Source of the DNA: Candidatus Altiarchaeota archaeon
GTDB taxonomy: Archaea > Altiarchaeota > Altiarchaeia > IMC4 > QMZM01
Direction of reading: 5' to 3'
Assembly: GCA_018897475.1 (NCBI GenBank)
Contig: JAHIKS010000142.1
Span: 1 to 33,020, forward strand
Length of the DNA stretch: 33,020 nucleotides
Shown one piece after another: positions 1 through 33,020 of the stretch. The translations under genes and the position numbers were made by a program. Numbering within the stretch: position 1 is the first letter of the stretch; each line of letters opens with the position of its first letter. The notes under the pieces are model-generated. The model made no database searches, was not told the origin of the DNA, and saw only the letters and a list, made by a program, of their open reading frames with translations.

Positions 1-891
1 ACTGAGAACAATTCTTGAGTCTTGGGGATTATAAGCAAATTGTAAGTTACAGCCGCCCAATACGCCAATAGCGTCAACGATCCTATAAGACATATCCTGG
101 TATTTCTTCTGCACTTCTTTTGAAACAGTAAGCATTGGCGCGACACAAAAGCTATCCCCGGTATGCACCCCCATCGGGTCAACATTTTCAATAAAACAAA
201 CTGTGATCTTGTTCCCCTTTGTGTCCCTAACCACTTCAAGCTCAAGTTCCTCCCAACCTAATACCGATTCCTCTACAAGCACCTGACCTATTGGACTTAC
301 TGATAATCCCCTGGCAACAATTATTCTCAATTCTTCTACGTTATAAGCTATGCCTCCGCCTGTTCCTCCCATAGTATATGCAGGCCTTAGAACCACAGGA
401 TATTGAAGCTCTTGAGCTATTCTTTCTGCCTCCTCAACAGAATATGCAGGTGAACTTTTAGGTACAGGAATATCGAGTTTAGCCATTGTCTCTTTAAAGG
501 TAATCCTGTCTTCACCTCGTTGTATAGCGTCTTGCTTTACACCAATCAACTCCACATTATATTTATCTAATATCCCCCTTTTGCTAAGTTCAGATGAAAG
601 ATTAAGCCCGGTCTGGCCGCCAAGGTTGGGAAGTAATGCATCTGGCCTTTCCTTGATAATTATCTTTTCCATATTCTCAATGGTAAGCGGTTCAATATAG
701 GTTTTGTCAGCCATTTGAGGGTCAGTCATGATAGTTGCAGGATTGGAATTCACCAGCACCACCCCATATCCTTCCTCTTTAAGAGCCTTGCAGGCCTGGG
801 TTCCTGAATAATCAAATTCACACGCCTGGCCAATAATAATAGGTCCAGAGCCAATAACCATTATCTTTTTAATGTCATCTCTTTTAGGCAT
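1..891 (-). CDS. carB: carbamoyl-phosphate synthase large subunit, N-terminal part (gene runs off the left edge of the window)
   Basis: My own minus-strand translation from the ATG at 891 gives MPKRDDIKKIMVIGSGPIIIGQACEFDYSGTQACKALKEEGYGVVLVNSNPATIMTD..., the classic CarB ATP-grasp N-terminus. The frame stays open to position 1. It is absent from the ORF track because it is truncated by the window edge. Confidence 0.9.
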   Translation of the reverse strand, partial: MPKRDDIKKIMVIGSGPIIIGQACEFDYSGTQACKALKEEGYGVVLVNSNPATIMTDPQMADKTYIEPLTIENMEKIIIKERPDALLPNLGGQTGLNLSSELSKRGILDKYNVELIGVKQDAIQRGEDRITFKETMAKLDIPVPKSSPAYSVEEAERIAQELQYPVVLRPAYTMGGTGGGIAYNVEELRIIVARGLSVSPIGQVLVEESVLGWEELELEVVRDTKGNKITVCFIENVDPMGVHTGDSFCVAPMLTVSKEVQKKYQDMSYRIVDAIGVLGGCNLQFAYNPQDSRIVLS

Positions 892-915
892 TTTACCCCC
901 CCTCTTTTATCTAGC

Positions 916-2796
916 TCATTGGCACCATACATTCGGTACTATATAATCTCCATGTTTTACTTTTGCATCTTCTAGTCTTTGTTTCTGTTCTTCGAGAACC
1001 TTAAGCAGAATATCTGGCGCATCAGACACCTTTGTTTTATAGATTTTAGTGATCCTTTCTATTTTTGCAAGATTCTCTGGAATCCTTAATGTAAATTGTC
1101 TTACATAATCTTCTTCAGTGTAATCCTTGTCAAGAACCTTCTTAAACAATCTCTTAAGGTCTTCAAAGTTGGGAATATAACCTGTTGGTGTTTTGATTGC
1201 CTCTACATCATCATGGACACGAAGCTCCATCCACTTAAGCCAGACACGTTTATCCTCCATCCCGGTTATGTAGCCTCCATCTTTATCTTTTAAAAAATAG
1301 TTGACAGCAAAGATAGAGGGGGAATTATCTAAATCTTCACCAAACTCAAGATGGTTATTGATATATCTGCCCATAGGAATTGATAGAAAATCGAGGTTTG
1401 ACATGGGGTTGAACATTCTTACTCCCTCCTGCCCCGGGGTCGCTGCTGTGGTTTCTGATTCCAATGCTGCGCCCATCGTCAATACCCCATGATTCCAATC
1501 AAATGCCTGTTGAACAGGAACCCAGGTATCTGAGTCCCTCCCCCCATAGACTATTCCATTTATCTCTACGCCCTGAGGATCGTCTAATTTAGGGTCACAA
1601 TTTTTAAGAGTATAAAGGCTAACTGTATATCCTGCGTTCTTATGGGTATGGAGTATCTCATTACCCTCTGAATCCTTTTCCCCTTTAAACCACTCTCCAG
1701 AGTAGTTAATTCCTTTTTCTGGTATCTTTCTTCCGTCTCCAAGCCAGTAAGGAATTCCGTATCCAGTTACAAGGACATTAGAAAAGATTACCTCTCCTGG
1801 GAAAATGAGGGCCTTCCAGATTAAGGGGTCATCCCCTGAATTCACATCTTTAATAATTCCAAATATCCCACATTCTGTATTGGCTGCATAAACCTTTCCA
1901 TCACTCTTTCTCAAATAGGCTATATCATCTCCAATAACGGTTTCGTCTTTCACCATACAAGTTGAGGTCTTGCCACAGAAACTGGGAAAGGCACCTGTAA
2001 AATAAGTTTTCCTTCCATTTGGGCCGTGAACACCCAGGATAAACATATGTTCAGCCAGCCAGCCCTCCTGGGAAGCCTTATGAATGGCCAACTGAAGAGA
2101 AAGCTTCTTAAACCCCACTGTATTTCCAGCATACTGGGTATTTGTGCTGTAAACAACATAACCCTCTAAGTCTATGTATATTCTGCGTTTATCAATGTTT
2201 TTACTTACTCCATTTTCCAGAACACCTGCACTATGAACAACCTTGAAGACTCTCTCGCTCTTTTCAATTCTTTTGAATTCTTCATACCCACTTCTATAAA
2301 GAATACCCTCTGAGTGGGCGACATAAGCCGAATCAGTTAACTGAACAGCAGGAATGGAGAATTCAGAGTTCGTTGGTCCAAGGCAGAAGAAGCAAACATA
2401 CATCTCTTTTCCTTCCATAATGTTTTTCGAATATTCATGCACTTCTCTAAGACCTTCTTCTCTATCTATAGCATTGACATTAGGACCTAAATTTACATCA
2501 GGAGGAAGGAGGTACTTGGTATTCTCTTTATCTCTTGCCTGATCGTAATAGCCATCAAAATGGGCTGTATGGCCTTCAGTTGCGAGTTTTTTCTCCTCTC
2601 CATTTTCCAGTGCCTTATTTCTGATATATCGAGCATCCTCGAGAGAATCAGTCCGGACAAAAACAGAGGCAGGATTACAATGTTTCACATATTCTACCAC
2701 AAATTCATTAAGCGCCGGATTGTTTAGCGCCATCAACTTTTCGTAGTTTTCTATTCCACACTTGCTTTTAAGCAATTTCACATATTCTTCCCCCAT
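916..2796 (-). CDS. pckG: GTP-dependent phosphoenolpyruvate carboxykinase
   Basis: 626-aa ORF with a kinase-1a-like motif FPSFCGKTS. Length and overall pattern match GTP-type PEPCK (..YVCFFCLGP.., ..GGRDSDTWVPV..). Confidence 0.9.
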   Translation of the reverse strand: MGEEYVKLLKSKCGIENYEKLMALNNPALNEFVVEYVKHCNPASVFVRTDSLEDARYIRNKALENGEEKKLATEGHTAHFDGYYDQARDKENTKYLLPPDVNLGPNVNAIDREEGLREVHEYSKNIMEGKEMYVCFFCLGPTNSEFSIPAVQLTDSAYVAHSEGILYRSGYEEFKRIEKSERVFKVVHSAGVLENGVSKNIDKRRIYIDLEGYVVYSTNTQYAGNTVGFKKLSLQLAIHKASQEGWLAEHMFILGVHGPNGRKTYFTGAFPSFCGKTSTCMVKDETVIGDDIAYLRKSDGKVYAANTECGIFGIIKDVNSGDDPLIWKALIFPGEVIFSNVLVTGYGIPYWLGDGRKIPEKGINYSGEWFKGEKDSEGNEILHTHKNAGYTVSLYTLKNCDPKLDDPQGVEINGIVYGGRDSDTWVPVQQAFDWNHGVLTMGAALESETTAATPGQEGVRMFNPMSNLDFLSIPMGRYINNHLEFGEDLDNSPSIFAVNYFLKDKDGGYITGMEDKRVWLKWMELRVHDDVEAIKTPTGYIPNFEDLKRLFKKVLDKDYTEEDYVRQFTLRIPENLAKIERITKIYKTKVSDAPDILLKVLEEQKQRLEDAKVKHGDYIVPNVWCQ

Positions 2797-2824
2797 TGTA
2801 TTCCCCCCACCATTTTATCATAAA

Positions 2825-4105
2825 TTAATGTTGCCATTTCTCAAGCGCTATTTTTAGTTCCTCATGATTTCTGGCGTATTCTCCCAAATCGATGCCATCA
2901 AGCACGCTTTCTACTGCTTGTCTTACTGCAATGGCTCCGGTTCGTGTTCCATGTGGATGTGCATGGATACCACCACCAAACTGCATGATAATATCCTTGC
3001 CAAGAATCCTTACTAAGTCTGGGACATGGCCTGGATGCAGTCCACCAGATGCTACAGGAAACACTGGGTTAATGCCGTGCCACTTCTGATGGAGGATGCA
3101 TGTTCTCTTGCTTTCCTCTACTTCCCGCAGAATGATTTCATCTTTTATGGAAACCACTTCTTCTATGCTTCCGTGCATCTTTCCCACAACTGTTCCAATG
3201 TGTAACTGGTCCAGTCCTATAAGCCTGACGAGTTTGGCAATAACCAGCATTGAGACACCATGTCTCGGGTTCCTCGTTAATGCTGAGTGCATGCACCGGT
3301 GTGCATGTAAAATAAGGTTCAATGATTCATTAGCCTCCCTCAAAGTCTGCAGAGCAGTCCAGCCCACAGGGATGATGTCTATCATAATGTATTCTCCACC
3401 AAGTTTCTTAATAAATTTCGCCCTCCGTAGCATCTCCTGGCAGGTTGGTGCTGTTATGTTGCACATGTACACCTTCTTTTCTCCGGTTTCTTTCTCTGCC
3501 TTATCTCTTGCCTCTAACGTTAATTTTGCTCTCTTCTCAAATTGGTTGAATTTCTGGTTGGTCAGATTTTCATCATCCTTCACTATGTCACAGCCACCAA
3601 TCCAAGCGTTATATGCGACCTCAGCGTGTTTTTCCGTTACTAAACCAACCTTTGGCTTCACTATTGTTCCGACCAACGGCCTGTCCCTGATTTTCAGCAG
3701 TTTCCTCACACCTTGTAAACCAAACTTCGGACCCTTAAACTGGCTTACAACTTCTTTTGGAAATGAAATATCCTGCAATCTCAGGTTGTTCAGCAATTTC
3801 ATGCTGAATATGTTTCCTGCAATACTGCTCAATATCTGGGGAATGCTTCCCACCTCAAATAGTTCAGAAGAGTATGCGATCTTGATTTCACCAGTTTTTT
3901 CGTTTATTTCGAAGACATGCGGCTTCAGTCTTTCAGCGATTTCCGGGCTCAAAGTCGAAATGTCAGACCACGTGTCGATAGATGATTCTCCAGCAATGTT
4001 CGTGCATGCCTTCTTAAAACTAACCCCTTTGCTCGGCTCAATATAGTATAAACACACTAATTCATCCTCGTTTGGCTCATATTCCAAATCAATGTATTCC
4101 AGCAT
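2825..4105 (-). CDS. rbcL: ribulose-1,5-bisphosphate carboxylase/oxygenase large subunit, archaeal form III-like
   Basis: 426 aa with RuBisCO active-site motifs: GGCDIVKDDENL (carbamylated Lys plus Asp/Glu metal ligands), LHAHRCMHSA, ASGGLHPG, GGGIHAHPHG and N-domain GESSIDTW / GNIFSMK. No small subunit gene is adjacent. Confidence 0.88.
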   Translation of the reverse strand: MLEYIDLEYEPNEDELVCLYYIEPSKGVSFKKACTNIAGESSIDTWSDISTLSPEIAERLKPHVFEINEKTGEIKIAYSSELFEVGSIPQILSSIAGNIFSMKLLNNLRLQDISFPKEVVSQFKGPKFGLQGVRKLLKIRDRPLVGTIVKPKVGLVTEKHAEVAYNAWIGGCDIVKDDENLTNQKFNQFEKRAKLTLEARDKAEKETGEKKVYMCNITAPTCQEMLRRAKFIKKLGGEYIMIDIIPVGWTALQTLREANESLNLILHAHRCMHSALTRNPRHGVSMLVIAKLVRLIGLDQLHIGTVVGKMHGSIEEVVSIKDEIILREVEESKRTCILHQKWHGINPVFPVASGGLHPGHVPDLVRILGKDIIMQFGGGIHAHPHGTRTGAIAVRQAVESVLDGIDLGEYARNHEELKIALEKWQH

Positions 4106-4106
4106 T

Positions 4107-4880
4107 TTAACCTCCTTTCTCAGACAGGTTCTCCCATATTAAATCGAATAGGTCTTCTTGGAATTTGGCGTATCTGCCTCCGAGCATGATTCCTGTGTCA
4201 TTGCCTTCCAGTTCAGTGTCGTCTGGTACAGGTTCAAATAATAAAACCTGTTTTCTGTCGAAAGACATCATCCTCACATTTATCTTGTCTCCATCCAGGT
4301 GTCGCACATCCATGTACTTCCTGAACTCTTGTATATACTCGCTTGTAAGTTTCGTGATTGGAACTATCAGCCTTATCCTAACACCTCTTTCATGGGATTT
4401 CTTGCATAACTCTCTGTGCGTCTTCCAGAGACGTATTGCACCGTTTTCTGTCTTTATGATGTAGATATGTTTTTTCGCTGATTGCATCATACGCTCGAGT
4501 TCAGTGTACACATTTCCTCGTCCCTCAACAGACCAAATCAATTCTGTTGGTTTCGGGTATTTCCCCCCGCTATCCTCTAACTTATGTATTAACTTGCTCT
4601 CTGTTGTCTGTAGCTCGTCTGTTTTGTGTTTTACAAATTTTTTTATTGCTTGCTTTGGCTTTGTTGATTTGTAGAATACAGGCCTTCCGGGTTTTTCCAA
4701 GACAAACCCTTTTCTCTCCAGATTATCGAGTACAGAATATATTTTTGGTGTTGGGATGTTGCTGTACTTGGCGACTTGTTTTGCATTCAACATCCCCCAC
4801 TTAACCAGCGAGAAATAGGCCGCAGCTTCGTACGAGTTTAATCCAATCTTCTTGAAGTACTCTACAGTTTCACTGTCCAT
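4107..4880 (-). CDS. TrmB-family transcriptional regulator (N-terminal winged helix plus C-terminal TrmB-like domain)
   Basis: 257 aa. The N-terminus, FKKIGLNSYEAAAYFSLVKWGMLNAKQVAKYSNIPTPKIYSVLDNLERKGFV, is the typical TrmB/MarR-like wHTH. The stop lies 1 nt before the rbcL ATG, and a GGAGGT for rbcL sits inside its 3' end. Confidence 0.75.
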   Translation of the reverse strand: MDSETVEYFKKIGLNSYEAAAYFSLVKWGMLNAKQVAKYSNIPTPKIYSVLDNLERKGFVLEKPGRPVFYKSTKPKQAIKKFVKHKTDELQTTESKLIHKLEDSGGKYPKPTELIWSVEGRGNVYTELERMMQSAKKHIYIIKTENGAIRLWKTHRELCKKSHERGVRIRLIVPITKLTSEYIQEFRKYMDVRHLDGDKINVRMMSFDRKQVLLFEPVPDDTELEGNDTGIMLGGRYAKFQEDLFDLIWENLSEKGG

Positions 4881-4909
4881 GATTATTTATACAGCTAATC
4901 ATATAAATA

Positions 4910-4930
4910 TTAACTACTAGTAGTAGTTAA
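4910..4930. promoter_or_regulatory. perfect 10-1-10 palindrome TTAACTACTA-G-TAGTAGTTAA with a TACT-N3-AGTA core; candidate TrmB-family operator in a divergent promoter
   Basis: Read directly from the sequence. It lies between the trmB-like start (4880, minus) and the 4951/5096 plus-strand starts. TATA-like A/T boxes flank it at about 4895-4912. Confidence 0.55.
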
Positions 4931-4950
4931 AAAATGGTGAGGGTGTTGAA

Positions 4951-5094
4951 ATGGCAAATAATATGGTAGAGGAAATATTGCAAGAACATCTCGTTGAAGG
5001 AGAATATGGAGAAGGTAAAGAGATAGGGGGTATTCCAAGGCCTTGGGATGATATACTCCATATGATGTCTGATAAGCCCGAGGAGGTGAAATAA
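4951..5094 (+). pseudogene. 47-codon micro-ORF resembling the N-terminus of an aconitase/IPM-isomerase large subunit; probable gene relic or upstream coupled micro-ORF
   Basis: My own translation is MANNMVEEILQEHLVEGEYGEGKEIGGIPRPWDDILHMMSDKPEEVK*. The EEIL.EHLVEGE...G.EI pattern matches the start of aconitase-family proteins. The stop is 1 nt before the icd ATG, and a GGAGGTG SD for icd sits inside its 3' end. Confidence 0.35.
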
Positions 5095-5095
5095 A

Positions 5096-6298
5096 ATGAC
5101 GGAAAATAATGAGGCGATTGAAAAAGCAAAGGAACATTTTGGAGAAATTGTTAAGGAACAACTTGAGCGTGTTGAAGTTATGAAGTCTTGGCAAGATTGG
5201 ATAGATTATAAAGAATTGGACCCGATTATAATCGGTGTTGTGGGTGGTGATGGTATCGGACCTATGATCTGTGAGCATGCAAAAAATGTACTTGAATTCT
5301 TACTTAAAGATGAGGTGGAAAAGGGGAGGATAGAATTCAGGGTGATAGAGGGTTTAACCATAGAGAACCGTGCTAAGGTAGTAAAGGCGATCCCTGATGA
5401 TGTTCTTGAAGAAATAAAGAAATGTCATGTAATACTCAAGGGACCGACCACCACTCCTAAAACAGGAGATCCTTGGCCGAATATTGAGAGTGCTAATGTA
5501 TCAATGAGACGTGAACTTGATTTATTTGCTTGCGTGCGTCCTGTGAAAGTGCCTGAAAAAGGCATAGATTGGATGTTTTTCAGAGAGAACACAGAAGGGG
5601 CTTATGTTCTTGGAAGCAAAGGTGTTGATGTTACCGATGATCTAGCAATTGATTTCAAGGTGATCACGACCCAGGGCTCTGATAGGATTATTCGCCTTGC
5701 TTTTGATTATGCAAAGAAAAACAACATAAACCGGGTTACTGTCGTGACTAAAGCAAATGTTGTTAAAACAACAGACGGTAAATTCCTTCAAGTTGCTGAA
5801 AAAGTGGCAAAAGATTACCCTGAGGTTGAATGGGATGACTGGTTCATTGATATTATGGCCGCTAAACTTATTGATCCTGCAAGAGCAAGTCAATTCAGGG
5901 TGGTTGTAATGCCAAACCTTTATGGCGATATTCTAACGGACGAAGCAGCTCAGATACAGGGCGGTGTTGGAACAGCCGGAAGTGCAAACATTGGAAAACG
6001 CTACGCCATGTTTGAGGCTATCCACGGCACTGCGCCTAGAATGGTCGAGGAAGGAAGATCTCAGTACGCTGATCCCTCGAGTATGATCAAGTGTGGAGCC
6101 ATGCTTTTGAACCATATAGGTTACAATGAGGAATCCAAGAGGTTGGATATGGCACTTGAAATATGCAGCCAGTACGAGCGCAAAATCAAACTAACTGGAA
6201 GATCAGATGGAGCGACCGGGGAGGAATACGCTCAATATATTATGGATAGAGTGAAAGACCCAGATCTGGAAAATAAATGGCAAAAATATCAAGAGTAG
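5096..6298 (+). CDS. icd: isocitrate dehydrogenase (beta-decarboxylating dehydrogenase family; ICDH-like substrate motif)
   Basis: 400 aa with GGDGIGP, KGPTTTP, IESANVSMRRELDLFACVRP (the S-x-N pattern of ICDH rather than IPMDH), NLYGDILTDEAAQ and HGTAP. Confidence 0.8.
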   Translation: MTENNEAIEKAKEHFGEIVKEQLERVEVMKSWQDWIDYKELDPIIIGVVGGDGIGPMICEHAKNVLEFLLKDEVEKGRIEFRVIEGLTIENRAKVVKAIPDDVLEEIKKCHVILKGPTTTPKTGDPWPNIESANVSMRRELDLFACVRPVKVPEKGIDWMFFRENTEGAYVLGSKGVDVTDDLAIDFKVITTQGSDRIIRLAFDYAKKNNINRVTVVTKANVVKTTDGKFLQVAEKVAKDYPEVEWDDWFIDIMAAKLIDPARASQFRVVVMPNLYGDILTDEAAQIQGGVGTAGSANIGKRYAMFEAIHGTAPRMVEEGRSQYADPSSMIKCGAMLLNHIGYNEESKRLDMALEICSQYERKIKLTGRSDGATGEEYAQYIMDRVKDPDLENKWQKYQE

Positions 6299-6401
6299 AT
6301 AATTACTCTTGAATTTTATTAATTATTTTTTGAATTTAGTTTTTTATTGTATGGTGAATAAATAAGAATATTAAAATATAATCAACAGTTGTTATAAAAA
6401 T

Positions 6402-7655
6402 ATGAGAATTATGAAAAAGAAAAAGAACTCAAAGGACGCCCAAAAAATAATGAACAAACAAGCCCTTTCATATCATTCACAGGGAAAACCAGGAAAAATA
6501 GAAATAAACCCAACTAAACCAATCAAAAACCAAAACGATCTAAGCCTTGCATACACGCCTGGAGTGGCTGCGCCATGCAAAGAAATAGCTAAAAAAGAAA
6601 ACAAAATCTTTGATTACACAGCTAAAGGAAATATGGTAGCTGTGGTAACCGACGGCAGCGCAGTCCTAGGATTAGGAAATATAGGGGCAAAAGCTGCCTT
6701 ACCTGTTATGGAAGGAAAAGCCGTCTTGTTCAAAAAATTTGCAGACGTTGATGCATTCCCGATATGTTTGGATTCCCAGAAAACAGAGGAAATAATAAAA
6801 ACAACAAAACTCATATCGCCCGGATTTGGAGGAATAAACCTGGAAGATATTTCAGCTCCCCGATGCTTCGAGGTCGAAAAAAGACTGAAGAAGGAGCTAG
6901 ACATACCTGTTTTTCACGATGATCAAGACGGAACAGCGATCATTACCCTAGCAGGATTATATAACTGCCTGGAATTAATTGGAAAAAAAATAGATAAAAT
7001 AAAAATAGTATTCAATGGAGCCGGAGCAGCAGGCATAGCATGCGCAAAAATCTGTCGAACAGCCGGAGCAAAAAATTTAATAATGTGCGACAGTTCAGGC
7101 ACCATCTACAAAGGAAGAAAAGAAAACATGAATCCCTATAAAAAAAGGTATGCGACAGAGACGCAAGACAGAACTTTAGCAGAGGCTATGCAGAACGCTG
7201 ATGTTTTTATCGGAGTAAGTGTGGGCAAATGTGTCACCCAAAAAATGGTCAAGTCAATGGCTTCCAATCCCGTTATTTTTGCTATGTCCAATCCCATACC
7301 TGAGATATTGCCGGAGGATGCCTTTAAGGCAAGAGATGATGTGGTTATGGCTACTGGAAGATCAGATTACCCAAACCAAGTAAATAACGTGCTTGGATTT
7401 CCATTCATATTCCGAGGGGCTTTAGACGTCAAAGCAACCGAAATAAACGAAGAAATGAAATTAGCAGCATCCAAGGCATTAGCGGCCTTAACTAAGGAAC
7501 CGGTGCCTGATTATGTTCTGAAAGCATACAATTTGAAAAAGCTGGAATTCGGCAGAGAATATATCCTACCTAAACCAATTGATAAGCGGCTAAAAAAATG
7601 GGTTTCAGGTGCAGTGGCCGAAGCGGCCATCAAATCAGGGGTGGCTAGAAAATGA
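6402..7655 (+). CDS. NAD(P)-dependent malic enzyme (short, approx. 400-aa type); the true start may be the ATG at 6450
   Basis: Contains ALSYHSQGKPGKIEINPTKP...DLSLAYTPGVAAPC, VTDGSAVLGLGNIG, GGINLEDISAPRCF and FNGAGAAGIA, which are hallmarks of the prokaryotic malic enzyme family. Confidence 0.85.
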   Translation: MRIMKKKKNSKDAQKIMNKQALSYHSQGKPGKIEINPTKPIKNQNDLSLAYTPGVAAPCKEIAKKENKIFDYTAKGNMVAVVTDGSAVLGLGNIGAKAALPVMEGKAVLFKKFADVDAFPICLDSQKTEEIIKTTKLISPGFGGINLEDISAPRCFEVEKRLKKELDIPVFHDDQDGTAIITLAGLYNCLELIGKKIDKIKIVFNGAGAAGIACAKICRTAGAKNLIMCDSSGTIYKGRKENMNPYKKRYATETQDRTLAEAMQNADVFIGVSVGKCVTQKMVKSMASNPVIFAMSNPIPEILPEDAFKARDDVVMATGRSDYPNQVNNVLGFPFIFRGALDVKATEINEEMKLAASKALAALTKEPVPDYVLKAYNLKKLEFGREYILPKPIDKRLKKWVSGAVAEAAIKSGVARK

Positions 7656-7659
7656 AAAA

Positions 7660-8052
7660 ATGATCGATACTGTCGCATTAACGTATAAAAAGGTAGCTTG
7701 CAAGAAATATGCCGCAAAATTTCAGAAGAGAAATTATTTCATATATTCATCAATAAAAAGCATCTTATCTCTCTATGCACTACCCAATCATCTAGAGGAG
7801 CTAGTTACGGATTTTCTTGTTTCGGAGGCAGTCACAGAATACAAAAACATCAAAGATATCTGGAGAGCTAATTGTGAACTATGGGTTGAATTAGAAGAAT
7901 ATGCGTGTGACTTGAAGGCAGAACTTCGAAGCTCGGGCTGTAGTGGCATCACTGTCCAAAAAATTGCTGAAGTTGTTGATTCAAAACAAGAATTCAACAA
8001 AGAGGCGATACTAGAATCATTGAATTATTTTTCCAGCGTAACTACCCTATGA
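7660..8052 (+). CDS. hypothetical protein (AT-rich, no recognisable family); possibly the 5' part of a frameshifted gene
   Basis: This is the ORF-track entry 7609..8052 trimmed to the first ATG after the malic enzyme stop (MIDTVALTYKK...). I recognise no motif. Confidence 0.4.
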   Translation: MIDTVALTYKKVACKKYAAKFQKRNYFIYSSIKSILSLYALPNHLEELVTDFLVSEAVTEYKNIKDIWRANCELWVELEEYACDLKAELRSSGCSGITVQKIAEVVDSKQEFNKEAILESLNYFSSVTTL

Positions 8053-8209
8053 TGTTAAATTCAAGAACAAGGAGGAGGCGCAGGAGATACTTGAGCCTAT
8101 CAGGTACTCAAATGTTCACACACAGAAGCCCGTTACAGAAGACGAATTACTTTTCATAGCTAAATATCCCAAGCAGGCTAAGAAGATTATGACAGTACAA
8201 CCGCCGTAA
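8042..8209 (+). pseudogene. out-of-frame (+1) coding-like continuation of the 7660..8052 ORF, with no start codon of its own
   Basis: My own translation is LPYDVKFKNKEEAQEILEPIRYSNVHTQKPVTEDELLFIAKYPKQAKKIMTVQPP*. It has protein-like composition, is open only from 8042, and has no in-frame ATG/GTG/TTG near its beginning. Confidence 0.25.
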
Positions 8210-8231
8210 TGTAGACTAAGAAAGAGTAAAA

Positions 8232-9365
8232 ATGGATTTGAAATTCGCAAGCAGGATGTTGAATGTGAAGCCTTCAGCAACATTTAAATATAATGCTCTG
8301 GCTAAAAAACCAGGCGTAATAAATTTAACAATAGGTCGACCAGACTTTGACACACCTCAAGTGATCAAGAATGCTGCTAAGAAAGCATTAGATGGGGGGA
8401 AAGTACACTATACGCCAACAAAAGGTATACCTGAGCTAAGGGAGCAGATTGCCAACAAGCTTGTTAGTGAAAACGGCATCAATGGTTTGGATGCTGATGA
8501 TGTCATACTCAGTGGTGGCGGAAAACAAATCCTGTATGAGGCATTGCAGGCGTTAATCGGTCCAGGAGATACTGTGGCATTGCAAAACCCCTGCTGGGTT
8601 AGCTATGAACCAATGGCGTATCTAGCCGGCGGTGAAGTCGACTGGTTTCCCCTTAAGCCAGAAAAGGGGTTCATACCAGGCACGGAATACATGAACCGTT
8701 TTGAAAAAACAAGTGCGAAGGTACTGATACTCAATTCCCCGAGCAACCCAACCGGTGCGGTAATCTCCAAGAAGCTTATCCGAGAGATAATGGATATCTG
8801 TTTGAGAAAAAATATTTTCGTGATATCAGACGAAGTGTACGAACGTTTCGTATACGATGGCAAGTTCTACAGTCCTGCTAGAGACTATGAAAACGTTTTA
8901 ACGGTTAACGCCTTCAGCAAGACATACAGTATGACTGGCTGGCGGCTCGGCTACGCAGCCTGCTACAACAGGGAATTAGTGGATAAAATGAATCTAATAC
9001 AAGGGCAGTCGCTGAGCTGCTGCACATCATTCGCCCAGTATGGGGCGCTTACTGCTTTCACGAATGAAGCCCGGAAAGAATCCGACAGAATGGTCTCTGA
9101 ATTTAAGAGGCGTCGTGACTACGTAATGGAACGTATCAGGGAGTTGGATTGTGTATGCGTTAAGCCGTCAGGAGCATTCTATGTTTTCCCATATTTTGGT
9201 GTCGACGACTTGGCATTTAGTGAAAAACTGCTTGAGGCAGGAGTCGGAGTGGTCCCTGGAAGTCCGTTTGGTTCATGCGGTAAAGGGTGTGTTAGAATAA
9301 GCTACGGTAGTGCTAACGTTGAATTGCTTTCTCAAGCCTTTGACAGGATAGAGGATGCAATGTGA
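8232..9365 (+). CDS. class I/II pyridoxal-phosphate aminotransferase (aspartate aminotransferase-like)
   Basis: 377 aa with LNSPSNPTG, ISDEVY and NAFSKTYSMTGWRLGY (PLP-lysine motif). Confidence 0.85.
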   Translation: MDLKFASRMLNVKPSATFKYNALAKKPGVINLTIGRPDFDTPQVIKNAAKKALDGGKVHYTPTKGIPELREQIANKLVSENGINGLDADDVILSGGGKQILYEALQALIGPGDTVALQNPCWVSYEPMAYLAGGEVDWFPLKPEKGFIPGTEYMNRFEKTSAKVLILNSPSNPTGAVISKKLIREIMDICLRKNIFVISDEVYERFVYDGKFYSPARDYENVLTVNAFSKTYSMTGWRLGYAACYNRELVDKMNLIQGQSLSCCTSFAQYGALTAFTNEARKESDRMVSEFKRRRDYVMERIRELDCVCVKPSGAFYVFPYFGVDDLAFSEKLLEAGVGVVPGSPFGSCGKGCVRISYGSANVELLSQAFDRIEDAM

Positions 9366-9429
9366 GAACTCTGAAATAAATAAGGATGGATGGAAATGGT
9401 AAAAAATCGGCTCTGTAGAAAACCGCTTT

Positions 9430-9449
9430 GTTGAATAATTCGATTCAAC
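9430..9449. terminator. 7-bp stem / 6-nt loop hairpin (GTTGAAT-AATTCG-ATTCAAC) between convergent genes
   Basis: Read from the sequence. It sits in the convergent intergenic region between the aminotransferase and the purP operon. Its function is inferred only from position. Confidence 0.3.
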
Positions 9450-9466
9450 AATAATTATTAAGCTCT

Positions 9467-9565
9467 TTAGTCTATTATCTCAGCATCATTGAGCCCAGAT
9501 TCTTTACTATTCAGTTTTCTGAATACATCCGCGATATCGAGAGAATGCCAATTATCGTCATTCAT
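9467..9565 (-). pseudogene. 32-codon relic of a P-type cation-transporting ATPase N-terminus
   Basis: My own translation is MNDDNWHSLDIADVFRKLNSKESGLNDAEIID*, which fits the Cation_ATPase_N pattern (W-H-x-L-x...V...L....-GL-x-x-E). Its ATG overlaps the purP stop as ATGA. Neither other frame continues the ATPase sequence downstream. Confidence 0.4.
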
Positions 9566-10620
9566 AGTACTATTCTAGTTAGATTCTCCTTCCCGGCATC
9601 CTTTATCTCCCTCGCAATCCTCCTGCCGGTGCTCATTGGTTCATCGTAGAGTAGCTGTGAATATTGCGAGCCCTGCATGTAGAGGTTCGTCCCGGCGACA
9701 ATCCTCGCAGATATCTCAAATACGATGAACTCCAGGTTCTCGGTACAGATACTCTCGATGCAGAAAGGCCCGACCATGCCCGGCTTGAACAGGTCCTTTG
9801 ATGCCTTTACCAGGTTCTCGGCTATGTCCATCATCCTGGGAAGGAGAGACTCCCTCGCAACGACGGGTATATTTCCTGCAACGACAAAACTCGGATTGGG
9901 ATGCTCACCAAGGAGGTGGGAGATTCTCGCAACGCCATCTACATTAGTCTCGTACCTTATGTCGATGCCGAGCAGCTCGACCCTGTTCTTCAGGGGCGAG
10001 TAGAAGTAGTGCGGATAAAACCGTGTCCCGATTATGTACTCCTGGATTGTGAAATTCTCCCTATCCTCCAGTTTCATCCCCCTTATATTCTCCTCGAATT
10101 CTACCGCATTTTTGGCCAGGAAGTAATTCCTTCCACCCCTGGCGCCGGGGAATTTTACTATCGAGAGGCAGTCGATATCCTCTGGTCTGTCGAATTCTCT
10201 AGGAACTCTAACCCCTGCCTTTATGAGCCATTCCCTCTCCCTGCCCCGGTCAGACTCCCAGCCCAGAACGGCCCTGTTGCCAAAGACCGGAACCCTCAAT
10301 TTATCCTCTATATTTTTTGCCCCCACATATTCAACGAACGAACCGTGGGGAATGAGAATTACGTTCTTCTCTATTAATTTCTGCTGGAATTCATCATCGA
10401 GGATGTCTATGTACTCCTTGACCGAGAGAATATCATCGGCAATACCAAACCTCCCGTAGAAATCCTCCTTCCCGGGCCTGCAGATAACAAGGGTTCTGAA
10501 GCCCTCATCCTTTGCCCCCTTCATAATCTGCAGGGCGGTATGGCTCCCTATCGTTGCTATGGTAAGCTTCTTTTTGTCATAGCCTTCTAGCACCTTGTGA
10601 ATATCTTCCTTGGAAATCAT
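9562..10620 (-). CDS. purP: 5-formaminoimidazole-4-carboxamide ribonucleotide (FAICAR) synthetase PurP
   Basis: 352 aa. The ATP-grasp PurP pattern runs from MISKEDIHKVLEGYDKKKLTIATIGSHTALQI... to ...FEISARIVAGTN. Confidence 0.85.
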   Translation of the reverse strand: MISKEDIHKVLEGYDKKKLTIATIGSHTALQIMKGAKDEGFRTLVICRPGKEDFYGRFGIADDILSVKEYIDILDDEFQQKLIEKNVILIPHGSFVEYVGAKNIEDKLRVPVFGNRAVLGWESDRGREREWLIKAGVRVPREFDRPEDIDCLSIVKFPGARGGRNYFLAKNAVEFEENIRGMKLEDRENFTIQEYIIGTRFYPHYFYSPLKNRVELLGIDIRYETNVDGVARISHLLGEHPNPSFVVAGNIPVVARESLLPRMMDIAENLVKASKDLFKPGMVGPFCIESICTENLEFIVFEISARIVAGTNLYMQGSQYSQLLYDEPMSTGRRIAREIKDAGKENLTRIVL

Positions 10621-11744
10621 GTTACAATCTCCTGAACCCGTTCCTCATCAACTGCCTTCTTGAGCTCCATTGCAATTCTCTCCCCGACTGAAATCCCCCT
10701 TCCATGGAGATACTCGGAGTAGGGAGTAAACTTTGTTCCGGGGGAGCCCTGGACCCTGAGGCTTATGTCAAAGACTACTGCAATTTCCTTCGGCGGCCCC
10801 GGAGTAAAGGTGGCCTGCAGGGCAAAGGGACCTATGATGCCCGGGGCGTATTCCTTCTTCGAGACCTTCACAAACTTCTCCCCCAGCTCGAAAATCTGCT
10901 CCAGCAAAGACTCCTTGACAGTGCATGCTATATGTCCAGACTCGACGGTCTTCATATCTATATACTTCATGACCTCAAGCTGCTGCTTCGCCGGAAGCCT
11001 GAGAATCCCGTCCAGGTTGGTCTGCCTTCTCGTGTCTGTGCCCAGCAATTCAAGCCTGTCATCCAGGGGGGAGTAAAAGTAGTTGAAATTTACCTGTGCC
11101 CCGACGACGAATTCCTCTACGACTGCCTTCTTCAGGGCGTCCTCCGTTATGGTCCCTGCAGCAAGCAGTTCATCAGACTTGTTCTGGTACTCTTCAGGGC
11201 TCGAGGCAAAGAAGAACGCCCTCTCATAGGTCCTGTGAGCCTCACTTACCTTGACAAGAACGAGCCTGTCAATATCATCGGGCTTCTTATAAACCCTGGG
11301 GAAGGGAATTCCCGCCTTCTCCATGAGATAGTACTGATTCCTGGGGGCGTCCCTCTCCTCAGCCCTTAGCATTGCCCTTGAGCCAAATAACGGCAGGAGG
11401 AATTCATTCTCAATCTTATCAAAGCCCACATAGACCTCAAAGGAGCGGTGGGGAAGAAAGATGGTATTCCTCTTTTGCAATTCTGTAAGGATTTTATTAT
11501 CTGTAACGTTTGCGAATTTTTCGAGTATTATTGTCTCATCAACCACTCCCAGTCCATCACCGCTCTTATAATACCGTTCATAGGTCTTCTCCCTGCCCTT
11601 CTGGCAGACGACGATATTCCTAAAACCGTGCTCCTTCGCCCCCCTGCATATGTCAAGAGCGGAATGCGAGCCCAGCGCCCCGACTGTGATGTCTTTCAGA
11701 TTATACTTATTCAAGAGCCCGCCTATATCCTCTTGGGAAATCAT
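10617..11744 (-). CDS. PurP paralog (FAICAR synthetase family), start trimmed to the ATG at 11744
   Basis: MISQEDIGGLLNKYNLKDITVGALGSHSALDI... is collinear with the downstream PurP. The 29-codon N-terminal extension in the ORF track has no counterpart in the paralog. Its stop overlaps the downstream ATG (ATGA). Confidence 0.8.
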   Translation of the reverse strand: MISQEDIGGLLNKYNLKDITVGALGSHSALDICRGAKEHGFRNIVVCQKGREKTYERYYKSGDGLGVVDETIILEKFANVTDNKILTELQKRNTIFLPHRSFEVYVGFDKIENEFLLPLFGSRAMLRAEERDAPRNQYYLMEKAGIPFPRVYKKPDDIDRLVLVKVSEAHRTYERAFFFASSPEEYQNKSDELLAAGTITEDALKKAVVEEFVVGAQVNFNYFYSPLDDRLELLGTDTRRQTNLDGILRLPAKQQLEVMKYIDMKTVESGHIACTVKESLLEQIFELGEKFVKVSKKEYAPGIIGPFALQATFTPGPPKEIAVVFDISLRVQGSPGTKFTPYSEYLHGRGISVGERIAMELKKAVDEERVQEIVT

Positions 11745-11849
11745 TTTCGATGATGAAAAGCCACACACTGAGCGGTATGGATTATAAAGATAATGGGACT
11801 GATGCATATATAATGAGAAAATTAGATCCAAGAATAAAAATCCTTGGAT

Positions 11850-12070
11850 ATTCTGAATTGCGGTTCTACTAATAAATATTTAGGTGAGTTACCCACTCGC
11901 TAAAGCGTTTGGGCTTCCTGCTTCCTTGACGAGACATGCCCCATCCATTGGATGGGGTAGGGGTATCATCTCTACAGGCGTTAGTTCGGGTCGCACCGAC
12001 CCTACCTCTTTGAGAGCCTTATTCAGTATGTTTATCGCAGCATTGTGGTCTCTGTCCATTACCAAGCCAC
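11850..12070 (-). ncRNA. predicted TnpB omega-RNA (reRNA) scaffold overlapping the 3' end of tnpB; boundaries approximate
   Basis: In IS200/IS605 elements the guide RNA is encoded at the tnpB 3' end and right end. Here that region holds nested stems: 11939-11957 (8-bp stem), 11988-12002 (6-bp stem) and 11956-11962 paired with 12000-12006. It encodes the archaeal TnpB C-terminal signature ..TPVE....VKEAGSP. Confidence 0.35.
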
Positions 12071-13106
12071 AAGCAGGACAGCGGTGAGTTCTAACCCAAA
12101 CCTGCTTATAGACGCGGTTGCCGCATCTGCTGCAATTTTGTGTTGTGTTTTTTGGATATACCTTCACAAGCACCCTACCAGCACCTTCCGCCTTGTAGGA
12201 CAGCATTTGAATGAAGGTTGACCATGAAGAGTCTGCCGTGTTCTTGGCGTTGTAAGAAGATTCCATCATCTTTCTTACTGTTAGATCCTCTACACCTATG
12301 ATATCATGGCTATTTACATAGTAGTGTGATAGTTTATGCAGAAAGTCCCTTCGTTTGTCAGTTATTCTTTCGTGGATTCTTGTAAGTTTGAGCATCTGCT
12401 TCACTCGGTTCCTTGAATCTTTATTTTTTCTTGATAGCTTTCTTTGCTCTCTCTTGAGTTTCTCTTCAAGTTTCAGGAGAATGTGAGGATGTTCTATTCT
12501 TTCCCCATTACTATCTGTCAAATAGTTATCTATGTTCAGGTCCAATCCAATAGCTTTGCCCGTAGTGCCTAACTTTTTTGGTTTAGTTTCTACAGAAAGA
12601 ATAGCAAACCACTTTCCAGAAGGCGTTCTTTTCACAAAAACCTGTTTTATCTTCCCTTCAACCTTCCTATGGGCTCTGATGGGTATCTCACCTATCTTGG
12701 ATAACCAGAGTTTCTGATACCGATTTCCATTATCAATGAGCTTGAAACCACTCTGGTTGTATACGAACGTTTTGAATCTACCCTGCTTCTTGAATCTAAC
12801 CCTTCCAACTTTTCTACCGTTCTTCTTCAGTTTACTAAGTGCCTTTAGGTTGCTATAGAGTTGAAAAAGAACATATTGTCTTGTCTTGGAATGAATATTA
12901 GCATAGTAAGGATTCTCCCTTGCCAACTCTGGGAGCTCGGCTTGCAAATTATAGCGGGACGGAATTTTATCTTTACCTTCCCACTCCCCTAAAAAGTAGT
13001 TGTAGAGACATCTACAACTCTCTAAGGTTTCCAGCAACTTCATTTCCTGAGCCCTGCTTGGATAGAGCCTGAATCGATAGTTTCTATTTACCTTTAATGG
13101 CACCAT
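11889..13106 (-). CDS. tnpB: TnpB (IS200/IS605 OrfB, RuvC-like RNA-guided nuclease), apparently intact
   Basis: Starts MVPLKVNRNYRFRLYPSRAQ. The RuvC triad candidates are IGLDLN, IGVEDL and DRDHNAAINI, with zinc ribbon CSRCGN...CPACG. The start is trimmed from the TTG at 13136 to the ATG at 13106. Confidence 0.9.
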   Translation of the reverse strand: MVPLKVNRNYRFRLYPSRAQEMKLLETLESCRCLYNYFLGEWEGKDKIPSRYNLQAELPELARENPYYANIHSKTRQYVLFQLYSNLKALSKLKKNGRKVGRVRFKKQGRFKTFVYNQSGFKLIDNGNRYQKLWLSKIGEIPIRAHRKVEGKIKQVFVKRTPSGKWFAILSVETKPKKLGTTGKAIGLDLNIDNYLTDSNGERIEHPHILLKLEEKLKREQRKLSRKNKDSRNRVKQMLKLTRIHERITDKRRDFLHKLSHYYVNSHDIIGVEDLTVRKMMESSYNAKNTADSSWSTFIQMLSYKAEGAGRVLVKVYPKNTTQNCSRCGNRVYKQVWVRTHRCPACGLVMDRDHNAAINILNKALKEVGSVRPELTPVEMIPLPHPMDGACLVKEAGSPNALASG

Positions 13107-13111
13107 TGTTG

Positions 13112-13321
13112 TTACCCCTTTGTTGTAGAATACCAAAATGCTTGTGCGAGAGCACCGGAAAAGTGATTATGCTCCTCCGTAGCGCCTAACTTTTTGTAGT
13201 GCCTCTCCTCCATTTCAGGCATCAAACAGGATTCAAGATATTCCTGTTCGTACCTATCCAGTTCCTTCTCAGACGGATGATGTCTGAGATAGTTTCCTTC
13301 CAGTTCAGCTTTTGCATCCAT
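13112..13321 (-). CDS. small hypothetical protein (69 aa) coupled to tnpB
   Basis: A strong SD is present (GGAGGTAAAAAA-ATG). The stop is 5 nt before the tnpB ATG. The protein is helical and charged, and I recognise no family. Confidence 0.45.
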   Translation of the reverse strand: MDAKAELEGNYLRHHPSEKELDRYEQEYLESCLMPEMEERHYKKLGATEEHNHFSGALAQAFWYSTTKG

Positions 13322-13374
13322 TTTTTACCTCCAGAGCAAAGACCACACTAGCCCACACACAAAACAACCAATTA

Positions 13375-13604
13375 GGGTTTTGCCCTATTTAATTTCAAAG
13401 CGGGCGTTCCTGCAAAAGAAAATAACAGGTTCTCGGCCTTGGACATTGAAGGCGAGACACTTATAGGGGTGGATGTGGCTGACTTTCAGTCAGACACACA
13501 CCCGAGCCAAAGGCTCGGTTGTGAGCCCCATAAGGTCTCGCCAAACCGAGAACAGAAACAAATTTTCCTGACATTGGAACGCCCGCAAAATACGGGCAAA
13601 ACCC
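13375..13604. other. 230-nt rod-like nested inverted-repeat element (candidate structured ncRNA, or MITE/PATE-like DNA hairpin)
   Basis: Complementary pairs: 13375-85/13594-604 (11 bp), 13400-10/13576-86 (11 bp), 13429-36/13546-53 (8 bp), and 13451-69/13526-42 (17 bp with two bulged A). Apical hairpins lie at 13479-93 and 13502-18. Confidence 0.6.
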
Positions 13605-13843
13605 GCGTGTCAAATATTTTTTATAAAAGAAAAATTCACTACGAGAATCCTACATTTATCTAAATCCTTGCATAAATTAACTATTTCTGACTTAGGGGAT
13701 ATTCCCGACCTGAACGAGATCAAGGAGAAGGCAATACGCGGGAGGGAGATTCTCTACGAGAGAATTTAACCGATAAATTTTGTAATCGCTATAATATATA
13801 ATTGATTCTCACATTATCTAATAAACAGAAAAAAGGATTAAAA

Positions 13844-15970
13844 ATGTCAGCGAAATGGGCTTTATTGGCGGTTTTCTTGATATTAGTCTCAACAACCCCA
13901 GTGGCTGAGGAAGAGCAGGGAATCATACTGGAATGGGAGCGTCAGTTTCCCTCCAGAATTACAGCCATCATAGCGGATGACTGGGACAACGACAGCTCGA
14001 CCGAGATTATTGTAGCTGCTTCAAGGAGCATCTATATCCTGGATTCTGAAGGGGAGCTGGAGAAGGAATATACTATCGATTCGGACGGAGAAATCTATGC
14101 GCTGGCTGTCGGAAGCATAGACAACAGGACTGGGAATGAAATTCTAGCCGGCACTGGATTTACGTTGAGGGAGCGCTCCAACGATACATGGTTTGAATTC
14201 ACAGGGACAGAAGCAACTGAAAAGACGGAGTACCTCTATGAAACGATAAGGAATAAGGGGGAACTGTACGTCATAAGTGACGATGAGATTAGTGAGCTGA
14301 AGGACATGGGTGAGTGGATAAGAACAATCCATATCTCAAATCTGGACAACAACGGAACGGATGAGATAATAGTCGGAACCGGAGGGGCCAATACCGACTG
14401 GATGATGGAATATGGTGATTGGATTGAAACAATCTGCAGTTACAAAGACCGCCCCGGTTTTGATACCCTCATCTATAACTGCAGTGATATACTTCATAAT
14501 GCAAGCTGGCATCGTGTTTCCTATGAGATGAACAACGGCTCCGTTTACGTTTTGATAGAAAACGGGAGCGTTCTTGGGAACTACGTCTTTGATGATGTGG
14601 TGTGGGGTTTAAGCACATCCGACCTCTTTCATGACCAGGACGAGGAAATAGTGGTTGGCTCAGGCGATAATGTATATGCACTGGACAAAGACCTGGGACT
14701 CCTCTGGAGTTACCCTCGTGATGGCACCGTCAAAAAGATAGAGATATCTGACATCGACAGGAACGGAAATGAAGAGATTATTGCCGAATTCAGGGCAACA
14801 AACGTTAATGGAATAGCAGTCATCGAGAGAGAAGGCGAGGACATCTGGGAGTACAGGCTCAAGGGTGACGTAGTCCGGGACTTCTCCATCAGGAACATTG
14901 ACCTGGACGAGGAGGAGGAGGTGCTGGTTGCCTCATCCAATAGCGTATATGTCGTGGATAAAGACGGTAGACTCAAGAGGGAATTCTGGATATTCGAGGG
15001 CATTGACAACATTCTATCCACGGATATGGACAACAACGGCTATCAGGAGATTATACTCACGTCGGAGGACACCGTTTATAGCTATGAGATATCGGAGAGA
15101 CTCATAATAGGGCATAATGCCACCATCCATTACTCGCTTGCAGAAAAAAACTATGGCCTGGAGAATTACCAGAAGGCAATGGAATTTACTGAGATAGCAA
15201 AGGGGCTATATTCTGAAATCAATGACCCTACAGGGATATCAAAGTGCGATTCATTGCTTGAGAAAATACAGGAAGGCATAAACAGAAACAAGGAGATAGA
15301 AGCGCGGTCCCTCTACAACCAGGCAATGATGAAGTATCTTATGAATGACTATCTCAACGCAAAAGTGCTCGCAGAAAGAGCCAGATGGCTCTACGTCGAG
15401 ATTAACCATCCCGAGGGAATCGAAACGTGCAGCTCCCTGATAGACGACATAAACCGGGAGGGGCATCTGGAGAACGTCACCGTGGAGAATATAACCTCAA
15501 CCACGAGTACAATCACTAACATTACGACCATCTCCCCAACCACACTCCTTGTGACGATTGTACCCATCGATGAGGATGAAACACCGAATCCAATCACGGA
15601 TTTCTTTATGAAAAACCAGAAAAGAGCACCCTACGCTATAGGAGTAGGTGTCGTCATGCTCATAACATTCCTCATCATCAGGAACAGGTACTTCAAAAAG
15701 AAGGAGGAGATGAAGGCCCGTATCGGAGAGGGAAAGCCAATTGAAGAGAAAGCAAAACCTGAAGAGAAACCCGCCGAAGAGAAGCCAGCCGAGGAAGCGA
15801 AACCTGAGCCAGAGAAGAAAGAGGAACCAAAGCCAGCCGAGCAGGAGAAGCCAGAAGCAGAGGAAGAGCCGGCCGAAGGGGAGGAGCTGGAGCTGCCCGA
15901 AACGCCGGAGCTGGCCAAGGAGCTTGACGAGATAGACAAGGAATTCCAGGAGAAATACGGGAAGGAATAA
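13844..15970 (+). CDS. secreted/membrane-anchored 7-blade FG-GAP-like beta-propeller protein with helical TPR-like repeats, a C-terminal TM helix and a Pro/Glu/Lys-repeat cytoplasmic tail
   Basis: Signal-like N-terminus MSAKWALLAVFLILVSTTPVA. Seven D-x-D/N-x-D/N-G-x-x-E-I-I/V-V repeats. Two repeats of the ...Y.EINDP.GI..C..L type. Thr/Ser linker, TM helix APYAIGVGVVMLITFLII, then a [14 protein letters not shown]... tail. Many N-x-S/T sequons. The start is trimmed from the TTG at 13802 to the ATG at 13844. Confidence 0.7.
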   Translation: MSAKWALLAVFLILVSTTPVAEEEQGIILEWERQFPSRITAIIADDWDNDSSTEIIVAASRSIYILDSEGELEKEYTIDSDGEIYALAVGSIDNRTGNEILAGTGFTLRERSNDTWFEFTGTEATEKTEYLYETIRNKGELYVISDDEISELKDMGEWIRTIHISNLDNNGTDEIIVGTGGANTDWMMEYGDWIETICSYKDRPGFDTLIYNCSDILHNASWHRVSYEMNNGSVYVLIENGSVLGNYVFDDVVWGLSTSDLFHDQDEEIVVGSGDNVYALDKDLGLLWSYPRDGTVKKIEISDIDRNGNEEIIAEFRATNVNGIAVIEREGEDIWEYRLKGDVVRDFSIRNIDLDEEEEVLVASSNSVYVVDKDGRLKREFWIFEGIDNILSTDMDNNGYQEIILTSEDTVYSYEISERLIIGHNATIHYSLAEKNYGLENYQKAMEFTEIAKGLYSEINDPTGISKCDSLLEKIQEGINRNKEIEARSLYNQAMMKYLMNDYLNAKVLAERARWLYVEINHPEGIETCSSLIDDINREGHLENVTVENITSTTSTITNITTISPTTLLVTIVPIDEDETPNPITDFFMKNQKRAPYAIGVGVVMLITFLIIRNRYFKKKEEMKARIGEGKPIEEKAKPEEKPAEEKPAEEAKPEPEKKEEPKPAEQEKPEAEEEPAEGEELELPETPELAKELDEIDKEFQEKYGKE

Positions 15971-15971
15971 T

Positions 15972-16448
15972 CTAGATTATCTTTATGAAGAAATCAAATG
16001 TTTCGACACCAGTCAATGACACTATCGTTACAATAATCCCCGCAATCAGAACGCCGATAATATCTGCTATTATGAATTTCTTATAGTCCAGGCCGATCAG
16101 GTGGGCTGCCAGTGCCCCGGAGTATACTCCCGAGCCAGGCAATGGAATCCCTATGAAGATTGCAACCCCCAGATAACCGTATTTCTTCACATACATGTCA
16201 ATCCTTTTCTGGGTTCTCCTGACATACCTCCTGTACAGGTTATCGATAAATCCTATCCTGGTGAATATCCTTATTATCGTATCTATCAGGGGATATAACA
16301 CTGCGCCCAGAATTATGTTTGTAACCACACAAACAAGGAATACCAGGGCCCAGTTCAGGTTGGCTTTAAGGATACCATATGGTATGGAAGCCCTCAGTTC
16401 CAGGAAGGGCAAAAAGGTAATCCATACAATATTGAGGATTTCATCCAT
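15972..16448 (-). CDS. small integral membrane protein (COG2426-like 'small multidrug export' family)
   Basis: 158 aa with 4-5 predicted TM helices and the N-terminal motif FLPFLELRASIPYG. Confidence 0.6.
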   Translation of the reverse strand: MDEILNIVWITFLPFLELRASIPYGILKANLNWALVFLVCVVTNIILGAVLYPLIDTIIRIFTRIGFIDNLYRRYVRRTQKRIDMYVKKYGYLGVAIFIGIPLPGSGVYSGALAAHLIGLDYKKFIIADIIGVLIAGIIVTIVSLTGVETFDFFIKII

Positions 16449-16488
16449 ATTCCTTAATATTTATTTCTCGAATACACAATAATATACT

Positions 16489-16998
16489 ATGGTATCTAAA
16501 GTAAGCCTTAATCCAGTACTAGTTGATGTTCTTACTATGAGTATGAGTAACGACCATGTGGAGATTATGAAGAAGCTTTCCAAACCCAAGCACGACGAGG
16601 ATATTGCTGGGGAGCTTGGGATAAAGGCGACCATAGTAAGGACTCTACTCAATGACCTCCATGCCAAGGGTCTGGTTGAATACGACCGCATGAAGAACAA
16701 GAAAACTGGCTGGTACACCTACCTCTGGATGAAGAGGGAGGATAAGGTTGATGAGTACCTGGATGGATATCTCCAGGAGACCCTCGAGGAGTTGAACGGC
16801 CAGCTGGAATCCGAAAAGGACACGGCCTTCTTCGGATGCTCCTGCAGCAAGGTCGCGATGGGGAGGGCAATGGAGCTCAACTTCATGTGCCCTGAATGCA
16901 ATGGAGCGCTCACGGAGTTCAATAATACCAAAACCGTACGACAACTAAACGGTCAAATTGCAAAAATCAACAGAATTCTCAAGAAGAAGAAAAAATAA
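16489..16998 (+). CDS. tfe: transcription factor E alpha (TFIIE-alpha homolog)
   Basis: Winged-helix N-terminus (..DIAGELGIKATIVRTLLNDLHAKGLVEY..KKTGWYTYLW) plus a zinc ribbon (CSC...CPECNG). Confidence 0.8.
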   Translation: MVSKVSLNPVLVDVLTMSMSNDHVEIMKKLSKPKHDEDIAGELGIKATIVRTLLNDLHAKGLVEYDRMKNKKTGWYTYLWMKREDKVDEYLDGYLQETLEELNGQLESEKDTAFFGCSCSKVAMGRAMELNFMCPECNGALTEFNNTKTVRQLNGQIAKINRILKKKKK

Positions 16999-17488
16999 GG
17001 CGCTACTCTTTCTGAAGGAACTATGTGCTGAGGATATAGTCAATCACTCATTGGCTGTTTCAAAAAAGGCGAGGGAAATCGCCGACAGAATCAAAGCAAA
17101 CGGACATGATATAGACCCCGATTTTGTTGAGATTGGCGCAATCCTCCACGACATCGGCCGCTCAAAGAGCCATGGTATAGACCACGGAATCAAGGGCTCT
17201 GAAATCTTGAGGAATTCAGAATTCTCAGAATTTGCGAGAATATGTGAAGTCCATCTGGGTGCCGGAATAGATAAGGAAGAGGCAGCTTCCCTCGGACTAC
17301 CCGCGAGAGACTACCTCCTCGAAACCCTCGAGGAAAAGGTAATTGCGCATGCGGACAACCTCACCGCCGATAAAGAGTATGTCCCCATCTCGGAAACAAT
17401 CAAAAAGATGGAGAAGAAACTCGGCAAAGGGCATCCCGCCATCAGGTGGATAAAGGAGCTGAACGACTTCATCAACTCCCTCTCATAA
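16958..17488 (+). CDS. HD-domain (HDIG-type) phosphohydrolase
   Basis: Contains HSLAVSKKAREIA...ILHDIGRSKSHGIDHG...EVHLGAG...IAHADNL. The only in-frame start candidate is the TTG at 16958, which overlaps the tfe 3' end by 41 nt. Confidence 0.7.
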   Translation: MQKSTEFSRRRKNKALLFLKELCAEDIVNHSLAVSKKAREIADRIKANGHDIDPDFVEIGAILHDIGRSKSHGIDHGIKGSEILRNSEFSEFARICEVHLGAGIDKEEAASLGLPARDYLLETLEEKVIAHADNLTADKEYVPISETIKKMEKKLGKGHPAIRWIKELNDFINSLS

Positions 17489-18671
17489 TCTCCCCGCAGC
17501 CCTTCAGCAACAGATAGACAGCGCAGTACTCCGGGACCTTGACTCTGCCTGAAAACGGCCCAAATATATTATCGTTGAAATCAAATTTCGGTACTTTCTT
17601 ATTCAATTCAATTTCTACTTCATCATCTGAAAAAGAAATAGAATCAACCAAGGGGTTGAACTTATCAATATTGTCAACAATGCTTGCCTTCAGCCCGCTC
17701 CCGCCGTGAAGGCTGTCCGGCAGCCGCATAATCCTTGCGGTATCTATGGTCACCATCTTGTCTGTGTCTTCAGCACCCAGGGTCTTTATGGCTTTCTCGT
17801 GGATTATTCTATCAACAAGCGGTGAACTTACACTTCTTATAAAAAAACCTTGTCCATCCTTGGTTGATGAACCATCTATCGTCACAATCTCAGGGATATA
17901 GTTATATCTACCAAGTTTGAGTTCCTTTAGAATCCTTTCTTTGTTATCATAAATCTCTCTCGCTTTCTTTTCACCTATCCCTTTCACACTCTCTAGTTCC
18001 TTTATGCTCGAATCTCTGATAAAATTGTAAAGCCCTGAGTAGATTATTCCTGCCCAGCCACTATCCGATGAGATTGGGCCTCTTATAATAGTAACGTGTT
18101 TACCCTTCCCACTACTTGTAGTAACCTCTTTACCCCACTTGAAATATTCCTTGATTTCGATGCTGCCACTTACATAGTCAACGATCTCCCTCCTCTCGTC
18201 CCTGCCCAGACCCCTGACCCCCTCATTCCTTATCCTCAGATGGTAGCCTTTGCTGCCCGAGAAATTTATTTCCACGTCCTTCTCTGAAAACCCGAAATCA
18301 TTTTCGAGGAATTCCACCAGGTTCAATGTCTCTCTCTTCACCTCGTCCATTTTCTCCAAGCTGAGGAATTCCATAGGCATGTCAAGGTCAAACACCAAAT
18401 CCGCTCCAAGCCAGTTTTTGCTTGACATTGGCTGGTTGCCGGGAAATTCATAGTATGCTGCAGAATATGAAATGTAGAACGGCGCATCCCTCTTCAGGAA
18501 GTTCCCCAGCTCGGTGGAATTCTTAAAGGCCCTGTGCCTTGCCTTTATCTTGGTCTCAAGCGTCCCGAATCCGAATTCCCTCATCTCGATATCCGGAGGC
18601 GCTGGCGCCTGGGTCTTCCAGTAGTAATCCTTGAACCTCTTGCTGAGGAAGATTTTGGTTTCTGTTTCCAT
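17472..18671 (-). CDS. priS: DNA primase small (catalytic) subunit PriS
   Basis: 399 aa with the AEP primase motifs DLVFDLD and FSGSKGYHL. Confidence 0.85.
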   Translation of the reverse strand: METETKIFLSKRFKDYYWKTQAPAPPDIEMREFGFGTLETKIKARHRAFKNSTELGNFLKRDAPFYISYSAAYYEFPGNQPMSSKNWLGADLVFDLDMPMEFLSLEKMDEVKRETLNLVEFLENDFGFSEKDVEINFSGSKGYHLRIRNEGVRGLGRDERREIVDYVSGSIEIKEYFKWGKEVTTSSGKGKHVTIIRGPISSDSGWAGIIYSGLYNFIRDSSIKELESVKGIGEKKAREIYDNKERILKELKLGRYNYIPEIVTIDGSSTKDGQGFFIRSVSSPLVDRIIHEKAIKTLGAEDTDKMVTIDTARIMRLPDSLHGGSGLKASIVDNIDKFNPLVDSISFSDDEVEIELNKKVPKFDFNDNIFGPFSGRVKVPEYCAVYLLLKGCGEIMRGS

Positions 18672-18692
18672 TGATGTGATTTAACTATAATA

Positions 18693-20039
18693 TCACAATA
18701 GTGAACTACCTCTGCATAAATTCGAGTCGAGGTTTCTGGACTCATCCCATTTATAGGAAATCATCTCCAGTTCGTGGGCTAGTTCATCTGTAGCCCCCGC
18801 CAGGTTTTGCTTCAATGCCTTGTGAAGCTCACTGGACTTATTCTCCAGTTGGGCTCTGCCCCGCAAGAGAATGTTTATCGATGCATTAAAGTCGGCATCG
18901 TATTGCATGCCACACTTCTTGCAAACGATTCTGCTTTTTGTCCTCCGAACCTTTCCGTTGCACTTGTGACACCTTGAGGAAGTCCACCATTCATTCAGCT
19001 TTCCTGCTGGAATGCCTTGCTTCTTGCACTGGTGGACTATCCAGTTTGCTGTCCGTGAGAAAGACCAGTTTCTGAGAATCCTTCTACCTACTCTATCTCC
19101 ATTACCTTTATAGTGATTGTACGCTATATATTCTGGATTTCCTACTACAACTAAAGAGTTGTGGCAAGTTGCAGCGAACTCTTTACTCATCTTTCTGTCA
19201 TGGTCTTCCGCTACATTCATCCGCTTATCCCTTAGCTTCTTCAGGACTTCCCATTGCTCTTTTCTTCTCAGATGGCTCACTCTGTCATTCAGCTTCTTCA
19301 GTTCAGATTTCTTCTCAGCCCTCCTGACTATCTGGAAGTTGGTTGAAGTGAGTGGCAACCTCACCGAGGTTATATCCCTCCTCACTCCAAGGTCAACCCC
19401 TTGAATAGTTTGAATAGGCTGAGTAGGAACTTCATATTTAACTGAGATGTGAGCATAATATTTCCTGCCTTTTTTGACAAGCTCAAAGTCTCTTATCTTG
19501 CCAGATTCAAGCTGTTGGATGTGATACTTAGACGGATTAAGGAGTAAAGCCATTAGTTCATGCTTTTTTAGAGTGGAAATTTCTATGAGCCACTTGGTCA
19601 ACTTTAGATCTACTTCTCTGATCTTTCCAGTTCTATAATCCAGTCTGATAGGTATTTTCTTGAGCTTGCTTCTCTTGCCGGTGTATGGCCTGGAGGGTTC
19701 TCTCTTCAGTAGTTTGTTATACTTATTCGTTCCTTTTTTGGCTTTACTTAGCTTCCTCTTCCATACCTTATGTGCTTCCCTATACTGCCGGTACATCCAC
19801 AGAACCTTGTCCTCAGCCTGCTGGATAAAACCAGAAGATAGGTTTACTTCAGCACTAATCTCTGGAGTGTATGCACGAACATCCTGTCTGGTCTTTGGAA
19901 CATCCTCTCTTTCATCTATCTTCTCGCAGAAGAGTCTTACTGCATAAGTATGCCTCGCCGTAAGCTTATCCAGTTTTCGGTACTTCCTTTCAGTTAACCC
20001 AAAATGCAGAGGTACTTTAACAGTTTTTATTGCTCTCAT
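18693..20039 (-). CDS. divergent TnpB-like protein (OrfB family with zinc ribbon)
   Basis: 448 aa with GVDLGVRRD (RuvC-I), ..NEWWTSSRCHKCNGKV...CKKCGMQYDADFNASINI (zinc ribbon plus RuvC-III). The usual (I/V)xxEDL RuvC-II motif is replaced by VVVGNPEYI...HYKGNG. The N-terminus is RAIKTVKVPLHF rather than the Y/FRLYP type. Confidence 0.8.
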   Translation of the reverse strand: MRAIKTVKVPLHFGLTERKYRKLDKLTARHTYAVRLFCEKIDEREDVPKTRQDVRAYTPEISAEVNLSSGFIQQAEDKVLWMYRQYREAHKVWKRKLSKAKKGTNKYNKLLKREPSRPYTGKRSKLKKIPIRLDYRTGKIREVDLKLTKWLIEISTLKKHELMALLLNPSKYHIQQLESGKIRDFELVKKGRKYYAHISVKYEVPTQPIQTIQGVDLGVRRDITSVRLPLTSTNFQIVRRAEKKSELKKLNDRVSHLRRKEQWEVLKKLRDKRMNVAEDHDRKMSKEFAATCHNSLVVVGNPEYIAYNHYKGNGDRVGRRILRNWSFSRTANWIVHQCKKQGIPAGKLNEWWTSSRCHKCNGKVRRTKSRIVCKKCGMQYDADFNASINILLRGRAQLENKSSELHKALKQNLAGATDELAHELEMISYKWDESRNLDSNLCRGSSLL

Positions 20040-20174
20040 TTCAGAATAAATATTACGACAGGGAACAGTTATACAAACTTGGTGTATATTTTGTTTATTT
20101 TTCTGATTCGCTACTTGCAGATTTTGTTGTAACCGCTAATATATGATTTCTTCTCTATATCATAACTGCTGAAG

Positions 20175-21101
20175 ATGGTAGAAATTCAAAAGGGAGAAAA
20201 GTCATGGCCGAGTCGGTTATGGTCAAAATTTTGGATTAAGATAAAGAAGGCATGGGTAGATATTGTAGTACCCTTGCGTAAACATCCTTGGATTTGGGCA
20301 GTTTTTTCAATAGTGCTTTTCCTACTTGCTATCTATGTTGCCCATGACATTATGGGGGTGGGGTCAATATCCAATCAAGAATTACAGTTAGTATACAAAG
20401 GGTATAGCGACCAAAGAGTCGGAGACAGTTATCTAATATACCTTCCTAGCGTACGTGATGAGATAAGAGAAAAAGATAGTGTTTTTGAGGTATCACCCAA
20501 AGAATTTGAAGAGCATCTTAGAGGTAACACACTTAATATGACAGTTCCTAGCTCAATTTTTTGTGAACCTGAAGGTAAAATGTTTGAAGAAAATAAACAA
20601 ATTATTTGTGATTTTACAGCATTGAAGGATGTTTTTAAAAAATTTGAAGCGAAGATATATCGTCCAGTAGAGGAGCAAGAGGGAGAGCAAGGTGAGATAC
20701 CAATAACGTGGACTATGGTCTCATATAGAACTGTATCGTTTTGTGAATATACTGCAGGTTATGAACCTGATTGTAGTGAACTACCCAACAGGACATATAG
20801 TGAAGATGACTGGTTCTATGCCCAACAGAAATTTAATATTCAAAAATCAGGTAGACAAACACTGAATGTTATATTTGGCTGGAAGCTTTCGAGTTATTAT
20901 GGAGGAGATGAAGTAGATGAATGGAGATATGCCACTTACCCAATTGTTTATTATACTCAAAATATCCGTGTCTATTCTCTAGATGATATTCGCCAACAAG
21001 AGAGGGAAAGAAATTACCAAATTATAATTGCATTATTTGGTCTTTTTGCAATATTCCCTGCGGTTAAAGCTCTTCGTGATTTAGTCGAAAATAATAAATA
21101 A
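20175..21101 (+). CDS. hypothetical membrane protein (N- and C-terminal TM helices), markedly AT-rich
   Basis: 308 aa with TM segments WIWAVFSIVLFLLAIYVA and IIIALFGLFAIFPAV. I recognise no family. Hand counts of individual 60-nt lines give about 22-38% GC, against about 50% in flanking gatE. Confidence 0.5.
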   Translation: MVEIQKGEKSWPSRLWSKFWIKIKKAWVDIVVPLRKHPWIWAVFSIVLFLLAIYVAHDIMGVGSISNQELQLVYKGYSDQRVGDSYLIYLPSVRDEIREKDSVFEVSPKEFEEHLRGNTLNMTVPSSIFCEPEGKMFEENKQIICDFTALKDVFKKFEAKIYRPVEEQEGEQGEIPITWTMVSYRTVSFCEYTAGYEPDCSELPNRTYSEDDWFYAQQKFNIQKSGRQTLNVIFGWKLSSYYGGDEVDEWRYATYPIVYYTQNIRVYSLDDIRQQERERNYQIIIALFGLFAIFPAVKALRDLVENNK

Positions 21102-21102
21102 G

Positions 21103-23004
21103 ATGACTCTCAACTACAAAAAGCTGGGCCTCAAATGCGGCATCGAAATCCACCAGCAGCTGGATACAGAGAAGCTGTTCTGTTCCTGCCCCTCCAAGAT
21201 TAGGGACGACGAGCCTCACCTCACCATAAGGAGGAAACTGAGAGCGGTTGCTGGAGAGGTGGGGGACATAGACCCTGCCGCCCTTCATGAATTCCTCAGG
21301 GGCAAGGAGATAATCTACCAGGCATATTCTGACACCAACTGCCTTGTCGAACTGGATGAAGAGCCGCCACATGACCTGAACGAAGAGGCGTTGAACATAG
21401 CACTGGAAGTATCGCTCCTTCTGAATGCAAGGCCTGTAGACGAGTTACAAGTCATGAGAAAGACGGTTATAGACGGCTCAAATACCTCCGGCTTCCAGCG
21501 GACCATTCTCATTGCAATGGACGGCTCCATTGAGACGGATTCCGGCAGGGTCGGAATTCCCAATATCTGCATTGAGGAGGATGCTGCCAGGAAGATATCC
21601 GAGGAAGGCAATAAAACTACTTATAGATTAGACCGACTGGGAATCCCCCTCATAGAGATTGGAACCGACCCGGACATAAAGAGCCCGGAACAGGCCAGGG
21701 AAACTGCAGAAAAGCTTGGCATGATTCTCAGGGCGACGGGGAAGGTCAGGAGAGGCATTGGGACCATAAGGCAGGACCTCAACGTATCAATCAAAGGTGG
21801 GCAGAGAATAGAGGCCAAGGGAGTGCAGGACCTCCGCATCATCTCCAAGGTCGTAAAGCTGGAGGTGGAAAGGCAGCTGATGCTCATCGAGGTAGCCAAG
21901 GAACTCGGGAAAAGAAAGCTGAGCACTGGGGAACTAAAATCCGACTTCCATGACATAACAAAGATTTTCAAGAATACCAAATCAAAACTAATCTCTTCAA
22001 TTCTCAAGGACAGGGACTCCAAGGTAGTCGCTGTAAAGCTGCCCAAATTCAATGGACTCCTGAAAGGAAAACTCGGCCCTGAGCTGGCACAATATGCAAG
22101 AGCCATAGCCGGGGTCAAGGGTATCTTCCATTCCGATGAACTCCCTGGTTACGGCATCACGGAGAGTGAGGTAAAAGCGGTTGCCAAGAAGCTCTCCCCC
22201 GGCAAGGAGGACGCATTCGCCCTCGTCATCGAAAAGAAAGGGACGGCAGAGAAGGCCCTGGAAGCGGTTCTTGATAGATGCAGGACAGCACTGGAGGGGG
22301 TCCCCAAGGAGACGAGAAGGGCAAAAGACGACGGAAGTACAGAATTCATGAGGCCTCTGCCAGGCTCTGCAAGAATGTACCCTGAAACGGATGAACCTCT
22401 CGTTCCAATAACTGATAAAAAGATTTCTGAGATAAAGAAAAAGCTTCCAAAGCTTCCCGAGGAGCGGCTTGAGGAGTTCAAAAAGCTGGGCCTTAGCCAT
22501 GAGCTGGCGAATCAACTGGTAAGGTCGAGGTTCATTGAGGATTTCGAGGAATTCGCCGGGAAATTCAAAAATCTCAAGCCATCACTCATAGCGACAACCC
22601 TACTAGCTACACCCAAGGAGATCAAGAAGAGATATGGGATAGAGATTGATTCGATAGAGATACCTCACTACCATGATGTCCTGAAGGCCGTGAACGAGGG
22701 AAGAATCTCAAAAGATACAATTCCTGAAATCCTAGGAAAAATTAAGAAATTGGAACTATCGGAGACCATCGGACTCACTGGTAAATTGGATGGTCTCATC
22801 AAGAAGAAGGCAGTCAAGGCATCCCTGCAGGATATAGAGAAGGACATAGACCGGATAATTGATGAAAATATCGAATTCGTCAGGAGCATGGGCGAAAGGG
22901 CACTTGGACCCCTGATTGGGAAGGCAATGACACAATTCAAGGGCAGAGTCGACGGAAATGAGATAAGCAGGATTGTCCGGGAGAGGTTAAAGAAAGTAAA
23001 ATAG
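21103..23004 (+). CDS. gatE: Glu-tRNA(Gln) amidotransferase subunit E
   Basis: 633 aa. The start, LGLKCGIEIHQQLDT.KLFC.CPS, and the overall GatE architecture are archaea-specific. Confidence 0.9.
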   Translation: MTLNYKKLGLKCGIEIHQQLDTEKLFCSCPSKIRDDEPHLTIRRKLRAVAGEVGDIDPAALHEFLRGKEIIYQAYSDTNCLVELDEEPPHDLNEEALNIALEVSLLLNARPVDELQVMRKTVIDGSNTSGFQRTILIAMDGSIETDSGRVGIPNICIEEDAARKISEEGNKTTYRLDRLGIPLIEIGTDPDIKSPEQARETAEKLGMILRATGKVRRGIGTIRQDLNVSIKGGQRIEAKGVQDLRIISKVVKLEVERQLMLIEVAKELGKRKLSTGELKSDFHDITKIFKNTKSKLISSILKDRDSKVVAVKLPKFNGLLKGKLGPELAQYARAIAGVKGIFHSDELPGYGITESEVKAVAKKLSPGKEDAFALVIEKKGTAEKALEAVLDRCRTALEGVPKETRRAKDDGSTEFMRPLPGSARMYPETDEPLVPITDKKISEIKKKLPKLPEERLEEFKKLGLSHELANQLVRSRFIEDFEEFAGKFKNLKPSLIATTLLATPKEIKKRYGIEIDSIEIPHYHDVLKAVNEGRISKDTIPEILGKIKKLELSETIGLTGKLDGLIKKKAVKASLQDIEKDIDRIIDENIEFVRSMGERALGPLIGKAMTQFKGRVDGNEISRIVRERLKKVK

Positions 23005-23047
23005 CTATTTTTATTCATCCCATCCAATATCTTGAGTACTTCTTGAA

Positions 23048-23860
23048 ATGGAGCTAAAGGTAGTAATTTCGGATCCCGAGACGGGGAAGGCCTATCAGCA
23101 GGAGCTGAAGGATGATAGGGCCATCAGGTTCAAGGGCAAGAAGCTGGGCGATGAGATTAGCGGCTCGGTTCTCGGCCTGGAAGGCTACACCCTTAAAATA
23201 ACTGGAGGCAGCGATAGATGCGGCTTTCCCATAAAGCCGGGAGTCCATGGAACCGCAAGGCCGAAGATTCTCATGACCGGAGGGATAGGATACCATCCCA
23301 AGAGAAAGGTTCGCAGCAAGAAGAGAGTAAGGGGGGAGAGTATAGATGATGACATAACTCAGGTTAATACGACGGTAGTCAAGAAGGGTAGGAAGGGGCT
23401 AGAGGAGCTCATTGGCGCTGGAGAGGGGAAGGATGGCGAGAAGCCGCCTGAGACAGAGCCAAAGACTGAAGAAAAGCCAGCTCCGGAACCCGAGACCAAG
23501 CCAGCCGAGGAAAAGCCAGTAGAAGAACCAAAGCCCGAAGAGCCGAAGCAGGAAGAGAAACCAGCCGAGGAAGCAAAAGAAGAAGAGAAACCAGAGGAAA
23601 AGCCGGCTGAAGAACCAAAAGTAGAAGAACCCAAGCCCGAGGAGAAATCGGTTGAGGAACCTAAGCTCGAGGAGAAACCAGCTGAGGGAGCAAAGCCTGA
23701 AGAGCCAAAGCAGCAGGAGAAGAAAGAGGAGCCAAAGCCCGAAGAGAAACCAGATGAGGAAGTGAAACCAGAGGAGCCAAAACCTGAAGAGAAGCCAGCC
23801 GAGGTAGAGGAAAAACCAGCCGAAGAAGCCGAGAAACCAGCAGAAGAAAACAAGGCATAG
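23048..23860 (+). CDS. rps6e: 30S ribosomal protein S6e with a C-terminal Pro/Glu/Lys-repeat extension of about 145 aa
   Basis: The N-terminal ~125 aa (MELKVVISDPETGKAYQQEL...GFPIKPGVHG...) is S6e. From about 23426 onward the sequence is (E/K)-P-x-E-E-K-P repeats. Confidence 0.88.
   Translation: MELKVVISDPETGKAYQQELKDDRAIRFKGKKLGDEISGSVLGLEGYTLKITGGSDRCGFPIKPGVHGTARPKILMTGGIGYHPKRKVRSKKRVRGESIDDDITQVNTTVVKKGRKGLEELIGAGEGKDGEKPPETEPKTEEKPAPEPETKPAEEKPVEEPKPEEPKQEEKPAEEAKEEEKPEEKPAEEPKVEEPKPEEKSVEEPKLEEKPAEGAKPEEPKQQEKKEEPKPEEKPDEEVKPEEPKPEEKPAEVEEKPAEEAEKPAEENKA
23623..23751 (+). repeat. 129-nt repeat copy A (within the rps6e tail), about 96% identical to 29256..29384
   Basis: A hand alignment gives 5 mismatches in 129 nt with no gaps. 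A second short match follows (23787-23812 vs 29458-29482). Confidence 0.85.
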
Positions 23861-23901
23861 AACTGCTTTTATGAATCCAATCTTATTCTATTATCTAAAT
23901 G

Positions 23902-23947
23902 AAAATTCGCAGGGCGAATTTTGATTTATTGAAAATTCATTTTCAAT
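23902..23947 (+). promoter_or_regulatory. two adjacent AT-rich hairpins: 23902-23922 (9-bp stem, 3-nt loop) and 23928-23947 (9-bp stem, 2-nt loop, abutting the aIF2-gamma ATG)
   Basis: Read from the sequence as AAAATTCGC-AGG-GCGAATTTT and ATTGAAAAT-TC-ATTTTCAAT. Both share the word TGAAAATTC. Confidence 0.35.
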
Positions 23948-25174
23948 ATGACTCAGTCAGAAATCAACATCGGTCTTATAGGTCACGTAGACCACGGCAA
24001 AACAACATTAACAAAGTCCCTCTCAGGCATATGGACCGACAAGCACTCGGAGGAGATTAAGAGAGGAATCTCCATCAGACTGGGATATGCGGACTGTTCC
24101 TTCTACAAATGCCCCTCATGCAAGGGGTCGGAGAGCTACTGCACCTCCGAGAAATGCCCCAAGTGCGATGCAAAGGCCGAATTTCTCAGAAGAGTTTCTT
24201 TTGTTGACTCGCCGGGCCACGAAACCCTGATGGCCACAATGCTGTCCGGAGCAGCAATAATGGACGGCGCCCTTCTTGTCATAGCAGCAAACGAGTCGTG
24301 CCCGCAGCCGCAGACGGCAGAGCATCTCATGGCGCTTGAGATTCTGGGAGTAAAGAATATCGTAATTGCACAGAACAAAATCGACCTGGTTTCAAATGAG
24401 GAGGCGAAGGAGAATCATAATCAGATCAAGGAATTCATCAAGGGCACAGTAGCTGAGAATTCACTCATCATCCCGATTGCTGCCCATTACAATGCGAACA
24501 TCGATGCCCTGATTCAGGCAATAGAGGAGAAGATTCCAACGCCGGAGAGAGACTCCAAGAAGGACTTCAGGATGATGATTGCCCGTTCATTCGACATCAA
24601 CAAGCCAGGAGCCAAGCCCAAGGAAATAAAGGGGGGAATCATAGGCGGCTCGCTAGTCCATGGTAAACTGAAGCTGGGCGATGAGATTGAGCTTTCTCCT
24701 GGAGTGAAAAAGAAGAACGTCTACAGGTCGATTAAGACGGAGATAGTTAGCCTGAGTGCCGGAGATTCACAGCTGAAGGATGCAAATCCCGGCGGCTTAA
24801 TAGCCATAGGAACGAAACTCGACCCCTCTCTTACGAAATCAGACAATCTCTCAGGAAACGTAATCGGCAAGCCCGGAACCCTGCCCGAGGCAAGGAGCAA
24901 ACTCACTCTAAAGGTCAATCTCATGAAAAGGCTGATAGGCAGCAAGGATGAGATAAATATAGTGCCTCTGCAGAAGAACGAGGCATTGATGCTATCCGCC
25001 GGGAGTGCGGTGACGGTGGGCATAGTCACGGACCCGAAGAAGGGCAGGATGGAACTCAAACTTCCAGTATGTGCGCAGGAGAACGACCTTGTGGCCATAA
25101 GCAGGAGGTTCGGTGCAAGGTGGCGTCTCATCGGCTATGGGACAATCAAGGGAGATGAAAACACTAATTCTTGA
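23948..25174 (+). CDS. eif2g: translation initiation factor aIF2 gamma subunit
   Basis: GTPase motifs [15 protein letters not shown] and QNKID, plus the zinc knuckle CPSC...CPKC. Confidence 0.92.
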
Positions 25175-25544
25175 CACGAATTTTTTGATGATTCCCCACC
25201 AGCACAGGGTCGATATATTCCGAGAGATTGAGAGAATTATCGTCGCCAGATACGAGTTACTTGTTCCTACCGGAGTCATAGAGGAATTGCAGGGAATTCA
25301 GGGGGGGGGCAGCGCCGACGGAATAGCGGCAAAGGTTGCGCTGCAGCTTATTGATGACAGAGACAGGCACATCAGGACGATACACAGCCACGGCGACGTG
25401 GATGATTTCATCCTTGAATTTGCAGTAGACAATATGGGCTCAGTTGTATGTACCAATGACAAGGAGCTCAAGAGAAGACTGAGGAAATATAGAATCCCTG
25501 TGGTGCATCTGAGGGGCAAAAACAGGCTGGAACTCATTAACTAG
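25155..25544 (+). CDS. PIN-domain protein (Fcf1/Utp24-like, the conserved neighbour of aIF2-gamma)
   Basis: [14 protein letters not shown]...[12 protein letters not shown]. The start is trimmed to the ATG at 25155 (20-nt overlap with the aIF2-gamma end). Contains a G9 run at 25301-25309. Confidence 0.75.
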
Positions 25545-25586
25545 GCAATTTAAATTGATTGAAGGCTTATAATTAATCTCACTTCT

Positions 25587-27587
25587 ATGCATGATAAAAT
25601 GGATCTTACGATTTTACCTTTGATTTCAGGAATATGCGCGTTGATATTTGTTGCGTTCCTCGCGAAGAGGGTTATGAAGCAGAGCCCCGGTTCTGAGAAG
25701 ATGATAGAGATCTCAGATGCAATCCATGAGGGGTCAATGGCCTTCATGAAGAGGGAATACTCTGCAATACTGGTATTCGCCATAATAATGGCGGCGGTTC
25801 TGGCAACCTTCATAGGCACCTCGACAGCAATAGCCTACGTTGCGGGAGCCATATGCTCCTCGGCTGCTGGCTTTATAGGAATGAATATCGCAACCAAGGC
25901 TAATGTAAGGACTGCAGAGGCTGCAAAGAAGAGCGTCAACAGTGCATTGAGAGTCGCATTCTCCGGTGGGGGGGTAATGGGCCTCTCCGTTGTCGGCCTT
26001 GGCCTGCTTGGAATATACTTCCTCTATGCATTGATGAAGGATCCCAATATACTCGTCGGCTTCGGTCTTGGCGCAAGCTCGATAGCACTCTTTGCGAGGG
26101 TTGGGGGGGGCATATTCACAAAAGGCGCTGATGTCGGTGCTGATTTAGTCGGAAAGGTGGAGGTAGGAATTCCCGAGGATGACCCCCGGAACCCGGCGGT
26201 CATTGCGGACAACGTCGGAGACAACGTCGGGGATGTTGCCGGAATGGGCGCAGACCTGTTTGAGAGCTATGTGAATTCGGTAATCGCAGCCATGATTATC
26301 GGATTGGCGGTTTATGGAGCAAATGGAGTCATACTCCCCATGGCCCTGGCAGGAGCCGGAATTCTCGCATCCATAGCCGGAACATTTTTCGTATCGACAA
26401 AGGAGGATGCAACTGCATCACAGCTCCTTTCAGCTTTGAGAAAGGGCGTTTTCTCGGCAGGAATTCTCATCATCATTGCAACCTACTTCCTGGTGCAACA
26501 AACAGTTGGCAACATGAACGTCTTCTATTCCGCTGTAACGGGCCTTGTTGTCGGGGTCCTTATAGGACTCATAACCGAATACTACACATCAAGCCATTAC
26601 AGCCCAACCAAGAACGTTGCTGCTTCTTCACAAACGGGAGCAGGTACAAACATTATAAGCGGCCTCTCCATTGGAATGAAAAGCACGGCGATACCTATAA
26701 TCCTTATTGCCATAGCAATCGTTGTAACATTCAAACTCTCCGGCGTCTATGGAATTGCCATAGCAGCGGTCGGAATGCTCTCAACACTTGGTATAACTAT
26801 GTCCACAGATGCATACGGCCCCATAGCCGATAATGCGGGGGGCATAACGGAAATGGCGGGTCTCGGAAAGGAGGTAAGGAAGAGGACCGACGCTCTTGAT
26901 GCACTGGGCAATACAACGGCAGCAACAGGAAAGGGATTCGCCATAGCATCAGCTGCTCTAACGGCATTGGCTTTGATGGCGGCATACACTGCGGCAACAA
27001 ACGTCGATGTGATAAACATAACGAAGCCGGGAGTAATAGCGGGAGTCTTTATTGGCGGAATGTTACCCTTCGTCTTTTCTTCATTCACAATGGATGCTGT
27101 TGGCAGAGCCGCCTTTGAAGTAGTCAATGAGGTCAGGAGACAGTTCAAGGAGATAAAGGGCCTGATGGACGGGAAGGCCAAGGCAGATTATGCCAGATGC
27201 GTTGACATAAGCACAAAGACGGCAATCAGGGAGATGACAGTTCCAGGGACCATTGCAGTAGTAACTCCCATAACAGTTGGACTGCTTTTAGGTGCTGAAG
27301 CACTGGGCGGGCTTCTTGCAGGGGCAATAGTTACAGGATTTCTGCTTGCTGTAATGATGGCGAATTCCGGAGCCGCATGGGACAACGCAAAGAAGTACAT
27401 AGAGGAAGGAAACCTCGGAGGAAAGGGTTCCGATGCTCATAAGGCAGCGGTCATTGGAGACACGGTTGGAGACCCATTTAAAGACACATCCGGTCCCTCA
27501 TTAAACATCCTTATAAAGCTGATGTCCGTGGTCTCATTGGTATTTGCGCCGTTATTCGTAACTTATGGGGGTATGCTGGCTTTATAA
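25587..27587 (+). CDS. hppA: membrane-bound proton-translocating pyrophosphatase, K+-dependent type
   Basis: 666 aa, polytopic, with [29 protein letters not shown] and [15 protein letters not shown]. The [13 protein letters not shown] motif has Ala rather than Lys at the established K+-dependence determinant. Confidence 0.92.
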
Positions 27588-27613
27588 GAATCTAATCTAT
27601 ATCAAAAAAGAAA

Positions 27614-28219
27614 ATGTATAAACTACTCATTGTAGAGGACACGGTAAGACTCCCGCCTAAGAGATTTAACGAAGATTTGGAGGAAACACTCATGACGGAA
27701 TTCGAGAACACCATGGTGGGCAGAATAGACCGGGAGGTTGGCCTCATTCTTGCGGCAACCCGGGTTATTGAGATAGGGGATGGCAAGATAATACTTGGTG
27801 ATGGGGCCATCTACTACAACACAGTTCTTGAAATTATTGTGTACGAACCCGTATTAAACGAGGTCGTTGAAGGAACCGTAACTGAGATTACAGAATTCGG
27901 AGCCTTCGTGAATTTTGGTCCCATGGACGGCCTTGTCCATGTTTCTCAGGTGACTGAGGACTTCATGGGCTACGACCAGAAGAATTCAAACCTTGTGGGC
28001 AAAGAGTCGAAGAAGGTCCTCAAGCTGAGTGATTATGTAAGGGCCAGGATAGTTTCGGTAAGCCTGAAGCCAAGGTTCTCGGACTCCAAGATAGGCCTTA
28101 CGATGAGACAGCCATACCTCGGGAAGAAGGAGTGGCTCGAGGATGAGAAGAAGGCACAGAAGGAAAAGGAGAAAAAGAAGACAAAGCCAAAGAAAGAGAA
28201 AAAGGAGAAGAAGAAATAA
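27614..28219 (+). CDS. rpoE: DNA-directed RNA polymerase subunit E' (Rpo7) with a Lys-rich C-terminal tail
   Basis: Rpb7-like N-domain plus S1 domain (VVEGTVTEITEFGAFVNFGPMDGLVHVSQV). The tail is KKAQKEKEKKKTKPKKEKKEKKK. Confidence 0.88.
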   Translation: MYKLLIVEDTVRLPPKRFNEDLEETLMTEFENTMVGRIDREVGLILAATRVIEIGDGKIILGDGAIYYNTVLEIIVYEPVLNEVVEGTVTEITEFGAFVNFGPMDGLVHVSQVTEDFMGYDQKNSNLVGKESKKVLKLSDYVRARIVSVSLKPRFSDSKIGLTMRQPYLGKKEWLEDEKKAQKEKEKKKTKPKKEKKEKKK

Positions 28220-28220
28220 A

Positions 28221-28400
28221 ATGATTCGATCATGCAAGCAGTGTCACAGACTGAGCGAGGGGGAAGCCTGCCCCGTTTGCAAGGGCTCAACATCACAATA
28301 CTGGAGCGGTTACATGGCGATAGTCGACCCCGAGAAGTCAGAGATAGCAAAGATAATGGAAATAAAGACGCCGGGGGAGTATGCCCTTAAAGTACGGTAA
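28221..28400 (+). CDS. spt4: transcription elongation factor Spt4 (RpoE'')
   Basis: MIRSCKQCHRLSEGEACPVCKGSTSQYWSGYMAIVDPEKSEIAKIM is the zinc ribbon / NGN-binding pattern. The start is trimmed to the ATG at 28221, 1 nt after the rpoE' stop. Confidence 0.85.
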   Translation: MIRSCKQCHRLSEGEACPVCKGSTSQYWSGYMAIVDPEKSEIAKIMEIKTPGEYALKVR

Positions 28401-28405
28401 GCCAA

Positions 28406-28912
28406 ATGAGGAGCAAAACCCTAAAGCTTCCCAACTCATTGAGAGAAAAGCTAAAGGAACCCTTCGGAGAACTATTGGTCGGCCTGGAGGGAGTAAGGCA
28501 TAACAAGAACATAATATGCGTCGGCGACGAAACATCAAAAATAGCGCTGGAATTCGGACTCAAACCTAAGGTTTTGGTCTATGACGGAAAGATAAAGAGG
28601 GAATCCGTTTCGATTCCAGCCATAATAAGAGACTTCAAAGCGACCGAGGTAAGGATTACGAATCCGGCAGGTTACATAACCTCCGAATCCTTTGAGGCAA
28701 TATATACCGGAGTGACGGGCTTCGGAAGGGTCAAGATACGGGTCGATGGGGAGGAGGACCTGCTGACCATTGCTGCAATAGACCTCGCACCCGCGGGCTC
28801 TGTAGTGCTCTATGGCCAGCCACACGAGGGCCTGGTCGTTGTAAAGGTCAACGAAGAAAGTAAAAAGAGAGCAAAAAAGGTACTTGAACAGATGGATATA
28901 GAAAAAAAATGA
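28406..28912 (+). CDS. DUF359/COG1909 protein (archaeal GTP-dependent dephospho-CoA kinase family)
   Basis: 168 aa with ..IICVGDETS...VLVYDGKIKRE.., in its conserved archaeal position between spt4 and rps24e. Confidence 0.7.
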   Translation: MRSKTLKLPNSLREKLKEPFGELLVGLEGVRHNKNIICVGDETSKIALEFGLKPKVLVYDGKIKRESVSIPAIIRDFKATEVRITNPAGYITSESFEAIYTGVTGFGRVKIRVDGEEDLLTIAAIDLAPAGSVVLYGQPHEGLVVVKVNEESKKRAKKVLEQMDIEKK

Positions 28913-29508
28913 ACATTGAAATTCTTGAAGAGAAGGAAAATCCCCTCCTTGGGAGGAAGGAGATTAGATTCAGGGTTGATTATAAAGGGAAGACTCCCGG
29001 TTTTGAGGAGGTAAGGAACGAACTGATAACGAAGGTAAGCGCCGACAAGAATCTTACGATAATAGACTCTGTCAATTCCGATTTTGGAAGTCAGAGTGCC
29101 TTTGCCTACGCAAAGATTTACAAGGATGAAAAGAGCATGAAGGTAGAGCCGGGATATAGGATAGGGAAGAACATCGAGGGCAAGAAGAAAAAGGAAACGA
29201 CGGCAGAGGAAAAGCCAGCCGAAGCAAAGCCAGCAGGGGGGGAGGAGAAGCCAGCAGAAGAACCCAAGCCCGAGGAGAAATCGGTTGAGGAACCTAAGCC
29301 CGGGGAGAAACCAGCCGAGGGAGCAAAGCCTGAAGAGCCGAAGCAACAGGAGAAGAAAGAGGAGCCAAAGCCCGAAGAGAAACCTGCAGAAGAACCCAAG
29401 CCCGAAGAACCCAAAGAGGAAGCAAAACCAGAACCCGGCCCGGAGAAGAAGCAGGAAGAGAAACCAGCCGAGGTAGAGGAAACCAAGGAGGAGAAGAAGG
29501 ATGGCTAA
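28909..29508 (+). CDS. rps24e: 30S ribosomal protein S24e with a C-terminal Pro/Glu/Lys-repeat extension of about 110 aa
   Basis: The N-terminal ~88 aa ([25 protein letters not shown]...) is S24e. From about 29170 onward the sequence is EEKPAE-type repeats. The end overlaps the rps27ae start. Confidence 0.88.
29256..29384 (+). repeat. 129-nt repeat copy B (within the rps24e tail), about 96% identical to 23623..23751
   Basis: Hand alignment, as described for copy A. Confidence 0.85.
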
Positions 29509-29695
29509 GAGAAACGTAAAGGAAAAGAAAAAATCCCCCAGCAGCAAGAAGTGGGAGAAGTACGATGTTTCCGGGGAGAAGGTAGAGAGGAAGAACAAGA
29601 ACTGTCCCAAGTGCGGCGACGGTGTCTTCATGGCAAGGCATCATGACAGGGACACCTGCGGCAAATGCAGCTATACTGAATTCCGGAAAAAGTGA
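29501..29695 (+). CDS. rps27ae: 30S ribosomal protein S27ae
   Basis: 64 aa with the zinc ribbon [22 protein letters not shown]. Confidence 0.88.
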
Positions 29696-30243
29696 AAATC
29701 GTCGGCATTGACCTTGCAGGAAACCCAACAAACGATACGGGTTTCTGCGTTCTAAGGGTCGCCGATGATGAGAAGTCTGTTTCTACCTCCATTCTAAAAT
29801 CGGACTCCGAGATTCTTGAAAGACTTAATGAGATTCAACCAGAGATAGTTGCAATAGATGCTCCACTCATCTTCGAGGGCAGAAACAGGCCCTGTGACGA
29901 TGAGCTGGGGGAATACGGTGCACTGCCCGTGACACTGAGGGGTATGGAGGTCCTCGCAAAGAGAGGATCGTCCCTTGCAATAGAAATCAAGAAATTTAAT
30001 CCAAATCTGATTGAAATATCTGCAAAAACGTCTGCAAAGATTCTCGGCTTTCATGACCCAGACAACAAAAAAATGCAGAAGAGACTCATAGAGGCCAAGA
30101 TATCCGGCGACATTGACAAGAGATTTCTGACAAAGGATGAGCTGGATGCCATATTTGCCGCAATTACCGGTTATCTGCATCTGAATGGTTCTACCGAGGA
30201 AGTTGGCGATGATAACGGGAAGATTGTAATCCCTAAAGTATAG
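29692..30243 (+). CDS. DUF429/COG2410-like predicted RNase H-fold protein
   Basis: GTG start. Contains KIVGIDLAG...GFCVL...IVAIDAPL...[12 protein letters not shown]. Confidence 0.55.
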
Positions 30244-30274
30244 ATTTATGTTTAAATTCCAATTCTTTAATGTA

Positions 30275-31663
30275 ATGAAAGATTCCTACGACGTGATAAT
30301 AATCGGCTCCGGCCCTGCAGGAATGTTCGCGGCCAACGAACTTCTTAACAAAAAACTGAGGATTCTGGTTATTGACTCCGGCAAGCCCATAAGCAAGAGG
30401 AAGTGCCCCATGGAGGTGGATGGCAAATGCATCAACTGCGAGCCATGCAATATAATGTGCGGGGTAGGCGGTGCTGGAACGTTCTCTGACGGCACGCTGA
30501 ATCTCAGGCCCGATATCGGCGGCGACCTGTCCGAATTCACAAGGAATCTAAAGGAGGCATATTCTCTGGTCGAAGAAGTCGATAAAATCTTTCTGAGATT
30601 CGGAGCTCCAAAGAAATTATCCGGGGCCGATGGTAAAGGCGTAACCAAGTTGAAGAGAAAGGCCGCATCATCAGGAATAAAATTCGTTGACATTCGCCAG
30701 AGGCACATAGGCACTGACAAAGCTCCAAAGATAATAGGTAAATTCGAGAAGCATCTAAGGAAAGGCGGAGTTGAATTCCTGTTGCAGACCGAGGTCAAGG
30801 ACATTCTGATAAAGGACGGGAAATGTTCCGGAGTCAAACTGGAAACGGGCAGGAAAATCAAGGCAAGGTTTGTCCTTGCCTCACCTGGAAGAATCGGAGC
30901 CTCATGGTTCGACAAGCAGATAGAAAAGCACGGGATAAAGGCAAGGCATGGGCCAATAGATGTTGGAGTGAGGGTGGAGGTTTCATCAATAATAATGGAC
31001 CCCATCGTTGGGATAAACAGGGACCCAAAGTTTCATATACGGACCAAGAGATACGACGATTTCGTGAGGACGTTCTGCACCAATGACCATGGCTATGTGG
31101 TAAAGGAAAATTATGACGGCATGGTCGGAATCAATGGCCACTCTTTCATAGCCCAGGGCTCGGAGAACACAAACTTTGCATTTCTCGTGAGGGTAAGCCT
31201 GACAAAGCCGGTTGAAAACACAATAAAATATGGTGAATCCATCGCGAAATTGGCAACAACAATCGGTGGAGGCAAACCCATTCTGCAGATACTCGGCGAC
31301 CTCAGAAGGGGAAGGCGCTCCCACAAGGACAGAATCCTCCAGAACACAGTGCAGCCAACCCTAAAGGAAGTAACCCCTGGTGACATATCCATGGCACTGC
31401 CTCACAGGATTGTAATGGACATTATCGAAGGGCTTGAGAAGCTCAACGAGGTTATTCCCGGAGTCGCATCAGACTCCACCCTTCTGTATGCCCCTGAGAT
31501 AAAATTCTATGCAACCCGGGTTAAGATCAACAAAGGAATGGAAACCAGCATCAGGAACCTCTTTGCCGCTGGAGACGGAGCAGGCCTTTCAAGAGACATA
31601 GTGAATTCAGCAGCGACAGGAATTCTTGCAGGCAGGGGGATTCTAGCAAAAATTGAAAGTTAA
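30275..31663 (+). CDS. FAD-dependent oxidoreductase (COG2509-like uncharacterised dehydrogenase); an alternative start lies at 30248
   Basis: Rossmann motif YDVIIIGSGPAGMFAA and C-terminal FAAGDGAG. Confidence 0.7.
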   Translation: MKDSYDVIIIGSGPAGMFAANELLNKKLRILVIDSGKPISKRKCPMEVDGKCINCEPCNIMCGVGGAGTFSDGTLNLRPDIGGDLSEFTRNLKEAYSLVEEVDKIFLRFGAPKKLSGADGKGVTKLKRKAASSGIKFVDIRQRHIGTDKAPKIIGKFEKHLRKGGVEFLLQTEVKDILIKDGKCSGVKLETGRKIKARFVLASPGRIGASWFDKQIEKHGIKARHGPIDVGVRVEVSSIIMDPIVGINRDPKFHIRTKRYDDFVRTFCTNDHGYVVKENYDGMVGINGHSFIAQGSENTNFAFLVRVSLTKPVENTIKYGESIAKLATTIGGGKPILQILGDLRRGRRSHKDRILQNTVQPTLKEVTPGDISMALPHRIVMDIIEGLEKLNEVIPGVASDSTLLYAPEIKFYATRVKINKGMETSIRNLFAAGDGAGLSRDIVNSAATGILAGRGILAKIES

Positions 31664-32165
31664 GGTTCTCAGACTCGGCCACAGATACAGCAGGGACAGG
31701 AGGATAAGCACCCACGTCGGTCTTGTGGCCAGGGCATTCGGAGCTGATGAGCTTCTAATGGACGTCGAGGACAAGCAGCTCGGGGAGAGCATTACCGGAA
31801 TTGCACAGGAGTGGGGTGGTGAATTCCGAGTAAGCTTCATAAATAACTGGAAGAAGTTTCTCAGAGAATTTGACGGAGAGAAGATTCATCTTACGATGTA
31901 TGGTATCAACGTCGATGACTGTATCGGCAAGATAAAATCATCCAGAAAGGACAAGCTAATCATCATCGGCGGGCAGAAGGTACCCTCCGACCTTTATGAG
32001 TTGGTTGACCATAACATAGCAATTGGGAGCCAACCTCACTCAGAGGTTGCAGCACTTTCTATATTCCTTGACAGGCTCTTCGACGGCAAAGAGCTGGGCA
32101 GGAAATTCAATGGCAGGAAGGAAATAATACCTCAGGAGAGGGGCAAAAAAGTCATTGAAAAATAG
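31653..32165 (+). CDS. trm56: tRNA (cytidine56-2'-O)-methyltransferase aTrm56 (SPOUT)
   Basis: KVKVLRLGHRYSRDRRISTHVGLVARAFGA...IIIGGQKVP... with a TTG start at 31653. Confidence 0.8.
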   Translation: MKVKVLRLGHRYSRDRRISTHVGLVARAFGADELLMDVEDKQLGESITGIAQEWGGEFRVSFINNWKKFLREFDGEKIHLTMYGINVDDCIGKIKSSRKDKLIIIGGQKVPSDLYELVDHNIAIGSQPHSEVAALSIFLDRLFDGKELGRKFNGRKEIIPQERGKKVIEK

Positions 32166-32807
32166 CTACCATCCATCATCCCCTACCAGGGGAACGAACA
32201 TGCAGCCTCCAAGATTCTCTACAAGCATTTTATTACCCTTATTCCTCACCAGTTTCAGTTCCTGATACGTTCTACCTCCCACAGGGATAAGCATCTTCCC
32301 CCCTTCTTTCAGCTGTTCGAACAATGCGCTTGGAATCCTCGGGGCTCCCGCAGTCACGATAATCCTGTCGTAGGGGGACTCCTCCTCATAGCCTTTGCTA
32401 CCCTCACCATAGGTGACCTGAACGTTCTTATACCCTGCCCTACCCAGATTCCACTGCGCCAGGTCAACGAGCTCGGAAATTCTTTCGATACTATGAATCC
32501 TACCCTTTGTTACAATCTCCGCGATTATTGCGGCCTGATAGCCGGAGCCGGCACCAATCTCAAGAACCTTGCTGTCCTCCTCTAGGTCAAGATTTTCGGT
32601 CATCATAGCAACCATGTGCGGCGCCGAGATGGTCTGTCCGTGCCCTATAAAGAGAGGGACATCCCTGTAGGCCTGAACCTTCTGCCATTCCGGTATGAAC
32701 TCATGCCTCCTTACGTTCAGCATGGCCTTCTCAACAGCCTCGCTCTTTATATAGCCCTCGGACTTGAGTTTCTCTACCAGAGTTTCTCTATCCTCTACCC
32801 ATCCCAT
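32166..32807 (-). CDS. pcm: protein-L-isoaspartate O-methyltransferase
   Basis: Contains QTISAPHMVAMM, VLEIGAGSGYQAA and DRIIVTAGAP. Confidence 0.9.
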   Translation of the reverse strand: MGWVEDRETLVEKLKSEGYIKSEAVEKAMLNVRRHEFIPEWQKVQAYRDVPLFIGHGQTISAPHMVAMMTENLDLEEDSKVLEIGAGSGYQAAIIAEIVTKGRIHSIERISELVDLAQWNLGRAGYKNVQVTYGEGSKGYEEESPYDRIIVTAGAPRIPSALFEQLKEGGKMLIPVGGRTYQELKLVRNKGNKMLVENLGGCMFVPLVGDDGW

Positions 32808-32860
32808 TTTCTTAACTCCTTAATCCTATCTTCATGTGTTTGTTGTTAGCCAACAGTTAA

Positions 32861-33020
32861 TTATGCAAGGAATTGGTTAATACTAGACTTTGACGGTTTA
32901 TATGCTGGTGTTACAGGGTTATCACTTTCATGATTTCTGCTGGTGTCTGCTGCTGGATTGCTAGTTTGTGTACTAGCATTACAAGCGACTCCAGCAACTG
33001 GCGGGCAACGTACCTGCATC
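32861..33020 (-). CDS. 3' end of an unidentified ORF running off the right edge of the window
   Basis: My own translation is ..MQVRCPPVAGVACNASTQTSNPAADTSRNHESDNPVTPAYKPSKSSINQFLA*. The frame is open to the window edge. No family is recognised, and it may be non-coding. Confidence 0.25.
   Translation of the reverse strand, partial: MQVRCPPVAGVACNASTQTSNPAADTSRNHESDNPVTPAYKPSKSSINQFLA

Follow-up and report, generated by a model that had tools for sequence, protein, structure and literature searches.

Cas12 descends from TnpB elements, which also serve as compact genome editors. To our knowledge, the RNA biology described for these elements comprises the 3' guide RNA plus, in IStrons, a group I intron. 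Elements of the IS200/IS605 type move as single-stranded DNA, and the hairpins bound by their transposases are about 20–40 nt in length. The leader hairpins known from IS200 tnpA and from IS10/IS50 are also short and either hide the ribosome-binding site or act through antisense pairing. Searching the literature for Altiarchaeota together with TnpB, TnpB leaders and left ends revealed no precedent for the element described below.

This element lies in a 33,020-nt stretch of DNA from a Candidatus Altiarchaeota archaeon, referred to here as the window, and carries a long nested inverted repeat, the rod, ahead of a small ORF and tnpB. Its features are as follows, where numbers preceded by L denote other loci.

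11877..13680, minus strand: the whole mobile unit, 1.8 kb; 76% identical over 1820 nt to positions 3691–5433 of L087.
13605..13680, minus strand: left-end region before the rod, holding the TATA-like box CTTTTATAAAAA at about 13612–13628; 76% identical to L087.
13375..13604, listed on the minus strand (the element's sense strand, though either strand may be the functional one): the rod in its long type-A form, defined by fold, conservation, covariance model and compensatory changes.
13375–13385/13594–13604: helix P1, perfect reverse complements.
13400–13410/13576–13586: helix P2, perfect reverse complements.
13429–13436/13546–13553: helix P3, perfect reverse complements.
13451–13469/13526–13542: helices P4-P5, paired except for two bulged A's.
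13473..13522, minus strand: optional 50-nt apex insertion containing the small hairpins 13479–13493 and 13502–13518.
13322..13374, minus strand: linker from rod to small ORF, G/U-rich on the sense strand, with the Shine-Dalgarno sequence GGAGGT at 13327–13332; 86% identical to L087.
13112..13321, minus strand: small ORF of 69 aa, a deletion derivative of a 103-aa form.
13107..13207, minus strand: conserved spacer before the nuclease start codon, including CACTTTTCCGGTGCTCTC at about 13150–13175; here read as the C-terminus of the small ORF.
11889..13106, minus strand: tnpB, 405 aa from ATG, with Pfam domain matches.
11877..12039, minus strand: conserved 3' end of tnpB and right end (...GGGTAACTCAC), with blocks near-identical in L087 and L001.

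Several described systems share a part of this design. As in the transposase mRNA leaders of IS200 tnpA and IS10/IS50, a folded segment occupies the left end of every copy between the element's own putative promoter and its first ORF, where it would presumably restrain the expression of a potentially harmful gene. The rod is, however, 180–230 nt long, ends 42 nt before the Shine-Dalgarno sequence, contains large conserved asymmetric loops and is the most conserved part of its element. The hairpins bound by the Y1 transposase TnpA of IS200/IS605 elements are likewise imperfect palindromes near the left end, and the Watson-Crick stems of the rod could fold in single-stranded DNA, but the rod is about ten times longer and lies at least 75 nt inside the boundary, other copies carry a separate short hairpin and tnpA is absent. 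The omega RNA of IscB/IsrB (HEARO, RF02033) is also a structured non-coding element upstream of an RNA-guided nuclease gene; unlike it, the rod has neither a match to the model nor a guide segment at the boundary, TnpB keeps its 3' guide region and a LAGLIDADG gene can take the place of tnpB. IS110 bridge RNA is likewise a structured non-coding left end of about 180 nt upstream of an ORF and with large internal loops, but the genes downstream of the rod encode TnpB, TnpB-like or LAGLIDADG proteins and not the DEDD recombinase of IS110. The loops of the rod are invariant among copies, and a comparison of 9-mers with the rest of the element gave complementarity at chance level. IStrons combine a group I intron with an IS605-type tnpB and thus also have a large structured 5' part unrelated to the guide RNA, whereas the rod is simple, lacks a catalytic core and matched none of the group I intron or ribozyme models of Rfam, and its element is intergenic. 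By analogy only, ssoA-type origins and integron attC sites are long imperfect palindromes with conserved unpaired bases and variable stems beside exchangeable modules, but neither a rolling-circle Rep nor an integron integrase is found near the rod, R-box-like ends are absent and its size differs from that of attC.

On the minus strand the order of the element is TATA-like box, rod, Shine-Dalgarno sequence, small ORF, tnpB and right end. Upstream of the rod on this strand, at a distance of 15 nt, stands a TTTATAAAAA box; read on the plus strand, this box is the T6 run (13617–13622) past the rod. An earlier reading of the window made from its letters alone (the sequence-only reading) had described this context, and the 69-aa ORF, the downstream tnpB on the minus strand, the A/T box and the T6 run were all confirmed. 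The tnpB product matched OrfB_IS605 (2e-26), Cas12f1-like TNB (2.5e-24) and HTH_OrfB_IS605 (1.5e-09) in Pfam, and an exact-protein look-up with both start choices returned no record. No Y1 transposase gene (tnpA) occurs within the element. As for its ends, comparison with the flanks of other copies, which the same reading had proposed for locating the left end, gave homology between loci from window position 13680 to 11877, rod included. This homology overrode a contig break in L081, 18 nt into tnpB, that had been considered as a repeat boundary. The L087 element sits at an unrelated site, between genes for DUF92 and DUF6513, and in L101 and L103, at two further sites, homology begins at about window position 13685. 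The left boundary lies about 75 nt beyond the start of the rod. All copies terminate on the right in GGGTRRYTCAC, and L087, L103 and L082 carry a separate short hairpin, GTGTTTGTTGTTARCCAACAC, at their outer left ends. The order of TATA-like box, rod and SD-ATG holds in the window, L082, L085, L087, L092, L101 and L103, the box being weak in L085 and in L089. The distance from the box to the first helix is 15 nt in the window, L082, L087 and L092, with a degenerate box in L085 and L089, and GGAGGTAAAAAATG in the linker between rod and small ORF is kept in both rod types.

The four nested pairs and two apex hairpins noted previously were all present at the positions listed above, and the outer 11-nt arms were also recovered independently by a repeat search. 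The minimum free energy of the rod was −109.8 kcal/mol on the plus strand (z = −9.50) and −117.2 kcal/mol on the minus strand (z = −9.24), and its fold energy was matched by 0 of 200 dinucleotide-preserving shuffles. In a scan of 1312 overlapping windows the rod was the most stable 230-nt segment of the 33 kb (−105.8 compared to a mean of −52.6, sd 11.3), where it occurs once. The covariance model R1 gave this copy 195 bits. The main stems are essentially free of G:U pairs, as had been remarked, and this holds in the diverged relatives as well (105 Watson-Crick pairs vs 1 G:U in 107 cells). The loops include the motif AUGUCAGGAAAAG and the apex UUCC, and are A-rich when read on the plus strand. 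At gathering thresholds Rfam gave no match at the rod in the window; at E ≤ 10 over 11700–13900 it returned nothing relevant, only chance-level miRNA- and snoRNA-like matches, and the type-B copies described below had no relevant match either. Models for SRP RNA, RNase P RNA, tRNA and C/D sRNA found no match in the rod, and ARAGORN placed no tRNA or tmRNA in it. This agrees with the earlier exclusion of SRP and RNase P RNA. An archaeal bulge-helix-bulge was rejected, as the predicted bulges near the base of the rod, of 2/6 nt and 0/3 nt on either side of a 5-bp helix, do not have its geometry. Coding was rejected as well: an ORF from a conserved AUG crosses the short type-A rod, but in type B it ends after 5 codons, and in the long form it is also cut short.

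All related copies that were found come from assemblies and metagenomes of Candidatus Altiarchaeota. The 50-nt apex insertion is carried by window/L081 and L085 and is precisely missing from the UUCC loop in L082, L086/87/88 and L101–104, which have the 180-nt form. L085 and L087 are identical over the first 126 nt of the small ORF yet differ in the insertion. Type-B rods (L089 and L092) have the same architecture with different stem sequences, and retain P1, P2, P4, P5 and the apex loop GGGGCUUCCGCCCC. Six copies of the short type-A rod share 99% identity. Between the window and L087, identity reaches 95–97% in the rod arms, 76% and 86% in the flanks, 90% in the small ORF and 67–82% in tnpB; the rod is the best-conserved part of the element. 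Variable sites in the small ORF are distributed 8/7/23 over the three codon positions, and this drift at third positions indicates that the copies are not simply young. Comparing types A and B1, 11 of 37 pairs differ, and these comprise 10 double compensatory changes, one one-sided change from C-G to U-G and no broken pair. Paired states were observed in 106 of 107 pair cells, compared to 27–52% when the partner was shifted by 1–3 positions as a control. Within type A, L102 has a compensated change from G-C to U-A for which L101 represents the mismatched intermediate. The covariation check suggested by the sequence-only reading turned up compensatory changes between rod types, and its view of a folded element was borne out. 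The fold is under selection and is no palindrome arisen by chance. The rod is a hairpin of 180–230 nt under strong constraint that preserves its structure, and it forms a fixed internal part of a left-end leader module. The loops are near-invariant, which suggests sequence-specific recognition by a putative partner.

Rods were present in 5 of 6 small-ORF element classes. All of those found by DNA pattern (3 contigs in a metagenome scan) and by protein anchor adjoin the small ORF at the same relative position, and no solo rods were recovered from the limited sample of genomes. The rod belongs with the small ORF and TnpB as a unit. Neither rod nor small ORF was found beside 80 other TnpB loci using blastn, nhmmer, tblastn and the covariance model R1, and L001, the closest TnpB element outside the group, has a short left end without a rod. 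In viral contigs, two DNA patterns and a small-ORF profile gave chance matches only, and single-arm pattern matches in L083 and L084 were dismissed as chance. As a structured element the rod is specific to its lineage, and the insertion-element family that carries it is restricted to Candidatus Altiarchaeota. The small ORF itself is conserved mainly in its first ~40 codons, and the long form of 103 aa carries an extra segment of ~225 nt. Its protein, which is acidic, fell into 27 clusters whose named members are all Ca. Altiarchaeota/Altiarchaeales, and into 6 representative clusters among 1.84 billion. Pfam and NCBIfam assigned the small protein to no family, and the AlphaFold model of the 103-aa form had a pLDDT of 59.8, too low for use.

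Genes of several TnpB subfamilies, of a divergent TnpB-like protein and of a LAGLIDADG endonuclease follow the module of promoter, rod and small ORF in different copies. The same type-A rod stands before TnpB-405, TnpB-380/401, TnpB-424 and LAGLIDADG, and L101 (type A) and L092 (type B) have tnpB genes that are 84.5% identical despite their different rod types. Rod type thus follows neither nuclease type nor tnpB subfamily. The LAGLIDADG locus has kept its rod equally well; there, homology to the TnpB elements ends before the nuclease gene, and a match to the right end was not found. The spacer at 13107..13207 is conserved before every nuclease type, LAGLIDADG and TnpB-like included. The leader module is joined to different nuclease genes by recombination.

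Transcription of the rod, its strand and its ends are predicted here from sequence motifs. With the TATA-to-start spacing that is usual in archaea, transcription would begin within the 5' arm of P1 in type A and within an extra 5' hairpin in type B, leaving the first helix incomplete in the RNA. The ribosome-binding site lies 42 nt downstream and is not sequestered by the rod, so the simplest model of translational occlusion does not apply. Fold energies and G:U counts favour the sense strand in type A, which folds ~7 kcal/mol better on it, and the antisense strand in type B, which folds better on that one. The weak helices P1b and P2b depend on G:U pairs that are possible only on the sense strand. 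Almost every pair is Watson-Crick, meaning that both strands can fold. An alternative pairing between the G/U-rich linker and the 3' arm of P1 was set aside, with p of about 0.02 in two types and 0.23 in a third and no type specificity. Long-range pairing of the rod motif CCGGAAAAG with CACTTTTCCGG in the spacer was rejected: complementary 9-mers occur at chance number and the window copy has no compensating change. Complementarity of rod 9-mers to the rest of the element was at chance level only.

Of the explanations considered, an upstream guide RNA, a MITE and a housekeeping RNA find no support. The sequence-only reading had raised an upstream guide for TnpB, and a guide or tracr-like RNA in the IscB/HEARO arrangement would suit a structured element upstream of an RNA-guided nuclease gene inside a transposon. 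L087 moreover has array-like repeats of its right-end terminus, from which it follows that unusual guide arrangements do occur in this family. However, conservation is unusually high over the right end and the final ~160 nt of tnpB, even in comparison with L001, whose TnpB is 70% identical and belongs to another lineage, and 11877–12039 is the position expected for the canonical TnpB guide (omega) RNA scaffold. The 3' guide position is thus held by a conserved block separate from the upstream rod. No variable guide segment adjoins the rod, since it lies ~75 nt inside the boundary, after a conserved promoter-like box shared between copies. The lack of a HEARO or other Rfam match, the partnership with LAGLIDADG, the uncoupling of rod type from tnpB subfamily, the rodless L001 and the absence of rods from all 80 other TnpB loci searched point the same way. 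The rod is not the nuclease's guide RNA, and an IscB/HEARO-like role is very improbable. A MITE/PATE-like palindrome nested in the leader, also proposed earlier, or a recent chance palindrome would account for the perfect 11-nt terminal inverted repeats and the overall palindromic layout, but is just as hard to credit. Solo copies are missing, with 3 of 3 rods from the metagenome scan and all protein-anchored ones at the same place by the small ORF; the window holds a single copy; the module's flanks have diverged by 14–24% and the rod has not; and the two rod types have evolved by compensation. A housekeeping ncRNA gene, one form of the independent ncRNA gene suggested before, is likewise not supported, as the rod moves with the element into unrelated genomic sites and has no Rfam match.

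The reading that we favour, at a probability of roughly 40%, is that the rod heads the element's transcript as a folded 5' leader acting in cis. The element's own promoter would transcribe the rod as the folded leader of an mRNA for small ORF and nuclease, and the rod would act in cis whichever nuclease follows. It could set transcript stability or translation, possibly as a binding platform for a protein, for example the small ORF product, and would give TnpB no guide. In its favour are the rod's membership of the element, its constraint, its conserved structure and its independence of the nuclease, together with the TATA-like box at a fixed 15 nt before the first helix, the conserved SD-ATG after the rod, the sense-only G:U pairs in P1b and P2b and the better sense-strand fold of type A. 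Against it, almost pure Watson-Crick stems are unusual for constraint on RNA only, type B folds better as antisense, the predicted start cuts into the first helix, the Shine-Dalgarno sequence is not occluded, and the near-invariance of the loops is suggestive of a sequence-specific partner. The pairing also keeps in contention, as a possible if doubtful account, a DNA-level cis-element, a single-stranded hairpin or cruciform that a trans-acting transposase, recombinase or replication factor, or else the product of the small ORF, would recognise in order to move or recombine the element or to control its promoter. Both strands could fold, conservation exceeds that of the coding sequences with loops included, as expected for the site of a shared trans-acting protein, and 75 nt separate the rod from the left boundary of an element of the IS200/IS605 type. 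Rod type is independent of nuclease type, and in types A and B alike transcription is predicted to start in a region that the first helix overlaps. The left-end single-stranded hairpin of the sequence-only reading thus survives in part through the near-absence of G:U pairs, but the rod is not the usual short transposase-binding hairpin, one of which, GTGTTTGTTGTTARCCAACAC, sits further out in L087, L103 and L082. The element also has no Y1 transposase gene, the closest TnpB element has a short, rodless left end, and the rod is equally kept at the LAGLIDADG locus where the right-end match was not found. A stand-alone trans-acting small RNA from either strand, cargo such as a decoy or regulator, is unlikely. 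One option is a plus-strand RNA ending at the T6 run past the rod, and A/T-rich boxes on both sides, loops that are A-rich on that strand, the greater antisense stability of type-B rods and conservation of nearly every nucleotide, which resembles a functional RNA with many contacts, would agree with it. The antisense TATA-like box is, however, merely the complement of SD-A6-ATG and is lost in L103 (GGAGGTAAAGGAGATG) with the rod intact, a sense-strand oligo-T terminator after the rod is absent in type B, and target complementarity within the element is not above chance. A more speculative proposal, which we consider a long shot, is that rod and small acidic protein form a portable, nuclease-agnostic control or mobility module, in which internal loops of an RNA or ssDNA scaffold would be read by a dedicated partner that licenses expression, recombination or homing of the nuclease gene plugged in behind. 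In concept such a module would resemble bridge RNAs or attC sites more than it would a passive leader hairpin.

The rod constitutes a second structured element at the opposite end of the transposon from the guide RNA, and one that is more conserved than the guide-RNA region itself. Even the conservative reading yields a new covarying RNA/DNA motif family, with two types and length variants, for motif libraries, and clearly exemplifies the shuffling of modules at the left ends of transposons. That the rod is common to TnpB, TnpB-like and LAGLIDADG homing endonuclease genes points to a layer of control or mobility that has gone unrecognised among the selfish nucleases of this uncultivated phylum of archaea.

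The inverted repeats proposed from the sequence alone as a 230-nt rod at window positions 13375-13604 pair as described: three of the four segment pairs are exactly reverse-complementary, two bulged A's are the only exceptions in the fourth, and both apex hairpins fold. The rod and its surroundings (251 nt) reached -109.8 kcal/mol on the plus strand (z = -9.50) and -117.2 kcal/mol on the minus strand (z = -9.24), with no shuffle as low on either. It was also the most stable of 1312 overlapping 230-nt windows across the 33 kb (-105.8 versus an average of -52.6, sd 11.3). Such a fold lies well outside what chance would give. The failure to match it to SRP RNA, RNase P RNA, tRNA or C/D or H/ACA sRNAs was borne out, as no Rfam model matched at gathering or permissive thresholds; a tRNA/tmRNA scan found none at the rod. 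A bulge-helix-bulge motif was absent from the predicted structures, a group I core was absent with no match from the Rfam models, and no conserved ORF runs through the rod.

Layout of the element in the window
Upstream of the rod, spaced by 15 nt, minus strand: TATA-like box CTTTTATAAAAA
13604..13375, minus strand: rod
Between rod and small ORF, minus strand: G/U-rich linker of 53 nt ending in GGAGGTAAAAAATG
13321..13112, minus strand: small ORF, 69 aa
13106..11889, minus strand: tnpB, starting 5 nt past the small-ORF stop, with OrfB_IS605, Cas12f1-like TNB and HTH_OrfB_IS605 domains

The element has two purP-like genes as neighbours on one side and, on the other, a gene for an FG-GAP/beta-propeller surface protein. 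Its right end, ...GGGTA(A/G)CTCAC, lies 6 nt beyond the tnpB stop, and in the right-end comparison GGGTRRYTCAC terminates every copy. Between this end and the likely true purP start, at 11747-11803 on the plus strand, a weak match to the C/D-box sRNA model sR5 of Rfam was observed (17.8 bits, E 0.38 when 2.2 kb was searched) with boxes C (AUGAUGA), D' (CUGA) and D (CUGA).

Scanning of metagenome contigs with a DNA pattern made of the two outer rod stems turned up the rod in three more contigs (L082, L085 and L086), and exact and homologous small-ORF look-ups recovered many more loci. In one of these, L087, positions 3691-5433 align to window 13680..11877 with 76% identity over 1820 nt at an unrelated genomic site, flanked by DUF92 and DUF6513 genes. 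The same left boundary marks the onset of the match in loci L101, beside RNase HII, and L103, beside an HTH_5 gene. That copies at unrelated sites share boundaries indicates that the rod is, as judged by alignment, an internal part of a 1.8-kb mobile unit, beginning about 75 nt inside the left boundary. Farther out at the left end, L087, L103 and L082 carry one or two copies of a short imperfect hairpin, GTGTTTGTTGTTARCCAACAC, which is absent from the window copy at 13680. A solo left-end-like fragment at window 32826-32880, GTGTTTGTTGTTAGCCAACAGTTAATTATGCAAGGAATTGG, matches this outer hairpin together with the initial ~20 nt of the element in the same three loci; it may be left over from another copy or mark a preferred target. 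Right past the right end of L087 (5421-5500, the same in L088), the element's final 10 nt reappear three times, with 16 nt beginning AATAA after each copy (GGGTAGCTCAC-AATAAATACCCGTCTA-GGTAGCTCAC-AATAAGTCACCGTCCT-GGTAGCTCAG-AATAAAGCACTGTCCT). The arrangement resembles a small repeat-spacer array at the TnpB guide position, or could represent scars of repeated insertion.

The short-form rods (180 nt, six distinct) are 99% identical, and the window and L085 have this rod too, enlarged precisely at the apex loop by a 50-nt insertion that holds two hairpins. Over its initial 126 nt the small ORF is identical in L085 and L087, yet the apex insertion differs between them.

Identity of the window element to L087 by segment
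Left end to rod: 76%
Rod arms: 95-97%
Linker: 86%
Small ORF, first 38 codons: 90%
Spacer before the nuclease start codon: 86%
tnpB: 67-82%
Last 150 nt of tnpB plus right end: 85%

Variable sites in the small ORF number 8, 7 and 23 at codon positions 1, 2 and 3, and it is a genuine coding sequence. From this skew it follows that neutral sites have drifted among the copies, whereas the rod has not, even in its loops. The rod is an island under purifying selection and is better conserved than the TnpB guide-RNA region.

Upstream of more diverged small ORFs (loci L089-091 and L092-097) blastn returned no rod; folding revealed one of the same architecture, termed type B, the window kind being type A. 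A covariance model trained on type A only scored L089 at 32.9 bits (E about 1e-5). Kept across types are the 5'-arm motif AUGUC(A/C)GGAAAAGUU, the apex hairpin CUUA(U/A)GGGGCUUCCGCCCC(UA/GU)UAAGUG, the U-rich loop of the 3' arm and the SD-ATG; stems P1, P2, P3 and P4 differ in sequence, and P3 is entirely replaced, still forming a 9-11-bp helix. Helices P1, P2, P4 and P5 were aligned manually by structure across types A, B1 and B2 (37 pairs, 107 cells). Paired cells amounted to 106 of 107, falling to 27-52% on sliding the 3' partner by 1-3 positions, and 12 of the 37 pairs showed a compensatory double change somewhere among the three. Eleven pairs differ between A and B1, ten by double changes and one from C-G to U-G, with none broken. 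Within type A, L102 carries GUGGC/GCCAC versus GGGGC/GCCCC in the others, with L101 as a one-sided intermediate. Between the types it is structure that is conserved. Type B additionally has a branch hairpin on the 3' arm and a perfect 10-bp hairpin between TATA-like box and rod (arms TTGAGGGGGA...TCCCCCTCAA, just past the box in L089/L092). A 9-bp hairpin, CTGGAAACC...GGTTTCCAG, was seen just upstream of the box in L092 (3620-3650 region).

Rod types and the nuclease genes behind them
Type A, window: TnpB, 405 aa
Type A, L087/L088: TnpB, 380/401 aa
Type A, L101/L102: TnpB, 424 aa
Type A, L103-105: LAGLIDADG protein, 381 aa
Type B, L092: TnpB, 420 aa
Type B, L089/L091: TnpB-like, 477 aa (SSO2105_N; weak NCBIfam TnpB matches)

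Rod type and nuclease are uncoupled, tnpB being 84.5% identical between L101 (type A) and L092 (type B). Homology between modules ends at the start codon of the nuclease gene or shortly ahead of it, in L103 right after the spacer hairpin. At that junction tnpB is replaced by a LAGLIDADG/intein-like endonuclease gene in L103 (3257-4402) and by the divergent TnpB-like gene in L089 (1399-2832) and L098 (1115-2566), which implies that modules have been exchanged frequently behind a conserved leader. L098-100 have the small ORF and TnpB-like gene behind another upstream region without a rod, perhaps because this variant is truncated at its 5' end. The 69-aa ORF derives from a 103-aa form (cf. L092 4001-4312) by deletion of ~225 nt, and the C-terminus of its protein is former intergenic spacer. 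For the C-terminal half of the 103-aa form, a distant relative at 42% identity occurs in L108, within an unrelated cluster of small genes that includes RadC. The spacer motif GAGCATAATCACTTTTCCGGTGCTC (window 13150-13175, minus strand) is kept ahead of every nuclease type in related loci. It can fold into a 5-bp stem with a loop that complements the conserved rod motif GGAAAAG, a match at chance level alone and with no compensating change in the window copy.

The small-ORF family comprises 27 clusters at 90% identity, several carrying one assembly's locus-tag prefix; all of those with a source name are Candidatus Altiarchaeota or Altiarchaeales. A HMMER search covering all 1.84 billion representatives gave six small-ORF proteins. 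Rod and small ORF were absent from 80 loci encoding relatives of the window TnpB in other archaea and bacteria, including the closest (L001, TnpB 70% identity), whose upstream region folds unremarkably (z = -1.65). L081, a second assembly of the same organism (GCA_018896055.1, JAHINN010000045.1), is 100% identical to window 17061..13088 and breaks there, 18 nt into tnpB; this fits tnpB being a repeated part of the genome, with long-form rod and small ORF unique enough to assemble through.

The earlier suggestion of an upstream TnpB guide RNA lost support. Blocks near-identical in the window, L087 and L001 occupy the last ~160 nt of tnpB and the right end, the usual guide-RNA position; no variable segment adjoins the rod, which is also independent of nuclease type, making a guide function very improbable. 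The suggested MITE fares as poorly, with no solo rods in a small genome sample. Instead, we propose at roughly 40% probability that the small ORF-nuclease transcript begins with the rod, folded as a cis-acting 5' leader. Promoter-like box, rod and SD-ATG keep a fixed order and spacing, the rod does not depend on the nuclease, type A folds better on the sense strand, and the weaker helices P1b and P2b contain sense-only G:U pairs. However, the main stems are nearly all Watson-Crick, for type B the antisense strand gives the better fold, the rod leaves the ribosome-binding site free, and the usual archaeal TATA-to-start spacing, if assumed, would place the start inside the first helix.

The Watson-Crick bias would suit a DNA-level element, with a trans-acting protein recognising a cruciform or single-stranded hairpin, as would the invariant loops and left-end location. 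We regard this as possible though doubtful, given the size of the rod, the separate canonical-looking left-end hairpin, and the fact that the rod is kept in the LAGLIDADG locus, which ceases to be homologous to the TnpB elements ahead of its nuclease gene and yielded no right-end match. A stand-alone RNA is unlikely.

Structured cis elements in transposon left-end leaders are already known, and no description of an element such as this one was found in the literature. New are its size, extreme constraint, two covarying types, lineage-specific small-protein partner and use ahead of unrelated nucleases. The rod might, although we hold this to be unlikely, belong to a new class of portable modules for control or mobility.

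Follow-up and report, generated by a model that had tools for sequence, protein, structure and literature searches.

A long, acidic and predicted disordered Pro/Glu/Lys tail on ribosomal protein S6e of an Altiarchaeota archaeon, with DNA exchanged with the tail of S24e

In a genome of a Candidatus Altiarchaeota archaeon, ribosomal protein S6e consists of a complete globular domain and a C-terminal tail of 145 residues, which is built of degenerate Pro/Glu/Lys repeats, is predicted to be disordered, recurs at variable length in relatives and has exchanged DNA with the tail of ribosomal protein S24e. We consider it rather probable that this acidic tail is genuine and translated, and that it is maintained by selection as a passive, flexible surface bristle whose length drifts.

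Results

A complete S6e domain is followed by 145 residues of low complexity

The window, i.e. the whole stretch of DNA analysed, is an entire 33-kb contig of the metagenome-assembled genome G000 (1.41 Mb in 151 contigs, 86.6% complete). On its forward strand an open reading frame at 23048-23860 runs without interruption through 270 codons and ends in a normal stop codon (23858-23860). Residues 1-125 (23048-23422, forward strand) constitute the globular S6e (eS6) domain according to Pfam, matches to solved structures and an AF2 model. The Pfam family Ribosomal_S6e (PF01092) was matched on residues 4-122 with an E value of 1.6e-37 and 128.5 bits against a cut-off of 26, covering profile positions 2-124 of 125, which bears out the preliminary description of this DNA in calling the domain complete. 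The best solved-structure matches were archaeal eS6 chains of 125-151 aa (top E value 1e-28), and AF2, run with an alignment of relatives, assigned a pLDDT of mostly 80-90 to the domain. S6e is single-copy in G000, with one match in the genome, and the gene order GatE - S6e - eIF2-gamma - PIN is kept in the related genomes G001 and G002 and in a related contig from JGI. A short Lys-rich tail likewise terminates the product of another gene in this cluster (28138-28216 of the window), RNA polymerase subunit E’ (Rpb7-like, with SHS2 and S1 domains).

The remaining residues 126-270 (23423-23857, forward strand) form a low-complexity tail, delimited by composition, repeats, the AF2 model and the lack of a Pfam match; a Pro/Glu/Lys-repeat tail of about 145 aa had previously been placed at 23426-23857, and its length is confirmed. 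The 145 residues comprise 55 Glu, 30 Pro, 29 Lys and 12 Ala, so that Pro/Glu/Lys account for 79% and Glu, Lys, Pro and Ala together (E+K+P+A) for 87% of the tail, with 21% proline and 8% alanine. Tandem Repeats Finder detected degenerate in-frame repeats with periods of 15, 18, 21, 30, 45 and 72 nt and 66-88% matches, and the most frequent pentapeptides are EEKPA, EKPAE and KPAEE. A Pfam scan of the S6e tail alone, as of the tail of eL24, returned no family even at an E value of 0.1. The extreme C-terminus, comprising the last ~17 residues (23807-23857, forward strand) and ending in KPAEENKA, is the part that is conserved among genus-level relatives.

The fraction of charged residues in the tail is 0.59 and its net charge is -28; the domain has a net charge of +9 and the whole protein one of -19. 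Positive and negative charges are far more evenly mixed than in shuffled sequences (z = -3.9). In the AF2 model the pLDDT of the tail is 41-46, and helix and strand are absent from about residue 123 to residue 270. Low pLDDT, a proline content of 21% and well-mixed charges together indicate that the tail is an intrinsically disordered, expanded chain, a prediction in line with the highly charged and disordered extension that had been expected from the sequence.

The tail is present in independent assemblies of close relatives

A search with the S6e domain as query, covering proteins of 148-473 residues, yielded nine relatives at the genus level, whose sequences stem from ENA, JGI, NCBI and Logan assemblies; their domains are 79-95% identical to that of the window and the whole proteins are 176-262 residues long. 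In all nine the domain runs on at the same junction into the same kind of tail, 51-137 aa long, which answers the question raised in the preliminary description of whether, and at what length, orthologues carry it. About 15 residues at the end of the tail are near-identical in seven of the nine relatives, and the middle of the tail is full of insertions and deletions (alignment A1). The tail of one ENA protein corresponds to that of the window minus 34 residues; P0003, the closest relative in ENA, was compared by its protein sequence. The JGI contig, which was assembled from two samples, is syntenic with the window, 89.5% identical over 9.4 kb and encodes an S6e of 262 residues.

These data bear on the concern that the tail could be an artefact, namely a chimeric join, a repeat expansion made by the assembler, or a missed stop codon or frameshift. 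The source is a fragmented metagenome-assembled genome of 151 contigs, and a 44-nt exact run is common to the S6e and S24e tails on the same contig. However, this run is the longest exact match of the S6e tail elsewhere in the genome, and the longest exact repeat within the tail measures 15 nt, which makes misassembly driven by repeats unlikely. Moreover, independent assemblies from several sources carry the same architecture, synteny is conserved on both flanks, and the end of each of the two tails is marked by a gene-specific motif, which orthologues retain. We regard an artefact as extremely improbable. The earlier statement that the tail does not stem from a neighbouring gene likewise stands, since junction and tail end are the same in independent assemblies and the next gene, here and in the three close relatives examined, is eIF2-gamma.

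An origin of the tail by gene fusion was considered and rejected: eIF2-gamma directly follows S6e in G001, G002 and the JGI contig, and there is no separate Pro/Glu/Lys gene. A frameshift was also considered as origin of the short tail of G001; since both ends of this tail align with those of the long tails, an in-frame deletion in the middle is the likelier event.

Charged S6e tails vary widely in length

Within the phylum, S6e was matched in 55 of 61 genomes. The open frames span 127-131 aa in one family, which is essentially tail-less, and 137-241 aa in others, the frame in the window being the longest at 274 aa. Exact tail lengths, determined for 29 loci, range from 5 to 145 aa. This range, together with the existence of a near-tail-less family, implies that the tail is dispensable for S6e function as such. 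Within the family, strongly acidic S6e tails are confined to G000 and G002, the tails in its other genera being near neutral.

We also measured the 150 S6e clusters nearest to the window’s protein in an exhaustive, profile-free search of 1.84 billion representative proteins. The median C-terminal tail in these clusters is 40 aa; 84 clusters have tails of at least 30 aa, 42 of at least 60 aa and nine of at least 100 aa, and most tails are rich in Glu, Lys, Pro and Ala. The longest, at 142 aa, falls slightly short of the 145 aa found in the window. Judged from these sequences, uncultivated archaea commonly have charged S6e tails, and the tail described here is an extreme case, not a one-off. The previously assumed norm of 125-135 aa for archaeal S6e thus fits solved archaeal ribosomes (125-151 aa) but not uncultivated archaea, with tails of at least 30 aa in 84 of the 150 clusters.

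Other additions to archaeal S6e were also encountered. In P0202, P0164 and P0133 a charged Lys/Pro/Glu linker is followed by a helix-hairpin-helix domain (Pfam HHH_5, E value about 1e-8), i.e. an S6e-HhH fusion at the same end. An archaeal eS6 of 214 aa in a solved structure (PDB 9fhl, chain G) has its S6e domain at residues 116-214, so that its extra mass is N-terminal, unlike the C-terminal tails described here.

DNA exchange between the tails of S6e and S24e

The S24e gene (28909-29508, forward strand; Pfam S24e on residues 4-95) encodes a 104-aa tail of the same vocabulary. A block of the S6e tail at 23623-23751 (forward strand, about residues 193-235) is identical to positions 29256-29384 of the S24e tail in 124 of 129 nt (5 mismatches, 96%), and the identity drops sharply on both sides; the block sits inside 179 nt over which the two tails are 86.6% identical. 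A module shared with S24e, as noted in the preliminary description, is thus evident at the DNA level. A 13-residue core motif of the block occurs in each of the three S24e tails compared (those of the window, of G002 and of the JGI relative) and in few S6e tails, namely those of the window, of P0003 and, in altered form, of the JGI relative. From this distribution S24e is the likely donor. Identity between S6e and S24e tails amounts to 86.6% within the window and 78.3% within the JGI contig, as compared to 76.5-78.9% across genomes, a within-genome likeness that fits repeated conversion.

The same module had also been ascribed to a membrane protein in the window. An EEKPAEE-type stretch at 15725-15901 (forward strand; low-complexity residues 641-700) does lie at the C-terminal end of a beta-propeller membrane protein (ORF 13802-15970), but its DNA is 70-75% identical to the S6e tail over 72-140 nt and 76% identical to the tail of ribosomal protein P0 over 121 nt, so that the repeat vocabulary is common to these genes and the comparison gave no sign of recent DNA exchange. 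The P0 tail in turn is 68-77% identical to the S6e tail and 71-79% identical to the S24e tail over stretches of 47-226 nt.

Two vocabularies can be distinguished in G000, an acidic, Pro-rich one in S6e, S24e, P0 and the membrane protein, and a balanced Lys/Glu one in uS4, uS5, uS11 and uS13; DNA sharing occurs within each of the two groups. In the second group, the tails of uS5 (contig C131, 12949-13986) and uS4 (contig C136, 2633-3424) are 87% identical over 266 nt, of which the final 62 nt are fully identical and enter the frames of different downstream genes, uL30 and uS11. On the basis of these sequences, the sharing looks like an exchange between two ribosomal operons.

Many ribosomal proteins of the genus are extended

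Ribosomal proteins account for seven of the ten real genes in G000 with a charged low-complexity run of at least 40 aa. At least nine ribosomal proteins carry charged extensions of 70-165 aa: S6e, S24e and the Pfam-confirmed proteins uS5 (tail of about 110-120 aa), uS4 (about 100 aa), eL24 (about 105 aa) and P0 (about 90 aa), as well as uS11, uS13 and eL32, where N-terminal extensions of about 80, 72 and 164 aa, respectively, are found. Together they add roughly 950 residues per ribosome. The C-terminal tails of S6e, S24e, uS4, uS5 and eL24 measure 145, 104, 97, 109 and 104 aa in G000, 126, 79, 76, 86 and 109 aa in G002, and 51, 52, 65, 53 and 65 aa in G001. Among 22 genomes of the family, uS4 and uS5 tails of at least 50 aa are restricted to the window’s genus. 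Tail lengths of different proteins are positively correlated across the family in every case (Spearman 0.25-0.60), values that are descriptive only, the genomes being related.

The extensions differ in charge, with net values of -15 for S24e, -13 for uS5, -15 for P0, -3 for uS4 and +11 for eL24, and a Lys-rich extension in eL32. All over the family, eL24 tails have a positive net charge (+6 to +23). In G000 (contig C142, 6899-7402) this basic tail of 104 aa contains His-Lys-Glu repeats. Nearly every genome of the family encodes such a basic eL24 tail, 30-109 aa long, whereas descriptions of archaeal eL24 are of a short protein with one domain. The extension of about 164 aa that precedes the Pfam L32e domain of eL32 (contig C131, 11156-11992) is rich in Lys, Ala and Pro and histone-H1-like.

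Ribosomal protein P0 of the genus (contig C86, 7308-8405, reverse strand, in G000; also in G002 and G001) ends in a plain Pro/Glu/Lys tail without the conserved hydrophobic G-L-x-x-L-F-G motif, which binds factors and terminates the tails of archaeal stalk proteins. P0 of related genera keeps this motif (GLASLFG), as does P1 of G000, and in G000 and G002 the sequence G-[Y/P]-L-F-G is found in frame immediately past the stop codon of P0. As the loss of LFG from P0 suggests, function can be overridden by the turnover of tails, which mutation may largely drive.

In G009 (locus L046), which represents a related genus, S24e has a tail of 167 aa made up of nearly perfect repeats of about 21 aa; it was longer than any other S24e tail in the 21 genomes of the family that gave an S24e match, two of the loci ending before a stop codon. 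Another gene of G000 (contig C103, 2802-3197, reverse strand), whose product we take by eye to be cold-shock-domain-like, has an extremely acidic Glu/Ala/Pro tail of 61 aa with a net charge of -35.

Divergence of the tail compared to neutral expectation

Between the window and G002, the DNA of the S6e tail is about 70% identical and that of the domain 90.6%; pN is 0.14 for the tail and 0.044 for the domain. The dS of the domain is 0.34 to G002 and 1.14 to G001. A dN/dS ratio for the tail was discarded, as an alignment guided by the protein matches up repeat units that are not orthologous, and synonymous differences have reached saturation (pS 0.6-0.7); instead, neutral substitution was simulated on the tail at half of the domain dS per lineage. 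With 0.17 substitutions per site, only 2-10% of the runs kept all 145 codons free of stops and the E+K+P+A fraction dropped from 0.87 to about 0.68, and at 0.57 substitutions per site less than 0.5% of the runs remained open. In contrast to this simulation, the S6e tails of the relatives are open with an E+K+P+A fraction of about 0.9, and the short tail of G001 has lost its middle and retained both ends. These differences suggest that selection acts against truncation and against other residue types, thereby keeping the frame open and the composition pure. Constant homogenisation by slippage or conversion could, however, produce this purity with weaker selection at the protein level than the simulation implies.

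Discussion

Low-complexity regions of prokaryotic ribosomal proteins are terminal, mostly C-terminal, rich in Glu, Lys and Ala, spread over many lineages and inferred to be located at the surface; S3, S24, L10 and L12 are the recurrent archaeal cases in that survey, and S6e is not among them (Ntountoumi et al. 2019, PMC6821194). The S6e tail shares with these regions its C-terminal position, the 87% of Glu, Lys, Pro and Ala and the degenerate repeats. It differs from them in being much longer (145 aa), Pro-rich (21%) and Ala-poor (8%), with proline replacing most of the alanine, and in belonging to a set of at least nine extensions within one ribosome. The tail is therefore an extreme case of the low-complexity tails known from ribosomal proteins, which uncultivated archaea often have but which are little described there; our literature search found no paper on ribosomal protein tails of Altiarchaeota or DPANN.

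Eukaryotic eS6 (236-249 aa; mosquito RPS6 is longer) presents the same protein extended at the same end by about 100 or more residues, as here. The eukaryotic extension is helical and carries phosphorylation sites. It is also basic, whereas the tail of the window is acidic, Pro-rich and predicted to be coil. Homology between the two was not found: nearly all alignments with eukaryotic eS6 end at query residues 118-135, one chain (7qep_S6) aligning up to residue 192. As the alignments stop there, the S6e tail is not the eukaryotic C-terminal extension. The mosquito RPS6 tail has been described as histone-H1-like (PMC548281). The hinge and tail of the archaeal stalk proteins P0/P1 use the same Ala/Pro/Glu/Lys vocabulary as the S6e tail, which ends in KPAEENKA and lacks the stalk-type terminal G-L-x-x-L-F-G. 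PEVK-type entropic springs and Pro-Glu/Pro-Lys spacers, such as those of titin PEVK and TonB, are extended, non-collapsing and elastic. Pro, Glu, Val and Lys make up 82% of the S6e tail, for which similar behaviour would be expected, without a sequence relationship or a known mechanical role.

We hypothesize that the tail acts as a bristle on the ribosome. It was probably built by in-frame duplication of short repeats (15-72 nt), with one block or more contributed through gene conversion by the tail of S24e, which is encoded 5.6 kb further downstream. Unfolded and without a grip on rRNA, the tail would project from the small subunit as a flexible, hydrated and negatively charged bristle with a coil size of about 10 nm, as estimated from polymer scaling. 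Such a bristle might improve solubility and prevent ribosomes from adhering to one another or to further components of the cell. Selection would preserve the open frame of the tail, exclude other residue types and hold the two ends in place, and the length of the tail would drift through slippage and conversion.

The main rival is that the tail is tolerated junk, a functionless by-product, neutral or slightly costly, of slippage and gene conversion running out of control at a C-terminus that is exposed to solvent and permits such growth. The wide length variation, from 5 to 145 aa among relatives with some families tail-less, and the loss of the LFG motif from the P0 tail of the genus support a tolerated, mutation-driven expansion, as do the much faster divergence of tails than of domains (about 70% versus 91% DNA identity to G002; pN 0.14 versus 0.044) and the movement of modules between unrelated genes. 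Neutrality predicts, however, early stops and a loss of purity at the observed divergence, as the simulation indicated, and all close relatives keep open tails of about 90% Glu, Lys, Pro and Ala with conserved ends. In addition, at least five ribosomal proteins lengthen together in one genus, and the cost of doing so is not trivial because ribosomal proteins belong to the most highly expressed ones. Weighing these points, we find a functionless tail doubtful, albeit a possibility to be taken seriously.

Two further proposals assign the acidic tail a partner. As a self-chaperone it would fold back on the basic RNA-binding surface of free S6e and maintain solubility until displaced by rRNA. The charge of +9 on the domain and of -19 on the whole protein, and the acidic tails on other basic ribosomal proteins (S24e -15, uS5 -13, P0 -15), are in agreement with this proposal, which we nevertheless judge unlikely: the same ribosome also has neutral or basic extensions (uS4 -3, eL24 +11, Lys-rich eL32), S6e tails of other genera of the family are near neutral, and 145 residues are far above the need for neutralising +9. 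Alternatively, the tail could pair electrostatically with the basic 104-aa tail of eL24 in a fuzzy intersubunit bridge, a disordered analogue of eB13. Archaeal eS6 is located at the periphery of the subunit interface and contacts eL24 in the 70S ribosome, and the eukaryotic bridge eB13 is formed by the C-terminal extension of eL24 and eS6 (PMC9932298). The charges would allow such pairing, eL24 tails being basic across the family (+6 to +23) and S6e tails strongly acidic in G000 and G002. On the other hand, eL24 tails of 40-80 aa are present where S6e is almost tail-less, e.g. in G004 and G013, rRNA is the obvious partner for a basic tail, and the correlation of charges comes from related, non-independent genomes. 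Such a bridge hence appears very unlikely. Its more elaborate form, a selected polyelectrolyte coat of the ribosome in which tails of opposite charge are paired, with an S6e/eL24 fuzzy bridge convergent with eB13, and are matched by gene conversion, is equally a long shot. Altogether, the selected surface bristle remains the reading that we favour.

Structures of ribosomes come from a handful of cultivated species and do not show flexible tails, so that they hardly tell what the protein surface of most archaeal ribosomes looks like. More than half of the S6e sequence clusters nearest to the one described here have charged tails, and in one genus nine or more ribosomal proteins together carry roughly 950 added disordered residues. 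The tails change through slippage of repeats and through the exchange of DNA among essential genes that are not related to each other; all the same, their open frames and pure composition appear to be maintained. If they do form a solubilising or spacing brush, this would bear on how small cells keep a crowded cytoplasm fluid, and the tails would offer natural models of disordered solubility tags. Should the tails be neutral, they would measure how much disordered mass a ribosome can tolerate.

Follow-up and report, generated by a model that had tools for sequence, protein, structure and literature searches.

Concerted evolution by gene conversion is known in prokaryotes from duplicated genes (PMC6053082) and from polyploid Haloferax (PMC8223754), and gene conversion has also been described among duplicated ribosomal protein genes of fungi (PMC6993855). 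As far as those accounts go, the locus reported here resembles them in that DNA appears to be copied non-reciprocally between two loci and the two copies in one genome resemble each other more closely than orthologues do. The cases described there are true paralogues, homologous over the whole gene, whereas the genes concerned here, those of eS6 and eS24 and in addition that of a membrane protein, are unrelated, and the exchange would be sporadic and bidirectional and involve only short tracts of their low-complexity tails. Exchange of repeat regions is familiar among bacterial surface proteins and other repeat-bearing families, where it leads to mosaic repeats of variable length. The bacterial surface and antigenic repeat proteins are under diversifying selection, whereas the proteins considered here are essential, highly expressed proteins of the archaeal core translation machinery.

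Tails on S24e are themselves known. A survey counted 13 low-complexity regions on archaeal S24e across 102 genera, which places it among the archaeal annotations richest in them (Ntountoumi et al. 2019, NAR, PMC6821194). The regions on ribosomal proteins were dominated by A, E and K, and 7 of the 13 archaeal S24 regions held more than 70% A+E (PMC6821194). Our S24e tail is likewise a terminal, E/K-rich low-complexity region, but with A+E at 45-46% rather than above 70% and proline near 20%, our tails belong to a compositional subtype different from the A/E-rich one that the survey emphasises. S6e is not highlighted in the survey's treatment of these proteins, nor does that treatment mention the sharing of DNA tracts between ribosomal protein genes. 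According to a review, archaeal eS6 is without a protein partner inside the small subunit and contacts eL24, and eS24 has two partners (PMC9932298); nothing suggests that S6e and S24e touch each other.

The window, by which we mean the whole 33,020-nt stretch of DNA analysed, comes from an uncultivated member of the Altiarchaeota. It is a syntenic archaeal translation/transcription neighbourhood with the gene order gatE, rps6e, eIF2-gamma, PIN protein, H+-pyrophosphatase, rpoE', spt4, DUF359/DPCK-like, rps24e and rps27ae. The rps6e gene (23048..23860, plus strand) is an ORF of 270 aa in which a full-length globular eS6 domain (Pfam PF01092, E 1.6e-37, aa 4-122, profile positions 2-124 of 125) is followed by a C-terminal tail of about 145 residues (aa 126-270; 23423..23857, plus strand). 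Downstream of it lies eIF2-gamma (23948-25174). The rps24e gene (28909..29508, plus strand) encodes 199 aa, composed of a full-length globular eS24 domain (PF01282, E 6.6e-22, aa 4-95, profile positions 1-94 of 95) and a C-terminal tail of 104 residues (aa 96-199; 29194..29505, plus strand). The two tail DNAs are 5.6 kb apart in the same orientation. The window S24e matches archaeal eS24 chains in the PDB, most of which have 96-107 aa and two of which have 120 and 128 aa, in agreement with the normal length of about 100 aa given in the preliminary description, and the exact protein recurs in three NCBI MAGs. The start of rps27ae (29501..29695, plus strand; PF01599, E 2.8e-19) overlaps the S24e stop by 8 nt (ATGGCTAA), an overlap that had already been pointed out, and a GGAGG lies upstream of this start inside the end of the S24e tail. 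This rps24e-rps27ae arrangement is unchanged in relatives, and the S24e open frame could be kept merely for translational coupling to rps27ae.

Some neighbouring genes have features of their own. A gene with a PIN_9 domain (25113-25544) overlaps the 3' end of eIF2-gamma, a position kept in all Altiarchaeota relatives examined. The Rpo7/RpoE' homologue carries a short K/E-rich low-complexity C-terminal tail (KKAQKEKEKKKTKPKKEKKEKKK; 28150-28219) that arises from a 9-nt periodic repeat. Between the primase small subunit and gatE (18693-21101) we found a TnpB/Cas12f-like gene (448 aa, minus strand, PF07282) and an adjoining 308-aa ORF that has no Pfam match. As the primase and gatE genes are directly adjacent in two relatives, L164 and L171, this region looks like a lineage-specific mobile-element insertion.

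The tails of S6e and S24e consist of K, P, E and A to 87% and 85%, respectively, with 35-38% E, 19-21% P and 8-10% alanine. Both are net acidic (-28 in S6e and -15 in S24e) and hold only 2-6 hydrophobic residues, while the globular domains are basic, and the coding strand of the tails is 74-75% purine. An AlphaFold model of S24e, computed from a 32-sequence alignment, gave pLDDT values of 85-97 for residues 1-90 and of 47-53, with no secondary structure, in the tail, which is thus predicted to be disordered. Tandem Repeats Finder (TRF) reported imperfect periods of 15, 30, 45 and 72 nt in the S6e tail and a 30-nt periodicity in the S24e tail.

The C-terminal extension of eukaryotic eS6 is basic and helical. 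The S6e described here has a eukaryote-like length (270 aa against 214-306 aa), and solved archaeal eS6 chains in the PDB have 105-151 aa. Its tail, unlike the eukaryotic extension, is acidic and rich in proline, and the related S24e tail is predicted to be disordered. Homology to the eukaryotic extension was rejected, for the PDB alignments cover only query residues ~3-135 and stop at ~120-135. The Glu-Pro/Lys-Pro region of TonB and the PEVK region of titin are spacers of proline and charged residues. The tails are similar to them in composition (P and E and K, with V or A) and would presumably also form an extended flexible spacer; the likeness is one of composition, and we claim no homology.

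We reached the closer relatives used below by taking the full-length proteins as queries and then looking up the contigs of the hits. A protein database search with the tail alone returned 3677 candidates, none of them significant, as the composition correction of HMMER removes low-complexity matches. Among the relatives tail lengths vary widely, always in frame; the S6e of L172, for example, has a 102-nt deletion relative to the window. Although the species differ by many indels, the K/P/E/A frame is never lost, and the C-terminal ~15-20 residues are conserved. On L093 and L094, two near-identical Altiarchaeota-related contigs, the S24e tails differ by one 12-aa unit (EEKPAEDKEKLK, 3 vs 2 copies), or 36 nt, which is strain-level variation in copy number. 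Across archaeal genomes and metagenomes, extra C-terminal low-complexity sequence on S24e and S6e is frequent and very variable: Altiarchaeota have it on both proteins, Thermococci-like MAGs have a K-rich form on S6e, and DPANN groups have it as well. In many ANME-2/Methanosarcinales MAGs (L124, L132, L133, L135, L047 and L059) S24e has a long tail, up to ~140 aa, built of E/A/P/T/S-rich tandem repeats that are purely acidic and differ in composition from the Altiarchaeota tails. In two Thermococci-like/Methanobacteriota MAGs (L037:9238-9981 and L045:7766-8422) a K/E/P-rich low-complexity linker fuses S6e to a helix-hairpin-helix domain at the C-terminus (Pfam HHH_5, E 1e-8 and 1.6e-6).

Within the two tails of the window lies a shared module. 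Positions 29256-29384 of the S24e tail align with 23623-23751 of the S6e tail over 129 nt with no gaps and exactly 5 mismatches, just as the preliminary description had stated. BLAST lengthens the match to 132 nt at 95.5% identity (29253-29384 vs 23620-23751), and we delimit the two copies, both on the plus strand, as 29253..29386 and 23620..23753. The two copies share their reading frame and the peptide that they encode. The ungapped score of the module is 109, whereas 2000 codon shuffles reached 22 at most and 2000 five-codon-block shuffles 32, and the best internal repeat in either tail scores only 17-21. In a gapped alignment nearly the whole S24e tail pairs with the last ~240 nt of the S6e tail. 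The second short match noted earlier is real, with 24 of 25 positions identical between 29458..29482 (plus strand) and the S6e tail, where it belongs at 23789-23813 and not two positions upstream at 23787-812. It encodes the motif EKPAEVEE, which occurs in both S6e and S24e of the relative L004, so this match is an older shared element.

Long matches between the two tails recur in other species. In L164, S6e and S24e share 87/93 nt. The S6e of L176 carries a different piece of the S24e type, identical to the S24e of L177 at 53/56 nt. L178 is a more distant member of the Altiarchaeota (eIF2-gamma 76% nt identity), and its S6e and S24e genes (L178:10001-10645 and L178:15649-16194) share a tract of their own, with 95/100 nt ungapped and 109/121 when extended, that is unrelated to the window module (scores 14-23). 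The best ungapped S6e/S24e scores within a species are 109 for the window, 80 for L178, 69 for L164, 20 for L004, 17 for L171/L166 and 10 for L005 (others 10-16), against shuffle maxima of 21-32. The matches in L164, L176, L178 and L171 all exceed these maxima. As several sister species (L004, L171/L166, L005) are without a long shared tract, the exchange seems to be sporadic. A scan of viral contigs for the module core found none.

Only three ORFs in the 33-kb window contain such a K/P/E/A segment, and the third, besides S6e and S24e, encodes a 722-aa beta-propeller/FG-GAP membrane protein (ORF 13802-15970). Its segment (15725..15892, plus strand; 89% K/P/E/A) follows the last membrane helix and precedes a conserved acidic peptide (EELELPETPELA.ELDEIDKEFQ.KYG) with which the protein ends. 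In the window this segment resembles the S6e and S24e tails in composition only, and we rejected it as a part of the high-identity module (score 19, background). The orthologous cytoplasmic tail in L171 (L171:2489-2789) matches the S24e tail of L177 at 85/89 nt, that of L164 at 50/51 and that of its own species (L166) at 49/52. The exchange thus extends beyond the two 30S proteins of which the preliminary description had spoken.

We infer that recurrent non-allelic gene conversion, together with slippage, acts among disordered tails that are selected for their composition, and that the shared module itself is probably mostly neutral. We would give this reading a probability of roughly three in four. 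The purine-rich, imperfectly periodic tail DNA (15/30/45-nt), with its many short identical stretches, would be the substrate for recombination. Slippage or unequal recombination within one tail would change its length in multiples of three, and non-allelic homologous recombination without crossover would copy tracts of ~50-135 nt from gene to gene. A crossover between these direct repeats would cost the genome eIF2-gamma, the H+-pyrophosphatase, rpoE', spt4 and the DPCK-like gene, so that only conversion products would be expected to persist. The tails may act through composition and length, as a charged, hydrated and flexible brush or spacer on the 30S surface, and a similar segment may serve as a linker in the membrane protein. 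Under such a role conversion tracts would be tolerated, and the shared module would need no special function. The free variation in sequence and length, the S6e-linker-helix-hairpin-helix fusions of L037 and L045, and the architecture of the membrane protein are consistent with the proposed brush or spacer. The preliminary description had suggested that the two tails owe their likeness to a recent duplication or to gene conversion that is still ongoing. The lineage-specific match, its recurrence and the mosaic structure described below support this origin, provided that "ongoing" is understood on the time scale of species divergence. The comparison with sister lineages that was advised there reveals a patchy distribution of the module and separate S6e/S24e tracts in L164 and L178.

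Two readings would give the exchanged sequence itself a function. It is possible, though in our judgement unlikely, that the K/P/E/A tails belong to one family of disordered, exchangeable cassettes present throughout the genome on unrelated proteins (at least two 30S proteins and the membrane protein), which conversion keeps similar for the sake of a shared function. One possibility for that function is a common surface for binding or self-association that organises ribosomes, perhaps at the membrane. If true, this would be the first case in archaea of a disordered module that evolves in concert in essential genes without homology to each other. We consider it less probable still that homogenisation is adaptive, so that the 30S proteins, and perhaps the membrane protein, need the same module for a common partner or for multivalent self-association and the tracts were fixed by selection. 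In its favour, long tracts common to S6e and S24e occur in three different species, each time with a sequence of the species' own, and a third protein of the neighbourhood shares S24e-type sequence. Moreover, in the 3' 83 nt of the module (29302..29384, plus strand) the S24e genes of four species (window, L164, L166 and L177) show 3-8 differences, an unusual degree of conservation for low-complexity sequence. Against it, the shared sequences are wholly different between species, as the scores of the window module against the L178 tails show, L004, L171/L166 and L005 do without a shared tract, tail lengths vary widely, and no partner is known. The pairing of S6e and S24e may also reflect no more than that, among genes with such tails, these two lie closest together.

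The history of the module in relatives bears on our preferred reading of recurrent conversion. The nucleotide identity of eIF2-gamma to the window is 93.1% for L164, 93.0% for L004, 91% for L173, 86% for L171/L166 (one species) and 81% for L005; L164 and L004, its closest relative, are 95.5% identical to each other, and L172, L176 and L177 are known from single genes only. Only the window species and the relative closest to it have the long S6e/S24e match; the relative L004, with a score of 20, is at background. The 3' 83-nt core is native to S24e, in which five species have it, L004 with only its first ~45 nt. In S6e it is found only in the window, L172 and L164 and is absent from L004, L173, L171 and L176. 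In L164 it sits elsewhere in the S6e tail than it does in the window, and this different position, together with the lack of the core in the S6e of L004, suggests separate S24e-to-S6e events. The 5' part (23620..23668, plus strand) is native to S6e, with the pattern EEPK[V/T]EE..PK.EEK..EEPK..EEKPAE orthologous in the S6e tails of the window, L172, L004 and L173; among S24e tails that of the window species alone contains it, and compared with all the others it is inserted there. A QQ codon pair (CARCAG) is common only to the window S24e, the window S6e and the L172 S6e. Diagnostic sites group the S6e and S24e copies by genome, with a weak signal within the 83-nt core alone, where 4 differences separate the window copies and 5-9 separate copies across genomes.

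A 3' part native to S24e and a 5' part native to S6e imply that DNA was transferred in both directions. The simplest history, which relies on a handful of metagenome-assembled sequences and on orthology that is uncertain inside low-complexity DNA, is one of two-step copying, and the 129-nt module would be the product of at least two events. An S24e-native segment would first have been copied into S6e in an ancestor shared by the window species and L172, and later an S6e tract carrying both parts would have been copied back into S24e in the window lineage. The alternative that both genes descend from one ancestral tail and that purifying selection kept the module in each, with no recent exchange, strikes us as improbable. 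EKPAEVEE and units of the KPEEKPAE type are indeed common to S6e and S24e in the window and in L004 and therefore predate the species split. Such ancestry does not account for the lack of the 83-nt core in four S6e tails, for its different position in the S6e of L164, or for the lack of the 5' part in the S24e of all other species. Nor does it fit the divergence values: the two module copies in the window genome differ by 3.9%, less than the 7% by which eIF2-gamma differs between the window species and L004 or L164.

An assembler that jumped between the tails through shared k-mers might also place at two loci a module that truly exists at one, but we hold this to be very improbable. Three NCBI MAG contigs (L001, L002 and L003) and one JGI contig (L084, the only same-species contig in a scan of JGI metagenomes) differ from the window at 8-16 positions over 5-14 kb, and therefore represent, with the window, separate assemblies of one population. 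L001 and L002 contain both module copies with the same 5 differences between them as in the window and with no polymorphism in either tail, and L003 and L084 contain the S24e copy. The population has almost no tail polymorphism: the one SNP, an A to V change in the S24e tail, is found in L084 and in the partial NCBI protein P0001. Mis-joining does occur in such DNA. L084 leaves the S24e tail at window position 29473 and closes with 60 nt (L084:5266-5325) that match the S6e tail (23545-23604) at 100% identity; the assembly wrongly joined the two tails at the contig end by way of a ~19-mer that they share (GAAGAGAAACCAGCCGAGG). P0001 breaks off within the tail, and a run of N interrupts the S24e tail of L015. 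A chimeric path would yield 100% identity, however, whereas the copies differ at 5 fixed positions, reproduced at both loci in the window, L001 and L002 and, for S24e, also in L003 and L084. Both loci keep the correct synteny on either side, and independent species have different shared tracts of their own. Collapse or chimerism in the assembly, the danger raised in the preliminary description, is therefore not what the 5 retained differences indicate. Contigs and gene calls for the S6e and S24e marker genes often end within the tails.

That both tails independently evolved the same peptide under selection for amino-acid sequence has virtually no chance of being correct and was rejected, because, although the shared biased composition and short KPEE-type units in both tails raise the background similarity, the identity reaches synonymous sites, with 37 of 41 same-amino-acid codons identical in the module where 19.9 are expected from tail codon usage (37 was reached in 0 of 200,000 simulations), and no shuffle exceeded 32 against the observed 109. 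The excess of synonymous identity and the shuffle scores together indicate that the module reflects common descent of DNA and is due neither to chance nor to convergence of the peptide.

What is new here is the exchange of tracts between the tails of unrelated genes; tails on S24e and conversion among true paralogues were known. Searches of the open-access literature brought up no earlier account of tracts exchanged between the tails of ribosomal protein genes or with a membrane protein, and none of the ribosomal protein tails of Altiarchaeota, though absence there is not proof. The earlier suggestion that a shared, recombining module on two 30S proteins had not been described thus stands for the exchange, and is to be qualified for the tails as such, since low-complexity S24e tails are documented in the survey (PMC6821194).

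Core, highly expressed translation proteins can therefore carry fast-evolving tails, predicted to be disordered, whose DNA appears to be shuffled between unrelated genes by recombination. The locus offers a natural and traceable example of how low-complexity regions spread and become homogenised in an archaeal genome. In ribosomal protein genes that serve widely as markers for phylogeny and binning, tails of this kind cause metagenome assemblies to break off or to be joined wrongly, and similar tails on two proteins must not be taken as homology of the proteins. If the tails share a function on the ribosome surface, they would bear on the heterogeneity and organisation of ribosomes in archaea.
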